A stretch of 64,000 nucleotides of DNA from Pseudogymnoascus verrucosus. Its lineage: Eukaryota. Within the stretch, counting starts at the first letter, position 1; each line of letters begins with the position of its first letter. Below the pieces are notes generated by a model that was not told where the DNA came from, did not search any database, and saw only the letters and a program-made list of their open reading frames with translations. The position numbers were made by a program, and so were the translations under genes. Location of the stretch: NCBI GenBank assembly GCA_001662655.1, contig KV460255.1, one strand, 5' to 3'. Of the stretch, positions 1 to 64,000 are shown piece after piece.

Positions 1-2025
1 ACAAGTGTTGCCAATATTATCCAGGCCAACTGGCTGGTCTGCCGTAGATCGTTGCGGAGCAACGACGGCGTTAGGATCACTGATCTTGGCGAAGAGGAAA
101 TTGCTGTTTCTTGACTTTGCAATGACACGAATAGCCTCCAAAAAGCTTTCTTTGGATCCCAGTGGTGCATCCTCTATGAGGGTCTGATAGTATGCAAAGA
201 CAGACTCCTCAGATGCGTTCTCATCTTGGATCTGAAGCCTTTTATAAGCTTCCTTCACAGTCAGGTTCGAAGTAACACTGCCTGCCTCCATGGTAGCAGC
301 AGCTATTTGCAGTGATAGATCTCTCCTTGTGTTTCCGATCACACTAAGCATGGGTGCAACAATACTCTTGTCGACATCAGCGGCCACAGCGATTGCTTGA
401 GCTTCAATGAAGTCGGACGGAGTGTCCGCTGTGACATTAAGATATTCGAGAGCCTCTTCGTAGGTGACGGCTCTATTATTTGCGACTTCTTGGATCTTTG
501 CACTATTTCTTGCTTTGCCGATCAATAGCAGTGACCGCCTTGCCGCGTCCTTCTGGATAGGAGCAGCTTCTATTCTCGACTTATAGACGCCGATAATATG
601 ATCATCTCCATGGTCGACGGCTGGGTTAAGTGCGAAAAACTTGTACGCATCGTCAATTTCCGTAAGTGTGTTTTCTCCTAGTGACACGATCTTGACAAAC
701 TCTTCTTCGAGGAAGGGACTGCCTCGGCCTTTGCCAATACCCTGGAGACATTCCAAATAGTAGGGTTTATGACTTGGATCACAGTCCCTCTGTCTGCTAT
801 ACGCGAAGAATATGAGTTCATCAGAGAAACTCGATGTTGCGCCTAAGCTCGCATAATGTGGGTGTTCAATCGCCTCAAGATTCACGATTCTAGAGTCCGT
901 TGGAAAGTTGAGGATGCCCAAAGCAATGCGTAGGTCCTTCAGCGCTGGCAATGGGTTATACAGGATCTGAGAGTTGCCCTGCTTGAGCTCTTCAGCTGGG
1001 CGATCTGCAAGACGCTGAGAAACCTCGCATAAAACATCCTCGACAAAATTTCTGTTTGTTTTAGCTACCACAGCACCAGTTGCCTCTGTTGCAGGTGACA
1101 CAGCCGGCAGTGACCAGAATCCTTCTTCCTCTTCGACCTGGAAAAATTAGTATGGCCCATGGACACGGCAAAATCATGAGATAAAAGGAATTAAGGAATT
1201 GATAAAAACAAAACTTACATCACCATTCTTTACCCGCTCCTGCTCATAGGTAAATCCGAGGTATTCGAGAAGGTCCTTGCATTCGTAACCAAATGCCAGC
1301 AAGAATCTCTTGTTGCGGGCAGCTATTCTCTTCGATTCTCCAGGAGCATTAGTTAATGCATGCGTGAGGTATGTCCGGATCACAGCGAGAACTTCACAAG
1401 GAAGCGAAGGCCTGCTCTCTCCATAGCGATCTGGGTCCTCTTCGATGACTTTAGCTCCTCGCGCATAAACCTTTTGTGGACTTAATAACAACGCCGACTG
1501 TGCACGATTCAACCTTGGAGGAGAGATCCGAATAGTCACAGTTGCTGGGCAACTGAACGCTGAGCATGAGAATGCATGTTGCTCCTTGTAGTTGTCATAT
1601 TTATTCTCGGGCCTCCCAAGCTCCTCTTGTGTCCGAAACTCCGACCCAACATACTGGAAGTGATGCAGCGGGTTAGGAGTGCCAGCTTGACAAGGAATGT
1701 TTTTGCCAGGCTGCTGCGTGTAGTCCACAATAACGTCGAAATGGTGCAAACAGAATGAACAATATGAGGCCGAGAAACATTGTGTTTGTGTCGTAGGTTT
1801 TTTGTCGAAGGGGGGGATGCTGCTCTGCCAGTCCTTTCGACACAAGAAATGGTGACAGTCATTCGGATGTGTGCGCGGAGGATAGCTCTTGTTTGGCTTG
1901 TAGATTGGAGCAGGGTCGATGAGGAGGTTGCCGCCGTTCGCTCGAGGCCTTGAGCTGTCGTAATCTAATAGATCTTCGAGTAACCGCGGACCCGTCTTCC
2001 CTGGAAAGAGATGAGAGGTTAGCAT
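1..2025 (-). CDS. UBP2: Ubiquitin carboxyl-terminal hydrolase 2-like, 5' part (runs off the window)
   Basis: ATG at 2025; intron 1218..1138 (GTAAGT...CAG); exon 2 continues towards the window edge. The N-terminus (GKTGPRLLEDLLDYD, Cys/His clusters, RISPPRL) resembles Pezizomycotina Ubp2 from recall; the catalytic domain lies outside the window. Confidence 0.72.
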
Positions 2026-2795
2026 TTGACTTTATGCAGCGAAAATTCACAGCAGAAGCTCACCTGGACCTGTGCCTTCATATGCGCCCTCCATGGTGCA
2101 GATGTGCTGCTCTTGTCTTTGTGAACAACCACAAGCTGGCACCGGGGATAGACAACAATATGAACAACACTATCGCTGAGTATGCTCAAAGACCTTGATA
2201 TTGGACCAGGCAGAATGTGGTTATGTCTAGTCCTTTGTCTTTAAACAAGGCTACGGTGAAGGGGCGTAATGGGTTTGTTGCGGCACATGCGGTTTGAAGC
2301 TCAGTTCAGTTATAGTCAACAAGCTCGGTGAGGGGTTGTTGAGCGGGCAAATGATGTAGTTGAAAACGAATTTGGAGATAAAGACGAGAGGTTATGTATA
2401 GCTGTTTCTGTACACTGTAGTTCATGAGCTTCTAGGCTTTTATTTTCTGATCTACATATACATATATGTTATCGAGGATGCTGCCGCGAAGGCCAGTTCA
2501 GTACATAGGCGCAGGCAGGCATACAAAGCATACATACGTACTATGCCATGGCATGTACTTGTGCAGTAGAGTACAAGTACAAAGTATACTCGAGCTTGCA
2601 CAGTAATACAGTACCTGGTTGAGGGTGAGCCAAAAACAGGCATGGAACTTTAGCGCGCGGCATCTTCCGCGGCTACAGCGTACAGTGCCGTTCACCACGT
2701 CCCAAACGAAAGGTCCGCTTCAGAAGTGAGCTTAATCGATTGAAATTGAACACCCTCAACCTCCACCAGCAGATCTACAGCACAACGCGTTGAAG

Positions 2796-3541
2796 ATGGG
2801 CGCCGACGAAGGGGTATATCATCCGCAGGATGCCATTGGTGCCGCCATTACCGGTACAATGATTACGGGTGGCGCCGGATTGTTCATGTCTGCAGTTCAG
2901 AATGCTCTCGCCAGAAAGAATGTTGGCCCATGGGGAGTCTTCACCAGGAGTGGTTCGACAATCGCTGTTTTCGGTATGTGGCCTCTCTCGACAGACTTGT
3001 GAAATGCGGCTAATGGGAGTTCAGCGGCGATGGGCGGTACATATGAATTCACCAAATTCGCGGCCGCCAACTTGAGGCAGAAGAACGACAGCTTGAACCC
3101 GGCCTTGGGTGGCCTTCTTGCGGGTTCAGTGCTTGGATTCAAGCGTAAGAATCCTCTCCAGTACCTTGCGAGGCATCAATTGGTTCTTTGCTGACCAAAA
3201 CACAGAGGGTTCGCTACCGGCTGTTCTGGGTTATGGAACTATGGCAGCGGTTCTGCTGGGCGCTTTCGATTACACAGGAGGCCGAATTAAAGGCTGGAAC
3301 AGAGACCCAGAGTCTGATGAGTTTGAGCGAAAGCAATACATGAGGAAGAACAGACGCCGTCCGATAGAGCAGACGATTTCTGAAGTTGGAGAGGGCCGAG
3401 GTACGTTGTGCTATATGGGCTGATTACGCGCTCAATTTTTGCTAACCCGACCTAGGAGTATATGGACCTGGTTACCTGGACAGGAGGAAGGAGAGGATCA
3501 AGGAGGCATACGGCATTGATGTGCCGGGTGAATCGTCCTAG
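2796..3541 (+). CDS. NADH-ubiquinone oxidoreductase 21.3 kDa subunit (NDUFA11, Tim17/22/23-like family)
   Basis: Four exons: 2796-2973, 3025-3144, 3206-3400, 3456-3541. Spliced protein has Gly-rich TM segments, ANLRQKNDSLNPALGG, and RKNRRRPIEQTISEVGEGRGVYGPGY. Confidence 0.85.
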
Positions 3542-4545
3542 ATTTCCTGTTTACTTCGCTTTCTAGACACCGATTGAACTTTATGTACTGTACATATATA
3601 ACAAATGATCCGAACCCAACCGGTAACTGGACTTCCAAAAATATATCCCTTTGTTAAACAATTGCCCGAGGAGATACTCGTGCTGCCCGAAAGTCTGAAG
3701 AGAGACTCCCTTTGATGCGGATTGATATCGGGACTCCGATTCAACAGAATCTCTCTCTTCAGCCCCATGAATGAGTAACTGTCTTATCGATTGTAGCTCT
3801 AACTAATTGAGCTCCTTTATTTTAATCAGACATAGGTCCTGTAAATAGAAGTTGTTGTCCATAGTCCTCCTTTACATGGCCGGCAATGATAGGAGGGTGT
3901 ATAGTCTCGTGAAACGTGAAGATTTGAGGCAGGATTCTAGAAAATAGACTTCATATACTCGTGCCACACAAAGTCCAGAGAAGAGGCTCCTATGACCGTG
4001 GATTCAAACTAGCAATTTAAACTGATGGCGGTCCGAGAACTGGCTGTTCTCTTCCATTGGTAACCCCACAATTGTACGCTTCGCCTCGTGCCGCCATCGC
4101 ACCCCGATAGGCCTGCCGTATCCAATATCTGACCAGGAACAACACATAGTAACGGCGATTTATAACAGCAATGCGGTGATTGGGACGAACGTTGAGGATA
4201 TTCCGATACTTGGTCCAGAAAGAGTAATTTTGGCTGACCCGGTCCCTGTGCGATCATCGACTTCAAACTTGGCTAAACCTTGCTTGACGTGCAGTTGGAC
4301 CCTGCGGCAGAAGTGGTGCCACTTCCAATAAGATAAAGTCAGAGCGGTATCATCGACCTCGTCTTATTTCAGAATCAACACCAAACGCCAAAAGCTATAT
4401 TTACGCTTCTTGAATAGTCCACCTGGTTACGCTTTGCCATTTAGAAGGTAGTTGACTATAATTGACCTAATATCAGACCTTCAAGGCAAGCGGTTATAAG
4501 CAGAAACTGTACATCTATCTATTCGCTTTTTTAAGGGACCTCAAA

Positions 4546-5840
4546 ATGGAACAAGCTGTCGGTGGCACAGGGACTCTCCCAAGAAAGCCATTTAATGATG
4601 CTTCCAAATCTCATGCAGACTTGAAGGACAATTTTTACCGCTATTTCCAGCAAGAAGTCACAGGTATATTATATTGTCCACAGCCCCCAAAGTTGCTTTA
4701 TACTGACACCATTCATAGATCTCCAAGACCAGATTGATAAGCTGGAACGAACCGCATTTGTTGGCGGTGAAAGACAGGATGCCATTGACTACTGTCTGGC
4801 CAGCATCTCCAGGCTCACCACAGAAGTCCACGATGCATTAGACTTCATCCCCGCGTATGATCAACGGGCATACACAGCAGTTGGTCCTACTTCGATATTT
4901 CATAGTCTACGGTTCTCTAATCCACTCGTAGGCAATCAATAGCCTCACGGACAAGTTCCACGAAGCCCGCGCAAAGTTTGCACCAAAGTCACGTTTTGCT
5001 TTCAAAATCAAGAAAAACGAATCTGCCCTGTCTCTCCAGGATGTTGCTGCCGCTGCGGCAATTACAGCACGAAAGACAGACTCGGAGAACAAGACATCCG
5101 AGTCAAATAATGGTGAACCCACCAGGCCAGCAGCGAGCAGTGTCCAGCCTCCCCCAAAGGATTATAACGCCGAGATTTCCGAAAATTCTGCCCGCATTCG
5201 CGCTCCCAGCTTCAGGAAAGCTAATTCAGTCGCCATCTCGGATCACGAAGGCCTACACATCATCCTGCCGTCCTCAGCAGCCCATGCCACGTCCTCGGGA
5301 TCCCTTACCGACCTCAGCAAATGCATTGTGGATATGTCCATATCGACTGCCAATGGCCAACCCTTTGCAGGACTGGCACTGAAAAACATAACAAATTCCC
5401 TCATTGTGGCGGGACAGGTCGCAGGTGCAACACACATTACCAATGTCCAGGACACGGTTGTGGTGGTCTCGAGTCGACAGGTGAGGATGCACGATTGCAA
5501 CAATGTGGATGTCTACCTTTCCTGCATGAGCAGGCCTATCATTGAAGACTGCAAGAATATCAGGTTTGCTCCGATTCCAAAGTGCTATGTAAGTAACCCC
5601 CTCACCATGCAACTATACGCTGTGCTTATTATTTTGCAGGAGGTGCCGCCAGATGAGCCCACAGAAAATCATTGGGATCAGGTCGACGACTTCAAGTGGC
5701 TCAAGGCGGAGAAAAGCCCTAACTGGAGTATTCTTTTGGAATCAGAGAGGTTGCCCGAGGCAATATGGACTACCGTCGTTCCCGGGAAGCCTGGGATGGC
5801 GGCTGAGGATATCCTCAAGCAGGTCGGGACGTCTAAATAG
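4546..5840 (+). CDS. Tubulin-binding cofactor C
   Basis: Introns 4664-4718, 4880-4931, 5589-5639 give one open frame. TBCC beta-helix motifs RQVRMHDC, SRPIIEDC, NHWDQVDDFKWLK...SPNW. Confidence 0.9.
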
Positions 5841-6315
5841 CTGGGATATGTTACGGAGAGGCTGGACCTCATATGAGCACATCTCCGAATTATGCACGCA
5901 AGGGCTAATATGGGAACTTATAAATGGCATGTTCTATGACTTAAATTAATATTTTATTGGTTTGGAGACGATATGATACGTCTAATGTCATGAGATCAAG
6001 GTTTTGCTACCCTTCGCAGACACCCATATTTTTTTGGCAGGACAGCCTTGGGTGATTCCCATGCCGAGGTCGAGAAGGATGCTGCGAGGGCCGCCTAATA
6101 TTCCCATGCGTCACCTCAAATCCACTTCCACCTTTCTGTCTTCCTGCAACTGGCTACCAGGGCAAAACCACAGGTCTGGATGCCTCTCATATCCACTTGG
6201 AACCTGGCTTCGCCTGCGTTTCTCAGTATGCCACCCCCACTGCGCTCGTCGACGCGTCACCACCTTCTCATGGCGATTGCGTATTTGTATATCCTACCCT
6301 CATCTCCGCCCATCT

Positions 6316-6825
6316 TCACTTCCCATCCTCATACCCCTCCATAACCGTATCCCCCTTCCCAGCCCTCCCCCCCACCTCACTCAAACTCTTCAACGCAGCC
6401 CTCTGTTCCCTAATCCTGCTCTCCAGCGCCCTAATCTCCACCTCCTGTTCCTCAATACTCATCCCAATCCCCGGCAGCTGCGCAACCTCCACCCTCGCAC
6501 GCTGTAATCTATGCTTCAACGCGTCCGTCGCGGCGGGGATCTCTTTCGTGCTCAGCGCGCCCGTCGCGTCGGGGCGGAGTTGCGATGATGAGGGCTGCGA
6601 TGTGAATGAGGGGGTGCCGAAGGAGGTTGCTGGCATGGGGGAGGCGCCGGGAGCGTTGGAGGAAGTGGGGGGCTGGACGCGGCTTAGGATGGAGGTGAGG
6701 ACGGGGATGGTGTCGAGCATGGCGGGGGAGAGGTTGTCGGAGAGGGTTGTGGGCTGGGAGGATGACGAGGGATTGGTGGGCTGTGAGGCGCTGGGGGCGG
6801 AGGAGAACGAGGGTGAGGTCGACAT
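6316..6825 (-). CDS. MED9: Mediator complex subunit 9-like
   Basis: Single exon, ATG at 6825. C-terminal ALKHRLQRARVEVAQLPGIGMSIEEQEVEIRALESRIREQRAAL coiled coil is typical of fungal Med9. Confidence 0.75.
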   Translation of the reverse strand: MSTSPSFSSAPSASQPTNPSSSSQPTTLSDNLSPAMLDTIPVLTSILSRVQPPTSSNAPGASPMPATSFGTPSFTSQPSSSQLRPDATGALSTKEIPAATDALKHRLQRARVEVAQLPGIGMSIEEQEVEIRALESRIREQRAALKSLSEVGGRAGKGDTVMEGYEDGK

Positions 6826-7285
6826 GGTGTAGAGCTTGACGTTCAAGGTGCTGGTGTAAAGTGAGGCTCAGCTGAGATGGGGTGGTAGGTCGAGTTTAGC
6901 TCGACTAGGCGTAGGCGCGCAGGTGTCTAGTTTAGTGGTTGAGCCTGAATGGTATAAATATCTTTATTTTCGCCGGTTCCCAGGGGCCGAAACCCGTCTT
7001 GCTCTTTGGTAATGATTTGCGGAGGATATGACTTTTGTAAGACGGCCCGTTAGATAACAGACGCTGCGTTTCGTTGGTGGGGTGGTTGTGGCATGGAATT
7101 AGCGGCCAGGTACTGTACAAATATAGCGATGTCAGTGGAGATTGTGTTGTCGCCGAAGAACGGGGTGACGTACTGAGGGGTCCCTGAGAGCGAGAGTACA
7201 ACAACCCACCCCCACCTCAACCTCATTCTCAACTTTTTTGTTCCGATTCCTTCGTTATTTCAAGACACCCCCAACACCCGTCAAT

Positions 7286-9015
7286 ATGTCTAAAGTTGAC
7301 CAGAAAGCTGTGCTCAGTAAGTCTCCTATCTTCTATACGTCCTCGATATTCTTGAATTGGCATAGCTAATCGTAGCTAGTCGTGATTGATGGTTGGGGAA
7401 TCCCCTCCGAGTCGTCGCCGAAAGATGGCGATGCGATCACCAACGCCAACACTCCGGTCATGGACGAATTCTACAAGAATGCCGACGGTTTCATTGGACT
7501 CGAGGCTTCATCCCTCGCGGTCGGCTTGCCAGAAGGCCTCATGGGCAACTCTGAGGTCGGACATCTGAACATCGGCGCTGGGCGTGTGGTGTGGCAGGAT
7601 GTTGTCCGCATCGACCAGACAATCCGAAACAACGAATTGGACAAGAACGAGATTATCATGAAGACATTCCAGGATGCGAAGAATGGAACTGGGCGCCTGC
7701 ATTTGTGCGGTCTCATCTCTGACGGCGGCGTGGTAAGTCATCCCTCGTGCGATTGGATTGAAATGTACTAAATGATTCCCAGCACTCCAAGCAAGATCAC
7801 CTTTACGCCCTCCTCAAGGTGGCCAAGGAAGTTGGTATTCCCCACGTCTACATCCATTTCTTCGGCGATGGACGCGACACCGACCCCAAGTCTGGCGCCG
7901 GCTACATGCAGCAGCTCGTCGACAAGACCAAGGAAATCGGCATCGGAGAGATCGCCACAGTGGTTGGCCGCTACTACGCCATGGACCGCGACAAGCGCTG
8001 GGACAGAGTCGAGGTTGCGCTCAAGGGTATGGTTCTGGGAGAGGGCGAGGACAGCAGCGACCCCGTCGCAACTGTCAAGGAGAGGTACAGCAAGGATGAG
8101 AACGACGAGTTCCTGAAGCCCATCATTGTCGGCGGAAAAGAGCGCCGCATCCAGGACAACGACGAGGTCTTCTTCTTCAACTATCGTTCCGACCGTGTCC
8201 GCGAAATCACCCAACTTCTCGGCGATGTCGATCGTTCCCCAAAGCCGGATTTCGCATACCCAAAGAACATCAGGCTCACGACTATGACCCAGTACAAGCT
8301 TGATTACCCATTCACCATTGCATTCAAGCCGCAACACATGGGTATGGTTCTCGCTGAGACTCTTGGTGCCCAGGGTGTCAAGCAAGTCCACATTGCCGAG
8401 ACCGAGAAGTACGCTCACGTCACCTTCTTCTTCAACGGTGGTGTCGAGAAGGTCTTCCCTCTTGAGGAGCGTGATGAGTCCCAGGATCTCGTCCCCTCCA
8501 ACAAGACCGTCGCTACCTACGATCTTGCCCCAGAGATGAGCGCCGCTGGCGTTGCCAAGCAGGTGTCCAAGAGAATCCAGGAGCAGGAGTACCCGTTCGT
8601 CATGAACAACTTCGCGCCTCCCGACATGGTTGGCCACACCGGTGTGTACGAGGCTGCCATCAAGGGAGTAGAGGCCACCGATAAGGCCATCGGGGAGATT
8701 TACGAGACGTGCAAGAAGGAGAACTACGTTCTTTTCATCACCTCTGATCACGGGTAAGTTGCGATCTTCAGGATTTACAATAACAACCTAACATCATATA
8801 GTAACGCCGAGGAGATGAAGTTCGCAGATGGAAAGCCAAAGACCTCCCACACCACCAACAAGGTCCCATTCATCATGGCGAACGCCCCCAAGGGCTGGTC
8901 GCTCAAGGCCACCGAAGACGGTGTCCTGGGAGACGTCGCCCCAACGATCCTGGAGGTCATGGGACTTTCCCAGCCCGAGGAGATGACCGGCCACAGCCTT
9001 CTGGTCAAGAGTTAG
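7286..9015 (+). CDS. 2,3-bisphosphoglycerate-independent phosphoglycerate mutase (iPGM)
   Basis: ATG 7286; introns 7317-7379, ~7733-7782, ~8754-8801. Motifs IDGWG, MGNSEVGHLNIGAGR, DGRDT, GRYYAMDRD, AETEKYAHVTFFFNGG, DMVGHTG, TSDHGN. Confidence 0.96.
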
Positions 9016-9461
9016 ATGGGCCCACTGCAATCAGCGACGATGGAATAGAGAGCTAAACAAGTAGCAGGTAAGAAGCGTCCTCACGAGGAATGAACGAGTC
9101 ACGAACGCGGAAATATGCCGACAGATAGACACAACATATAGATAAACAATAGAGAGAATCGCTCTGTAAATTACTGTAACGTACTGTAGAAAATAGTTGA
9201 GAGGATGCTCTCGCTCTCCTCCATTTCGAATTCATAAAGTGAGAAACACGTGACCTGCTGTTCATTGATCGCGTAAAGTTGCCTCACTTTTCCTCGCCAA
9301 AACTTGCCGAAGCCTACACACTCGGTAGCCCTAATTTTGTTCCATGAAGCTCGAAAACTTCAGCGCCAACGGACATCCCACCTTGACCATCTACCGCGCG
9401 TCAACGACAAGACCCAGCTCCCAACCACTCCCACCTCTCCACCACCTCACCATCAAACATC

Positions 9462-10434
9462 ATGGGTATCCCATTCGATTACGCGCCGGAGCGCCCAGAG
9501 CACATCGAGGCGATCCTCAACGGACTCGACCGCTACAACCCCGAGACGACGACCATCTTCCAAGACTACGTCCAGCAGCAGTGCGACGACAAGACGTATG
9601 ACTGCTACGCCAACCTCGCGCTCCTGAAACTGTAGGTCATTTTTTCCGTATCTTCACCACTCAGGCAACAGTGGAGGCCCAAATGATGTATAAACCATAT
9701 TGTCAAAGACCTGTAGGACACCGGAGAATGAATCCCTCCAGTCCAACGAAGTATTATTATTAGCTCTATCTGAACCACCCTCCACTGTTGCCTTTCCCTG
9801 CAATCCCCCCGCAGCATCCAGCACCTCGTACCCCTGAAAGAGCTCAAGCTAACGCGCTTTCCCCAGCTACCAATTCAACCCCCACCTCGCCCGCGACGAG
9901 ACCATCACCAACACCCTCGTCAAAGCCCTGACCGTCTTCCCCTCCCCGGACTTCTCGCTGTGCCTGCACCTCCTCCCCGCCCACATCCTGCAGCCAATCT
10001 CGACCTCGTCCGCCCTCCCCGCCGCCGGCGACGCCCCCCTCTCCGAAGCAGTCCAGAAGCTCGCCGTCCTCAACAACCTCCTCGCCGGCGCCTCGTACGC
10101 CAAGTTCTGGTCGACCCTCGACTCCGACGACCTGTACGCTGATCTCATTGCCGACGTCAACGGCTTCGAGGAGCTGATCCGCATCCGTATCGCTATGACT
10201 ATCTCGCAGGCTGTGCGCGAGGTCGAGCGCTCGGTGCTGGAGGCGTGGTTGGGACTGCAGGGTGAGGCGCTGGATAAGTTCGTCAGCGAGGTGTGTGGAT
10301 GGCAGGTTGAGGGCACGGTGGTTAAGGTGCCGCTGAACAAGGAGAATGAGGCGAAGGGCACGATGGTTAGGGAGAATGTCAAGATCGACCAGTTCTCGAG
10401 GGTCGTGAGGAGGGCGTATGAGTTGCCTGCTTAG
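9462..10434 (+). CDS. eIF3k: Eukaryotic translation initiation factor 3 subunit K
   Basis: Exons 9462-9631 and 9867-10434. Spliced protein [19 protein letters not shown]...[13 protein letters not shown]...[17 protein letters not shown]; 235-nt intron. Confidence 0.92.
9678..9776 (+). ncRNA. Intronic box C/D snoRNA, predicted guide for 18S rRNA 2'-O-methylation
   Basis: Box C-like ATGATGT 9683-9689; box D CTGA 9770-9773. Guide TATTAGCTCTA 9758-9768 is complementary to conserved 18S UAGAGCUAAUA. Flanked by a perfect 15-bp inverted repeat (9663-9677 / 9779-9793). Confidence 0.85.
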
Positions 10435-10778
10435 ATTGGGTAATTCGTGGGCTGGCTGGGGAAGATTGGGTTTTGTATTGGAAGAGCATGGAATGGCGTT
10501 TAGGCTGGCGTTGATGAGCAGACGATGACACATGAGTCTAATCGAGTTGTCCGCATGGGTGATCGATGCAACGAAGTAGAAAGAAATATACTCCCTCGAA
10601 AGAGCATGGAACACCGTACTCCAACCTATTGTGTTTAATGATAAATACCAAATTATGCAATAACACCCCAACACTGAAAGCGGCTCAAGCGTATAGAACC
10701 ATGATTTGAAGATACCAATCTCACAACAAACAATAAATCCAAGAGCATAAGTTTTATTTAATATCTATCCCACCCCTA

Positions 10779-12284
10779 CTACCCCTCCCACTTCCTCCCC
10801 CCTCCTCCATCCTGCCCCAAATGAAACGCCTCCTCCTCAAATCCATGGTGCCCACCCCCCGCATCATGCAACCCCCCAAACCCCAACGCAAACTCCTCCC
10901 TCAACCCCCCCATAATCCTCGGATCCAACTCCAACCCCGCAGCACCATCATGTAAATGCCCCTGCGCCATCTCCCCATGCCCCGCCCCCGTCTGAAACGC
11001 ACTCGGCGGCTGCCCCGCGTACTCCAGCGCCGTGTAATATGGCTGCTCCCCGCCCATCTGATGCGGCGGGGCAGTCAGCGTCTTTTCCTGCGGGATAGGG
11101 GATGGAGGGTCATGGAACGCATCTACATCCCCATCCTCCGTAGCAGGGAGCAACGCAGGACTACCCTCCCCACTCCCCCCCAGCGCCACATACTCCCCCT
11201 CCCCCCCATCCAGCACCTTCCTCTTCGCAGGCACCACCCCCTTCGCCGCCTCCTTCTCCTTACACTCCTTACAATTCCTAATCACATCACTCACCGTCTC
11301 CTTAATCCTCACCCAGTGAAAACCCTCCGCTATCGCCGTCGTAGTCCGATTTATCCCCCCATGCCCACGCTCATGCACTTCCCGCGCAATCCCCCACTGC
11401 CTCTCCACCTCCGGCACCACCTCCCTCCCCTTCAGCATCAGGACGTCGTCTTCGCGGAGCCGATAATGCGTGGCTGCGCTGCGTAATCTGCTTTTCTCCG
11501 CGCGATCGGCGCCGTGGGGGTAGGTCCCGTACTTGAGGTAGAAGCGAATCTTATCGAATCTCTCCTCGCCCGCCTGCTCGTCCAGCGCCCCGCCGAGCTC
11601 GCGGCCGTAGATAATCGCGTCAACCAACCTATCAGGGTAGGAGCGCAGATTGCCGCAGCCGGGGACGCGGCCGATTTTCTTGAAGCCGAGCGCGTCCCAG
11701 ATTCGGCACGAGGCGACGTTGGTTTCGTACACGAGGTTGAAGACCGAGTAGGTATACCCCAGCAGAGGGGCCCAGGCTAGGTAGGCTTCCCCCATCAACC
11801 GGCCCACGCCGCGGTTGCGCGCGGAGTCGGTGACGAGGAAGCCGGCGTTGGAGATGTGGCTTGAGCGGCCTGTGTAGTTGGGTTTGATGTAGAATGAGCC
11901 TAGGCACTGCGTGGACCAATCGTGGCCTTCTGTGACGGCCGACGCAGACGCATAAGTGCCTAGTAGCATCACGGCGCCGAAGTTCTGGAACCAGTACTTG
12001 CTGAAGGCGTCGGCGGTCATGGTATCCATCATGGGGTAGGTGTCGCCCCCCTCGATCTCCTTGTTCATGGTATCGCTCAGATACTGGAGTAAGGTGGGAG
12101 GCACGCCATAGCGCGAGGAGAACGGGACGATGGTCGCGATGGTGGTGCGGTCGCGGAGGGTTACTTGGCGCGGGGTGAGGTCGGCGGGGAGGGAGGGTTG
12201 GGGGTCGTGAGGGTCGGGGAAGGGGGAGGTGCCGGAGCGGCGGTAGATGGTGGGGGTGGTGGGGTCGTCGATTATGGCGGGCAT
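10779..12284 (-). CDS. SPT10: Spt10-like GNAT acetyltransferase with H2C2 zinc-binding domain
   Basis: 501-aa ORF. GNAT motifs EIEGGDTYPM, GSFYIKPNY.GRSSH..NAGF, YSVFNLVYETNVAS..IWDALGF; H2C2 domain VHERGHGGINRT...CKEC. Confidence 0.88.
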   Translation of the reverse strand: MPAIIDDPTTPTIYRRSGTSPFPDPHDPQPSLPADLTPRQVTLRDRTTIATIVPFSSRYGVPPTLLQYLSDTMNKEIEGGDTYPMMDTMTADAFSKYWFQNFGAVMLLGTYASASAVTEGHDWSTQCLGSFYIKPNYTGRSSHISNAGFLVTDSARNRGVGRLMGEAYLAWAPLLGYTYSVFNLVYETNVASCRIWDALGFKKIGRVPGCGNLRSYPDRLVDAIIYGRELGGALDEQAGEERFDKIRFYLKYGTYPHGADRAEKSRLRSAATHYRLREDDVLMLKGREVVPEVERQWGIAREVHERGHGGINRTTTAIAEGFHWVRIKETVSDVIRNCKECKEKEAAKGVVPAKRKVLDGGEGEYVALGGSGEGSPALLPATEDGDVDAFHDPPSPIPQEKTLTAPPHQMGGEQPYYTALEYAGQPPSAFQTGAGHGEMAQGHLHDGAAGLELDPRIMGGLREEFALGFGGLHDAGGGHHGFEEEAFHLGQDGGGGRKWEG

Positions 12285-13506
12285 GATGCTGCTGCTCTGC
12301 GCCTGACGGACTGCTTCTTGCCTTCTCTTCTTGAATAGCCAGGGCGCTGCTTTGCCTCCTATTCTTGGAATTAGTATTTTGGCTTCATATCACATGATTC
12401 AGGGGTATTCCTCCAACCGCACCACATAGGCGGAGTTCCACTTACAAATCTACCCACACAGTCGTTTTTTACCGCTTCCAAGAGAGAGAGGGGTAGCGGA
12501 GGACTACCCAGCGATGCTACGAGCCACAAGGGCCGGTACAGCGACAGATCTGTCGTCTCAAAGCTCGTTTACCCCTTTTTATCATGCGCACACCACCAAC
12601 CTTGTTCGCGCCCTGTATTGCACAAAACGTTCGATGCCGTACTCAGAAGTGCGAAGATGGTTGTTCTCAAACCGGGACGGCGTTGGCGGCTGAGTGCGTA
12701 CTGGTCAGAACGGGCGCTATTATGTCAGCAGCTATTATTTTTGGGACGGCGGTTGGTCGCTCCCGTTTCGTTTCGGACCATGGCAACGATATATACATAC
12801 AACCAGGCAGTATGGGAGAGGTTAACTGCATTGGTAAATAATGTCAAGCACGGCTTTCTTATATCTATCTCAAGCACCTATACTAAATAATCCCCAACCT
12901 TCACTCCCTCCCAATCCATAGCCCCAAGGTATCTCCGGCCCCTGCCATTATTATGCTATAACTCCCCTCGCCCCCCATATCTCCCCCCCCGCACCCCCCC
13001 CAAAAAAATCCCTTATGAACGTCTCTCCCCAAATCCCAATCGTAGCCAAATCCCAACATACATAAAACCACAGTTTAACCCCCCTCTCTCCCCTTGCTCA
13101 AAGCTGCCCAAGCCTCTGGACCAGCCATCGGCCCCGCCCCACGGACATTAAACTGATGCGGAGAGCACACCCCCCGAGCCAGGTATCTCAGAAAAGGTAT
13201 CAGAGTACAGCAGAAAACCCCAGAACTCCAACGTAGAAAAAAAAAAGCACCGACGCGAAAGAAACGGCGCGCGAGAGGATATCAAAGTTAGAATTCGCAT
13301 GCGGTTTGGTTTCGCTCTGTTCGCTACCATTGATCGTACACACAATCCAATTTGGGGGTATTGATAGGATATCAGTTTTGTATATATTAGTATAAGTACT
13401 TGGTCGGTGGTGGTGGTGGTGGCGACCGGGTAAATAGAGCGGGATATTGAGGTGATATCAATTCATATTCCAGTTTGCGTTCGGACGATGGCACTGCGGC
13501 GTTTCC

Positions 13507-15993
13507 TTACCATCCCTTCTTTCTGGTGAAGCGCTTGTTGAGGAGCGCGAGGACCTTGGGGACGTTGAATTGGACGTATTCGAGGTCGAGTTCCTCTTGG
13601 CCGTCTTTCTGCATCTCGAGGAGATCGTCGAGCTTGAGGTCAAGCTCTAACAGTCCACGGTTGCGTCCTGGTGATGAAGAGTTAGTATTCTGTAGTGTGA
13701 AAGGAATTGAGAAGGCATTTTGTAGTGGAAAAGAAAGTAAAAAGCGCTGCGCACCCTTGTAATGCAAACTTATAACGAAGGTTCCGGGTAACGGGCTCGT
13801 GAAGTTGAAGTAGATGTTCGCCCTCCGGTTGTCTGGCACATTGCTTTTTTGGATGACACCTTCCTTCTCGAGCTGTTGGTGCGTGAATTTGTAAGGTCCT
13901 AGAACCTTCTGCTGCTGTTGCTTCCTTCGGGTGCCTTCCGCCTGGCCTCGAACATTGTGCAGGTAGCTCTTGTATGTCTCAAGCTGGTTCACAAGGTAGG
14001 TGTTGTGGTCACGGATAGTCTTGAAGACTTCATCGAGTTTCTCCGTCTCCAGAACAACTCCATCCTTCAAAGAGCCAAGGTGGTGTAATTCCTGCTCAAT
14101 CTCATCGCGAAGTGTCGCAAAGCCATCTCCCCTATCGATGACGCGCATCTCCTGCAGCTGGGACAAGAGCTCCATGGCACGAATACCCTTGCGAACCATG
14201 ACAGCATCGTTCCGCGAGGTCGCTGCTGCATCAGCAACTTTTTCGAGACGCAGCGGGCGGCGCGCTACGTGTGGGTTTCCAGGTATCGAGCGCATGATCT
14301 GCACAAAGGTTGACTTTGCCTCCATGAAGAAGACCTCTTCCTGAGTGATATCGAGCGCGGCTGTGAGATCGTCGATGGCGGTCTCCCATTTGCTGAAAAG
14401 GGGCAAGTTTATGGCCCTGTTGTCCTTGCGAGGAAGCTGTGCTGGTGCTGGGCCGAGCTCAGCAAGAATAACCGCCAGATGAGAGTTGTCGTCCTTGTTC
14501 AGCTCCACGCGATGCTTGTCGAGGAGGGTGTGCGTGGCGTAAACCTCATTCAGCGTGATGGATAGCTCGAGATCCTTCTTTGATAGAGCAACGTAGTTGT
14601 CCATCTCCAAACTCTCGTAGAAGTCCTGGACCTCGCACAAGTCAAGCATAAACTTGTTGATGCGCTCCTTGTTCCCCTGAATGAATGGCTGCAGCTTTGC
14701 CATATATGGCTCCTTACCGTAGGATGGCTTGTTAGCCAGGTTTTGAAGCATCTTAGCGATAAGAGTCAAAGTTCGCCTGGGCTTCTCAGCAGGAGTCCCC
14801 TCAATCAACATATATGATTTGGGGGTGACAATTGCGGGGTTGATGAAGCGCAGGAAGAAGAATCCGCCGATCAGCGTGCAAATAATCTGGTCGTTGGCAT
14901 CTGGGTACTTTCTCTTTGTGAGACTGCGAATCTGCTTGCAGATCCATCTGATTCCGTAAGGGGTCTCCTCAAGTCCATCGATGATCGTGGTGAGGAATCC
15001 ATTGGCGATCTCCATCAACATACCGAGACGAGGCTCGATGATGGCCTGAACTTGGGGGTTCTCCGCAGCCTGTTCCGCAGTTACACCTCTGGGCAGGTTA
15101 TCTGGCAGCTTGTTGTGTTCTTCCTCAATCTGCTCAATCATCTTCTCATAGACCTTCAGGGGGTTGATTTCCAAATCGAGATCTCTCAGCTCAATGAGGC
15201 CGTTGATTCTATCTGCCAAAACCGCCTTGAGGTAACTTTGTCCTGGGCCTCTGCGAGTATATGTGGTCATCATTCGAGAGACGGGTGTGTTGGCACGAAG
15301 CAGGGACGAATATTCAGGGGTATTATCGAATTGGTAGGTTAGAACGGACTAATAGAGTAAGTTAGCATATCTCATGTTGAACAGTTGACCTAAGGCGCAT
15401 ACCTGGAACATAGTCAAGAGCAAATGCTCTTCTCGACTCTCATATTGGTTTCCGTAGATTGTGAACATGACTGTCTGTAAGAGCGCATCGATCTCAGCCA
15501 TGGTGACAAGTCGGCAAAGATGAGCAATATGCCTCGGCTCAGACTGAAGCAGGAACAACAGGTTGCCGTATTTCTGAGTCTTCTCGTCATTGGGGAAGAA
15601 ACCTTCCTGCAAATCACCAGCATCCTCAAGATGGCTCGCGACCTCGTTTTGCTCCTCCAGCGCCATGCGGTTCTGAATCAGGAGGGCGATACGCGAATCC
15701 AGATATCGGACGTCCTTCTCAAGCACAAAGTTCTTCTTCGACTGCGAGGAGATTTTGGACTTCAGTTCGCGCAGAATCTTCTGCGCCTTGGCCAGGTCGT
15801 CCTCGATTTCCAGATCCCGCTCATTTGCGGACATGCTCATGTATAGCGCGGTCACGGACGAGTACCTCTTCGACTGCCTCGCCGACCGGCTGCCATCGTT
15901 GACGCTCGACATTGTGTTCTGGCGCGAGACGGGTTGGAAGGAGGAGGAGGAGGCGCTGGACGCACGCGATGGTGTCTGTAACATGGTCGCCAT
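13507..15993 (-). CDS. Ras GTPase-activating protein (S. pombe Gap1/Sar1-like, RasGAP + RasGAP_C)
   Basis: ATG 15993; introns 15402-15349 and 13754-13668. Motifs [18 protein letters not shown] and [28 protein letters not shown]. Confidence 0.92.
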
Positions 15994-18900
15994 CACACCC
16001 TGTGTCGCTCGACGGAGTTTTGTGAACCCCTCTGGAGGACCGGGGCAGCGGTTCCTTTTGTCCGCCTCGGTTTCGGAGTAAGCGCGGCGAGCCCGACGGT
16101 GCTATCGTACAAGCGCAATGAGTAAGGATAGGAGTGTGGTCGTGCTGTTGCGGCGCGAGGGTCTAGATCCCGAAAGGCGAGACAAATGTGGTGTAGGACA
16201 GGTAGTTCAGCTGAGGGATGAAGGCTGTAAATCGACGGTCAGACGAAAGGCTGAAATTCGACAAAAAAACAAAGCAGGAGCCCGGACGCTTGATTGTAGT
16301 TATCGAGGGAGTTTGATTTCGCGGCGAGGAATTGGGTTGACAAGATTGTCTTTTGCGCAGGTTATAATCGGGTCTGTTAAGACTCTGGTTGTTGCCAATG
16401 GAGAGTGAGTGTTGGGAGAAAGTATCTTCTTGGAAGCATATGCAGTGTCGATTACTGTTTGCGAAATGTAGCGGTAGGACAGCGTAATATTCCGATTCGT
16501 TGCGACGGGGAATGTCTGAGACGGAGAGTGATTCCCTGGGCTTGGGCCACGAGGGTTTTTTGAGGCAGCCAGTTAGGTTCAATGCTGGGTCTTGTGTGTC
16601 GGCGCGATGGTTGATGCACCTCGGGAAGATATTAGATCTTTGTATTCGGGCGCGCGACTTTCTTTTGTGAAAACCAGCGACTTGGTATGGGAGTTGTAAA
16701 AGAAGGACAGGAGGGGTGATGGAAGGATAGAAAGAGGGTGAATGAAGGAGGAGGAGAGGATCTTGGGAGTTAGTGGTGGTGGTGGTGTGGTTGTTATGGT
16801 AGTAGTGGGTGGATGGAAGGGGGGAGGGATTAAAGAGGAGTAGGAGGAGGAGGGGGAAGGGAGGAGAGAGGGAGAGGGAGAGGGGGGAAAAGGTACATAG
16901 GAGGGTTGGGAGGCTTATTAGAAAGAGTACTAGGTAAGGTGGTAAGTTAGCAGAAAGTTAGTAGAAAGTTAGTAGAAATCTAGTAGTGAGTTACTTGGAG
17001 GGTACCTGACTCTAGCTGGGGGATTGTCTGAGAAGAGACGTCGCTAGAGGGTACAGGGGTCCACTGGGGATGGGGCTAATGAGTTTAGTTAGTTACAACT
17101 AAAAAAGAAGTTATACTGAGTTATACTGATGGTAGTTATACTCTTATTATACTGATATTATACTCATTTGATATACAAGATCAGACATTATCAGCTATAA
17201 ATACACGATATAACACCGGTATCTTCGCATTGAGAGACGGAAGCATGGAACAATGTAACTATAATATGGTCACTATGAGATACAAACTATTCTGAGCATC
17301 TCTCCTCTCTTCATCCTTCCCTTGAAACAAGCAAATCAAAGGTCAACGGCGCCTATGAGACTGAACCACCGCTGATTGACACAGATTGACACAGATCTCC
17401 ATGCATGCCGGAGTATATCAGGCATCCCGATCGATATTAATGTTACCACTCTCACCGTCCCTACCCCACATGTCGCAGTCGCAGCATTCGCAGTACCACG
17501 TCTTACAGATTCACAGTGGTGCATCAACACTACATCATCCATCATCATAACCACAACGGGTACCTGCCCAGCATCGCCGACGGGACGAACCAGCCCACTT
17601 CATTCGCCCTACGAGCACCCTAACTATCCCGTACTACGCTGGTAGTGGTAAACTAGAATTCTAGCATCACACGCCCAGGCAACCGGCGCCAGCAAGTTCA
17701 TTCATGCCTTTGAACCCACGGCCGCTGGACAAAGCCTGAGGGTCCATAGAACCCTGAAACGCATCATACATAAGAGGACCGAACGTTTGCATGCGGCGGC
17801 ATTACGATATTACGAACGATACAACAACGAACCTGGCGCATCTCGACGCGCACATACATACGTACATACATACTCTGCTCTAAACACTGCGAAGAAAACT
17901 CACTGTAACCGCTCGCTGGTTCAGAAGCAAAGCACACACTCCCAGCCCTGCCTGTTCCATCCGATATCCAGCCAAGACCAAGCCAACTGAGACCCCCCGA
18001 AGTGGAACCTCCCACCACCACCACCACCATCCCTCACCATCGCGCATGCCACTAATCAATCCTCTACTGTACCATCAGCAGCCTCGCATACACACTCCAC
18101 ACCGTTCCTGGCGCGTAAGACATCCCCATCCACATCCCATCCACAGGGCATAGTGCAGGGCATCAAAGCACCACGATCACGATAACCACCCCCCAACCAC
18201 AGCCCGTGCACACCCAACACCCCCCAAGCAACAACCACAAAACGCACTGTGCTCTGCTCCCCTCCCCCCCGCGATCGTCAGGAGTGTGTTTGGCCCTTCC
18301 CTCCTCGCCAAACCACCACCACGTCATGGTCTGTCCGATCCATCCGATCCGAGGTCTCGTCTCCTCGTTTCCTTCTCTCGCCCTGCACAACCCCATCCCC
18401 TGAGTAACTCCCGCGCGGCGTGTCCGGCAGTGCGCCCTGTTGTACTACGCATACAGTACAGTACACACGCCTGTGCGGCCGTACAGTAGTACCTGCTTCC
18501 GCAATCTCCCCTTGCTCTAGTTATCAGTCCGGCGAGAGGAGAGCGTGACCCCTGGGTGGGATCGGCAGGTAGAAGGGGGTTTACGAGTAATGGACGGGGC
18601 ACGGTGCGATGGTTGGTCCCCCCCTGGAGTGATGGAGTGGGAAGGGATGGGGATAGAAGGGAAGGGGGCTATAAAAAGGTTTGTTGCATGGGCGGGTGGG
18701 TGCGATGGATGGGATGTCAAGATGGTACTGTACTGTACGGACTGTACATACATCAAGACACGCGCCGTGAGTGAGTGTAGTTCACCCGGATGCTACTGTA
18801 CCTGCATTCCTCATATCCCCCCCATCTTTCTTCATATCCCGCGTCGTCCCTCTTCCTTACCTAGAGCAGTTCCCTCGTCTCTACTTACCCCTTCCAACAT

Positions 18901-19848
18901 CCTTACCCACGAAAGGGGAGAGATGACAGTCCGGATGCAGGCACGTGGCTTACTGCAACTTCGACTTAGGGTACCAAAGGAGAGCTAGCGCGCTGGGGAC
19001 CAACGCCAACATGGTGGCATTCAACACCAACGCGTCGCGGGAGAGAGAGAGAGGGAAAAAAAGGTACCAGGAACCAGCCTAGGGATGCTAGAGAGAGATA
19101 GTGGAAGAAGTGGTAAAAGTGGCACTTCCTTTAACCATTATCACCCCCCCCCCACAGAACACCCACTCATACGATCATCAGCCGCGCTTAGCGTTTGGCT
19201 CACCACCCACTTGCAGACAAAAGTCACAGAGAAATTCAAAGGTTTCGTGTCCCAAACGGGAGGAGAGAGTCTACGTCACAACAACGTCTTTGTCTTTTTT
19301 AAGATTTATTCCCATTCCGTCCGTCCCAAACGGCTCACAGTCGGCCCCCTATCTATCTACATCATATTTTCCTCCCACTCCCATTCCCATTCCCGCGCCT
19401 CTTGGCTACGCCCATATCCCAAATAATATGTCACATGCCAAATCCCCAAATCCCAAAACATGTCTCGGCTCCTCCCTCTCTCTCGCCCCCCCCCCCTGCC
19501 GCGTCAAGAACTTCCGACCCGACCGCGCTGCCTAAGCAGATCCTGCCACAAAAAAAATGTCTTACCATCGTAGCTCCGCTCCCCTCGCGTCGCGACAAAA
19601 AAAAAAGTTTGTCGCTTTTTCCGCCGGCTAAACGGACCGGGGGCTTGCAAAAGCCAAGACAAGACAGGTCGCGGGCGCGCAAGGGCTAGCTAGGTAGCGA
19701 GGTCGCGATAAAATAACAGTGGGTCGCGCACCCCCCTTCTTTCTTCACCGGCCCTGGAAATAGAAATGGCGTTACTGGAATCGGATTCAGACTTGAGCCC
19801 TATTCCCAGCTCCACTCCGCTCAGCTCTCCCCACCCATCACCTCATCT

Positions 19849-22250
19849 TCATCCCTTAAACGTAAAGCTCTTCCCCGGCCTCTCCGTCTGCAGCCTCCTC
19901 ATCCCCGTCGACGCATCCGCGCTCTTCTGGTAGGGGTCAAACGGTTTCTTTCCCCCCTTCTTGCCACCGGCGTAGTCGTTCGTGCGCTTCTTATTCATCA
20001 CCGACTCCGCCTTACTGTAATCGAATGGCTCCTCATCATCCTCCTCCTTCTTCGCTGTCGGGGACTCTCCATCCCCGCGCTTCGCAGCCTTAGCAGCCTT
20101 CTTCGCCGCCTTGCGCTCTGCTTTCTTCAGGGACTTCTCCTTAGCGGCGCCCTCGAGGGGTTCGTGGAGGGAGATATCGTATTCCCCCGCTTCCTCGACC
20201 GGTTCCTCGGCTTCCTCCTCCATATCATCACTCTTCCGCTTTCGGCCCCCCTTAATCGTAAAAGCCTTCTCCTCCTCCACCACCACCGGCTCCTCGTCCT
20301 CAGGTTCAGCGACGGGTTGGGCGAGGATACTATACTCCCTCACGCCCTCCGAGAATGCCTCCTCAGCAAGCGGCGGCAGCGGAATAGCAAGCCTAATATC
20401 CTCCCCCGCCTTCGTAAGCGTAGCCGGTTCCTCCCACGTACTGCTCCCGAACGCGCGACCCCAGAACGCAGATTGCGGACTCCTCATATCGCCCCCTGCG
20501 TCGCCAGAAAGGATAGTAAGGACGGATTGCCTGACATCCCCCGATGCCCTAGCGGATCGCGCGTTCGCAGCCGCCAGAGCGCCGACGGAATCGGGTTTCA
20601 GGACCTCCATCATACTCGGCCCGTCTTTTGCGTTCGTCTTCGCGGCCTTGATGAGTTCGAGGAGCTCGCCGGTTCGCGCTTTGACGTTATAGGAGATGGG
20701 GTGGACGGTGCCGAGGAGGGATGCCATATCTGTGGGCATCACCTTCGCCACGCTGAGGAGGGTGTGATTCGGCATCACGAAATTCGTACTATCGTCGTCC
20801 TGGCGGGCGATCTTATCGCGCCAGGCGTGCACGGCTTTGAAGACGGCGAATTGCTCGTTGTTGAGTAACGTAGGTACCTTCACGAGGGCTTGGAACCAGC
20901 CGCCTGGTCCTTTACCCGTAGCGGCGTTGTAGCGGGGCGAGTCGTAGCGGAAGAGGGACGTCTCTTTCGATTTCCTCAGTACGATCTCGAGGCGGTTTTC
21001 CTCGGCGGGGACGGGCTTGGAGCGCTCGACTAGCTCGTTGCGCATGTTGTCGTAGATGTAGAGGAGGAAGTGGGTGTCTGCGCGGGCGTAGAAGAACATT
21101 CCCTCGGGGAGCGGACGGATGCGCCAGTCGGCCATTTGGTATTTCTTGTCGGCGTCGAAGTCGATGAATTTTTTCAACAGGAAGGCGAGGCTGCCGCCGG
21201 CGTAGCCGAGGGCTTTGCACGCGTGGTTGGTGTCGAAGAGGCCTACGATGTAGAGGCCTAGGTCGCGTTGGAGCCAGAGGATGTCCATGAATGCTCCGTG
21301 GAGGACTTTGAGGATTTTGGGATCGGTGAAGACTTCGTTGAGGACTTGGAGGTCTTGTCTCCATGGTTTTAGTGTGTCGACGATCCAGTCCTTCTTCCGT
21401 GTGCTGATTTGCATCAGCGAGACGAGGCCGATGTATGAGCGCGCATCGTGGTGCTCGAGATCGATGGCGATCTCTTTTGCTGTTCTAAGCTCTGCCAGCA
21501 TCTCCAAGACGCCCTCGTATGTGTCGACGAAAGTCGCAGATGTCGATTCGACGGGGAGATAGGGTATCGGGTCGGCTTTTTGGTAGACGGAAGCTGGGTA
21601 TTTTAGCTTCTCGATTTCGGTTTCGTAGGGGTGGCGGTAGTGCTTTTGTTGGTGGTCGTCTGTGACGGGGCCGAGAGACTCCTCTAGAGGCACAATGGCA
21701 TGGGGTTTTGAGTTAAGCAGCGGTTTCCATGGCTCAGTCTCGTGGTTGGCGGGCTTGTTAAGGAAAGAGAGTTGGGGCTTGACGAGGTTTTGGGTGCGGA
21801 ATGAGTTATCCAGTCTTCTGGATTTCGGGGCAGAGGCCTAGTATACTTGTTAGCAATGGCAGAAGCAATTTTTGGAATTTCGTCGCATACATTTTCAGCT
21901 GGTGAAGCTTTTCTCTTTATAACGCCAGTGTACTCGTCGAGGCAGGTATCTGCGCGCTCTAGAAGCGAGTCCACCACGTCAACGACTCCCCGCCAATTGT
22001 TGTCGACATCGTCCACCTCTTGTAGTTCTGGCGCATTCGACTCCGTGAGCGCAGCAGCAGATTGAAGGATCGAGCTCGACAGGCCCAGCAGGCGTGCGTT
22101 CTGCTCGTCCAGCGCCGTGCCAACTTCCGGGTTGAGAGAGCGATGGAAGCCCAAGTCCTCTGCGGAGATTTGGCCGACGGTTCGTGTTGTGGAAATCAAT
22201 GCTGCTTGGATCGCATCCTGCAATGATTTAAACCCTGGCGGACCCTCCAT
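19849..22250 (-). CDS. RRP6: Exosome 3'-5' exonuclease Rrp6
   Basis: ATG 22250; intron 21890-21838. PMC2NT N-terminus, DEDDy exonuclease (IAIDLEHH, DILWLQRD, YARADTH), HRDC domain (WRDKIARQDDDS), Lys-rich tail. Confidence 0.95.
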
Positions 22251-22460
22251 TGTTGGCGTGGAGTAAATTATATTACTCGTGAACAGAAAATCTTGGGGTT
22301 TCACTTTGGGAGCTTGCTTGACGAGGTTCTCGAATTTCACAAAAAGTTTAGCCTTGCGCAAAGTCCGGGGTTATTAGTGCCGATGGTCCCGGAATACGTC
22401 CGCCCAAAGCTGTCAAGGACCGGCTTCTCAGCAACAATATCAAGGGCAACAAACACAAAA

Positions 22461-22858
22461 ATGTCAGCGTCTTTGGCACCTGAGTGCAATGAAGTTAAGG
22501 AGTTAGTCAAAGAACTATTTCCTCTCAAAGATACATGACTGACGTGAAATTAGGCGCTACGATACCTGCTTTCTGAAGTGGTATAGTGAAAGTAGGCGGT
22601 CCTCGCCACCTTTAAGCTAACATGCAACTGACCTAAGTCCTCAGAATATTTACGTGGAAACGGCGCCACAGATGAATGCGCTGGGCTTTTTAAAGAGTAC
22701 AAGGCGTGCCTGACGGTAGCTGCTCCGCTGAATCTACGGGTTGTTCTGTATACTAACGGTGGCAGGGTGCACTGAAGAGCCGCGGCATTGACAAGATGCT
22801 CGCCGATGCTCGAGAGGATCACAAGGAGAATGACGCTTCAAATCTTCGGAGGAAGTAG
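22461..22858 (+). CDS. MDM35: Mitochondrial distribution and morphology protein 35 (TRIAP1 family, twin Cx9C)
   Basis: Four exons (introns 22502-22553, 22592-22644, 22716-22765) translate to MSASLAPECNEVKERYDTCFLKWYSEKYLRGNGATDECAGLFKEYKACLTGALKSRGIDKML...; missed by the ORF track. Confidence 0.92.
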
Positions 22859-23939
22859 AAAGACTTGAGTTAATCATGGGAACCCTGTGCTTGCAGGTCA
22901 TGCCCTTGTGGTTTCGGCGTTCAGCGCTATATACTGTACTATTATATTTGCAACTCTTCCTGGCATAGTCGAGCAGAATATTTAGACGGCGTCAAGGAGA
23001 TCTCGCCCATCATATCGAATTTACAAAACCTCCTATTCAGATCAAGGGACTGTGCTTAAGTTTGTATTTCAAGGGATGGCTGCTCCTTGCAGATAGAATA
23101 ATTTAACTGTTATAACCCGTGCAGATAAGATAATAGACAGTTGCTCCTCGTGATGATAAGATAATGAATAGTGAGATTCTGCATGGATGGAGCACATTAA
23201 CGATGGGTTGCAGATATGAAACATTTCCATACTCCGACAGGATTAGAATGTCTAGAAGGACCGCATATTACAGTGGCCCAGAGGCAAGAAACCGCCTGTA
23301 GACCCATCGCCGATACAGGTAAAATAAGGGCCATCATCGCTGCCTATAATTGTCATACTATCGCCTTTCAACAAGCCAGTTACTCAGGAGTAAACACAAG
23401 AAAATAAATTCCATTGACTTAAATTGCTACTATAAATTCTCACAGTGCTCATAATCACATACTCATCCCAACATGTAGTATCACTTGCCCGGTGTCTGGT
23501 ATCACGTGACCATGAAGCTTAAATTCCGTCACCCTCCTCGGCATCCCATTGAGGCTTAGCCGCGCGATGTGCCATTCCAGATACTGGATCTAGAACACCC
23601 TGGACTGTAATAATAGAATTACAAAGTACACACAGCCAAAACACCCGCCAACCCAGCATTTGAGGTCGCTGTTCATATCTCAATCATGTCGACTATCTAG
23701 TTTACTGTTTGATCTTTCTGCTCTTCGTCGTCACGGCGTAATCAACCATTAATTACTTCTCTGTTTACCTCTTCAACCACTCACTGTCCTCTCAGAGCGC
23801 AGAGCTCCTGCCGCCCGACAAAAGCCAGCAACCCTTGCTCGTCCCCACGATCGACCTGCGCTGTTCCATTCCGTGATACCAATGCGCCATTGTTTGCTCG
23901 TCGGAATATTATCCCATGATCCAGCAATAGAGCTGCTTC

Positions 23940-24325
23940 ATGCCCTCTTTCTCCGTCCTAACTTTTGGCATCTTCGTAGCCGGCTACATCACAGCTAGGT
24001 GGGATCTGGTCACTCGACTTCATGAGCTTGCCATTTTTGCCTGGGACCACGGAGTTATTGTACGTGTTACCTGCGGTTCCTGGCTGTGATTATCTGGCTG
24101 ACCATGTTCACTATCAGACTCGAACTGCAAAGGGCGTTGCGATCCTCTCGTTGTTTTTCTTCCTCTTCATAATACCAGTGGACAGACTCGCACACAGGGA
24201 GGCCAGCTTGGTATAACAATTTCCCCCTTGACAAGACATTCACGCGCTAAACAATATAGCATCCGCGATCAACTAATACCGGCATCTCGGCGCGCGAACA
24301 ACTTCGAAGACGGGGCTCCTTCTGA
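23940..24325 (+). CDS. Small 92-aa predicted membrane protein encoded immediately upstream of GPI1
   Basis: Exons 23940-24059, 24118-24210, 24260-24325 joined by two phase-0 GT-AG introns with branch points (GCTGAC, GCTAAA). Two hydrophobic segments; TGA is 16 nt before the GPI1 ATG. Confidence 0.75.
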
Positions 24326-24341
24326 GGAACGATCGGCTGTC

Positions 24342-26587
24342 ATGCTGGAGCATGATGGCTTGATGAGAATCTTCTGGCCGGTGGATATTCCTAGGTCAGA
24401 TTCACCAGGTGTAATAGTGGGATGGAAGAATTCAGACCTCGATGTCCTGGTTGTGGCCATACTCGAAGATGTCGAGGTTCGGAATGTGGAGAATGCGCTG
24501 AGAGTCGCAACCCTCTTTCGCGGCGCAGACCATAGCATCGAACGGATATACGAATTATGTGGGCTTCCTGCGATGCATGTGCTCGGCACAGTCAACTCCA
24601 ATGCACCGACGGAACCCTACCAGATAAATGCTGAAATATCACTACAAGGTTTAGCGCCGCGCATTTCATGCGCGAAGGCACAAACCATACAAGTCATTAT
24701 GTTCGACAGACCACTTCCAGGGAGGATGCAATACATATCACTTTCGCCAATATTATTAGCCCTGGGAGACAAGACGGAGCAGATACTGGGCGGCATAGAT
24801 GCCGAGGATGAGAAGGCAGAAGCAGCGAAACGACAACGAGAGCAAGAGTTGGTGGAAAAGTTGAAGCTACATACGGTGACGAAACATCAACCTTCGGCGA
24901 AAGAGCTTGCTCTACCTCGAATTGTGAACCAGATAAATTTCGCTTGGGAATTGGAGAAACTACTACAGAAAAATATATCCCTGGTTGGCACTCGGCGACG
25001 GAGAACTTTGAGTGTCTCCGAACGTGTCATCGAGTCTGCTTCAACAATGAGGGATTATGTTATCGACGCCATATGGCGGCTGATAACTGTTTACATCTAC
25101 CCAATCATCCGAACTAGCTTTGTAATAGCTCTGCTGTGGCACAGGGCAGCCGCAGAACTTTTTCTGGTGCTCCTTGAATACAGGCTCAGGCCCGAGTATG
25201 CTGCGCTTAAAGACATATCTGCGACTGCCCAACAGGTTGAGATCCGACTTCTACAGTTTTGCTACTGGCCCATGCAATATGTAATGTTGAGGAAAAGAAA
25301 AGATGACTGGCAGAGTATCGCGAAAAGCCACGCCGATTACATACGGTTTTACAACAGTCTGTGGCTTGTTGCAAACGATGTCATTATTGGCATCGCAATT
25401 GGTTCTGCCATCATTGACAATGCAGACTGGCTCGCCGAACAGATTAGTGATGTGTTGGGCACATACACTGTGACATCGTTGCAGCAGACGATATCATGGC
25501 TCATGGACTGGCCAGCTGGACTGAAATTGAACAATGAGTTGGCTCAATTCCTTGGTGACCTTTTCCTCTGGGTCATTGATTACTGGTCAAGCTGTGTCGA
25601 CGTTCTCCGGCCCATCCTACCCCACCTCATATGGTTCATCGGATTCTCAAGCTTTGCTGGCGCCAGCATGCCAATTGCTCTCTTTTCCGACTTTGTATCG
25701 CTCCTTACGATACACATCTACTCCTTTTATATCGCATCAGCCAAGATCTTCCACTGGCAACTCACAATCATCCTCTCGCTCTTTCACCTCTTCCGTGGCA
25801 AGAAACACAATGTTCTCCGTAAACGCATTGATTCCTGCGACTACGACCTCGATCAATTGCTCCTGGGCACGATTCTATTCACACTCCTCTTCTTCCTCCT
25901 CCCGACTGTCATAGTATTCTATCTCACGTTTGCCATTGCGCGCATGAGTATTATCAGTCTCAAAGCCGTACTTGATACGGCGCTAGCCTGTTTAAATCAT
26001 TTCCCTCTGTTCGCCCTGATGCTGCGGTTTAAGGATTCCCAGCGCCTGCCAGGTAAGCAGCCATTCATTAGATATTGCTGTCATAACATTGCTAACACAC
26101 ATTAGGCGGTATACGATTTGAACTCCGAGATACCAATAAACCCTCCATCGAAGCGCCGCAACGCCCATATTCTGGCACCACTCCGCGCTCCGAGCCCGAG
26201 TCTCCCGATTCAGAACCGTCTCCCCCGCCACCAACTTCATACGTCTACCTAAAGTCGGTACCCCTAACGTTCCCGACCATGTTCCAGCAGTACTTCCAGC
26301 TCGGCTCCCGCATCCGCAAACACTACCTGTCGCCCCGCGTCCTGCTCTGCCTCATGACCGGCCAGTCTGTGCCGCCGATCCACAGGAAGAACTTGTACAG
26401 CCTGCAATATAGCATGTTACCCGCTCGGCGGGCGGGAGTCTGGGATATGTGGCGCGCGCTGACGGTGTGGCCGTCGGCGGCGGAGGGGATGAATGGGAAG
26501 GTGCAGAAGAGGGGGAGTTGGCCGGTAATGGGAGGTGCGGGGGCAGGAAGGAGAGATAGGTCGAGGAGGGGGTATAGTCACCATTAA
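24342..26587 (+). CDS. GPI1: GPI-GlcNAc transferase subunit Gpi1 (PIG-Q)
   Basis: ATG 24342 (MLEHDGLMRIFWP); intron 26053-26105. Motifs YIRFYNSLWLVANDVIIG, WLMDWPAGLKLNNEL, LFRGKKHNVLRKRIDSCDYDLDQLLLGTILF. Confidence 0.94.
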
Positions 26588-27010
26588 ATTGGGATGGGGG
26601 AAAGGTAGTATTAAATGAGATGGGATAAGTGAAGATTATACGCTGGGTGGGGTGGGATATTTGCATAGGAAAAGAGGGGTGTTTGTATATGATGTGCTAT
26701 TACAACTACGGTTGTACTACGGCATAAGAATCATAATGTTAATACGAGAAGGTTATTACTTCAACATCACTTCCTGTGCTTTGAGACATGATAGTCCGAC
26801 GTACTTGGATCTTATTGGTGAGACCTCATCTCATATGATGACACAAAACTACGACTATCAATTATATCACGCCCCACGCATCGAACCCCCTTCTTTGAAA
26901 GCTGTAGTTGTTATGCACTATGATATAAGGATTCAGCTCTATGGTATCCGAACCTCTAATATACATTAACATCCGCTTTTTCTCTTTTACATAATCCCAT
27001 CAGCGCCCGT

Positions 27011-28845
27011 TCATCTCCTTGGCATGCCTCTGCCTCTGCCCCTGAGCGCCCTCTGTGCAGCTCCAGGCGGTAATTGCTGGCCCGGTGCCTGCGGCGCCTG
27101 CGACTCCTCATTCTTGATCGTCTCATCCACGCTCAGGATCAGGCAACTAGCCTCCGTCGCCGCCTGGATGGCATTGATCTTGACGAGCGCGGGCTCCCAC
27201 ACGAACATCTCCATGTTATCAGCGATGCCCTCGTTGACGAAGTCGACACCGGCCCAGGTGCTGCCCTTGCGGTGCTCGACGCGCAGCTTGTTGAGGATGT
27301 CAGTCGCGTCGAAGCCGGCGTTGTCGCACAGCTGGCGCGGGATCACCTCGAGCGCCTTGGCGAACGACTTGATGATCGCCTGCTGCTTGTTCGAGATGCT
27401 CTTATCGGCGTATCTGTGGAGGTAGGCTGAGATCTCCATCTCGCAGGCGCCGCCACCTGCGACGATGGTGTTGTGCTTGATGGCGCGCTTGACGATCATG
27501 ATGGCGTCGTGCAGGGAGCGCTCGACCTCGGCGATGAACTGCTCGGCTCCGCCGCGGAGGACGAGCGTACAGGTCTTGGCCTCGGGGCAGTCCTCGAAGA
27601 AGTTGAAACGCTCGTTTCCGATCTGCTTCTCCTCGAAGCGGCCGCAGACACCGAGGTGCTCGGGGTGGATGTCAGAGCATGTGGATTGGATGGAACCTCC
27701 GCAAGCCTGGATGATGCGGTCAAGGTCGGCGGAGGCGACACGGCCAGCGCAGAAGATGTCGCGGTCGGCGAAGTACTGGGTGGCGAGATCTCCGATGGGG
27801 AGTTTGGAGAGGACAACCTTGGCGCCCGACTTGTACAGAGCCTCCATCTTGTTGTAAATGATTTGCCATTCGGCGTCGACAATTGCCTGGTATTCTGACA
27901 CTTGCTCCACCCTGACTTCGGCATTGTCCTTCTCGCTCTTCAACTCTAGCTCTACGTTGAGACACACAATCTTTGGGTTCTTGAACGACTTTGGTTGTTG
28001 CTCGAATCCAGCGTAAGAGAAGGTCTTCTTGAACGCAACACCGTTGACGAAGAGGGAATCGGTGAGGGAGCCACCTGGGATCTTCTTAACGCCAATGAGG
28101 TTCTCGTTCAAATCGTCTTGGTCCAGAGTCAGGACGGCATCGACAACCACTACAGACTGTATTAGCATAAATATTTCGATATGAAATCAGGGATACCCAC
28201 TCTTGGTGAAGAAGCCTGTGTTCCTCTTGATAAGCTTGCTGCTCATTGCTGTGCCCGCCAATTTGCTCAATGTGTCCCTCTGGTTGCCCTCGTTTGTGTT
28301 GACAGCAATCTCCTTAATCTTGTTGACCGCCATCATGCTAGCTCTTCTCAGACCCTTGATAATCGTCTGCGAGCTCACGCCCTGCTCCACATGTTCCTTG
28401 ATCTCCTTCAGGATCTCGCCAGCCAGGACCACGACGGAGGTCGTTCCATCTCCAACTTCGGCGTCTTGCGATCGCGCGATATCTGTAAGAATTCGGGCTG
28501 CGGGGTGAACAATATCTAAGAGCTATGATATGTCAGATGTTGTTATAATATGCCCTTGGCCCTTTCCTGACGCTTGCATACCTTCATGACAGTTGCTCCG
28601 TCATTTGTGATCGTTTGTCTGCCATTCTCGTCCACCATTAACAAATCCCCTCCGTATGGGCCCAGGGTGCTTCTGATGGTTTCTTGAACAGCTAGGCAAG
28701 CATTGATATTCGATATAACTTGTCCCTTTCCCTGCGACGAATCCGTTCCTGTACCAAATGTCAGCTAATATCCAGAGTAAGGAGCTTCAGGTGACATGCC
28801 CTCCTTGAGCACAATGATGGTCGGGGTCTGGCCACCGAACGACAT
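27011..28845 (-). CDS. CCT7: T-complex protein 1 subunit eta (CCT7)
   Basis: ATG 28845; introns 28799-28749 (GC-AG), ~28581-28523, 28200-28150. Motifs [59 protein letters not shown]. Confidence 0.95.
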
Positions 28846-29404
28846 GGCTGCGGTTTTATGGAAGGTCGATAAGCTCTATGTGGAAACGATTGTGTGTTCG
28901 AGCTATATTCGTGAAAAATATCTCGAAATGGAGGTAGCTGTTGCGTGTGGGGCTGGATTATCAAGCTCGTCTTCCTCCCTATATAGCCGATTACCTCTAT
29001 CGAAATATAAGAAAAGTCGCGTTCGCGATCCGCTAAAAATGTTTCTGCCTCACAATCATGGTGAAGACCTTTCCACGTGACCCAGCCTTGTAAACCAAAC
29101 TACCATACTTGAACGAAGATAGTCAAACGCATTTAATGTATTTGAATGATATATATTATATTTACAATAACTACTGCCATAGTTGAATTCAAATTTGCCG
29201 AAATATTGCACACAGTGTGTGGTGTTACCGTTTGATTTTCCATGGAGTTATTATTATTATACCACCAACCCCAAATAAAATCCGTTCATTTCTATACTAT
29301 TTTTTTGTATAAGCGTTCTATTATATTTTCAAATATCTAAGTTAGGGAAATAAAAGCAACTATATCTCATTAATCAATACGGCAAAGCTGAGAGATGGAG
29401 CGTT

Positions 29405-32175
29405 CTATTCCTCGTCCACATCGTTCTGGACCTCCTTTACAACCCTGGCCTCCTGCTTTCTCCACAAACTGGCGAGAAAGTCACTCGTACTCGCCTCATC
29501 GATTCCCTTGTCTTCTCTCTTCTTCAAGAATCTAGGGAAACGCAAGCTGACACCCTTATTTTCCGTGACCAAACCAATCGCCGCCGTGTACACGGGGCTG
29601 ATAGTAATATCTGCAAACGCCATCTCCCAGACCTCTTGGGGTTCGAACCAGACATCAGGGTAACCTCCGGTATAGTCTATATAGCTAGGCTTACTGCCTA
29701 ATACATTCGGGCCATCCTCATTGTAAAACTCCTTGTTGGCCTTGTAGAAATTGTCTGTAAACCCCGAGATGCATTTGCATACGGCTTCAAGGCTCCCTGT
29801 AGTCTCATTGCGGACGGCTAGCAGGATAGGGGACCAGAACTTGGATTTGCGCCCTTGACCATGCCAACCGGCAACGGGAATGAGATCTAGACTGTCGAAG
29901 GTTGCACTGTAGTCTTTCTTGACTTTGAGCCAAGAGTCAAGTCGCTTGTCTGGCTCGTAAGTAGATAATAGAGCCTTTCTTCGACCTGCACGCTTTTCCT
30001 TCTCGGGTTCCTTTTCACTATTTTTCATCTGTTTTTCTTTCTTGGAAATTGCTACCGGAGTTTGTAGTCCCCCAGCCTCGATGACAGCTCCTTCGTCTTT
30101 GGGCTCTATGACGAGCCTAGGATCGGGAAGGTCGTCAAGGATTTTGACCATAATCCCTTCACACTTAGCGTCTGTTGCGCTTTTAAAAAACTCAAGAATT
30201 GCCTCTGAATCTTGCGATGTTGCATCCATGCTCTGTACCCAAGTGAAGTGTCGAGGTAACTCTACAAAGAGACTCCTTAGCAGGGATCGTCGCTCTCGAA
30301 ACGGCCTATTCAACAACGGCTCACCGTTGAGATACATGAGGTCAAATGCGAAAAGACAAACATCGATTTTAATGCTTCCAATAGCCACATCCTTTCGAGC
30401 GCGATTCGTGAGCGTCTGGAATGTCTTGAGATCACCGGTCTCTCGATCCACAGCGACTACCTCCCCTTCCAAAATGAAGCTATTTACGCTATCACCGCGG
30501 ATTTTGGGAATCAATGCGACGAGGTCTGGGTATTTGTCGGTCATGAGCTCTAAGTGGCGTGAAAAAATCGAAACCTTCCCATTGGCGTCGCAATGCACTT
30601 GCGCTCTTTGCCCATCATATTTGAACTCGCAACTAAAGTCTCGACCCTGAAGCTTTGTGAGCATTTCGGACAGATCGCGAGTGATATTGCCCAACATAGG
30701 CATCAAAGGCACATGGAGCCCAAGGCCACACCTGACAAGAAGCTCGTCACACACCCCAATTTCAAGAAGTGCGGGAACGAGGTCATTGTAGTTGGGCCTT
30801 TTTGCAAAACAAGCTTTCACGATCTCTTCTGCTTTGGACCATACTTCAGCTAAGGATTCTTTCTTAAGCGCACTTAGCTCCGCCTGTGACCTCAATGGAA
30901 ATTCTGCATTTGTCGGCCGTGACAAAGTGAACGCTCTCGACAACGCTATAAGCATCGTAGTTTTGACTGCTCCAATGCGAAGATGCTGACATAGCGTTCG
31001 AACAAGATATCGGCTTTCCTCGGGGCCCCTGGCATCTTGTAATAACTTATCGACAATGCGCTGTTTTCTTTCACCACTACCTGTGCCTTGAACCGTTGCT
31101 ATCTGGACGAGAGAGTCGTAGACCGTTTTGATTGTCAGAGGTTTTGGTTTTCGTAGAGTAAAGGTTTGTCTCTTCTTTGCTTCAAATGCCACGTCCCCAG
31201 CGTCGCCAACTTTATTATAGAGTGCCTTGAGAGATTTGCTATCTAAACCGCATGCTTGTTTTAACGCCTTGGATATGGCTGAGCCACCCAGACCAAGTTC
31301 AAGAGATATATAGGGTGGGGATATTGCATTTGTGGCAAGCCATACCTACTACCTGTTAGAACGGGTTCTACCGAAAATGCGATACCAAAGACTGACATTG
31401 GGCCCGAATAGGGGGCTACAATACATGGCCCGGTAGATAGGAGACAACCTGTGGAAGATATACATACAGCAGGTAGCAGACTACTTGGATCCCCTTCAAT
31501 GATGGTTCTCAGTAGGTTGACTAGAGTGTCCACGATCTTAATCCTACTTTGCGTGCTATTCACTAGAACAAAGCATCTAATGACTAGGGCATAGGATGCA
31601 TTACCCCCGTGCCCAGCCCACTGCTTTTGAAGGTCCGGGAGATATTTATGCGGATCAAATGTGAGAGGACTTTCGTCAAAACAAATGCCACTGGATATCG
31701 AATCCTCTTCCGAGACACCGGATTGTAGAGCCAGGCTATTCTTGACTTTGAGGGCCTGATTGCTGGAGCCGCTGTCTTTGCTCATAAACGAGCTCGTCAC
31801 CGTAGACACAGTCCTAGGGCTTTCGCCTGCCTTATTGTCTTGCCTCTGTTCAGCATTATCGGTGTCTGTTATTGGAACATCATAATTCAGCTGCTCCGAC
31901 GCCACAAAGGGAGAGCCTATATCGTCTTGTCTCGGCACGGCGACTGTCGATGACCCCGCATCTTCTTCATCCCATTGAGCTTGAAGCTTCCTAGCAAACT
32001 GCTCGTCGGTAAGCTCAGTCGTGGTATCTTCTGCCTGCGCATCCTGGTGATTTTGGCTGGATTTGGCTGGCGACCCTCCCTTCTGTTTACTGAAGAAATA
32101 ATCTAGCCCTCTTTGCTTCGCCGGCGAAGATTTGCTACTATTGCTGAGCTTTGGTCGCTTTGCAGGGGGCGCCAT
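29405..32175 (-). CDS. ATP-dependent DNA ligase, ligase I family (probable second paralog)
   Basis: ATG 32175; intron 31467-31346. Motifs EFKYDGQRAQ, ILEGEVV, FAFDLMY, EGIMVK, WLKVKKDY, SLRFPRF. Confidence 0.92.
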
Positions 32176-32567
32176 TATTTGAGGTTCCAACTCATGATCT
32201 TAATTCATCTGGTCTCCAGTAGCCACTCTGACAAGGCGCATATGCCATGAGCCTCCTTGTGCTCTCGCAAGCTGTATTGACCGTATTTGACATCCATGTG
32301 TCGCCTGGCTAAAATGGCCGGATCACACGTATGTCAAGCTACTCTGAAGACATGGAAAGTTGTCGTACCTGTGTCGTTGTTCCACTTTGTACATGACGGT
32401 GCATTTAGGGACGTCATAGGCAAGAGATCGCGATGAGTACGCGACTTGCAGGGGACCTGTGGTGCCGCCGGGACCCGTCATTATTCCGCCCCGCTACGAC
32501 CAACCCAAGCTTCGAATCTGGGGTAGAGAACACGATGCACAATTAACTTATTTTGCAACTCAACGCC

Positions 32568-35141
32568 ATGGCATCAGCTTCAGTGGCTAGAAATGAGAGA
32601 AGCCCCATTGCGGTAGTGAGGAATAGTAGCAATATTTCCGAAGGAGAACACGACATCCGCCTCGATGACTATTTGAACGACAAGCTACAAACAGCTGCGG
32701 ATTTCCAGAATTTGGATTCATTGATTGCCAATGTCGAAGAACAGCGAGTACAATTGCTGAGCCAGGTTAGTAGCAATATCCCTGAATATGGCTGAAGCTT
32801 CCCCATAAAATCTATATGCTGAAACTCCCTTACAGCTCCAAGACGCTCGATCCAAGCTTGCCAAATCAAACGAAGCAGCCGCCACACATAGCGATACACT
32901 ATTACAGCGAACAAAAGCTTTCCAAGATATCCAGTCGGGAATAGATAAGCGGCTCACCATAGTTACCGCCTCAGACGCCCCTGATGAAGCGGTGCAAAGA
33001 TTCAAAGCTCCAATAGAGAAGCTTCGACGTCTCGACCTCGCATACTACTATGTGGAAATGCTCCAAGAGGTCGACAGCCTCGCCAAAGAAGCGCGGGGTT
33101 TCCTCCCTGAGCACCCGAAAGAGGCTCTGAAGCCATATGCCCGCTTGAAGGAACTTTCTATCTCGCTACGTCGCCTGCAGACACCTGCCGATGATGCAGC
33201 TGGGCATCTTGTAACTCATGTCGAAAAGAGAGCAAATATACTCTGGTCTGAGATGAAACAAGTGATGGTGGACAACTTTGAGGGTGTTCTGAAGAAAACA
33301 GATTGGCCTACAGCCAGCGAGACTCCTACAGAAGCATGGACAGCTAGCTTTCAACGACTGCTTGAGCTCCAAACACCGGAGATTCTCAACGCCCCTGCCC
33401 GGCAACCAATGGTCTTATTGCCGATGGCTTGCTTGACTAAACCTTTTGTCCAGCAATTCCGGTATCACTTCATGGGCACCAAAGCCAGCAACACTAAGCT
33501 CCACCCAGCTTACTTTCTACAATGGGTGGTGGAGCTGGTTGAAAGTCGTGAAGATTATTTGATTGACAATGTTGGGCCAATCCTGATGTCACATTTCGGC
33601 AGCACAGTGACAACAAATCGTTCCTACAATGACCCAGTTGCCGCATTTATTACAGCGCTCCTTCCTGTGGTGCGCGAGAGGGTTAATACGCTCCTGGTTT
33701 CGATAGCCAACGAACCCTCGGTTTTGAGCAGTTTTATGGTCTCACTTATGAAGTTCGACGAAGATATACGATTGAAATTCAACTACGATGGTGGAAATTC
33801 GAAGAAAGGCTGGAAAGGCCTCACGCGGGAAGTTCTCGACAAATGGTTCCTTAGGTGGCTGGAGGTGGAGAAGGATTTTGCTGTGATGAGATATAAAAGC
33901 ATCATTGAGTCTAATGACAACTCAAGGATTGATTATGACAGCACTGGCCCAAATACAACAAAGGCTACCTATGGCGCTTCGAAGGTCATGGATCTGCTTG
34001 GGAATGTGACCAAGCAATACCAGGGGTTGCCCAAATTCTCGTTTCAGATGAGATTTGTTATTGATATCCAGATCAGGATTCTTGACGAATATCACAGCCT
34101 CCTGAAAGATTCACTGGATGCCTATATTGCTATAACTTCTACTGTTGGACGAGCATTGCACGGCGTGACAAAGGAACAGCAAGCACAAATGGAAGGAACT
34201 GGCGGCTTAGAGAGTCTATGCAAAGTCTACGGAAGCTCAGATCATGTTATCAACACCTTGAATGATTGGAGCAATGACCTGGTAAGGCTCTTTACAGATA
34301 TTACGTTACCACACATCATACTAACATAATCTCAGTTCTTCCTAGGCCTGTGGATTGAGCTCCAAGAGCGTGCTAAGAAAAGGAGTATGGGCGATAACTT
34401 GGCTGAAGCTATGAGCTACGAAGCCGTGAGAAACAGTACATCAGTATCAGTAGGCTCTGATGGCGACGGTGCCGTATTTGACGAGACAGTAAGCGCATAT
34501 ACAAAGCAGCGGGACCACGCCCAGCTACTCATGACGGAGTCTATCAAACATTCGCTGCCGGCTACTTTAAGAGCATATACTAATAAACCCAACTGGTTAA
34601 CAGTGGATATTTCGGAAGCTGGTAAGATACATTTTTCCCACACGGGACTTTTAAATACTAATTGAATACAGGCGTACAAGCCCCAATGAACATTACGGCA
34701 GAATTTGAAGCTCCACTACAGACCTTGGAAAGAGATATGTCCTTCCTCCACAACGCAGTAGCAACGGCCACATTCCGCCGCATATTCGGCGAGGTTTTCG
34801 AATTCCTGGGAGAGTCCCTATGGCGCGATGTCCTCATGCGCGAGAAGTTCACTAGAAATGGAGCTGCTCAGTTCTACCGTGACCTCAGTGCTATGTTGTC
34901 ATTGATCGATAACTACATCACTGATGGCTCGTCATCGGATTTGGGGATGCCAAAGCTTCGCGAGGCGGCAACATTGCTAAATCTCCCGGAGAAAGCACAG
35001 GATGGACTTATGTCCTTCACTGATGCATCTGACCGCGCATTTGCTAGCAATGCGGGGGCGACGGGGGTCCTCGAGGAGTTGCGCTTCAAGAATTTGACTT
35101 ATAACGAAGTCAGGCTGGTGTTGGGTCGAAGGCAGGGTTAA
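32568..35141 (+). CDS. TIP20: RINT-1/Tip20 family protein (Dsl1 tethering complex)
   Basis: ATG 32568; introns ~32765-32835, 34282-34335, 34622-34671. Helical protein with DYLNDKLQTAADF, PFVQQFRYHFMG, WLEVEKDFA, QMRFVIDIQI. Confidence 0.85.
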
Positions 35142-35262
35142 GGGTACCTCCACCATGAAGGTACGCAAATATAGATATAATTACGAATAGATATGATACA
35201 AACTCCTATTGTTATCAGAGTTCAATTCAATTTTTGGTTTGACTACATTCATATCTCCCAAA

Positions 35263-36050
35263 CTATAAATCTCCCGCCTGCCGTCGAATCTCCTTCACAG
35301 CCTCATCAACCCCCCTCACAACAACCGTCGGTCCCTTCCCCCCCACCAACTCCCCCAGCCCATCAATCCACCCCAAACTCTGCCGATCCACCCACGCAGC
35401 CTTCAACCCCGCCGCCCTCGCCCCAACAATATCAAACGGATTCGACGAAACAAGCCAAATACTCTCCAGATCCCCTCTCCCCACCCTCCCCGCCAAATGA
35501 TGATACGCCTTTGGATGAGGCTTGTACACCTTGACTTCCTCTACACTCACGATGTCCTGGAAGATGCCTTGGAACTGGGCTAGGGAAAGCGACTTTGTAA
35601 CGGACGCTTTGAGCATGGCGGGGCTGCCGTTGGAGAAGATGTACGCGTCTATTGCTGTAGAGGACTGGAGGGAGATTAGCCCGGGAGCGGCGTCGGGATT
35701 GAGATCAAGAGAGTCGTAGGCGCGCATTAGGGAGTCGATTGCTGTAGATGGTAGGGAGAGATGTGACTCTGCTAGGGCGTGGGTGAGGGATGCGCGGGTT
35801 ACGGAGCTGAAGTCTTTGTATATTGCTGGATTGTTTTAGTACATGAGAGCCACAGAGGCCGGAAAAAGGGGGCCTAACACATGCTATTTAATCTCCAAGT
35901 ATATTCGAGTTGATAGCGGCGCCATAATGCGGCGAGGTTCTTTGCTTTATCATCGCCGAAGTGGTTTGAGAGTTCTTTGGCGATGGAGTCGGTGGAGAGG
36001 AGGGTGCCGTAGAGGTCGAATGCTATTATTGTCTTCTTGTCGGATGACAT
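35263..36050 (-). CDS. HAD-superfamily hydrolase, haloacid dehalogenase type II-like
   Basis: ATG 36050; motif I IAFDLYGTL, WRRYQLEYTWR; intron 35878-35826; motifs FSNG, YKPHP, VSSNPFDIVGA. Confidence 0.88.
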
Positions 36051-36485
36051 TGTATTGTTCGGGAGCTATAGATGGATATGGAATATGTTTATATTTTGAT
36101 GCTCTATAAGACTGATATTATGGTTCTTGATCATGGCATCGCCTGTCAGCTGTTACACTAACCAACCCCGCATTGTGACGTATGCGGGGTCGTATAAGCC
36201 AGGTGCATATCATAATATCGCTCGATGTGGAAAGAAAGATTATGGAATATTTCTAATGGTATGAATCCGTAGTAATCAAATTAAATAGTTGAGCTTATAA
36301 ATGCTAAACGGAACCAACGCAATAGCTGCTTCAACTCCAGCTTAACGCCGCGCTATATGAATATTATAACTCAGCTCCTAGACCCCCATCCAAGCCCTCT
36401 GATGCAAAATAATGCGATTAAAACCAAGACAGACATATATTCATAATCTCAATTTCTTTCCAACCTCAAAAAGCCCAGAAGACTC

Positions 36486-37394
36486 TCAGAGCACATCGAT
36501 CGCTCTTTCGGCCTCAGAGAACCTCACCCTTCTCTCCTTCTCCGATACCTGACTTTCCTCGGTCTTAACAGCCACACCTTCACTCCCCTTTCGCCTCCTC
36601 AGTGCGGCCCTCTTAGCCCTCGCATCTCTGGCCTCCTTATCTTCACGGGACTTATAGTCAGCCAACTGCTTGCGGCGGCGCTCGGAACGAGCCCGGGCAA
36701 TAGCAGCGGTGGGTTTGAAGCCGACGCCGTTAATACCCTCGCCATCATCATCTGGATCACTTGGGTTGTGACCAGTAATTTCAGACTCTTCCCAGTGAAG
36801 CGATGGAGGTTCCTGAGAGGGTGATGTCATAGGAGTGACAGGAGGCGAGGGCGCCGGCGAGAATTGCTGGGGTGGAGGATCAGGCGAAGGCGGAGAGGCC
36901 GGTAGCTTATGACTTGGGCGACTAGGAAGCGTTGTAGTGAGTGTAGTTGGGGTACTGGTAGAGTTGGCGCCTGTGAATATTATGTTGTTTTGCTGGCTGC
37001 CAAATGCGGCCTTCATATCAAACCGTATAGCACCAGCCGGGCCTGAAACTATATTGGAGGAGACCTGGGGTGTCTCTGGGATTTCTTTTAATCCATTCTG
37101 AGCAGATTTGACTTGCTTTCTGGATTCGCCGTTGTCAACTTTCGATGATGCCCCAAACGTCCCAAGCAGGTCCAGCCTGCTGACCCCACCAGTTCCCTCT
37201 ATTTGCAGCTCCCCAAAGCTATGGGCTACCCTGGACCGTGGAGTCTCAACCCCCGTCTCGATATCCTCTCCAGAAGACGACATTAACTTTTCTGGGAGTG
37301 TATATAACCGTCTCGAAGTGACTCTCTGCTGTGGCGAATGTGGCTTTTCATCTCGTTTCCGTTTAGGTGACGGTGCGGCGGGGTAAAGCGGCAT
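36486..37394 (-). CDS. Hypothetical protein (disordered N-terminus, conserved-looking C-terminal block)
   Basis: 302-aa intronless ORF with HWEESEITGHNPSDPDDDGEGINGVGFKPTAAIARARSERRRKQLADY followed by a basic helix. Confidence 0.75.
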   Translation of the reverse strand: MPLYPAAPSPKRKRDEKPHSPQQRVTSRRLYTLPEKLMSSSGEDIETGVETPRSRVAHSFGELQIEGTGGVSRLDLLGTFGASSKVDNGESRKQVKSAQNGLKEIPETPQVSSNIVSGPAGAIRFDMKAAFGSQQNNIIFTGANSTSTPTTLTTTLPSRPSHKLPASPPSPDPPPQQFSPAPSPPVTPMTSPSQEPPSLHWEESEITGHNPSDPDDDGEGINGVGFKPTAAIARARSERRRKQLADYKSREDKEARDARAKRAALRRRKGSEGVAVKTEESQVSEKERRVRFSEAERAIDVL

Positions 37395-38077
37395 ACTGCA
37401 TGAGGCTTACTTGAGCCCAACACAACAGATTTATGTGGTAGAACCTGAATATGATGATCACCTCAGCAGGATCGCAACAACCCCGAGAGCCTCGCGCGAG
37501 GTGTTGTTGAAGATGAGTAATTTGCCGGCCGTTTAAATGAAAACGGCAGGTGACAGTTGGCGGATGGGCGGCGGTCTTTCTTCGCTTCTAGCTTGAATCT
37601 GTGGCACACAGCGTGATTCTAAACACTTCGCTCACAAGTGAATAGATGGTGCTCGTATAGAGACGGTATAGCTACCCATATCCAGGATGCCAAGTCGGAG
37701 ATGTGACTACAGGCTGAGGACCCGATATCAATTGTGATGGTCATGAGAGTTGTGGTCTCTCTCATTATTGGGAGAAAGAGTCAGCCTTGTGGCGTAGCCT
37801 TGTTCTGGAGGCACGACCCCTTGACACGTACGATAAGATAAGGCGAGGAGTTGGTCAAATCCAGGACTATACATATGCTTCAACTAACAGACCTGTTGTC
37901 ACTTTCTCAAGGGGGCCATTCACGAGTACTATTGGAGCAAGATCACAACTTACATTGTAGCCTAGCCATACTTTGACCTCGATTGGCATATACTATGCGA
38001 TGCACCATTCAACGTCTATTGATGCTTGCCAATGGTAGTGAGAGAGCAAACACATTGATACGTTGTGCAACTTTAAA

Positions 38078-38644
38078 ATGGCACAGCTGATCCAAGAGAC
38101 AGTGATCCCTTCGCCTCCTCCTCTTCCCCCGAACCCAAAGGCCAATTCTTTGAGATCAACTATATCTGTAAGGTCGAAGAAGTTAGAACCGGCGACGCGG
38201 CCAGTGTTCGCCTCCAAAGACGCCGAGCGTCCATTTGAACCATGCCCCTTCTTCTTCTATGGCTCCCTCATGGACCCTGAAGTTCTACAGGCTGTTCTTG
38301 AACTTCCAGAGGCGCCTATTTTTGAAAGCGGATCTGTTTGCGGGTTTTCTATGAAAATGTGGGGTATGTATCCAGCACTTATACCACACGAAGGCGGGAG
38401 AGTTTCGGGGTCAATGTGGAGAGTCAACACCGAATCACATTTCCTCCGGTTGAAGGAGTATGAGACCTCCGCCTATACTTGGTGTGCGTGCGATATTGAA
38501 TTGAGTAGCGAGGAGGTTTTGAGTGGCTGTAGAACCTTCTGGTGGGCAGGGGATTCTGATAGCAGAGAGCTCGAGGAGGGAACCTTTGATCTTCAACGCT
38601 ACCAGAGGTATTTCAAAGCCTCTGTTGTTCGAAAATATCCGTAG
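38078..38644 (+). CDS. Gamma-glutamylcyclotransferase/AIG2-like protein
   Basis: ATG 38078; FFFYGSLMDPEVLQAVL, WGMYPALI, LKEYE motifs. Confidence 0.85.
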   Translation: MAQLIQETVIPSPPPLPPNPKANSLRSTISVRSKKLEPATRPVFASKDAERPFEPCPFFFYGSLMDPEVLQAVLELPEAPIFESGSVCGFSMKMWGMYPALIPHEGGRVSGSMWRVNTESHFLRLKEYETSAYTWCACDIELSSEEVLSGCRTFWWAGDSDSRELEEGTFDLQRYQRYFKASVVRKYP

Positions 38645-39020
38645 AGAGGGGTTAGCAGAATTGGCCGTGCTAGCTTCTCCACAATATGATATTATTTTCC
38701 TATTATTTACTGTATAGCGTGCGTTCTGTGGCATAGTTTCCGGAAATACATGACCCGGAGTAGCTCCGGCGTAGCGTCGTCAGCGGATTCGCGGGTGTGC
38801 GGGGTCGTTGTACTCAGCCTGATTTGAAGACGGAGCTATGGTGGGGGTATCGCTATTTACATACAGATTTCTAGCACTTCTGACGTGCTTACCTGCATTG
38901 CGCATATTATACCAGTTCATTCCTCACTGAATTCCTGTAACGCTCTGATTGTTTGCTCAAACCTTGTCAACTTCATCCAGAAATAATAAGTTGTTGAGTT
39001 GTTTTATCACAATCATAGCC

Positions 39021-40108
39021 ATGGCATCCCCCGCAGCCTTTGAGTTCCTACCCCTCGGAGCAATTATTCAGACATTCAACGTCGGAAAGACCAATATTGT
39101 CCAGGGCTTCCCCACCGCCGAGCTGTACCAAAAGCACAATGGCCCTTTCTTTGGCGAAACTATTGGCCGCGTCGCCAACAGGATCAAGGGCGCGAAGCTT
39201 GACTCTCTGAACGGGAAATCATACGCTTTGGCCGCGAACAACGGACCAAACAGCCTTCACGGTGGCGATATCGGATGGGGAAAGCGTGAGTGGGCAGGAC
39301 CTACTCCCGTTGGACAAAGGGAGATTCCAGGACTGGAAGGCGGAAAGCTTACAGGCGGAGAGAGTGTCAAGTTCACACTTAAGAGCCACGACGGCGAGGA
39401 GGGCTTCCCAGGAGACTTGGAGGTTTCGGTTATCTACACAGCAGGCACGCAACTGACTCCTGAGGGAAAGGAAGTTAATGTCTTGGCTATGGAGTACCAG
39501 GCCGAGCTTGTTGGCGGTGCCGATGAGACCGTCATTAACATGACAAACCACTCGTGAGTTCTGATAATGTTATTGCTGCAAAAAAAGGAATTAACATGAT
39601 TTGCAGATACTTCAACCTCTCCGGAGAGCCAACCATCGCAGGTACCGATGTTGAGCTCAGCACCAAGCTATACCTGCCAGTCGATGAGCACGGAATCCCA
39701 ACTGGCGGCCCAACAGTGTACGATGCGGCCGACCTCAGCAAGGCTACCTTGGGGGTTACCGAGCCTGATGTCGACGATTGCTTTGTTTTCGACGCACCAC
39801 CGAACTCCATCCCGATAGATACGAGAGACCAAGCTCTGAGGAAACTGGTCGCAGCATACCACCCAAGGACTAAGATCCATTTGGAGGTGCTCTCAACCGA
39901 ACCCTCCTTCCAGTTCTACACTGGAAAGTACATCGACGTTCCTTCGGTTGAAGGGCTTCCGGCCAGAGGCGCTAGAAGCGGTTTCTGTGTCGAGCCCAGC
40001 CGGTTCGTTAACGCTATCAATGTTGATGAGTGGAAGGGACAGGTCTTGTTGAAGAAGGGAGAGGTGTATGGAAGCCGAACAGTGTACCGCGGATGGAGCG
40101 ACGAGTAG
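39021..40108 (+). CDS. Aldose 1-epimerase (galactose mutarotase)
   Basis: Intron 39554-39606. Motifs GETIGRVANRI, SLHGG, NMTNHSYFNL, QFYTG, GFCVEP. Confidence 0.94.
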
Positions 40109-40380
40109 ATTAGTAACTGGCGCTCTAACAAGACTTCGTCGTTTAGTGTCATACAATGTCAGAGCTGGAATTGCTGTGTTTCTGAGAACTGCATCTTGTG
40201 AAAACCCAACTCAATGAAATGTGCCTGTCATTGCCGTTGATGCCACAGACAAAATCAATAGCTTTTGCTTATGCCGTCTAATTTGTTCTCCCAACACTAA
40301 GATCGTGTATACATGCCTACCGAACCCCATATAGATATTGTACACTTACTATATACATTTGTCCGTCCAAGACCCTCCTA

Positions 40381-41005
40381 TCACCAAAATTTCCAATTGC
40401 TCCTCTTCCTTGCCTCAACAGCCGCATCTTCCTCTTCCTTCTTCCTCCTCCTCTCTTTTCGCTTCTGCTCCGCTTCAGCCTCTTTCTGGGCCTTTTTGCG
40501 GTCAATAATCTCCACCGCCCTCTTCATGTTAATCTTCTCCAACCGCCTCTTCTGGAGACAGAATTCGTATGAGCCAATCCCCACCAAACAGAAGGTTCCC
40601 GCTGTCCAGTTGCATGCTCTAACAATCGGCGCTGTTTCTTGTCAGTATGGCCAGTGGACTGGGTTATTTCCGGCTTAAAAACGTACTGCCAAATAGCATC
40701 CTTGTTCCACCAATTGCAAAGGCGCTGCCAATGCTAGTGAGGAGACTCTCCCGTACGCATGGATATGTATGTATATTTTTGAAATCCTCCACTTTAACCG
40801 TCTTCGCAGCGTCCGTCAGGCTCACATTCTGTGGTCTTCTGCCCGCTGAATTTTGCCCATAGCCTTCCGGAAGTCCGTTTGCCGTCGATGTGCCGTCGAA
40901 GACCTCGTAGATCTTGGGTTTGTCGACATGCTCCGGGGGAGCAGTCGCGCCCGGCGGCGGATCCGCAGGGTGTGATTGCCGTTTGGCTCCTTTGTCGTCG
41001 GACAT
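40381..41005 (-). CDS. COX20: Cytochrome c oxidase assembly protein Cox20
   Basis: Two exons (intron ~40686-40633). PCVRESLLTSIGSAFAIGG...ACNWTAGTF...YEFC and a charged C-terminal helix. Confidence 0.88.
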
Positions 41006-41124
41006 TGTGCTGGTCGTGGGGGAATGATGAAGCTCCGAGGCACATATGATGTGGATTGAGGTACATATTGCTTTATTTGGCTTAGCTCGTTATACTTTAT
41101 TTGTGCACGGACCCCAATCGTAGG

Positions 41125-41159
41125 GCGCGTAAAGTGATTTACACGACGCGTCGCGCGTA
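41125..41159. promoter_or_regulatory. MCB-like (ACGCGT/CGCG) cluster in the COX20-POL2 divergent promoter
   Basis: ACGCGT at 41146-41151 within palindrome CGACGCGTCG, plus GCGCGT copies nearby; MBF regulation of POL2 is established in yeasts. Confidence 0.6.
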
Positions 41160-41404
41160 CACCAGTGCTGAGAAACCCAATTTGGCTGTTGGAGGGACCA
41201 CTACAGACGACAGCACTTAACTATTCATTTTGACAATTGTTGCCCGTCTGAGTAGTAAACTTCTCTACGGCGACAAATGGTTACTTTTGTGGTCTCGCAT
41301 TTCTTTTTTATTCTTCTACCTGCATTTTATACCCTGGCGACTCCAACATAACCACCTCCCCATTCGACGGGTCTTCAGCAGCTCGACAGAGCAAGAACGA
41401 GAAA

Positions 41405-44400
41405 ATGGCGGGCACTCGCCGGCCACAGAATGGCTACCGCCGCGGCGGAAAACAAGCATACCATGGCAGCCGAACGAAAACCTTCGCGGCGTCAAGTCGA
41501 AATGAGGCAACCTCCGCAGACGAAAAGCGCGAAGCCACTAAGTTGGCGAACGCTGTCGACGAGGCAATGGAGTTTGCACGATATGAGAGCGGAAGAAAAA
41601 AGACGGGCTGGCTTGTAAATCTCCAGGCCACGGAATTAGAAGACGACAACAACCCAGGCGGCCGGTCTGCGCTCGACTTATACTTTCTCGAGGACGATGG
41701 TGGCACTTTCAAGGCGGCTGTGGAGTTTGAGCCCTACTTTCTGGTCGCGGTGAAGAGGGGCTACGAGCCAGAAGCCGAGGAGTGGCTAAAGCGGGTAGCT
41801 GGAGGAGGATGTGTGAAGAGTGTGCGACGGGTGGAGAAGGAGGACTTGCAGATGCCGAATCATTTGCTTGGCTACAGGAGGACGTTTCTTGAGCTTCGGT
41901 TTGTAAACCAGGAGGACCTTTTGAGGGCGAGGAGGGATGTGATTCCCATCGCAGAGAAGAATAAGAAGCAGATGAATGCTATGGATACATATGCGGAGGT
42001 CGCCAGGTTAGTAAACCTTGACGGGGGAGAAGAGCCGAGCGTAACATATGCTAATGAGATACAGCGCGAATGCAGGCTTTGACCTTTTTGACGACGACTC
42101 ACGAGATAACGATAAACAACTTAATACGACGATTGTGGATGCGAGCGATTTCATTGTTGACATTAGAGAATATGATGTACCATATCATGTGCGGGTCCTG
42201 ATCGATTTAGACATCAGAGTCGGAAAGTGGTATGAAGTGGAAGCAAAGCATGGGCATACGTCGATAAGATGCATCACAGAGAGGTTGCAGCGAGCAGACC
42301 CAGTCATCATGGCCTACGATATCGAGACGACAAAATTACCCCTGAAATTTCCAGATGCCTCGATCGATCAGATTATGATGATATCGTATATGATTGACGG
42401 GCAGGGCTTTCTCATCACAAATCGAGAGATTGTTTCCGAGGATATTGACGATTTCGAATATACGCCTAAGCCGGAATACCAAGGGCCTTTTATGATCTTC
42501 AACGAGCCGGACGAGAAGGCGCTGATAGAGCGCTTTTTCCTACACATTAAGGAGGCAAGGCCAACAGTAATAGCGACATACAACGGAGATTTCTTTGATT
42601 GGCCATTCGTCGACGCCAGGGCCAGTGTCAACGGCATAGATATGTACCAGGAAATTGGCTGGAAGAAGGACAGTGAAGATCAGTACCAATGCAACTACAG
42701 TGTGCACATGGATTGTTTTCACTGGGTCAACCGCGACAGTTACTTGCCACAGGGAAGCCGAGGCTTGAAAGCTGTGACGGTTGCAAAGCTTGGGTACGAT
42801 CCAGATGAGCTCGACCCGGAACTGATGCTTCAGTATGCGAGCGAAAGGCCGCAAACGTTATCAGAATATTCCGTCTCCGATGCGGTGGCGACGTATTATC
42901 TGTACATGAAATACGTGCATCCCTTCATCTTCTCACTGTGTACTATTATTCCTTTAGGACCAGACGCGGTCCTCAGAAAGGGAACTGGTACTCTATGCGA
43001 AATGCTTCTGATGGTTGAAGCATATCAAAAAGAGATCGTCCTTCCGAATAAGCACGTAACTCCGAAAGAGTCTTTCTGGGATGGCCATCTTCTCGAGTCG
43101 GAGACTTACGTTGGTGGTCACGTCGAGAGTATAGAGGCTGGTGTTTTCAGGGCGGATATTCCGGTCAATTTTGCTGTTGACACCACGGCCATCGATGAGC
43201 TCTTGGCAGACCTCGATGCTGCTCTTAAATTCAGTATCACTGTCGAGGAGAAGAAGAACCTGGACGATATTACCAACTACGACGAAGTCAAGCAGCAAAT
43301 CACTGACCGCCTTATAAGCTTGAAGGCGACAGCGAACCGAAGCGAACGACCCCTTATTTACCATTTGGATGTTGCCGCTATGTATCCCAATATTATGACG
43401 ACCAATCGGCTACAACCCGATTCTATGATCAGCGAGTCAGATTGCGCAGCATGCGACTTCAATCGTCCAGGTAAGACCTGTGACAGGAGAATGCCATGGG
43501 CATGGCGTGGAGAATACCTACCCGCCAAACGCAATGAGTATAATATGATCCGGCACTCGCTCGAAAACGAGAAATTTCCCGGGAAATGGCCAAATAGCCC
43601 CGCGAGGACTTTTGAAGAATTACCAGCTGATGAACAATCTGCCTTGGTGAGGAAGCGGTTGCAAATATACAGTCAAAAGATCTATCACAAAATTCACGAT
43701 TCGACGACAATCGAGAGAGAAGCGATTATCTGTCAGCGTGAGAATCCGTTCTACATCAATACAGTCAGAGATTTCAGAGATCGTCGGTACGAATATAAAG
43801 GCCAGCACAAGGTTTGGAAGGGGAAAACGGACGCACTGAAATCTTCAGGCGCATCCCAAGCGGACATCGATAATGGCAACAAGATGATTATTCTGTTCGA
43901 CTCGCTGCAATTGGCCCACAAGGTTATTCTGAACTCCTTCTATGGATATGTCATGAGAAAAGGTTCTCGCTGGTATTCTATGGAAATGGCTGGTGTTACT
44001 TGCTTGACTGGAGCCCACATCATTCAGATGGCACGTCAGCTGGTTGAGAGGATTGGTCGACCCCTGGAACTCGACACGGATGGTATTTGGTGCATGCTTC
44101 CCGCCACATTCCCGGAGAACTACGGATTTACCATGAAGAATGGGAAGAAGTTTACTATTTCTTACCCCTGTGTCATGTTGAACCATCTTGTTCACGACAA
44201 GTTTACCAACCACCAATACCAGACGCTCAAGGACCCTGCAACCTTCAGATACGAGACACACAGCGACAACACTATCTTCTTCGAAGTCGATGGTCCATAT
44301 AAGGCCATGGTGTTGCCGACATCCAAAGAGGAAGACAAGAACTTGAAGAAGCGTTATGCAGTATTCAACGATGACGGAAGTCTGGCAGAGCTGAAGGGAT

Positions 44401-47400
44401 TCGAAGTCAAGCGAAGAGGAGAGCTGAAGCTGATCAAGATCTTCCAGCAGCAAATCTTTAAGTTCTTCCTGGAGGGGACAACACTCGCCGAGACTTATGC
44501 CGCAGTAGCCAAGGTCGCCAATAGGTGGCTTGACGTGCTGCACTCAAAGGGTGAAACACTCGCGGATGAGGAGCTCATTGACCTTATTTGCGAAAACAGG
44601 AGTATGTCAAAGACGCTTGCAGAATATGGTACGCAGAAGTCGACGTCTATCACAACAGCAAAGCGACTGGCAGATTTCCTTGGAGAGCAGATGATCAAGG
44701 ATAAGGGGTTGAACTGCAAGTATATTATCTGCGCAAGGCCCAAGTCTGCTCCGGTTACTGAGCGCGCTATTCCGGTTGCTATATTTTCTGCAGAAACATC
44801 AGTCAAGCGCTACTACCTAAGGAAGTGGCTCAAGGAAGACCCCGAGAATATGGATCCTAGAGCACTACTGGACTGGAACTACTATCTTGACCGTCTCGGG
44901 TCTGTCATCCAGAAGCTCATTACTATTCCTGCCGCGCTTCAAAAAGTCCGCAACCCCGTCCCAAGAGTTGCGCATCCGGAATGGCTTCAACGACGAATTA
45001 ACACCAAGGACGACAAGATGAAGCAGAAGAAGATGACTGATCTGTTTGCTAAGCAACCGCTGGAAGATATTACAAACCTGAAGGACCAGACTCTCGGGGA
45101 TCTGGAAGACTTCGGAACGCAAATATTGAAGCCGAAAACCATAGCCAACCTGGTTCTGTCATCTCAGTCAAAACCACAGAAGCGAAAGTCGCCCGAACCT
45201 GCAGTTCCGGTATCAGTTGACCCTTTCGCCGCTTTGCCAAAGACTATGCCTGATCCGACAGAAGACTATATTGGCTTCTTAAAGTATCAAAAGCAGAAGT
45301 GGAAGATCCAAAAGCAGGCGCGGATTCGTCGTCGACATCTCTTTGGTGAGACGCGGGCCGCTGCCTCTAGTGATATTGGAGCTACCTTCCGAGTCCAAGC
45401 CGAGCTTGTTTACAGGAGCACCTGGCAGGTGCTGCAGCTTAGTGGCACTGAAAGCCCGGGCACAGTATTGGCACATGTGTTGATTGATAACAAGGTCCAC
45501 ACCATCAAAGTGAAAGTACCACGCAGTCTATTTCTGAATATGAAAGGAAAGGATTTGCCAGATGTGGATATTGAGGGATGCTCAGCCCAGAAGGTGTCTC
45601 ACACTCTCCCGAATGGACATCCTTCAGTGCATCTATTCAAGCTCACAATGTCGGAGGATGTGTACGTCAATGAAGCCCGAAAGCTCGCACTACTCTTCAA
45701 CCACCCAAGTGTCGAAGGAGTTTATGAGAAACAAGTACCCCTGGATGTCCGCGCTTTACTGCAACTCGGCACCCTGTGCACGTTTGACGATACTCAATCT
45801 GGTGTCCTTGGTAAGGGTCTTGAGCATGGGTTTGACTTGTCCTCACTGAAGCAATCTGTGGCAAAGAACCCCTATCTGACCGACTCTCCGATGGCATACC
45901 TTTACCTGTACCATATTGTGGCAGGCGAACGCCAAATCTTCGCCATATTTTCGAGTGCGAGGGACCAAGCGCACATCGTTATCCTTCAGAACTCCAGAGA
46001 GAGTCAAGAGCTTCCGAATATCGCCAAAATATACACGGACGCCCTGGCCAAACGGTTTTCCGAGGCGGAAGGCAAGGCATGGCAAGACTGCTTTGATTAC
46101 CAAGACAAGATACAGTTCACTACTAAGGTTGTATCCACCAAGCGCAAGGCACTCCTTGAAGTGGGCGACTTGGTGAAGAAGATCAAGAACGATGAAACGA
46201 AACCACTCATGCTCGTGATTCAATCTCCACAGAAACGTATGCTTCTGCATGATATGCCAGTACTTGCCGACTTCCCAGTCTTAACGCTTCAGCACGACAA
46301 AAAGGATGTCTCGTTCCCACCTCTTGGGTGGCAAGCATTCATTGCAAAGCGCATCATCAACAACTACCTTAACCTTGGCTCATGGATCTCCGAACTCACG
46401 AACCTGGCGAGATACGGCGATGTGCCACTTTGCAATTTGGAGCGTGACGATCCAAGATTCTTGATCGATATCGCTTACGCCAGGAGGCTAGAGAAGAACA
46501 ATGTTGTGCTTTGGTGGTCAAGTGGTCCAAGACCTGATCATGCGGGTTATGAGAAGGACGATGTACTGGGGCCGCTGGAGACGGTTCAAATGCCCACTGT
46601 CAACAACCCAGGGACATATTCTTCTGTTTGCATTGAGATTGATGTCCGAAACCTGGCGATCAATACTATATTGACCTCGTCTCTGATCAACGATCTGGAA
46701 GGTTCTACAGATTCAGTAACCTTCAATCCTGCTGCTCCCCAAGATGACGCACCTACCGATGGAGCGAATGTCTTGTATTCTGACAATGCGTTCGCTGGAG
46801 CAGGTGTGACGGTACTGCGAGAGATGGTGAAGGCCTGGTGGACAGAGGCATGCAAGGGCAGCCCAATGGCGGACATGATGGTTCTGCATCTACTGCGCTG
46901 GGTCGAGAGCCCCAACTCTTTTATGTACGACCGCTCTCTACACTACTATGTGCAGATGATGTCGCGCAAGGCGTTCCAGCAACTTATGGCCGATTTCCGC
47001 CGTGTTGGCTCTCACGTCGTTTTTGCTGATGCCAACCGCCTGCTGCTACAAACTACGAAAGCTGAGGTCGGAAATGCGTACGCGTACAGTCAGTATATCC
47101 TCAAATCGATCAAGTCGAAGCCGCTTTTCCATTTTCTGGAATTGGAGATCAAGGAATACTGGGACTACCTGGTTTGGTACGACGAGTTCAACTACGGTGG
47201 GAAGGGCTGTCAGGAGGTCGTCGAAGCTGAGAACCAGACGTTGGAGTGCATCATGCACTGGCAGCTTGCAAAGTTCTTGCCCGAGCCAATGCAGCCTATC
47301 TTCAATGACTGGGTTATTCAGTTCATCGATCTGATGCACGGACTGAAGAGGCCGCAGTTCGAAGACCCCAACGCCACGCCCCGGCCTACTCTCCTCCCTG

Positions 47401-48137
47401 TCCGCGCGCTCGGTGAAGACAAGGCAGACAAGGTCGTGCTGGGCAAAACCTTTGAGAGGCCCCTAAAGCGACAAATTGCGCAGCTCATCCGCCGACAGAA
47501 GGACGAGATGCTCCACCCGGAGCTTGTCATGGACTACCGCTTCCCGTCGCTCCCGGGCTCCCATCTCACCTTTACCAACCCGGCCCTGCAGCTTGTCAAG
47601 TCTTTGATGCAGGTCCTCTCACTGGACAAGAATATCATGCTTGAGGCGCGGCTCCTTCGCAAGGAGCTCCTCATGCTCTTCGAGGTGCGCGAGTTCAGCT
47701 CCGAGGCGACATTCGTGAACCCCTCGTCCTCGCTCCGTTTCCAGCAGGTCATCTGTGACACCTGCACGATGGCGCGCGACCTAGATTTTTGCCGAGACGC
47801 GGACCTAGTACCTGACGAGGGTGCCGCGGGTGAGTCCCGACCCTGGAAGTGCGGGTACTGCGGGACGGAGTATGAGCGGATTGTGCTTGAGCAGCGGATG
47901 ATTGCGGATGTGGAGGCACTGGTGACTCAGTGGGCGACACAGGACCTGAAGTGTGTCAAGTGTAGCGGGGTGAGGATTAATGATTTTATGGAGCACTGCT
48001 CGTGCAGTGGTGAATGGGTGGGGGAGATGAAGCGCGCGGATGTAGAGAAGAAGCTGGCTATATATGAGAAGGTGGGCAAGTTTTACGAGCTCAAGATGCT
48101 GAAAACTGTGCTGGAGGATGTGCTTGGGGGGTTATAG
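41405..48137 (+). CDS. POL2: DNA polymerase epsilon catalytic subunit
   Basis: Intron ~42007-42064. Exonuclease YDIETTKLPLKFPD, polymerase motifs LDVAAMYPN, KVILNSFYGY, LELDTDG, and C-terminal Cys clusters. Confidence 0.98.
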
Positions 48138-48712
48138 AGGGGGGTGGGAAGGTGGGAACGAGGGGATTGGCATTCTGGATGATGGGATTAAAGGCGTTTT
48201 GGGGATGGGTATGATATGACTGGAGCAGGAGCTTTACATGAGCATTACATGAGCGCTTTAGTGCGGGGCTTAGATATAGGCAATGAATGGACAAATCTCA
48301 ACAACATGCTTACTGCGCTTTTAACAGGAACGAATAGAAATTCCTCCACAACACTGATGACTGTGTATGTGATTGGTAGCATTGTATGTTTTGCGGATTT
48401 TTATATTATTTGCGGCTATCGTCGCCCACTTCTATGAAGCCATGCAATTATGTAACCCCCCACTCACCCCACCAACATCCCAACACCCCGCTCCGATCCG
48501 CGCTCATAGCTAACTGTTATACGTATATATGCGTCACCCCTCTATTTATTTCTCTTCTTCCCTCTTTCTTCTTTTCATCAATCAATAATTCGATTCTCCG
48601 TCAATTTACAACCTGCATACACCAACACACGCATATTTCGACGGTATGGCATTGGATATGGCTGAGCCTCATGCATTGGAGATGTCGTCGGATCAAGGTA
48701 ACGTACAGTAAA

Positions 48713-48899
48713 AGCATGACGGGTGTCCAGGTCCTCAATTGTTTCTTTCAGCTCAGCTCAGCTCAGCTATGGAGGCTATGGTCTCACGACCCTTCCTTCA
48801 TCGCGAGTCAGACAGAGCTGGAGGAGGCAGTTGAAGACCTGGTTCTGAGAATATACCGTATGAACTTGATCTAGACAATTCTAGCGCATAAGGACATGC
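48713..48899 (+). promoter_or_regulatory. TPP (thiamine pyrophosphate) riboswitch in the NMT1 5' UTR intron
   Basis: P1 AGCATG/CATGCT; GGGTG...CTGAGA; ATACCGTATGAACTTGATCTAGACAATTCTAGCGCATAAGGA core; long P3. Lies between donors at 48644 and 48698 and the acceptor at 48937. Confidence 0.95.
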
Positions 48900-48953
48900 T
48901 TCCCCCTCCCCTGTGGTCACAAACTCATGAAGTGTAGCAAACGATCTCTCAAG

Positions 48954-50136
48954 ATGTCTACCGATAAGATTACCTTCTTGATGAACTGGTAATTGGGAGA
49001 CAGATCTTGGTTGATTGGGGGATGTAGGCTGATTTTAGGTTAGGCACGCGACGCCATACCATGCTCCGGTCTACTTGGCCCAGAAGAAAGGATACTTCGC
49101 CGACGAGGGTATCAAGGTTGCTCTGTTGGAGCCGAATGACCCATCCGGTAGGAAGCACTTTCAGTAGCCATGGAGCATGAAACTAATCCCCGATAGATGT
49201 CACCGAGATAATCGGAAGCGGAAAAGTTGATATGGGATTCAAGGCCATGATTCACACTCTTGCCGTAAGTCTACGCATAATCTACTGACAGTCCACCACC
49301 TAACATATCCCCAGGCCAAAGCCCGTGACTTCCCCGTCACGTCCATCGGCTCCCTCCTCGACGAGCCCTTCACCGGCGTCGTCTACCTCAAGGACAGCGG
49401 CATCACCACCGACTTCACCTCCCTCAAGGGCAAGCGCATCGGTTACGTCGGCGAGTTCGGCAAGATCCAAATCGACGAGCTCACCCGCCACTACGGCATG
49501 ACGCCCGACGAGTACACCGCCGTCCGCTGCGGCATGAACGTGTCCAAGGCCATTATCGAGGGCACCATCGACGCCGGTATCGGACTTGAGAACGTCCAGA
49601 TGGTCGAGCTTGAGGAGTGGCTCGCGTCCCAGGGCCGTGCCCGTGACGACGTCCAGATGCTTCGCATTGACGAGCTCGCCGAGCTGGGATGCTGCTGCTT
49701 CTGCTCCATCTTGTACATCGCCAACGATGCCTTCATTGCCGCGAACAAGGACAAGGTCGCTGCGTTCATGCGGGCCGTCAAGCGTGCTACCGACGATGTC
49801 ATTTCCAGCCCCGCTGAGGCGTACAAGGAGTACATTGACGTCAAGCCGCAGATGGCTGACCCTGTCAACCGCAAGATCTACGAGCGCTCGTACGCGTACT
49901 TCTCACAGGACCTCAAGAATGTGGAGCGTGACTGGAAGAAGGTGACTGCGTACGGGAAGAGACTGGGTGTTTTGCAGGAGAACTTTGTGCCGAACTACAC
50001 CAACGAGTTCCTGACCTGGAACTTGGAGGGCGACTCGGCTGACCCAACTGGCGACCAGAAGCGCATGGTCGACTTGCAGAAGGAGGTCGCTTGCTGTGGT
50101 GGTTTCCGCAGACTGAATGTTCAGGTTAAGGCTTGA
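48954..50136 (+). CDS. NMT1: HMP-P synthase Nmt1/Thi5 (thiamine pyrimidine biosynthesis)
   Basis: Introns 48989-49043, 49148-49196, 49265-49314. [36 protein letters not shown] motif. Confidence 0.97.
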
Positions 50137-50383
50137 TTGCATTTTGGGATCCTACTTTCGTCTTGGCTGTAAAGCCGGATGAGCCATTCATTTCGAAAAT
50201 GAGTTTATAAACCCTATATAACGCCCTAGTAGCAGTAGATCTTATGAATACTCGTCTACTGGTACAATATATGGTGCAGCTCACACTTGACACTAACCCT
50301 ACGGCCAAAAGACTGCAAATTTAGAGCCGCTGTATATCATAATTCAAACCACCCTCTCCAACGTAATTAGCTACGCCATTATA

Positions 50384-51491
50384 TTAAGGTTTCCATGAGC
50401 TTAATGCCTTCTCCTGAATCTCCCAAATTGGCCTAGCCAACTCCACGAACTTGCTACCGAATTGGTCCAGCACAAGCCGGACATGGTCCTCCTTAGCTGT
50501 ACTATCTCGACTTCCCGTTCCATTTTCGCCACCAAATGTTGCATTCCACCAGGCCTGTTTCCACTCCTCAACCGCTAGCTTTGCAGCATCTGAATGGGGT
50601 TGGACACCACTTGCGACAAGGTAAAACGATGATCTCTTCGCATGCTTCTTCGCGGGTTTAAATACCTGGACTGAAGAGAAGCTGCTGAAGCGATATATAA
50701 TCTCTAAGGTGTCCCATCCCTCAATCTTATGTAATAAGACAACGATTGTTCCACCCGATCGAATGCGCTGGAGTGCCAAAATCAACTGCGAAACGGTCAA
50801 GCGACGTGCTTCATAATGCTCTCGATATTCGGGGCGCTCATGCGTCCGAAGTACCTGGCCGTCACAAAATATCAATTGGAACGTCTGGCCCCAGAATGGC
50901 CTCTCGTCGCGAAAGCTGGTGCGATCAGGGTGCGTGAGGGGTATCATCTCCACGCCATACTCCTTCCCCAACATCGTAACGTCGAGGAAGAGCATGGTCG
51001 AGCTAGAGCGCGGTAGGAGCACCTTGTGGCCGCTCTGCTGTAATGGGAGACTAATCCCAAAAGCAGTTGCCTTGGGATTGTACTTTAATGCACTAGCTGT
51101 ATAGCCACCCGGCGCCATGCAGATATCTAAAATATTCATATTTCCTTCAGGGTTGGACTGTTGACTAAGGCAACGGGTGCAGCTTTGCATCTCGTCTCCG
51201 ATTTCTTGCATCATCTTATATAACCTATAAGCCTCTTTATTCTTTGCACCATCGGCCGCGCGGCGTTGTCGTGCAAAATATTCGTCTCCGCGCTCGTTCT
51301 TCCACCCCTGTTTTATTTTTTAGTCTTACTTGTTTAGCAAAAATTAATTAGGGACTTACCCTTTCCCTTGCTGCGGCAAGCCTTCTAAAGGCATCATTTT
51401 GCATAAAGAACTCCTGTAGAATAGAGTGAGGATGTAGTCCTAATGTTTCGGCCTCGTCTAAATCAACTGTAGACTGCGCTTGGGTAGACAT
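50384..51491 (-). CDS. FtsJ-like SAM-dependent methyltransferase
   Basis: ATG 51491; intron 51359-51308. ILDICMAPGGY SAM motif, CDGQVLR, QLILALQRI..GGTIVVLLHK, FKP. Confidence 0.82.
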
Positions 51492-52595
51492 AGTTGCTTG
51501 CGGTTGAACTCCTATGAGTATTTCATTTAAATTAACAACGGCGTAACGGGCGTTGCTACTTAATGAGAGATATGTCAAGGCTGTGAGGGCTGTGCAAAGG
51601 GTGCCTTCTTTTATAAGTTCTACGGCCATCTAATCGATTCTTGTTGGTAGACATAAGGCTGGGAGCAAGACCTATAGGAGCGAACCTTCCACCGGATTAC
51701 CATTCTCAAACATCAGCCACAGAATATTGTTCCTAACTAAGCATCGCGCATGCCGCCATATGAGCGACTCTTAGTATTATTGCCAGCCTTGTAATTCTCA
51801 GCCTATGATAAAATAACACGTCGAAAAAGGAAAACGTGCTTGAAGTAGGAGGCTATAGCCTGTGCATGGTGGACGGGGATAGAACTGCTGACTATCATGG
51901 CCACCTCACTTCGGGCCATCCCTTGTGCAAGAATCGGCTTGTAGTCAACGAGGCTACCGAACATAGTCAAGACTAGCCAGCAGGTTGATAAAATACCTCA
52001 GCGTTTAACCTTTTTTTAGTTGTGAATTTATTGGTAAGATGAATAGAATTGCACGATCAGTGTGTCTAGGAAGCAGCTAAAATGCCAATTACAAAAATGC
52101 ACTGCCTCATGATATAAATGTTAGGATGATGGTCGGCAAACATCAACTAGAATAGCACAACATATCATCCGCATGGTAATATTATTTTCACACTTAGAAA
52201 TAAGAGCTTAAATATGAGCTCATCTCTTAGGTTTAGTAGGATTGAAGAGGCGTACGACCTCTGCCATTAACTATTAGGTATCACAAAGTATATGGTCACA
52301 AGCGACCTTTTCTGTGAGTTGAGACAATATAATTATTTATACGTGACTTCCCATGATATATTCCCAATGGGACGGATATAAAAACACCCATCGATACCCA
52401 CTGCCCCTACCCCCCCCGTGCTGAGTTGCCATAAATTCGAGCCCCGCTACCCCGCCATCAAACTGCGGGGTCCAGGGTGAGCGTCACCCCACGACCATCC
52501 TCAAATACCCCATCCCCCCACCACAAAAACCACACCTAACCACCAAACACTCACCCAATCTCCAACTTCCATCAGCACCCCCTAATCGCCCAACA

Positions 52596-53474
52596 ATGGC
52601 TCCCTCCCTCCCAGCCCTCTTCTCCCTCGAAGGCCGCACCGCAGTCGTCACCGGCGGCACCCGCGGCATCGGCGCCCACATGGCCATCTCCCTCGCCGAA
52701 GCCGGCGCCGACATCGTTCTCATCCAGGTATTGACCCCCCCTCTTCTCCTTCCCCAATCCCCGATCGCCCTTCCAAATCCCCCCCCTCAAAAAAAAGAAA
52801 GACCCCCAACCAACTAACCCCCCCCACAGCGCGATGAATCCAACACCACCACCAAAACCGCCATCGAAGCCCTCGGCCGCACCGCCACAATCCTAACCTG
52901 CGACCTCTCCTCCGCCTCCTCAGTCGCCTCTCTCACCCCCACCATCCTCGCCTCCCACGACCCCTCCATCCTCCTCAACTGCGCCGGGATCCAACGCCGC
53001 CACCCCTCTGCCGCCTTCCCAGACTCAGATTGGGATCTAGTCCTCCAAACCAACCTCTCCACCGTCTTCACCCTCTGCCGCGACATCGGCGCGCATATGC
53101 TGACCCGCCCCGGTCCACACAGGGGGAATATAATCAACATCGCCTCACTCCTCAGCTTTCAAGGCGGATTGACAGTGCCCGCGTACGCGGCGGCTAAAGG
53201 GGGGGTAGCGCAGTTAACAAAGGCGCTGAGTAATGAGTGGGCCGGGAAGGGGGTGAATGTCAATGCGATAGCGCCGGGGTATATCGCGACGGAGATGAAC
53301 GATGCGTTGATTGCGGATGCGGATAGGGCGGCGAGTATACTGGCTAGGATACCGGCGGGGAGGTGGGGGAGGCCAGAGGATTTTGGGGGGGTGGTGGTTT
53401 GGCTTGCGGGGGGGGGGAGTGCGTATGTTACGGGGGAGATTGTTACTGTTGATGGGGGGTGGATGGGGAGGTAA
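52596..53474 (+). CDS. Short-chain dehydrogenase, 2-deoxy-D-gluconate 3-dehydrogenase (KduD)-like
   Basis: Intron 52728-52829. [51 protein letters not shown]. Confidence 0.92.
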
Positions 53475-53647
53475 AAGGGGGGGGGAGGTGGCTAGGTAGT
53501 TAGGTATGCGTAGGTTAGTGAGTGTGGTATTGTTGCGATTTAGGACATATTTTGTTTAGATTTTCCTCAAACTCCAGAGTACTGGACCATTACACCACCA
53601 TCATTTTTCTTACACCCCCCCCCCCCCCCCAAAAAAAAATCCCTACC

Positions 53648-54132
53648 CTAAAACTTCCCCCTAACCTTCCCCTCCGCCTCCCTAACCTTCCCCTTCGCCT
53701 CCCCCGCCAACTCACTAGCCTTCCCCTTCGCCTCCCCAATCGCCTCATTAACCTTAGCCTTCACCTCTCCCTCCTCATCATACAGATCCTCTTCGAATTC
53801 CTGCTTCGCTTTATGTCCCTTCAGCCCTGTTGCCTGTTTGGTTTTTTCTGCTACCGTTTCTAGTATACGTCAGCATCCGTCTCCAATTGATCTGGCTAGC
53901 CCTAGCTTTGTAGAGTGAGGGAGGATGGGAGGGGAGGGTGGTGGGGCTTACCGCCGACTTTAATGCCTCCGACGAGCTTATCGCTCACTTTCCTGTCAAC
54001 AGTCTTCAATGCATCCTTTGCCGCCTCAACTGGCCCCTTCTGTCTCAGCGCCGAGACGGTGAATGCACGGGTCGCAATCGGGGTGCGGATGACCTGGCGA
54101 AGCGGCTGGGCAGAGCGTGCGAGGAACGACAT
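53648..54132 (-). CDS. LEA-like small protein with predicted mitochondrial presequence
   Basis: Two exons (intron ~53951-53860). Arg-rich, acid-free N-terminus MSFLARSAQPLRQVIR; C-terminal 11-mer-like repeats GEAKGKASELAGEAKGKVREAEGK. Confidence 0.8.
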
Positions 54133-55095
54133 TTTGTCGGTGTGATGTAGATTATAGATGTATATGATGGTAGGTGAAGCAGCTAGATACGAGACTTTGA
54201 CGCTGCGTGTGATGATGAAGATTGAAGTGATAGATTGAGTTGATGGCTTTTTTTGAATTTGTAAGAAGTAGTGGCGTCAGAGAAGGAGTCAAGTCTTATA
54301 TACGACACCACCAGCTACAGAGAAAACAGGGAGGCCTGTTGTGGGGGGGGGGGTTAGGAGGTAGCTTGGAAAATGGACATGATGTCATAGATTTGATAAA
54401 CTTGGGGGGGGAGGGATCACTACTCCAATCGTTTTGTTTAGATTCTTGTGGGGACCAATTAGGTAGAGAATTGGATATAGATGCATAATTATTGTTTATT
54501 ACCGGTTTGGATTTATTTAATTGAATTGTGGAATATTCTACAAAGCTCTGTTGTTGTTTGTTGTCTCGTCGATAGATGGATGCCATACCCAAGCTCGATC
54601 GGTGGTCAAATCGCGGCTTGCGTCATAGCTTAAATCGGGATTCCCGCTTTTAGCGTACCAGCCTTAATACCACAACAGGTCCCTGGAACTACGTAGCCCT
54701 ATCCAGCAGTACAGCTCACCTCACACCTCACATATACTGCATATCACAAAACTTCACATAAAAAACATATCAACGTGGAGATCGTAAGCATACCATGAAT
54801 TCCTCGTTCCCCAAAAGTAAGGTACGTAGATCATACTCATACACCCCCATCCATCGCCCAGCGCTTTCCCTCCATAGAAACGTACATACAAGTGTCTCAA
54901 AGCCGCAAAAACGCCCAAAACCCTCTTCACGCCGCGCCTGCTTTCAATCCCTCTTTAAAAACCCCCCATGACAACCATAAAAACCCCTCAGTACACCCGG
55001 CGCTTTCTCACTCCAAGAAAAAAGCATAACACCATCTACTCCACGCCTCAGAAAAGCAAACACGAGATATATCACCCCCCCCCCTTTCCCCCAAC

Positions 55096-58000
55096 CTACA
55101 CCACCTCCCCCCCACCCCCCGCCCCAGCCCCAGCCCCAGCCTCAGCAAGCATCCTAACCCTCCCCCTCTCAACCTCAGCCCTCAACTCCTCATTCCTCCT
55201 CTCCCCCTCCTCCAACCTCTTCCTCGCCCCACTGCGATCTAGTAACCTCGCCTCCCTCTCCGCCTTAAGTCGTCTCTCCAACTCCTTGAGTCTAAAGACC
55301 CACCACTCCGAGTCCTCCCCCCCTCCTGCTGCTCCGCCCGCTCTAGAGCTAGAGACTCCCCTGGTCGAGCCAGCCGAACTACCCGCGCGCTCGGGGACAT
55401 CAGCTGTTGCTGCCGCCGAGTTCGCAGAATTAGCAGCAGCGGTAGCTTGGTGGCGCGTTAACGCCTTCGTGCGTGGACCGGTGGGGATGATAGGCGCAGG
55501 ACTGCCCGGCTCAATAACCTCATACACCCCCTTCCTCGGCGTCGACGCTCTCAGCGCCTGAATATCCACTCTCAGCAAGCGATTCATATCCTGCAACCTC
55601 ACGATCTCAGCTCGTTGGTCGGTAGAGGAATTCATGCTAGCAGATCTGACGAGGCCCTCTAGGCGATCGAGTTTCTTGGTTCGTGCTTCGAGGGTGTTTT
55701 CTAGGGAGGAGAAGTCGCGGGCTAGATCGCGCTCGATGGTTCGGACGCGGGTTTTGAATCCCGCGATCAGCGCCTCAATCTTCTTGGTTGACGCAAGGAG
55801 ATTTTTAGCAAAGCCAGGAAGCATGGTCGATACAGCCTCCAAAGAGGGCAAGGCGCGGCCGTTAATCAAACTATTCCCATGTGCCCAATCCGACCCACAA
55901 ATCAGCGACAACCGATTCCACATCGTCAACAGCAGATTATTCCTCTCATTAAGCTGATCCTTGAACGAATTCTCCAACTGACTCAACTTCTTCCTATCCG
56001 CCTGCAACGCCGCTTCCAGCTGCGCCACGCGCGTCTCCTGCTGACCCACCGTGCGCGTGGTGTGGTTGTGCGTCTTGAGGAAGGTCTCGTGCTGGTGCTT
56101 GGAGTTGCGGTGCGATTGTCGCTCTTTATCCAGCATCTCGGCTAGGATCCCGTATTCGTGGCTGTGCGACTCGAGGAGGGTGTCGCGCTCGCGGATTATG
56201 CGGTCTTTCTCTAGGATGGAGGTTTTGGTCGTGTCGAGCTCGCGGGTGGTGTTGTCAAGCTGTTTCTGCAGGTCGCCGATGCCCTTGAGGAAAGTAGAGC
56301 GCGTGCCGTTGAGATCACCCAGCGTCTCGCGGAGGTTATTCTCCAGCTCCAACAACCTCTCCTTCCACTCCGTCGCCTCGACCTCTCGACTCGACAGATT
56401 CTTCCGCAGCCGTCTCGCGTCGTCCTTCGCATTCGACGCCTCGCGATTAAGCTCATTAATATACTTCTGCACCTCCTGCTTCTCCTTCCCCGCCACCACC
56501 TCCCTCTGATGCCTCTCGCTCGCCAGCCGCTGCTCAAGCTCCCTAACCCTCTCCCTCTCATCCCTCGCCGCGCCCTCCGCATTCTTCAGCGCAGACTCCA
56601 GATCCCCAATCTTGATCTTATCACCGTCCTGCTCCTCGCGCAGGAACGCGATTTCGCCCTGGCTAGACTCCTGCTGCACGGTTAGGCGATTAATCTTGTT
56701 ATTCGCCTCGTTGATCGCCTTCTCCATCCCATTCAGCTCGCGATTCGCATCCTCCAGCTCCCGCTCCAGCTCCTGGATCCGCCGGGTCTTGAGATCGTGA
56801 TCATCCTCCAGCCGCACAAGCGCCTCGCTCATCCCCCGCATCTCCGCCTGCAGCGCATTGAAGTTCTCGGCCTGGTTCGCAAGCTCCACCTGCAACCCCT
56901 CCATCTCTACAGCCCGCTCCTCCGCGTCGGCTTCAAGCGCATCGATCTCCTCCTGCGCTTCCTTGCGCAGATTCTCAAACTCAATCTCCACCTCCTCCTG
57001 CCCCTTGAGCGCCTCATCGCGATCCGCCTGCATAGTCTGCAGATCGGCCTCGGCGACTTGCAACTCGTGCTGAAGCTCAGTCGCCAGCGCCTCAGCCTCG
57101 CGCTTCGATTCAATCGCCGTCTCAAAATCCTCCATGCAGCTCTCTAGCTCCTTGTTCACCTCCTGGTTGTCGAGTTGCAGACCGTTCAGCTTATCACGCA
57201 GCTCGGCATTCTTGTTCTCCAGGTCCTCGCGCTCCGCATCTGGCATGATGGCAGTGACGCGCGTCAGCTCGCTACCCCTAGATTGTGGTCTCTCGCGGGT
57301 GCGCGATGCGGAGCGGTCGAGGATGCTGTCGCCGGCGATCGAGCCGCCTCTGCGGTGACCGAGTTTTAGGTCCTCGATCTCCTGGTATAGACGCTCCTTC
57401 TCGCGATTGCGCGACGTCAGCATCGAGGTCTGCGCGCCAACTTCCCTGCGCAACTCGGCGTTTTCATGACGCAGGAGGTCGCTCTCGCGACGGAGATCAT
57501 CGACGAGGGTACTAGCAGCACTGAACGCGCCACCGCGGTCATCAACACGCTCCGACATCCCGGATCTTGGTCGCGTCGGCGACCCCTGTCGCTTCTTGGT
57601 GATATGATAGATATTAGTAGTATGATTCAACCCCGCACCCCCACCAGAAACCACACTCTCACTCCTAAGTCTAAAAATCTCATCACGAAGCTTCCGGTTA
57701 TCCTCATCAGCCTCCTCGCGCCTTGCAGTCTCCTGCTCAAGAAGATCTTTCCACACATCCATCTCCTCCCTCGCATCCATGTCCTCGCCTCGCTTCTCGC
57801 CCATGGACCGCACGGTCTCAGCGAGCTTGCGCTTCTCGGATTCGCGGGAGAGGCTCTCGGTGCGCATCTTCTCGATTTCGACTTCGTATTCCTCCATGCG
57901 TTCGCGGAGGTAGATGAGCTCCTCTTCGCGCTCTTGTGCGCCTTCTTGGTCGAACCATTGCGGTTGGCCTTCGGATGAGGCGCCGGAGCGAGCGGTTCCT

Positions 58001-59685
58001 GGTCGGGGGGAGCCGTCTTTACTCTTCTCGAGCTCTTTGACTTTGCGCCGGAGTGCCTTGTTATCTCTCTGCATATTCGCGAGGACCGTTTTCATCTCCA
58101 CATTCTCGGAGATCATCTCCTTAACGCCCTCTTCAGATAACTTGTCCAGCCTATCACTGAGGAACATGACCTTGAGCTTCAAATCAAAATTCTCCTTCGA
58201 CAGCCGCTCAATAGTGCTACTCTGCTCCTTGAGCGTCATATTCTTTCCATGGCGTTCCGTGCTAGGCCCTGGAAGCCTGCCAGGTGAGACACCCGATTTA
58301 TTCCTATATTCTTTGGCGACGGATTCCGGAACATGCACGTTACGAACATGTCTCGCGATGACCGTGTCTGTAGGAGCAGCTAGGGAGTGGCTCGTCGCGC
58401 GCGGTGTTGCTGGGGCATTGTCGTAGTCGTCAGCGGTTTGACTACTATCTACCCGCGACCGGTTTCTCTCCTCTTCCTCCAACGTCCCGAGAACGGGCTT
58501 CAACTCGGCGGAATCGTCAATGCCAGATGCCATGCTGCCTAGGCTGATACTCCTTGATAGCATGTAGCTGCTGTGTCGAGACGCGCCATACGCTGGCACA
58601 GCACCGCCCGATAACATAGCGTAGTCTGTCCCATAGGTCATATCACTACTCTCCTCTGCATCCGTATTCGCAACAGACGACGATATAGACGATCTCTGGC
58701 TCGCATTCCGACTCCTTAAAAACTTCGGCCGTCTACCCGACCTGCGCCTATTAACCAGCGCCGCACCAGGTGTACTCCCAGCATCCGCAGCATTAAGACT
58801 CTGATTCGACGCCTGATGTCGTATCGTAGACCGCTCATCCGACGAATCCCCCTTAGTCCCCTGCGATGACTCCGGCTCAAATATCCTCGGCGTGCCCTGG
58901 CGACTAAGTCCCTCCTCACCTCCGTTCTCACTCTGCGGCGGGCTTGGAGCATCCGACGTAACATGTCCTTCAATATCATACCCCATACTGACCATCGAAA
59001 TCGCTCTCGACACCGTCCTCGCCGCCGCCGCCGCCGTCGGCGACGACATAGTCTCCAGCGAAGACGTCGTATTCCCATTATCCCCCAGCTCATCCCCCAA
59101 CATCGACCCCTGCACCTGCGGCGTCCCCCTCTCCGACAACGGGGTAAACGACTCCTGCCTCCCCTCCTCCCTCGCCGCACCCTTCGTCGGCGTCCTGATT
59201 CCGGGTATTCGGTCCGCGAGCACAACTGGCTCGCGCGCCCCGTCAAATAAATACGTATCGTCTGCGCCTGGGTTGGCAGACTGGCCTACGGGACTCGGCG
59301 CGGGGAGGAAGCTGCTCTCGACGTCGTTTAGGTGCCGGCGCATCTCGCTCTCGTCCATGGTATCGGGGTGGCCGTCGCTGTGCTCCTCGCGGCTCAGGTC
59401 CTCGGACATCATGCTGCTCTCCCCCGGTGGCAGGGCGGGTAGGTTGCCCAGCGAGGGGAAGCGTTTTGCGGGTTTATTGTTATTGTTTGTGTTATCGTCA
59501 AAGGCCTGCTCGCCCATACTCGAATCGGCGAAGCTAGTCGGTTTGTTCGGCGCCACGTTCTCGTCGTCGTCGTTGCCGGTATCCATAGTGAATCCCTCCA
59601 CGTTCTTCTTGCGCGAGCCCTTGCGCGAGAGGGTGATGCGCGCTTCGGCGGGCGGGGGCGAGGAGTCTTCTTCGGTCGCGGTCAT
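55096..59685 (-). CDS. apsB: ApsB/Mto1-like gamma-tubulin complex receptor (centrosomin CM1 domain)
   Basis: 1529-aa ORF. CM1 motif MTLKEQSSTIERLSKENFDLKLKVMFL, long coiled coil, C-terminal WVFRLKELERRLKAEREARLLDRSGA. Confidence 0.9.
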   Translation of the reverse strand: MTATEEDSSPPPAEARITLSRKGSRKKNVEGFTMDTGNDDDENVAPNKPTSFADSSMGEQAFDDNTNNNNKPAKRFPSLGNLPALPPGESSMMSEDLSREEHSDGHPDTMDESEMRRHLNDVESSFLPAPSPVGQSANPGADDTYLFDGAREPVVLADRIPGIRTPTKGAAREEGRQESFTPLSERGTPQVQGSMLGDELGDNGNTTSSLETMSSPTAAAAARTVSRAISMVSMGYDIEGHVTSDAPSPPQSENGGEEGLSRQGTPRIFEPESSQGTKGDSSDERSTIRHQASNQSLNAADAGSTPGAALVNRRRSGRRPKFLRSRNASQRSSISSSVANTDAEESSDMTYGTDYAMLSGGAVPAYGASRHSSYMLSRSISLGSMASGIDDSAELKPVLGTLEEEERNRSRVDSSQTADDYDNAPATPRATSHSLAAPTDTVIARHVRNVHVPESVAKEYRNKSGVSPGRLPGPSTERHGKNMTLKEQSSTIERLSKENFDLKLKVMFLSDRLDKLSEEGVKEMISENVEMKTVLANMQRDNKALRRKVKELEKSKDGSPRPGTARSGASSEGQPQWFDQEGAQEREEELIYLRERMEEYEVEIEKMRTESLSRESEKRKLAETVRSMGEKRGEDMDAREEMDVWKDLLEQETARREEADEDNRKLRDEIFRLRSESVVSGGGAGLNHTTNIYHITKKRQGSPTRPRSGMSERVDDRGGAFSAASTLVDDLRRESDLLRHENAELRREVGAQTSMLTSRNREKERLYQEIEDLKLGHRRGGSIAGDSILDRSASRTRERPQSRGSELTRVTAIMPDAEREDLENKNAELRDKLNGLQLDNQEVNKELESCMEDFETAIESKREAEALATELQHELQVAEADLQTMQADRDEALKGQEEVEIEFENLRKEAQEEIDALEADAEERAVEMEGLQVELANQAENFNALQAEMRGMSEALVRLEDDHDLKTRRIQELERELEDANRELNGMEKAINEANNKINRLTVQQESSQGEIAFLREEQDGDKIKIGDLESALKNAEGAARDERERVRELEQRLASERHQREVVAGKEKQEVQKYINELNREASNAKDDARRLRKNLSSREVEATEWKERLLELENNLRETLGDLNGTRSTFLKGIGDLQKQLDNTTRELDTTKTSILEKDRIIRERDTLLESHSHEYGILAEMLDKERQSHRNSKHQHETFLKTHNHTTRTVGQQETRVAQLEAALQADRKKLSQLENSFKDQLNERNNLLLTMWNRLSLICGSDWAHGNSLINGRALPSLEAVSTMLPGFAKNLLASTKKIEALIAGFKTRVRTIERDLARDFSSLENTLEARTKKLDRLEGLVRSASMNSSTDQRAEIVRLQDMNRLLRVDIQALRASTPRKGVYEVIEPGSPAPIIPTGPRTKALTRHQATAAANSANSAAATADVPERAGSSAGSTRGVSSSRAGGAAGGGEDSEWWVFRLKELERRLKAEREARLLDRSGARKRLEEGERRNEELRAEVERGRVRMLAEAGAGAGAGGGGEVV

Positions 59686-60171
59686 GGTGTAGCGGGCATT
59701 ACGCGTCGCGGTGGTGGTGAGGGTGTGAGGGCTCAGAGGAGGTTCGCGGCATGAGAGACTCGGTGTGTTGTGGTGGTGGTTGTGAGTTTTATGTGGTGAT
59801 CTGTGCGCTCAGACACACGCTGCTGTTTGACCCTGCGTCGTGCAGGAGCGGGATGTGGATGTGCGCTGCGGGTGTGTAGGTGGTGGGGAGGTTGTGGATT
59901 GTTGTTGGAGAGGTGCAGGATCGGTGAGACAGTGTTAGGAGGTTATTATCGTTATGGCGCGGGTTCGTGGGGGAGAATGAAGCTTTGAAGCAATTCGAAT
60001 GTTGAGCCTCTTTGACAGGCTATCAAGGGTGGAACGCGGGTTGTTTCCAGGTCAACGTACTTTCTGAGAGCTACGGGACCGTTGTGTTGTGGTGGTGGTG
60101 CATGGCGACTGGGATCACGGGACTGTCGATCATTTGGCGTTTCAAGTTGATGTTTTGGGTGGTGTGTTGAT

Positions 60172-60443
60172 GGATGCCTTAGGTTGTTGATGTTGGTGCC
60201 TTAGGCTTTCTAATGGTTTGGCAAGTGTTGATGCCTTAGGTTGCTCATGGACGCTTTGGGAGTGTTGGTGCCTTAGGTTGCTGCAGGATGCTTCGGGCTA
60301 GGCTGTGATCGAGTCGATCTAAATATCATTGCCATATATACGAGGCAGAAACGTGGGTTGTTAATACCTTAGGCGTTGACGGATGCTTTAGGCTAGGCTG
60401 GTAATCGAATCGATCCAAACATTAGTGCCATATATACAAGGCA
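60172..60443. repeat. Degenerate repeat cluster: TGCCTTAGG units plus an ~80-bp direct duplication
   Basis: TGCCTTAGG near 60175, 60197, 60232, 60269 and TACCTTAGG near 60365; 60268-60347 resembles 60364-60443. Confidence 0.75.
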
Positions 60444-60970
60444 CAACAACTACCAAAAATGATTATCACTGTCAACCACGTGATGGTATAGTTAGTCCCC
60501 TACATACAAACCAAAATGATGTTCGCTGTCAACCACGTGATTGCCTCGTTGATTTTCCAAACTATATCACGTGACCACTCCATCCCTCCCCTCCCGCCAG
60601 ATCTGAGATTCGTGGCTGTGTTTTATCTGTTCTGTGGCTTGTGTTGTCATCTCTCCTCCCTCTCCCCTCTCCTCACCCCTCCCCTCCGGTCCTCCTCTCC
60701 CACTATGCTATCCTCCCACTATCCCCCATCCCAACCCAACCAATCGTAACCCCCCATAAAAACGCGCAACACCCTCCTCCCAAAGCAGTCTAGTCCAGTC
60801 CCGTAGTCCCGATGTGCACCAGGATGCAGCTTTCCCTTCTTTCCCTTCCCTTCCCTTCCCCCATCCATCGGCCGCACCGCAGACGCACGAGCCACCCGAC
60901 CACTAACCAACCAGTAAGAGGGGAGGAAGGGGCATGACGTCGACTCTTCATCATTGGGAGTAGTGGGGGA

Positions 60971-61070
60971 TAACCCAGCTAACCAGATAATAACCAGCTA
61001 ACCAGCTAATATCCAGCTAACCAGCTAATAACCCAGCTAACCAGATAACAAGCTAACCAGCTAAACCAGC
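60971..61070. repeat. Tandem repeat of an ~8-bp unit (TAACCAGC)
   Basis: About 11 degenerate copies: taacccagc taaccaga taa taaccagc taaccagc... Confidence 0.85.
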
Positions 61071-61947
61071 CATCATCGATAAACTGTTACCCATAACTGT
61101 TAGTGAGGAAGTTAAGTCACTTTCCGCCCTATTCTGTACCAAGGTTTGTATCTTTTCCATCACTTTGTCCCATACATATCCCATCCTGTCCCTCCCTCCC
61201 ACCCCTCTTCAGCCCATCGGCCATCTCCTACCCACACCCCTCTAACCCCTCTAACCCCCCAATTCGACCACTCCAGCCCCCCCCCAAACTAGCACCAAAG
61301 TACGTGCTCAACCTGCCCCGGTACAGCTGATATGCATGTGCTAAAGTGCTTGTCTGCATGTACTTTCTCCTACATTCGCACCCCCTCCTCCTTCTCTGAT
61401 CTTCTACTACTCTACTATACATAACTCATTCCTGCCACTAACCCGGACAATCTCCCTCTCCCCCACCATGACAGACAGCTGGATGCGGTACCCTAGCCTG
61501 CTTTGTCCCCTAGCCAGCGGCGCTGCTCCCCTTTCTCCTTGCTTCTCCGAGAGAACCAACAATCCCATACACGGGATATGGGGGTTAAGGGTTAGAGGGG
61601 GGTGTAGAGGGAGTGGTAGGAGAGGGGGAGGAGGGAGACGCAATCAAATCAGGGCCCAACGAAAGTTTATATGGGGAAAACCCACCCACCTATCTAAGTT
61701 AGCTATGATGTTACCGGGTTGACGCCGTGCCCCTCCATCCCATCCTATCTCTCTCTAGCCATAGCCCATAGCCATAGCCACAGCCACAAGCATGTTTGCC
61801 TAGTATATAACCCCCTTCCCCCCCCCCCTTCCACATAGCCTTCTTCTCTTCTTTCTCTCTTGTTGCAACGTATACATACATTCATTACACACTCTCTCTC
61901 ACAATACCCAACAACACATACACCCCCCCACACACCTACCCGCTACA

Positions 61948-62358
61948 ATGGATTTCCTCAAGAAGGCCGCTGGAGAGCTCCAGGGCAACAAGAACGCTGC
62001 TGCTGGTGGTTCCGCCCCGGCTGCTACTGATGGATCAGCACCCGCTGCTGGTGCGTCTACTGGACAGCAACAGGATTACGGAGATAAGGGTATGTCTTTC
62101 CTTCCTTCCCTTCCTTCCCTACCCTCCTTTCTTTCCCTACCTTCTTCTAGAGGTGTGGTGATGGGTGGGAATGGACAAAAAAAATCAGAAGATAAGAAAG
62201 AGGAAAGAGACTAACAGACAAAAACAGCTTTCGCAGCCATCTCCCAGAAGACCGGCCACACCTTCTCCGCCGACCAGAGCGAGAAGATCACTGATGGCCT
62301 CCGTGGCGCATACGAGAAGGCGACGGGGAACAAGGTTGATCCTAAGTACTCCAACTAG
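61948..62358 (+). CDS. Small hydrophilic 90-aa fungal protein (stress/hydrophilin-like)
   Basis: TATATAA ~61804, CA-rich leader, intron 62090-62227. Spliced QQQDYGDKAFAAISQKTGHTFSADQSEKITDGLRGAYEKATGNKVDPKYSN; strongly biased codons. Confidence 0.82.
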
Positions 62359-62735
62359 AGCGTGAGGGATGACGATACCCGAGGGTTGTGTTGATGGATA
62401 TGGATATGGGTGTTATGGGATGATGATGATCCATGGGTCTTTGTTTTGAGATTTATGATGATATAGCAATGACAATCACTCTTTTTGAGGTTATACTTGT
62501 TTTGAGATGTGTAGATGTGTGATTTAAGTCTTCAGAAGGTTGCATTCTGTAATGGCGTGGTCCTTTCTCTAGTTGCGCTATTATCTGGGATAGAGCAACT
62601 CTTTAACTAACTTAACGTACGTCGTACGTTCACATCACGCCTACTGAGAACAAACTTCAAACCTCCAAATCCAACTTCCACTACCACCCACATCCACGTC
62701 AAAATCCCCACACACTCATCAATAAGAAAAGAAGA

Positions 62736-63118
62736 ATGGAGCCTATCCCACCTATTATCAAGTTCGCGCCTGCTATTCCGTTTCCAGACCCCTTCGTGCC
62801 TGAGAGGAGAATCAAGCAACTCCGCCACTACCTCGCCGAGGCAAATACAAATGATTCCATCCCCCTAGCAGGGCAACAATCAAATATCCTCGCCGCGATA
62901 AAATCATACGAAGAAGGTGTGATAGATGGGAGTCAAGGAGTGAAGACGTTTTTCGTCAATGGAAAGATCGTTTCTAAGGATGAGGCGTATAAGGGATATG
63001 GACGTGTGTGGATCGAGGTAGGTGGTTTGATATATTTGATATATTTTGTTTGGGGTTTGGGTTTGATGGTGACGGTGGCTGATTGTTTGAGAAGGAGGGG
63101 GTGGGTTATCAGATGTGA
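62736..63118 (+). CDS. Hypothetical small protein (~100 aa)
   Basis: Exon 62736-63017, donor GTAGGT, branch GCTGAT, acceptor 63094, terminal exon 63095-63118 (alternative 63141-63164). Confidence 0.55.
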
Positions 63119-63454
63119 GTAGGACTGATTGTTTGAGAAGCAGTGGGTTGTTCGGCAGATGTGAGGAGATGTACTGGGATATTTTTCGGGGGGGTACATT
63201 TTGAGAGACTTGAGAGAGGGGATGAGGGATGGGGCTTACGGTTACTAGGGATTGTGGTTGAAAAGTGATGCCTACACCTCGTTACAGAGCACGATTCTCC
63301 CCCTTGAAATGCTGGCAGTCTAGCCTCGTCCCTATCGACAATAGCGTCTGTCTCGTTCTTAGGAAGTCTATAGGATATGTTAGAAGTGTGTCGAGCGCCC
63401 ATCGTTAATACGATGTTAGGAAACTCTAGAGGGTAGGAACAGGCTTTAGAGGCT

Positions 63455-63662
63455 TGGGAAGGAAAGAACGATGGTAGGTAACTTGAGAGGGAAAGAACGA
63501 TGGCTAGGAAGTTAGAAAGGAAAGAACGATGGGACGGAACTCAAGAGGGAAAGAACGATGACAAGGAAAGAACGATGGCCTAGAACTAAGAAAAGAAAGA
63601 ACGATAGCTAGGAACTTAAGAGGGAAAGAACGATGGCCTGGAACTAAGAAAGGCAAGAACTA
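63455..63662. repeat. Minisatellite, ~29-bp unit with core GAAAGAACGAT
   Basis: Core near 63462, 63491, 63520, 63549, 63566, 63595, 63624 and a partial copy ~63653; the intervening parts are similar to each other (GG.(T)AGGAACT(T)AAGA). Confidence 0.9.
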
Positions 63663-63782
63663 ACTCTGTTAATGCCGATTATCAAAGACCCAGGTAAGAC
63701 CTACCTATCCCCAAAGTCCCAAGCACATTCTAACCGGCCGAAAACAGTAAGACTAATATCTCTAGACCTAGATCTCCTCACC

Positions 63783-64000
63783 ATGTCTGGAAAATTCGTC
63801 GCCCAAGAGCTAGTCCTCACCCTCCTCGACGCTGGACCCCTCACCCCCCTCAGTTTCCTCGTCTTAGCTGAGCCCTTCGGCTTCGTTGGAATTATGGTAT
63901 ATTTTGGTATATGGATGGATGTGATGGGAACTGTGGTGCCGGTGATTTGTGTGTCCTATTGGTATTTAGGGTGACTGTGGCTTGGGGAAGATGATATAAC
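63783..64000 (+). CDS. Possible 5' end of a gene, truncated by the window
   Basis: CACCATGTCT start context, C-rich codons to 63896, then a GTATAT donor-like site and T/G-rich intron-like sequence. Confidence 0.35.

Follow-up and report, generated by a model that had tools for sequence, protein, structure and literature searches.

The fungal cell wall depends on GPI-anchor synthesis, an essential pathway at which antifungal drugs are aimed and whose first enzyme, a complex of several subunits, is poorly understood. Small membrane subunits with two helices are part of the GPI-GlcNAc transferase, as described in passages of PMC3184424 and PMC11294708. In the present study, we analyzed a gene for a 92-residue protein that lies immediately upstream of GPI1 in a 64,000-nucleotide stretch of Pseudogymnoascus verrucosus contig KV460255.1 (the whole stretch is called the window below). 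The small protein is similar to Eri1/PIG-Y, DPM2 and PIG-P in its size and in its two hydrophobic, putative membrane helices; it differs from them in that it matched no Pfam family, and its membership of the complex is conjectural.

Human PYURF-PIGY is listed among the characterised bicistronic transcripts in a section of PMC13303939. The fungal locus resembles it in having, on what we propose to be one mRNA, two conserved ORFs, one of which encodes a subunit of the GPI-GlcNAc transferase. In PYURF-PIGY, the GPI subunit is encoded by the smaller ORF, which lies downstream; in the fungal locus, Gpi1 is encoded by the large downstream ORF, and the small upstream protein has no Pfam family match. 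The human PYURF product is mitochondrial and is not known to share a function with PIGY or GPI synthesis, and this precedent counts against reading function from linkage.

A long conserved ORF in the GPI1 leader is a feature that the fungal locus shares with Arabidopsis. According to excerpts of PMC13405301 and PMC6380273, the leader of Arabidopsis GPI1 (AT3G57170) contains a strongly conserved ORF of 145 aa, whose translation level is similar to that of GPI1 and which was suggested to yield an independent protein. In the same excerpts, the Arabidopsis uORF overlaps the main ORF and is proposed as a frameshift candidate, whereas the fungal ORF stops short of GPI1, from which a spacer of 6-32 nt separates it. 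No plant sequence was present among the listed database matches to the small protein.

Bicistronic loci read by leaky scanning have been described in green algae; according to Duenas et al. 2025 (PMC11892635), these loci have a weak Kozak-like context at ORF 1 and few AUGs before ORF 2, and they have been kept over hundreds of millions of years. The fungal locus shares these three signatures as given there, namely the weak ORF 1 context, the scarcity of AUGs and the conservation. In contrast to the algal loci, it has extra short uORFs before ORF 1, a spacer ATG at -8 in 21 of 44 related loci and, in 45 of 46, an ATG within the start of GPI1. These extra short uORFs before ORF 1, in the spacers and in the GPI1 start point to reinitiation as well as leaky scanning. 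In the delayed reinitiation of GCN4/ATF4, a short uORF is followed by a start that reinitiating subunits skip. By analogy, the fungal locus may combine a uORF of only a few codons whose AUG is strong, a close start that is likely skipped and a long AUG-poor stretch to the next start. It differs from GCN4/ATF4 in that the ORF to be skipped encodes a conserved protein and in that the mini-uORF is present in only 25 of the 44 loci. A search of open-access papers and bioRxiv returned no description of this fungal locus.

Gene models and spliced contigs

The original prediction placed a three-exon gene with two phase-0 introns directly before GPI1, and all of its coordinates were reproduced upon re-reading of the sequence, including the ATG, both introns, the stop codon and the spacer (Table 1). 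Removal of the two introns gave a CDS of 279 nt encoding 92 aa. Rechecking of the stop, spacer and frame placed the TGA 16 nt upstream of the GPI1 ATG and in a different frame, as had been claimed. Exon 1 encodes the first hydrophobic segment together with an almost invariant amphipathic helix, and intron 1 contains CTGAC 16 nt before its 3' end. The downstream ORF was identified as Gpi1 by its match to Pfam PF05024 (E 4.6e-112, residues 296-571). Excision of the GPI1 intron gave a 730-aa product, and in related loci the Gpi1 N-terminus could be aligned from Met-1. A PDB sequence search with Gpi1 gave no matches.

Table 1. Features of the small gene and GPI1 in the window
Feature	Positions	Strand	Basis or remark
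Spliced contig X4 record 20, 2904 nt, both ORFs	23659..26712	+	assembled run
Mini-uORF, 4 codons (ATG..TAG)	23916..23930	+	sequence; 9 nt lie between it and the small-ORF ATG
Small gene exon 1, codons 1-40, ATG at 23940	23940..24059	+	sequence, orthologues
Intron 1, 58 nt, phase 0, GTACGT..CAG	24060..24117	+	contig joints
Small gene exon 2 (codons 41-71), encodes the second hydrophobic segment	24118..24210	+	sequence, contigs
Intron 2, 49 nt, phase 0, GTATAA..TAG, with CTAAC	24211..24259	+	contig joints
Small gene exon 3, codons 72-92 and TGA (24323-24325)	24260..24325	+	sequence
Spacer, small-ORF stop to GPI1 ATG, 16 nt	24326..24341	+	sequence
GPI1 exon 1, ATG at 24342 with G at -3	24342..26052	+	PF05024 match
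+1-frame mini-ORF ATG ATG GCT TGA inside the GPI1 start	24352..24363	+	sequence
GPI1 intron, 53 nt, GTAAGC..TAG	26053..26105	+	joint in X1, X2, X4
GPI1 exon 2 including stop	26106..26587	+	sequence

Assembled contigs of the public sequencing runs X1, X2 and X4 were compared with the window. These runs are labelled only 'RNA?' and none is on record as RNA; we read those with spliced contigs as RNA because GT..AG joints are present in the contigs. The intron 1 joint (24059>24118, GT..AG) was found in contigs of all three runs, and the intron 2 joint (24210>24260; aligned as 24209>24259, with the cut shifted by +1) was found in contigs of X1 and X4, so that the predicted splicing of both introns was seen in public-run contigs. 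In X2, the small-gene introns were largely retained, and one contig kept intron 1 with intron 2 also retained. We also observed in X2 an odd skip of 59 nt (24377>24437) with CC..GA borders, for which we have no explanation.

The two ORFs were found together on spliced contigs, wholly in X4 and in a related locus (L031) and partly in X1, although short-read contigs can merge overlapping transcripts and a two-gene contig does not prove a single molecule. In particular, X4 record 20 lacked all three introns and covered the small ORF and all of GPI1, and X1 record 2 spanned 24259-24626, from small-gene exon 3 into GPI1. The L031 sequence (2669 nt) was 99.4-100% identical to genomic locus L036 minus three introns, and in it a spacer of 20 nt separates the small ORF from a full-length Gpi1 ORF of 711 aa.

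Conservation of the small protein and its linkage to GPI1

A database search with exon 1 returned 869 matches, and the 120 matches listed showed identities of 85-100%; the named matches came from Leotiomycetes, Eurotiomycetes, Dothideomycetes and Sordariomycetes. The gene had been called hidden in the original prediction, which does not hold, since 92-aa orthologues are already annotated in four Pezizomycotina classes as hypothetical proteins or under the mistaken label PIG-Q. In public models, the small protein is often named PIG-Q or fused to Gpi1, and the fused models show the same order of small protein and then Gpi1 in Neurospora, Fusarium, Daldinia and Microdochium.

A small ORF with introns after codons 40 and 71 was found in 44 distinct loci, a set from which L040 and L046 were left out owing to doubtful splice models (second intron at codon 89.3). 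The ORF had 92 codons in 42 of the 44, and these 42 formed 28 clusters at 80% nucleotide identity. The mean pairwise identity of the small protein was 76%, compared with 54% for the first 45 residues of Gpi1, and the mean column identity of the small-protein alignment was 83%. The median dN/dS was 0.09 over 375 usable pairs of 861, dS being saturated or undefined in the other 486, and the values for exons 1, 2 and 3 were 0.06, 0.19 and 0.09, respectively. The non-consensus fractions at codon positions 1, 2 and 3 were 0.17, 0.06 and 0.47. The peptide is thus conserved and under purifying selection, as its median dN/dS and pairwise identity indicate. Alignment of the orthologues revealed two hydrophobic segments, which were invariant or nearly so along with the RRRGSF C-terminus; the same was true of the C-terminal motif SAREQLRRRGSF encoded by exon 3.

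Additionally, GPI1 was the next gene downstream in 73 of 80 metagenome loci, and the contigs of the remaining 7 stopped before the small gene was complete or no more than 83 nt beyond it. The spacer between the small ORF and GPI1 was 6-32 nt long in 70 of the 71 loci in which it was measured. The anticipated adjacency to GPI1 held wherever it could be scored. The recurrence of the ORF, its protein identity, its dN/dS and its codon-position pattern go far beyond chance and confirm that the gene for a highly conserved 92-residue putative membrane protein upstream of GPI1 is real.

Start-site signals and the proposed bicistronic mRNA

The ATG of the small ORF is in a weak context in the window (T at -3, C at +4) and had a pyrimidine at -3 in all 44 loci (T in 40, C in 4), with C at +4 in 43. 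The GPI1 ATG had a purine at -3 in 41 of the 44 (G 32, A 9, C 2, T 1), and the combination of a weak small-ORF start with a better GPI1 start was true of all 28 clusters. Over the 44 loci, the small CDS contained 0.33 ATG per 100 nt compared with 1.96 in GPI1 and was thus six-fold poorer. It had no in-frame internal Met, and only a single ATG occurred between codon 35 and the stop in all 44 loci taken together. Each of the 40 internal ATGs had a pyrimidine at -3, and 38 of them open ORFs that stop before GPI1. The number of internal ATGs per locus was 0.91; mononucleotide shuffling raised it to 3.28 and synonymous-codon shuffling to 1.13. The latter difference was marginal (P 0.036), and the loci are phylogenetically related. 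The AUG depletion of the small ORF thus lies mostly at the amino-acid level. The original prediction had invoked leaky scanning or reinitiation for Gpi1, and the start contexts and the AUG scarcity of the small ORF are as expected for either.

Further start codons surround the small ORF. A uORF of 3-6 codons that ends 0-25 nt before the small-ORF ATG was found in 25 of the 44 loci, the window included, where it is contained in contigs X1 record 1 and X4 record 20; another uATG, with A at -3, lies at 23882 in the leader of the window's small ORF. Long uORFs (15-50 codons) ran past the small-ORF ATG in 10 of the 44 loci, one locus had a 12-codon uORF whose stop overlaps this ATG, one had a 19-codon uORF ending 9 nt before it, and 7 had no uATG within 70 nt of it. 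The uATGs upstream of the small ORF had a purine at -3 in 33 of the 36 scored. The spacers of the 44 loci contained 24 ATGs, out of frame and mostly in good context, including the 21 at -8 of the GPI1 ATG. These ATGs would intercept scanning ribosomes, so simple leaky scanning cannot be the full explanation in those lineages. Inside the GPI1 start, the TGA of the +1-frame mini-ORF overlaps the in-frame Met-8 ATG (24363-24365), and the ATG located 8 nt before the Met-8 codon accounts for the 45 of 46 loci given above, a score that includes L040 and L046. A search of Rfam with 23500-24700 gave no matches at E up to 1.

We infer a single RNA molecule and its mode of initiation from these features, and we consider it probable that the small gene and GPI1 form one transcription unit, the bicistronic mRNA of which yields both proteins through start-site choice. 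In the proposed mechanism, the small ORF and GPI1 would be carried on one mature mRNA, on which the small ORF would present a deliberately weak AUG and almost no later AUGs, preceded in most lineages by the 3-6-codon uORF with its strong AUG. The 40S subunits would either pass the weak AUG or resume scanning after the mini-uORF; in both cases, they would cross about 290 AUG-poor nt and initiate at the well-placed GPI1 AUG.

It is unlikely that the locus instead produces two overlapping monocistronic mRNAs, with the small-gene poly(A) site in or past the GPI1 start, a GPI1 promoter inside the small gene and contigs that merge the two. A contig over two genes does not in itself show one transcript, and according to a Zymoseptoria Iso-Seq preprint, overlapping neighbours are often fused in RNA-seq assemblies, while genuine polycistronic molecules are rare. 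The contigs of X1 and X2 also break at small-gene exon ends; however, these breaks match splice-variant bubbles and not transcript ends. The spacer length in 70 of the 71 loci leaves no space for separate terminator and promoter signals, and two mRNAs would give no reason for the weak small-ORF AUG in every one of the 44 loci or for the single ATG from codon 35 to the stop.

Two further explanations keep the small ORF on the GPI1 transcript and assign it another role. It could serve mainly in cis, as a conserved-peptide uORF by which GPI1 translation is held down, and its product would then have no separate function. As with such uORFs, it is a conserved ORF in the leader of a main ORF, it has other short uORFs around it, and excerpts of PMC6380273 and PMC13405301 describe a conserved-peptide uORF on Arabidopsis GPI1 too. 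This explanation is nevertheless improbable, as all 92 codons are conserved, the two putative membrane helices included, with low dN/dS in each exon, and both the length and the intron positions are fixed. The AUG-poor body and weak AUG favour the passage of ribosomes over a block, and stalling peptides are usually much shorter than 92 codons. Alternatively, the small ORF could be an N-terminal extension of Gpi1, joined to it by alternative splicing, stop-codon readthrough or frameshifting. Fused GenBank models of 712-892 aa (P0002, P0003, P0237, P0327, P0262 and P0355) and a shared frame of the small ORF and GPI1 in 29 of the 71 loci are in line with this, but each fused model skips different residues, and the spacer lengths fall into all three mod 3 classes (29, 25 and 17 of 71). 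Moreover, conservation extends to the stop codon and to the invariant C-terminus directly in front of it, and in the RNA contigs the canonical intron 2 is spliced out with the stop retained; we thus regard an extension as very improbable.

Identity and possible role of the small protein

The AlphaFold2 monomer of the small protein was all-helical, with helices at residues 3-18, 21-71 and 82-88 and a mean pLDDT of 81; it left the topology unsettled. Five complete orthologues searched at E up to 10 gave no Pfam family, and neither did the three exons. This agrees with the original prediction, which had not recognised the protein as Eri1. PIG-Y, DPM2, DPM3 and PIG-P were considered, and none was among the Pfam matches; Pfam presumably includes a PIG-Y model. 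A PDB search with the small-protein profile gave no matches, and the ESM Atlas returned the protein's own clusters besides one bacterial cluster at 0.82, which was treated as noise.

On the question of identity, the small protein could be a diverged Pezizomycotina counterpart of Eri1/PIG-Y. Its small size, two hydrophobic helices and linkage to a gene of the same complex fit this identity, and the RRRGSF tail recalls the Ras/cAMP-PKA cross-talk of yeast Eri1 and GPI-GnT described in a passage of PMC11294708. The absence of any Pfam family in the five orthologues at the above threshold and of any ESM Atlas neighbour apart from its own clusters argues against it. Additionally, 92 aa is longer than the roughly 70 aa of Eri1 and PIG-Y, and we consider this identity unlikely.

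As a best guess from linkage alone, the small protein may be a membrane partner or regulator of the Gpi1-containing GPI-GlcNAc transferase; this assignment is tentative, somewhat less probable than its converse, and that the protein would bind or regulate Gpi1 is what we purely infer. A broader and more doubtful proposal is that it is an unrecognised, Pezizomycotina-wide subunit or gatekeeper of the transferase in the place of Eri1/PIG-Y, with its ratio to Gpi1 set by a three-tier start-site device, namely the mini-uORF, the weak AUG on an AUG-free ORF and the nested AUGs at the GPI1 start. If this were true, the device could couple GPI-anchor output to eIF2 status, the invariant RRRGSF tail, whose PKA-type site is a sequence motif only, could couple it to PKA signalling, and the leader ORF of plant GPI1 would represent an arrangement analogous, or even ancestral, to the fungal one.

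The arrangement of the small gene explains the excess of about 80-170 residues in many public Gpi1 models and the naming of 92-aa proteins as PIG-Q. The small protein is better conserved than the start of Gpi1 and is tied to GPI1 throughout the subphylum Pezizomycotina, and on these grounds it is a strong candidate for a component or regulator that has so far been missed. The presence of this conserved gene on apparently the same mRNA as GPI1 suggests that GPI-anchor synthesis has a partner or regulator yet to be described. With bicistrony as proposed, the locus would be a clean case of a nuclear bicistronic mRNA in fungi, deeply conserved and with translational signals that can be read from the sequence, and model fungi could then be used to test leaky scanning and reinitiation.

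A conserved small gene directly upstream of GPI1

The small gene is real and conserved. Its predicted structure, namely the start, two phase-0 introns, 92 codons, stop and 16-nt spacer to GPI1, was confirmed in the sequence, and the GPI1 ORF of the window matched the Pfam Gpi1 family with an E-value of 4.6e-112.

Features of the small gene-GPI1 locus and its surroundings, in window coordinates
Feature	Position	Strand	Remarks
Large neighbouring ORF	19849-21837	-	presumably Rrp6-like 3'-5' exonuclease, by eye
Upstream neighbour	22462-22857	+	looks like an intron-containing Mdm35/TRIAP1-type gene
Further upstream ORF	23882-23998		38 codons, out of frame, A at -3 of its ATG; overlaps small-ORF start
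Mini-uORF	23916-23930	+	ends 9 nt before small-ORF ATG; own ATG with C at -3
Small gene exon 1 start, ATG	23940	+	sequence
Small gene intron 1	24060-24117	+	58 nt, phase 0; GTACGT..CAG, CTGAC branch motif
Small gene intron 2	24211-24259	+	49 nt, phase 0; GTATAA..TAG, CTAAC
Small-ORF stop, TGA	24323-24325	+	spliced ORF of 92 codons
GPI1 start, ATG	24342	+	16 bases past small-ORF stop, other frame
+1-frame mini-ORF within GPI1 start	24352-24363	+	Met-8 (in-frame GPI1 codon 8) ATG ends at 24365
GPI1 intron, single	26053-26105	+	joint in RNA-type contigs
GPI1 end	26587	+	730 aa once its one intron is removed
Large neighbouring ORF	27011-28168	-	presumably CCT/TCP-1 chaperonin subunit-like, by eye

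An exon 1 query returned 869 protein matches, many of exactly 92 aa, and the named matches came from Leotiomycetes, Eurotiomycetes, Dothideomycetes and Sordariomycetes. A gap-free alignment of ten 92-aa orthologues averaged 83% identity per column and showed no variation at residues 14-27 or in the final five positions. The anticipated purifying selection was evident from 42 spliced 92-codon coding sequences (861 pairs; dS usable in 375, saturated or undefined in 486): the usable pairs gave a median dN/dS of 0.09 overall and of 0.06, 0.19 and 0.09 for exons 1, 2 and 3, and variation was 0.47 at third codon positions versus 0.17 and 0.06 at first and second positions. Likewise, mean pairwise protein identity was 76% for the small protein versus 54% for the first 45 Gpi1 residues of the same loci. 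The introns lie at conserved positions after codons 40 and 71, and one or both are absent in some lineages.

The original prediction had described this gene as hidden, but the 92-aa protein is already annotated in public genomes, mostly as hypothetical and often as PIG-Q, a label that we attribute to fused gene models. The best exon 1 matches (100%) were fused models from Pseudogymnoascus sp., on which we base the description of the source as Pseudogymnoascus-like. Several public Gpi1 models of 751-892 aa, found in Pseudogymnoascus, Microdochium, Neurospora, Daldinia and Fusarium, start with the small-protein sequence. Public models of 712-892 aa of this type (P0002, P0003, P0237, P0262, P0327 and P0355) are artificial fusions and, together with the 92-aa proteins named PIG-Q, represent a systematic annotation error across Pezizomycotina. 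The ESM Atlas splits the family between two ascomycete clusters, of 159 and 58 members, both named 'pig-Q'.

Linkage and RNA-type contigs

The small gene and GPI1 very probably form one bicistronic unit in which start-site choice is tuned by sequence. In a sample of 80 loci from a scan of metagenome contigs, Gpi1 lay downstream on the same strand in 73; the remaining seven contigs stop within the small gene or 2-83 nt beyond it and thus provide no counter-example. The expected short spacing was also found: between the small-ORF stop and the aligned GPI1 ATG, 70 of 71 measured loci had 6-32 nt and the remaining one approximately 63 nt (for L041/L042, L070 and L071, the ATG precedes the aligned residue by one or two codons). 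These spacers fall into all three length classes modulo 3 (29, 25 and 17 loci), which excludes a conserved fusion of the small protein to Gpi1 by readthrough or a fixed frameshift. Upstream, the 22462-22857 gene begins much like P0355, a Fusarium model in which a PF05254-containing N-terminus is joined to the small ORF and Gpi1; this likeness suggests that the order of the three genes may be conserved.

Splicing of the small-gene introns was observed in assembled contigs of the public runs X1, X2 and X4. No public run covering this stretch is recorded as RNA, and these three are labelled 'RNA?'; we take them as RNA assemblies because their GT..AG joints lie exactly at the predicted introns. 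The intron 1 joint (24059>24118) was present in contigs of all three runs and the intron 2 joint (24210>24260) in those of X1 and X4, and the GPI1 intron was removed in all three. Identity to the window was at least 99% in four of six aligned X1 contigs and mostly 90-95% in the X2 and X4 pieces, which therefore derive from a related species. X2 also differed: one contig retained intron 1 at a depth of 137, versus 63 for the spliced joint, and its long contig retained intron 2. Such retention would truncate the small protein. X2 further contains a 59-nt non-canonical skip (24377>24437, CC..GA) within the start of GPI1, which would cause a frameshift.

That one mRNA may serve both ORFs is suggested by spliced contigs carrying the two together, although a contig spanning two genes is not proof of a single transcript. 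Record 20 of X4 (2904 nt) spans 23659-26712 with all three introns removed and thus holds the mini-uORF, small ORF, spacer and complete GPI1, while record 2 of X1 (24259-24626) begins in exon 3, crosses the spacer and ends within GPI1. The metagenome contig L031 is a second, independent RNA case with both ORFs: its 2669 nt are 99.4-100% identical to the genomic locus L036 but lack one small-gene and two GPI1 introns. After a 177-nt leader, L031 has the small ORF and, beyond a spacer of 20 nt, the full Gpi1 reading frame (711 aa). Similarly, L026 is without three introns that its relative L046 has (86-93% identity).

Signals for start-site choice

Translation signals were compared across 44 distinct loci, of which the window is one; L040 and L046 were left out because their splice models were doubtful. 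Clustering at 80% nucleotide identity placed the 42 loci that have a 92-codon ORF in 28 groups. The small-ORF ATG had T (40) or C (4) and never a purine at -3, with C at +4 in 43 of 44 loci, and the GPI1 ATG had G in 32, A in 9, C in 2 and T in 1 at -3. Within the small coding sequence there was no in-frame Met, and out-of-frame ATGs numbered 0.91 per sequence versus 3.28 after mononucleotide and 1.13 after synonymous-codon shuffling (P 0.036); ATG density was 0.33 per 100 nt versus 1.96 in GPI1. All 40 internal ATGs had a pyrimidine at -3, 38 opened ORFs that close before GPI1, and a single ATG occurred between codon 35 and the stop across the 44 loci. The weak first ATG and AUG scarcity resemble green-algal leaky-scanning bicistrons, for which the same signatures have been reported (PMC11892635).

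Upstream of the small ORF, 37 of 44 loci had an ATG within 70 nt, and 33 of the 36 scored carried a purine at -3; ATG density was 1.95 per 100 nt in the proximal 50 nt, compared with 0.56 and 0.79 in the two 50-nt intervals beyond it. In 25 of 44 loci, this ATG opened a uORF of 3-6 codons that closed 0-25 nt ahead of the small ORF, most often at 10 nt. The mini-uORF and weak small-ORF AUG could together act as a delayed-reinitiation device of the kind known from GCN4 and ATF4. Leaky scanning or reinitiation, as originally proposed, would agree with the weak ATG, AUG scarcity and mini-uORFs. The 23882-23998 ORF falls within X1 record 1 and X4 record 20.

Additional ATGs are nested around the GPI1 start. 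The spacers of the 44 loci held 24, none of them in frame and most preceded by a purine at -3, of which 21 were at -8 of the GPI1 ATG (including L001, L002, L007, L009, L010, L014-L018, L024, L030 and L031), whereas the window spacer had none. The -8 ATG shares its frame with a +13 ATG and would be read to a stop overlapping Met-1 or Met-8. For the GPI1 start, 46 loci were counted rather than 44, and a +1-frame ATG lay exactly 8 nt before Met-8 in 45. Its 2-3-codon ORF stopped on the Met-8 ATG in 36 of 45 (UGAUG in 28, AUGA in 8). The codon providing this ATG was always NAT (GAT 23, AAT 16, CAT 6, TAT 1); NAC never occurred, even though the encoded residue can be D, N, H or Y. This pattern resembles a constraint acting on the nucleotide sequence to keep a start-stop-like element.

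The small protein and comparable loci

Searches for relatives of the small protein gave no family match in Pfam, none among solved structures and no ESM Atlas neighbour outside its own clusters. The AlphaFold2 model was helical (residues 3-18, 21-71 and 82-88; mean pLDDT 81). As predicted, two hydrophobic segments (about residues 4-19 and 47-64) and a basic-Ser C-terminal motif were present; the segments flank an almost invariant amphipathic stretch, and the RRRGSF tail is invariant or nearly so. A function in GPI-anchor synthesis is inferred from linkage to GPI1 only. GPI-GlcNAc transferase is known to contain small two-helix subunits (PMC3184424, PMC11294708) and cross-talks with Ras/cAMP-PKA in yeasts (PMC11294708).

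We found no description of the fungal small gene-GPI1 locus in full-text searches of open-access papers and bioRxiv. Parallels exist in human PYURF-PIGY, a characterised bicistronic transcript (PMC13303939), and in Arabidopsis GPI1, where a conserved 145-aa uORF overlaps GPI1 and is translated about as well as it (PMC13405301, PMC6380273). The locus very probably belongs among the conserved eukaryotic bicistronic loci, a known class, and offers an unusually rich, testable set of translational signals.
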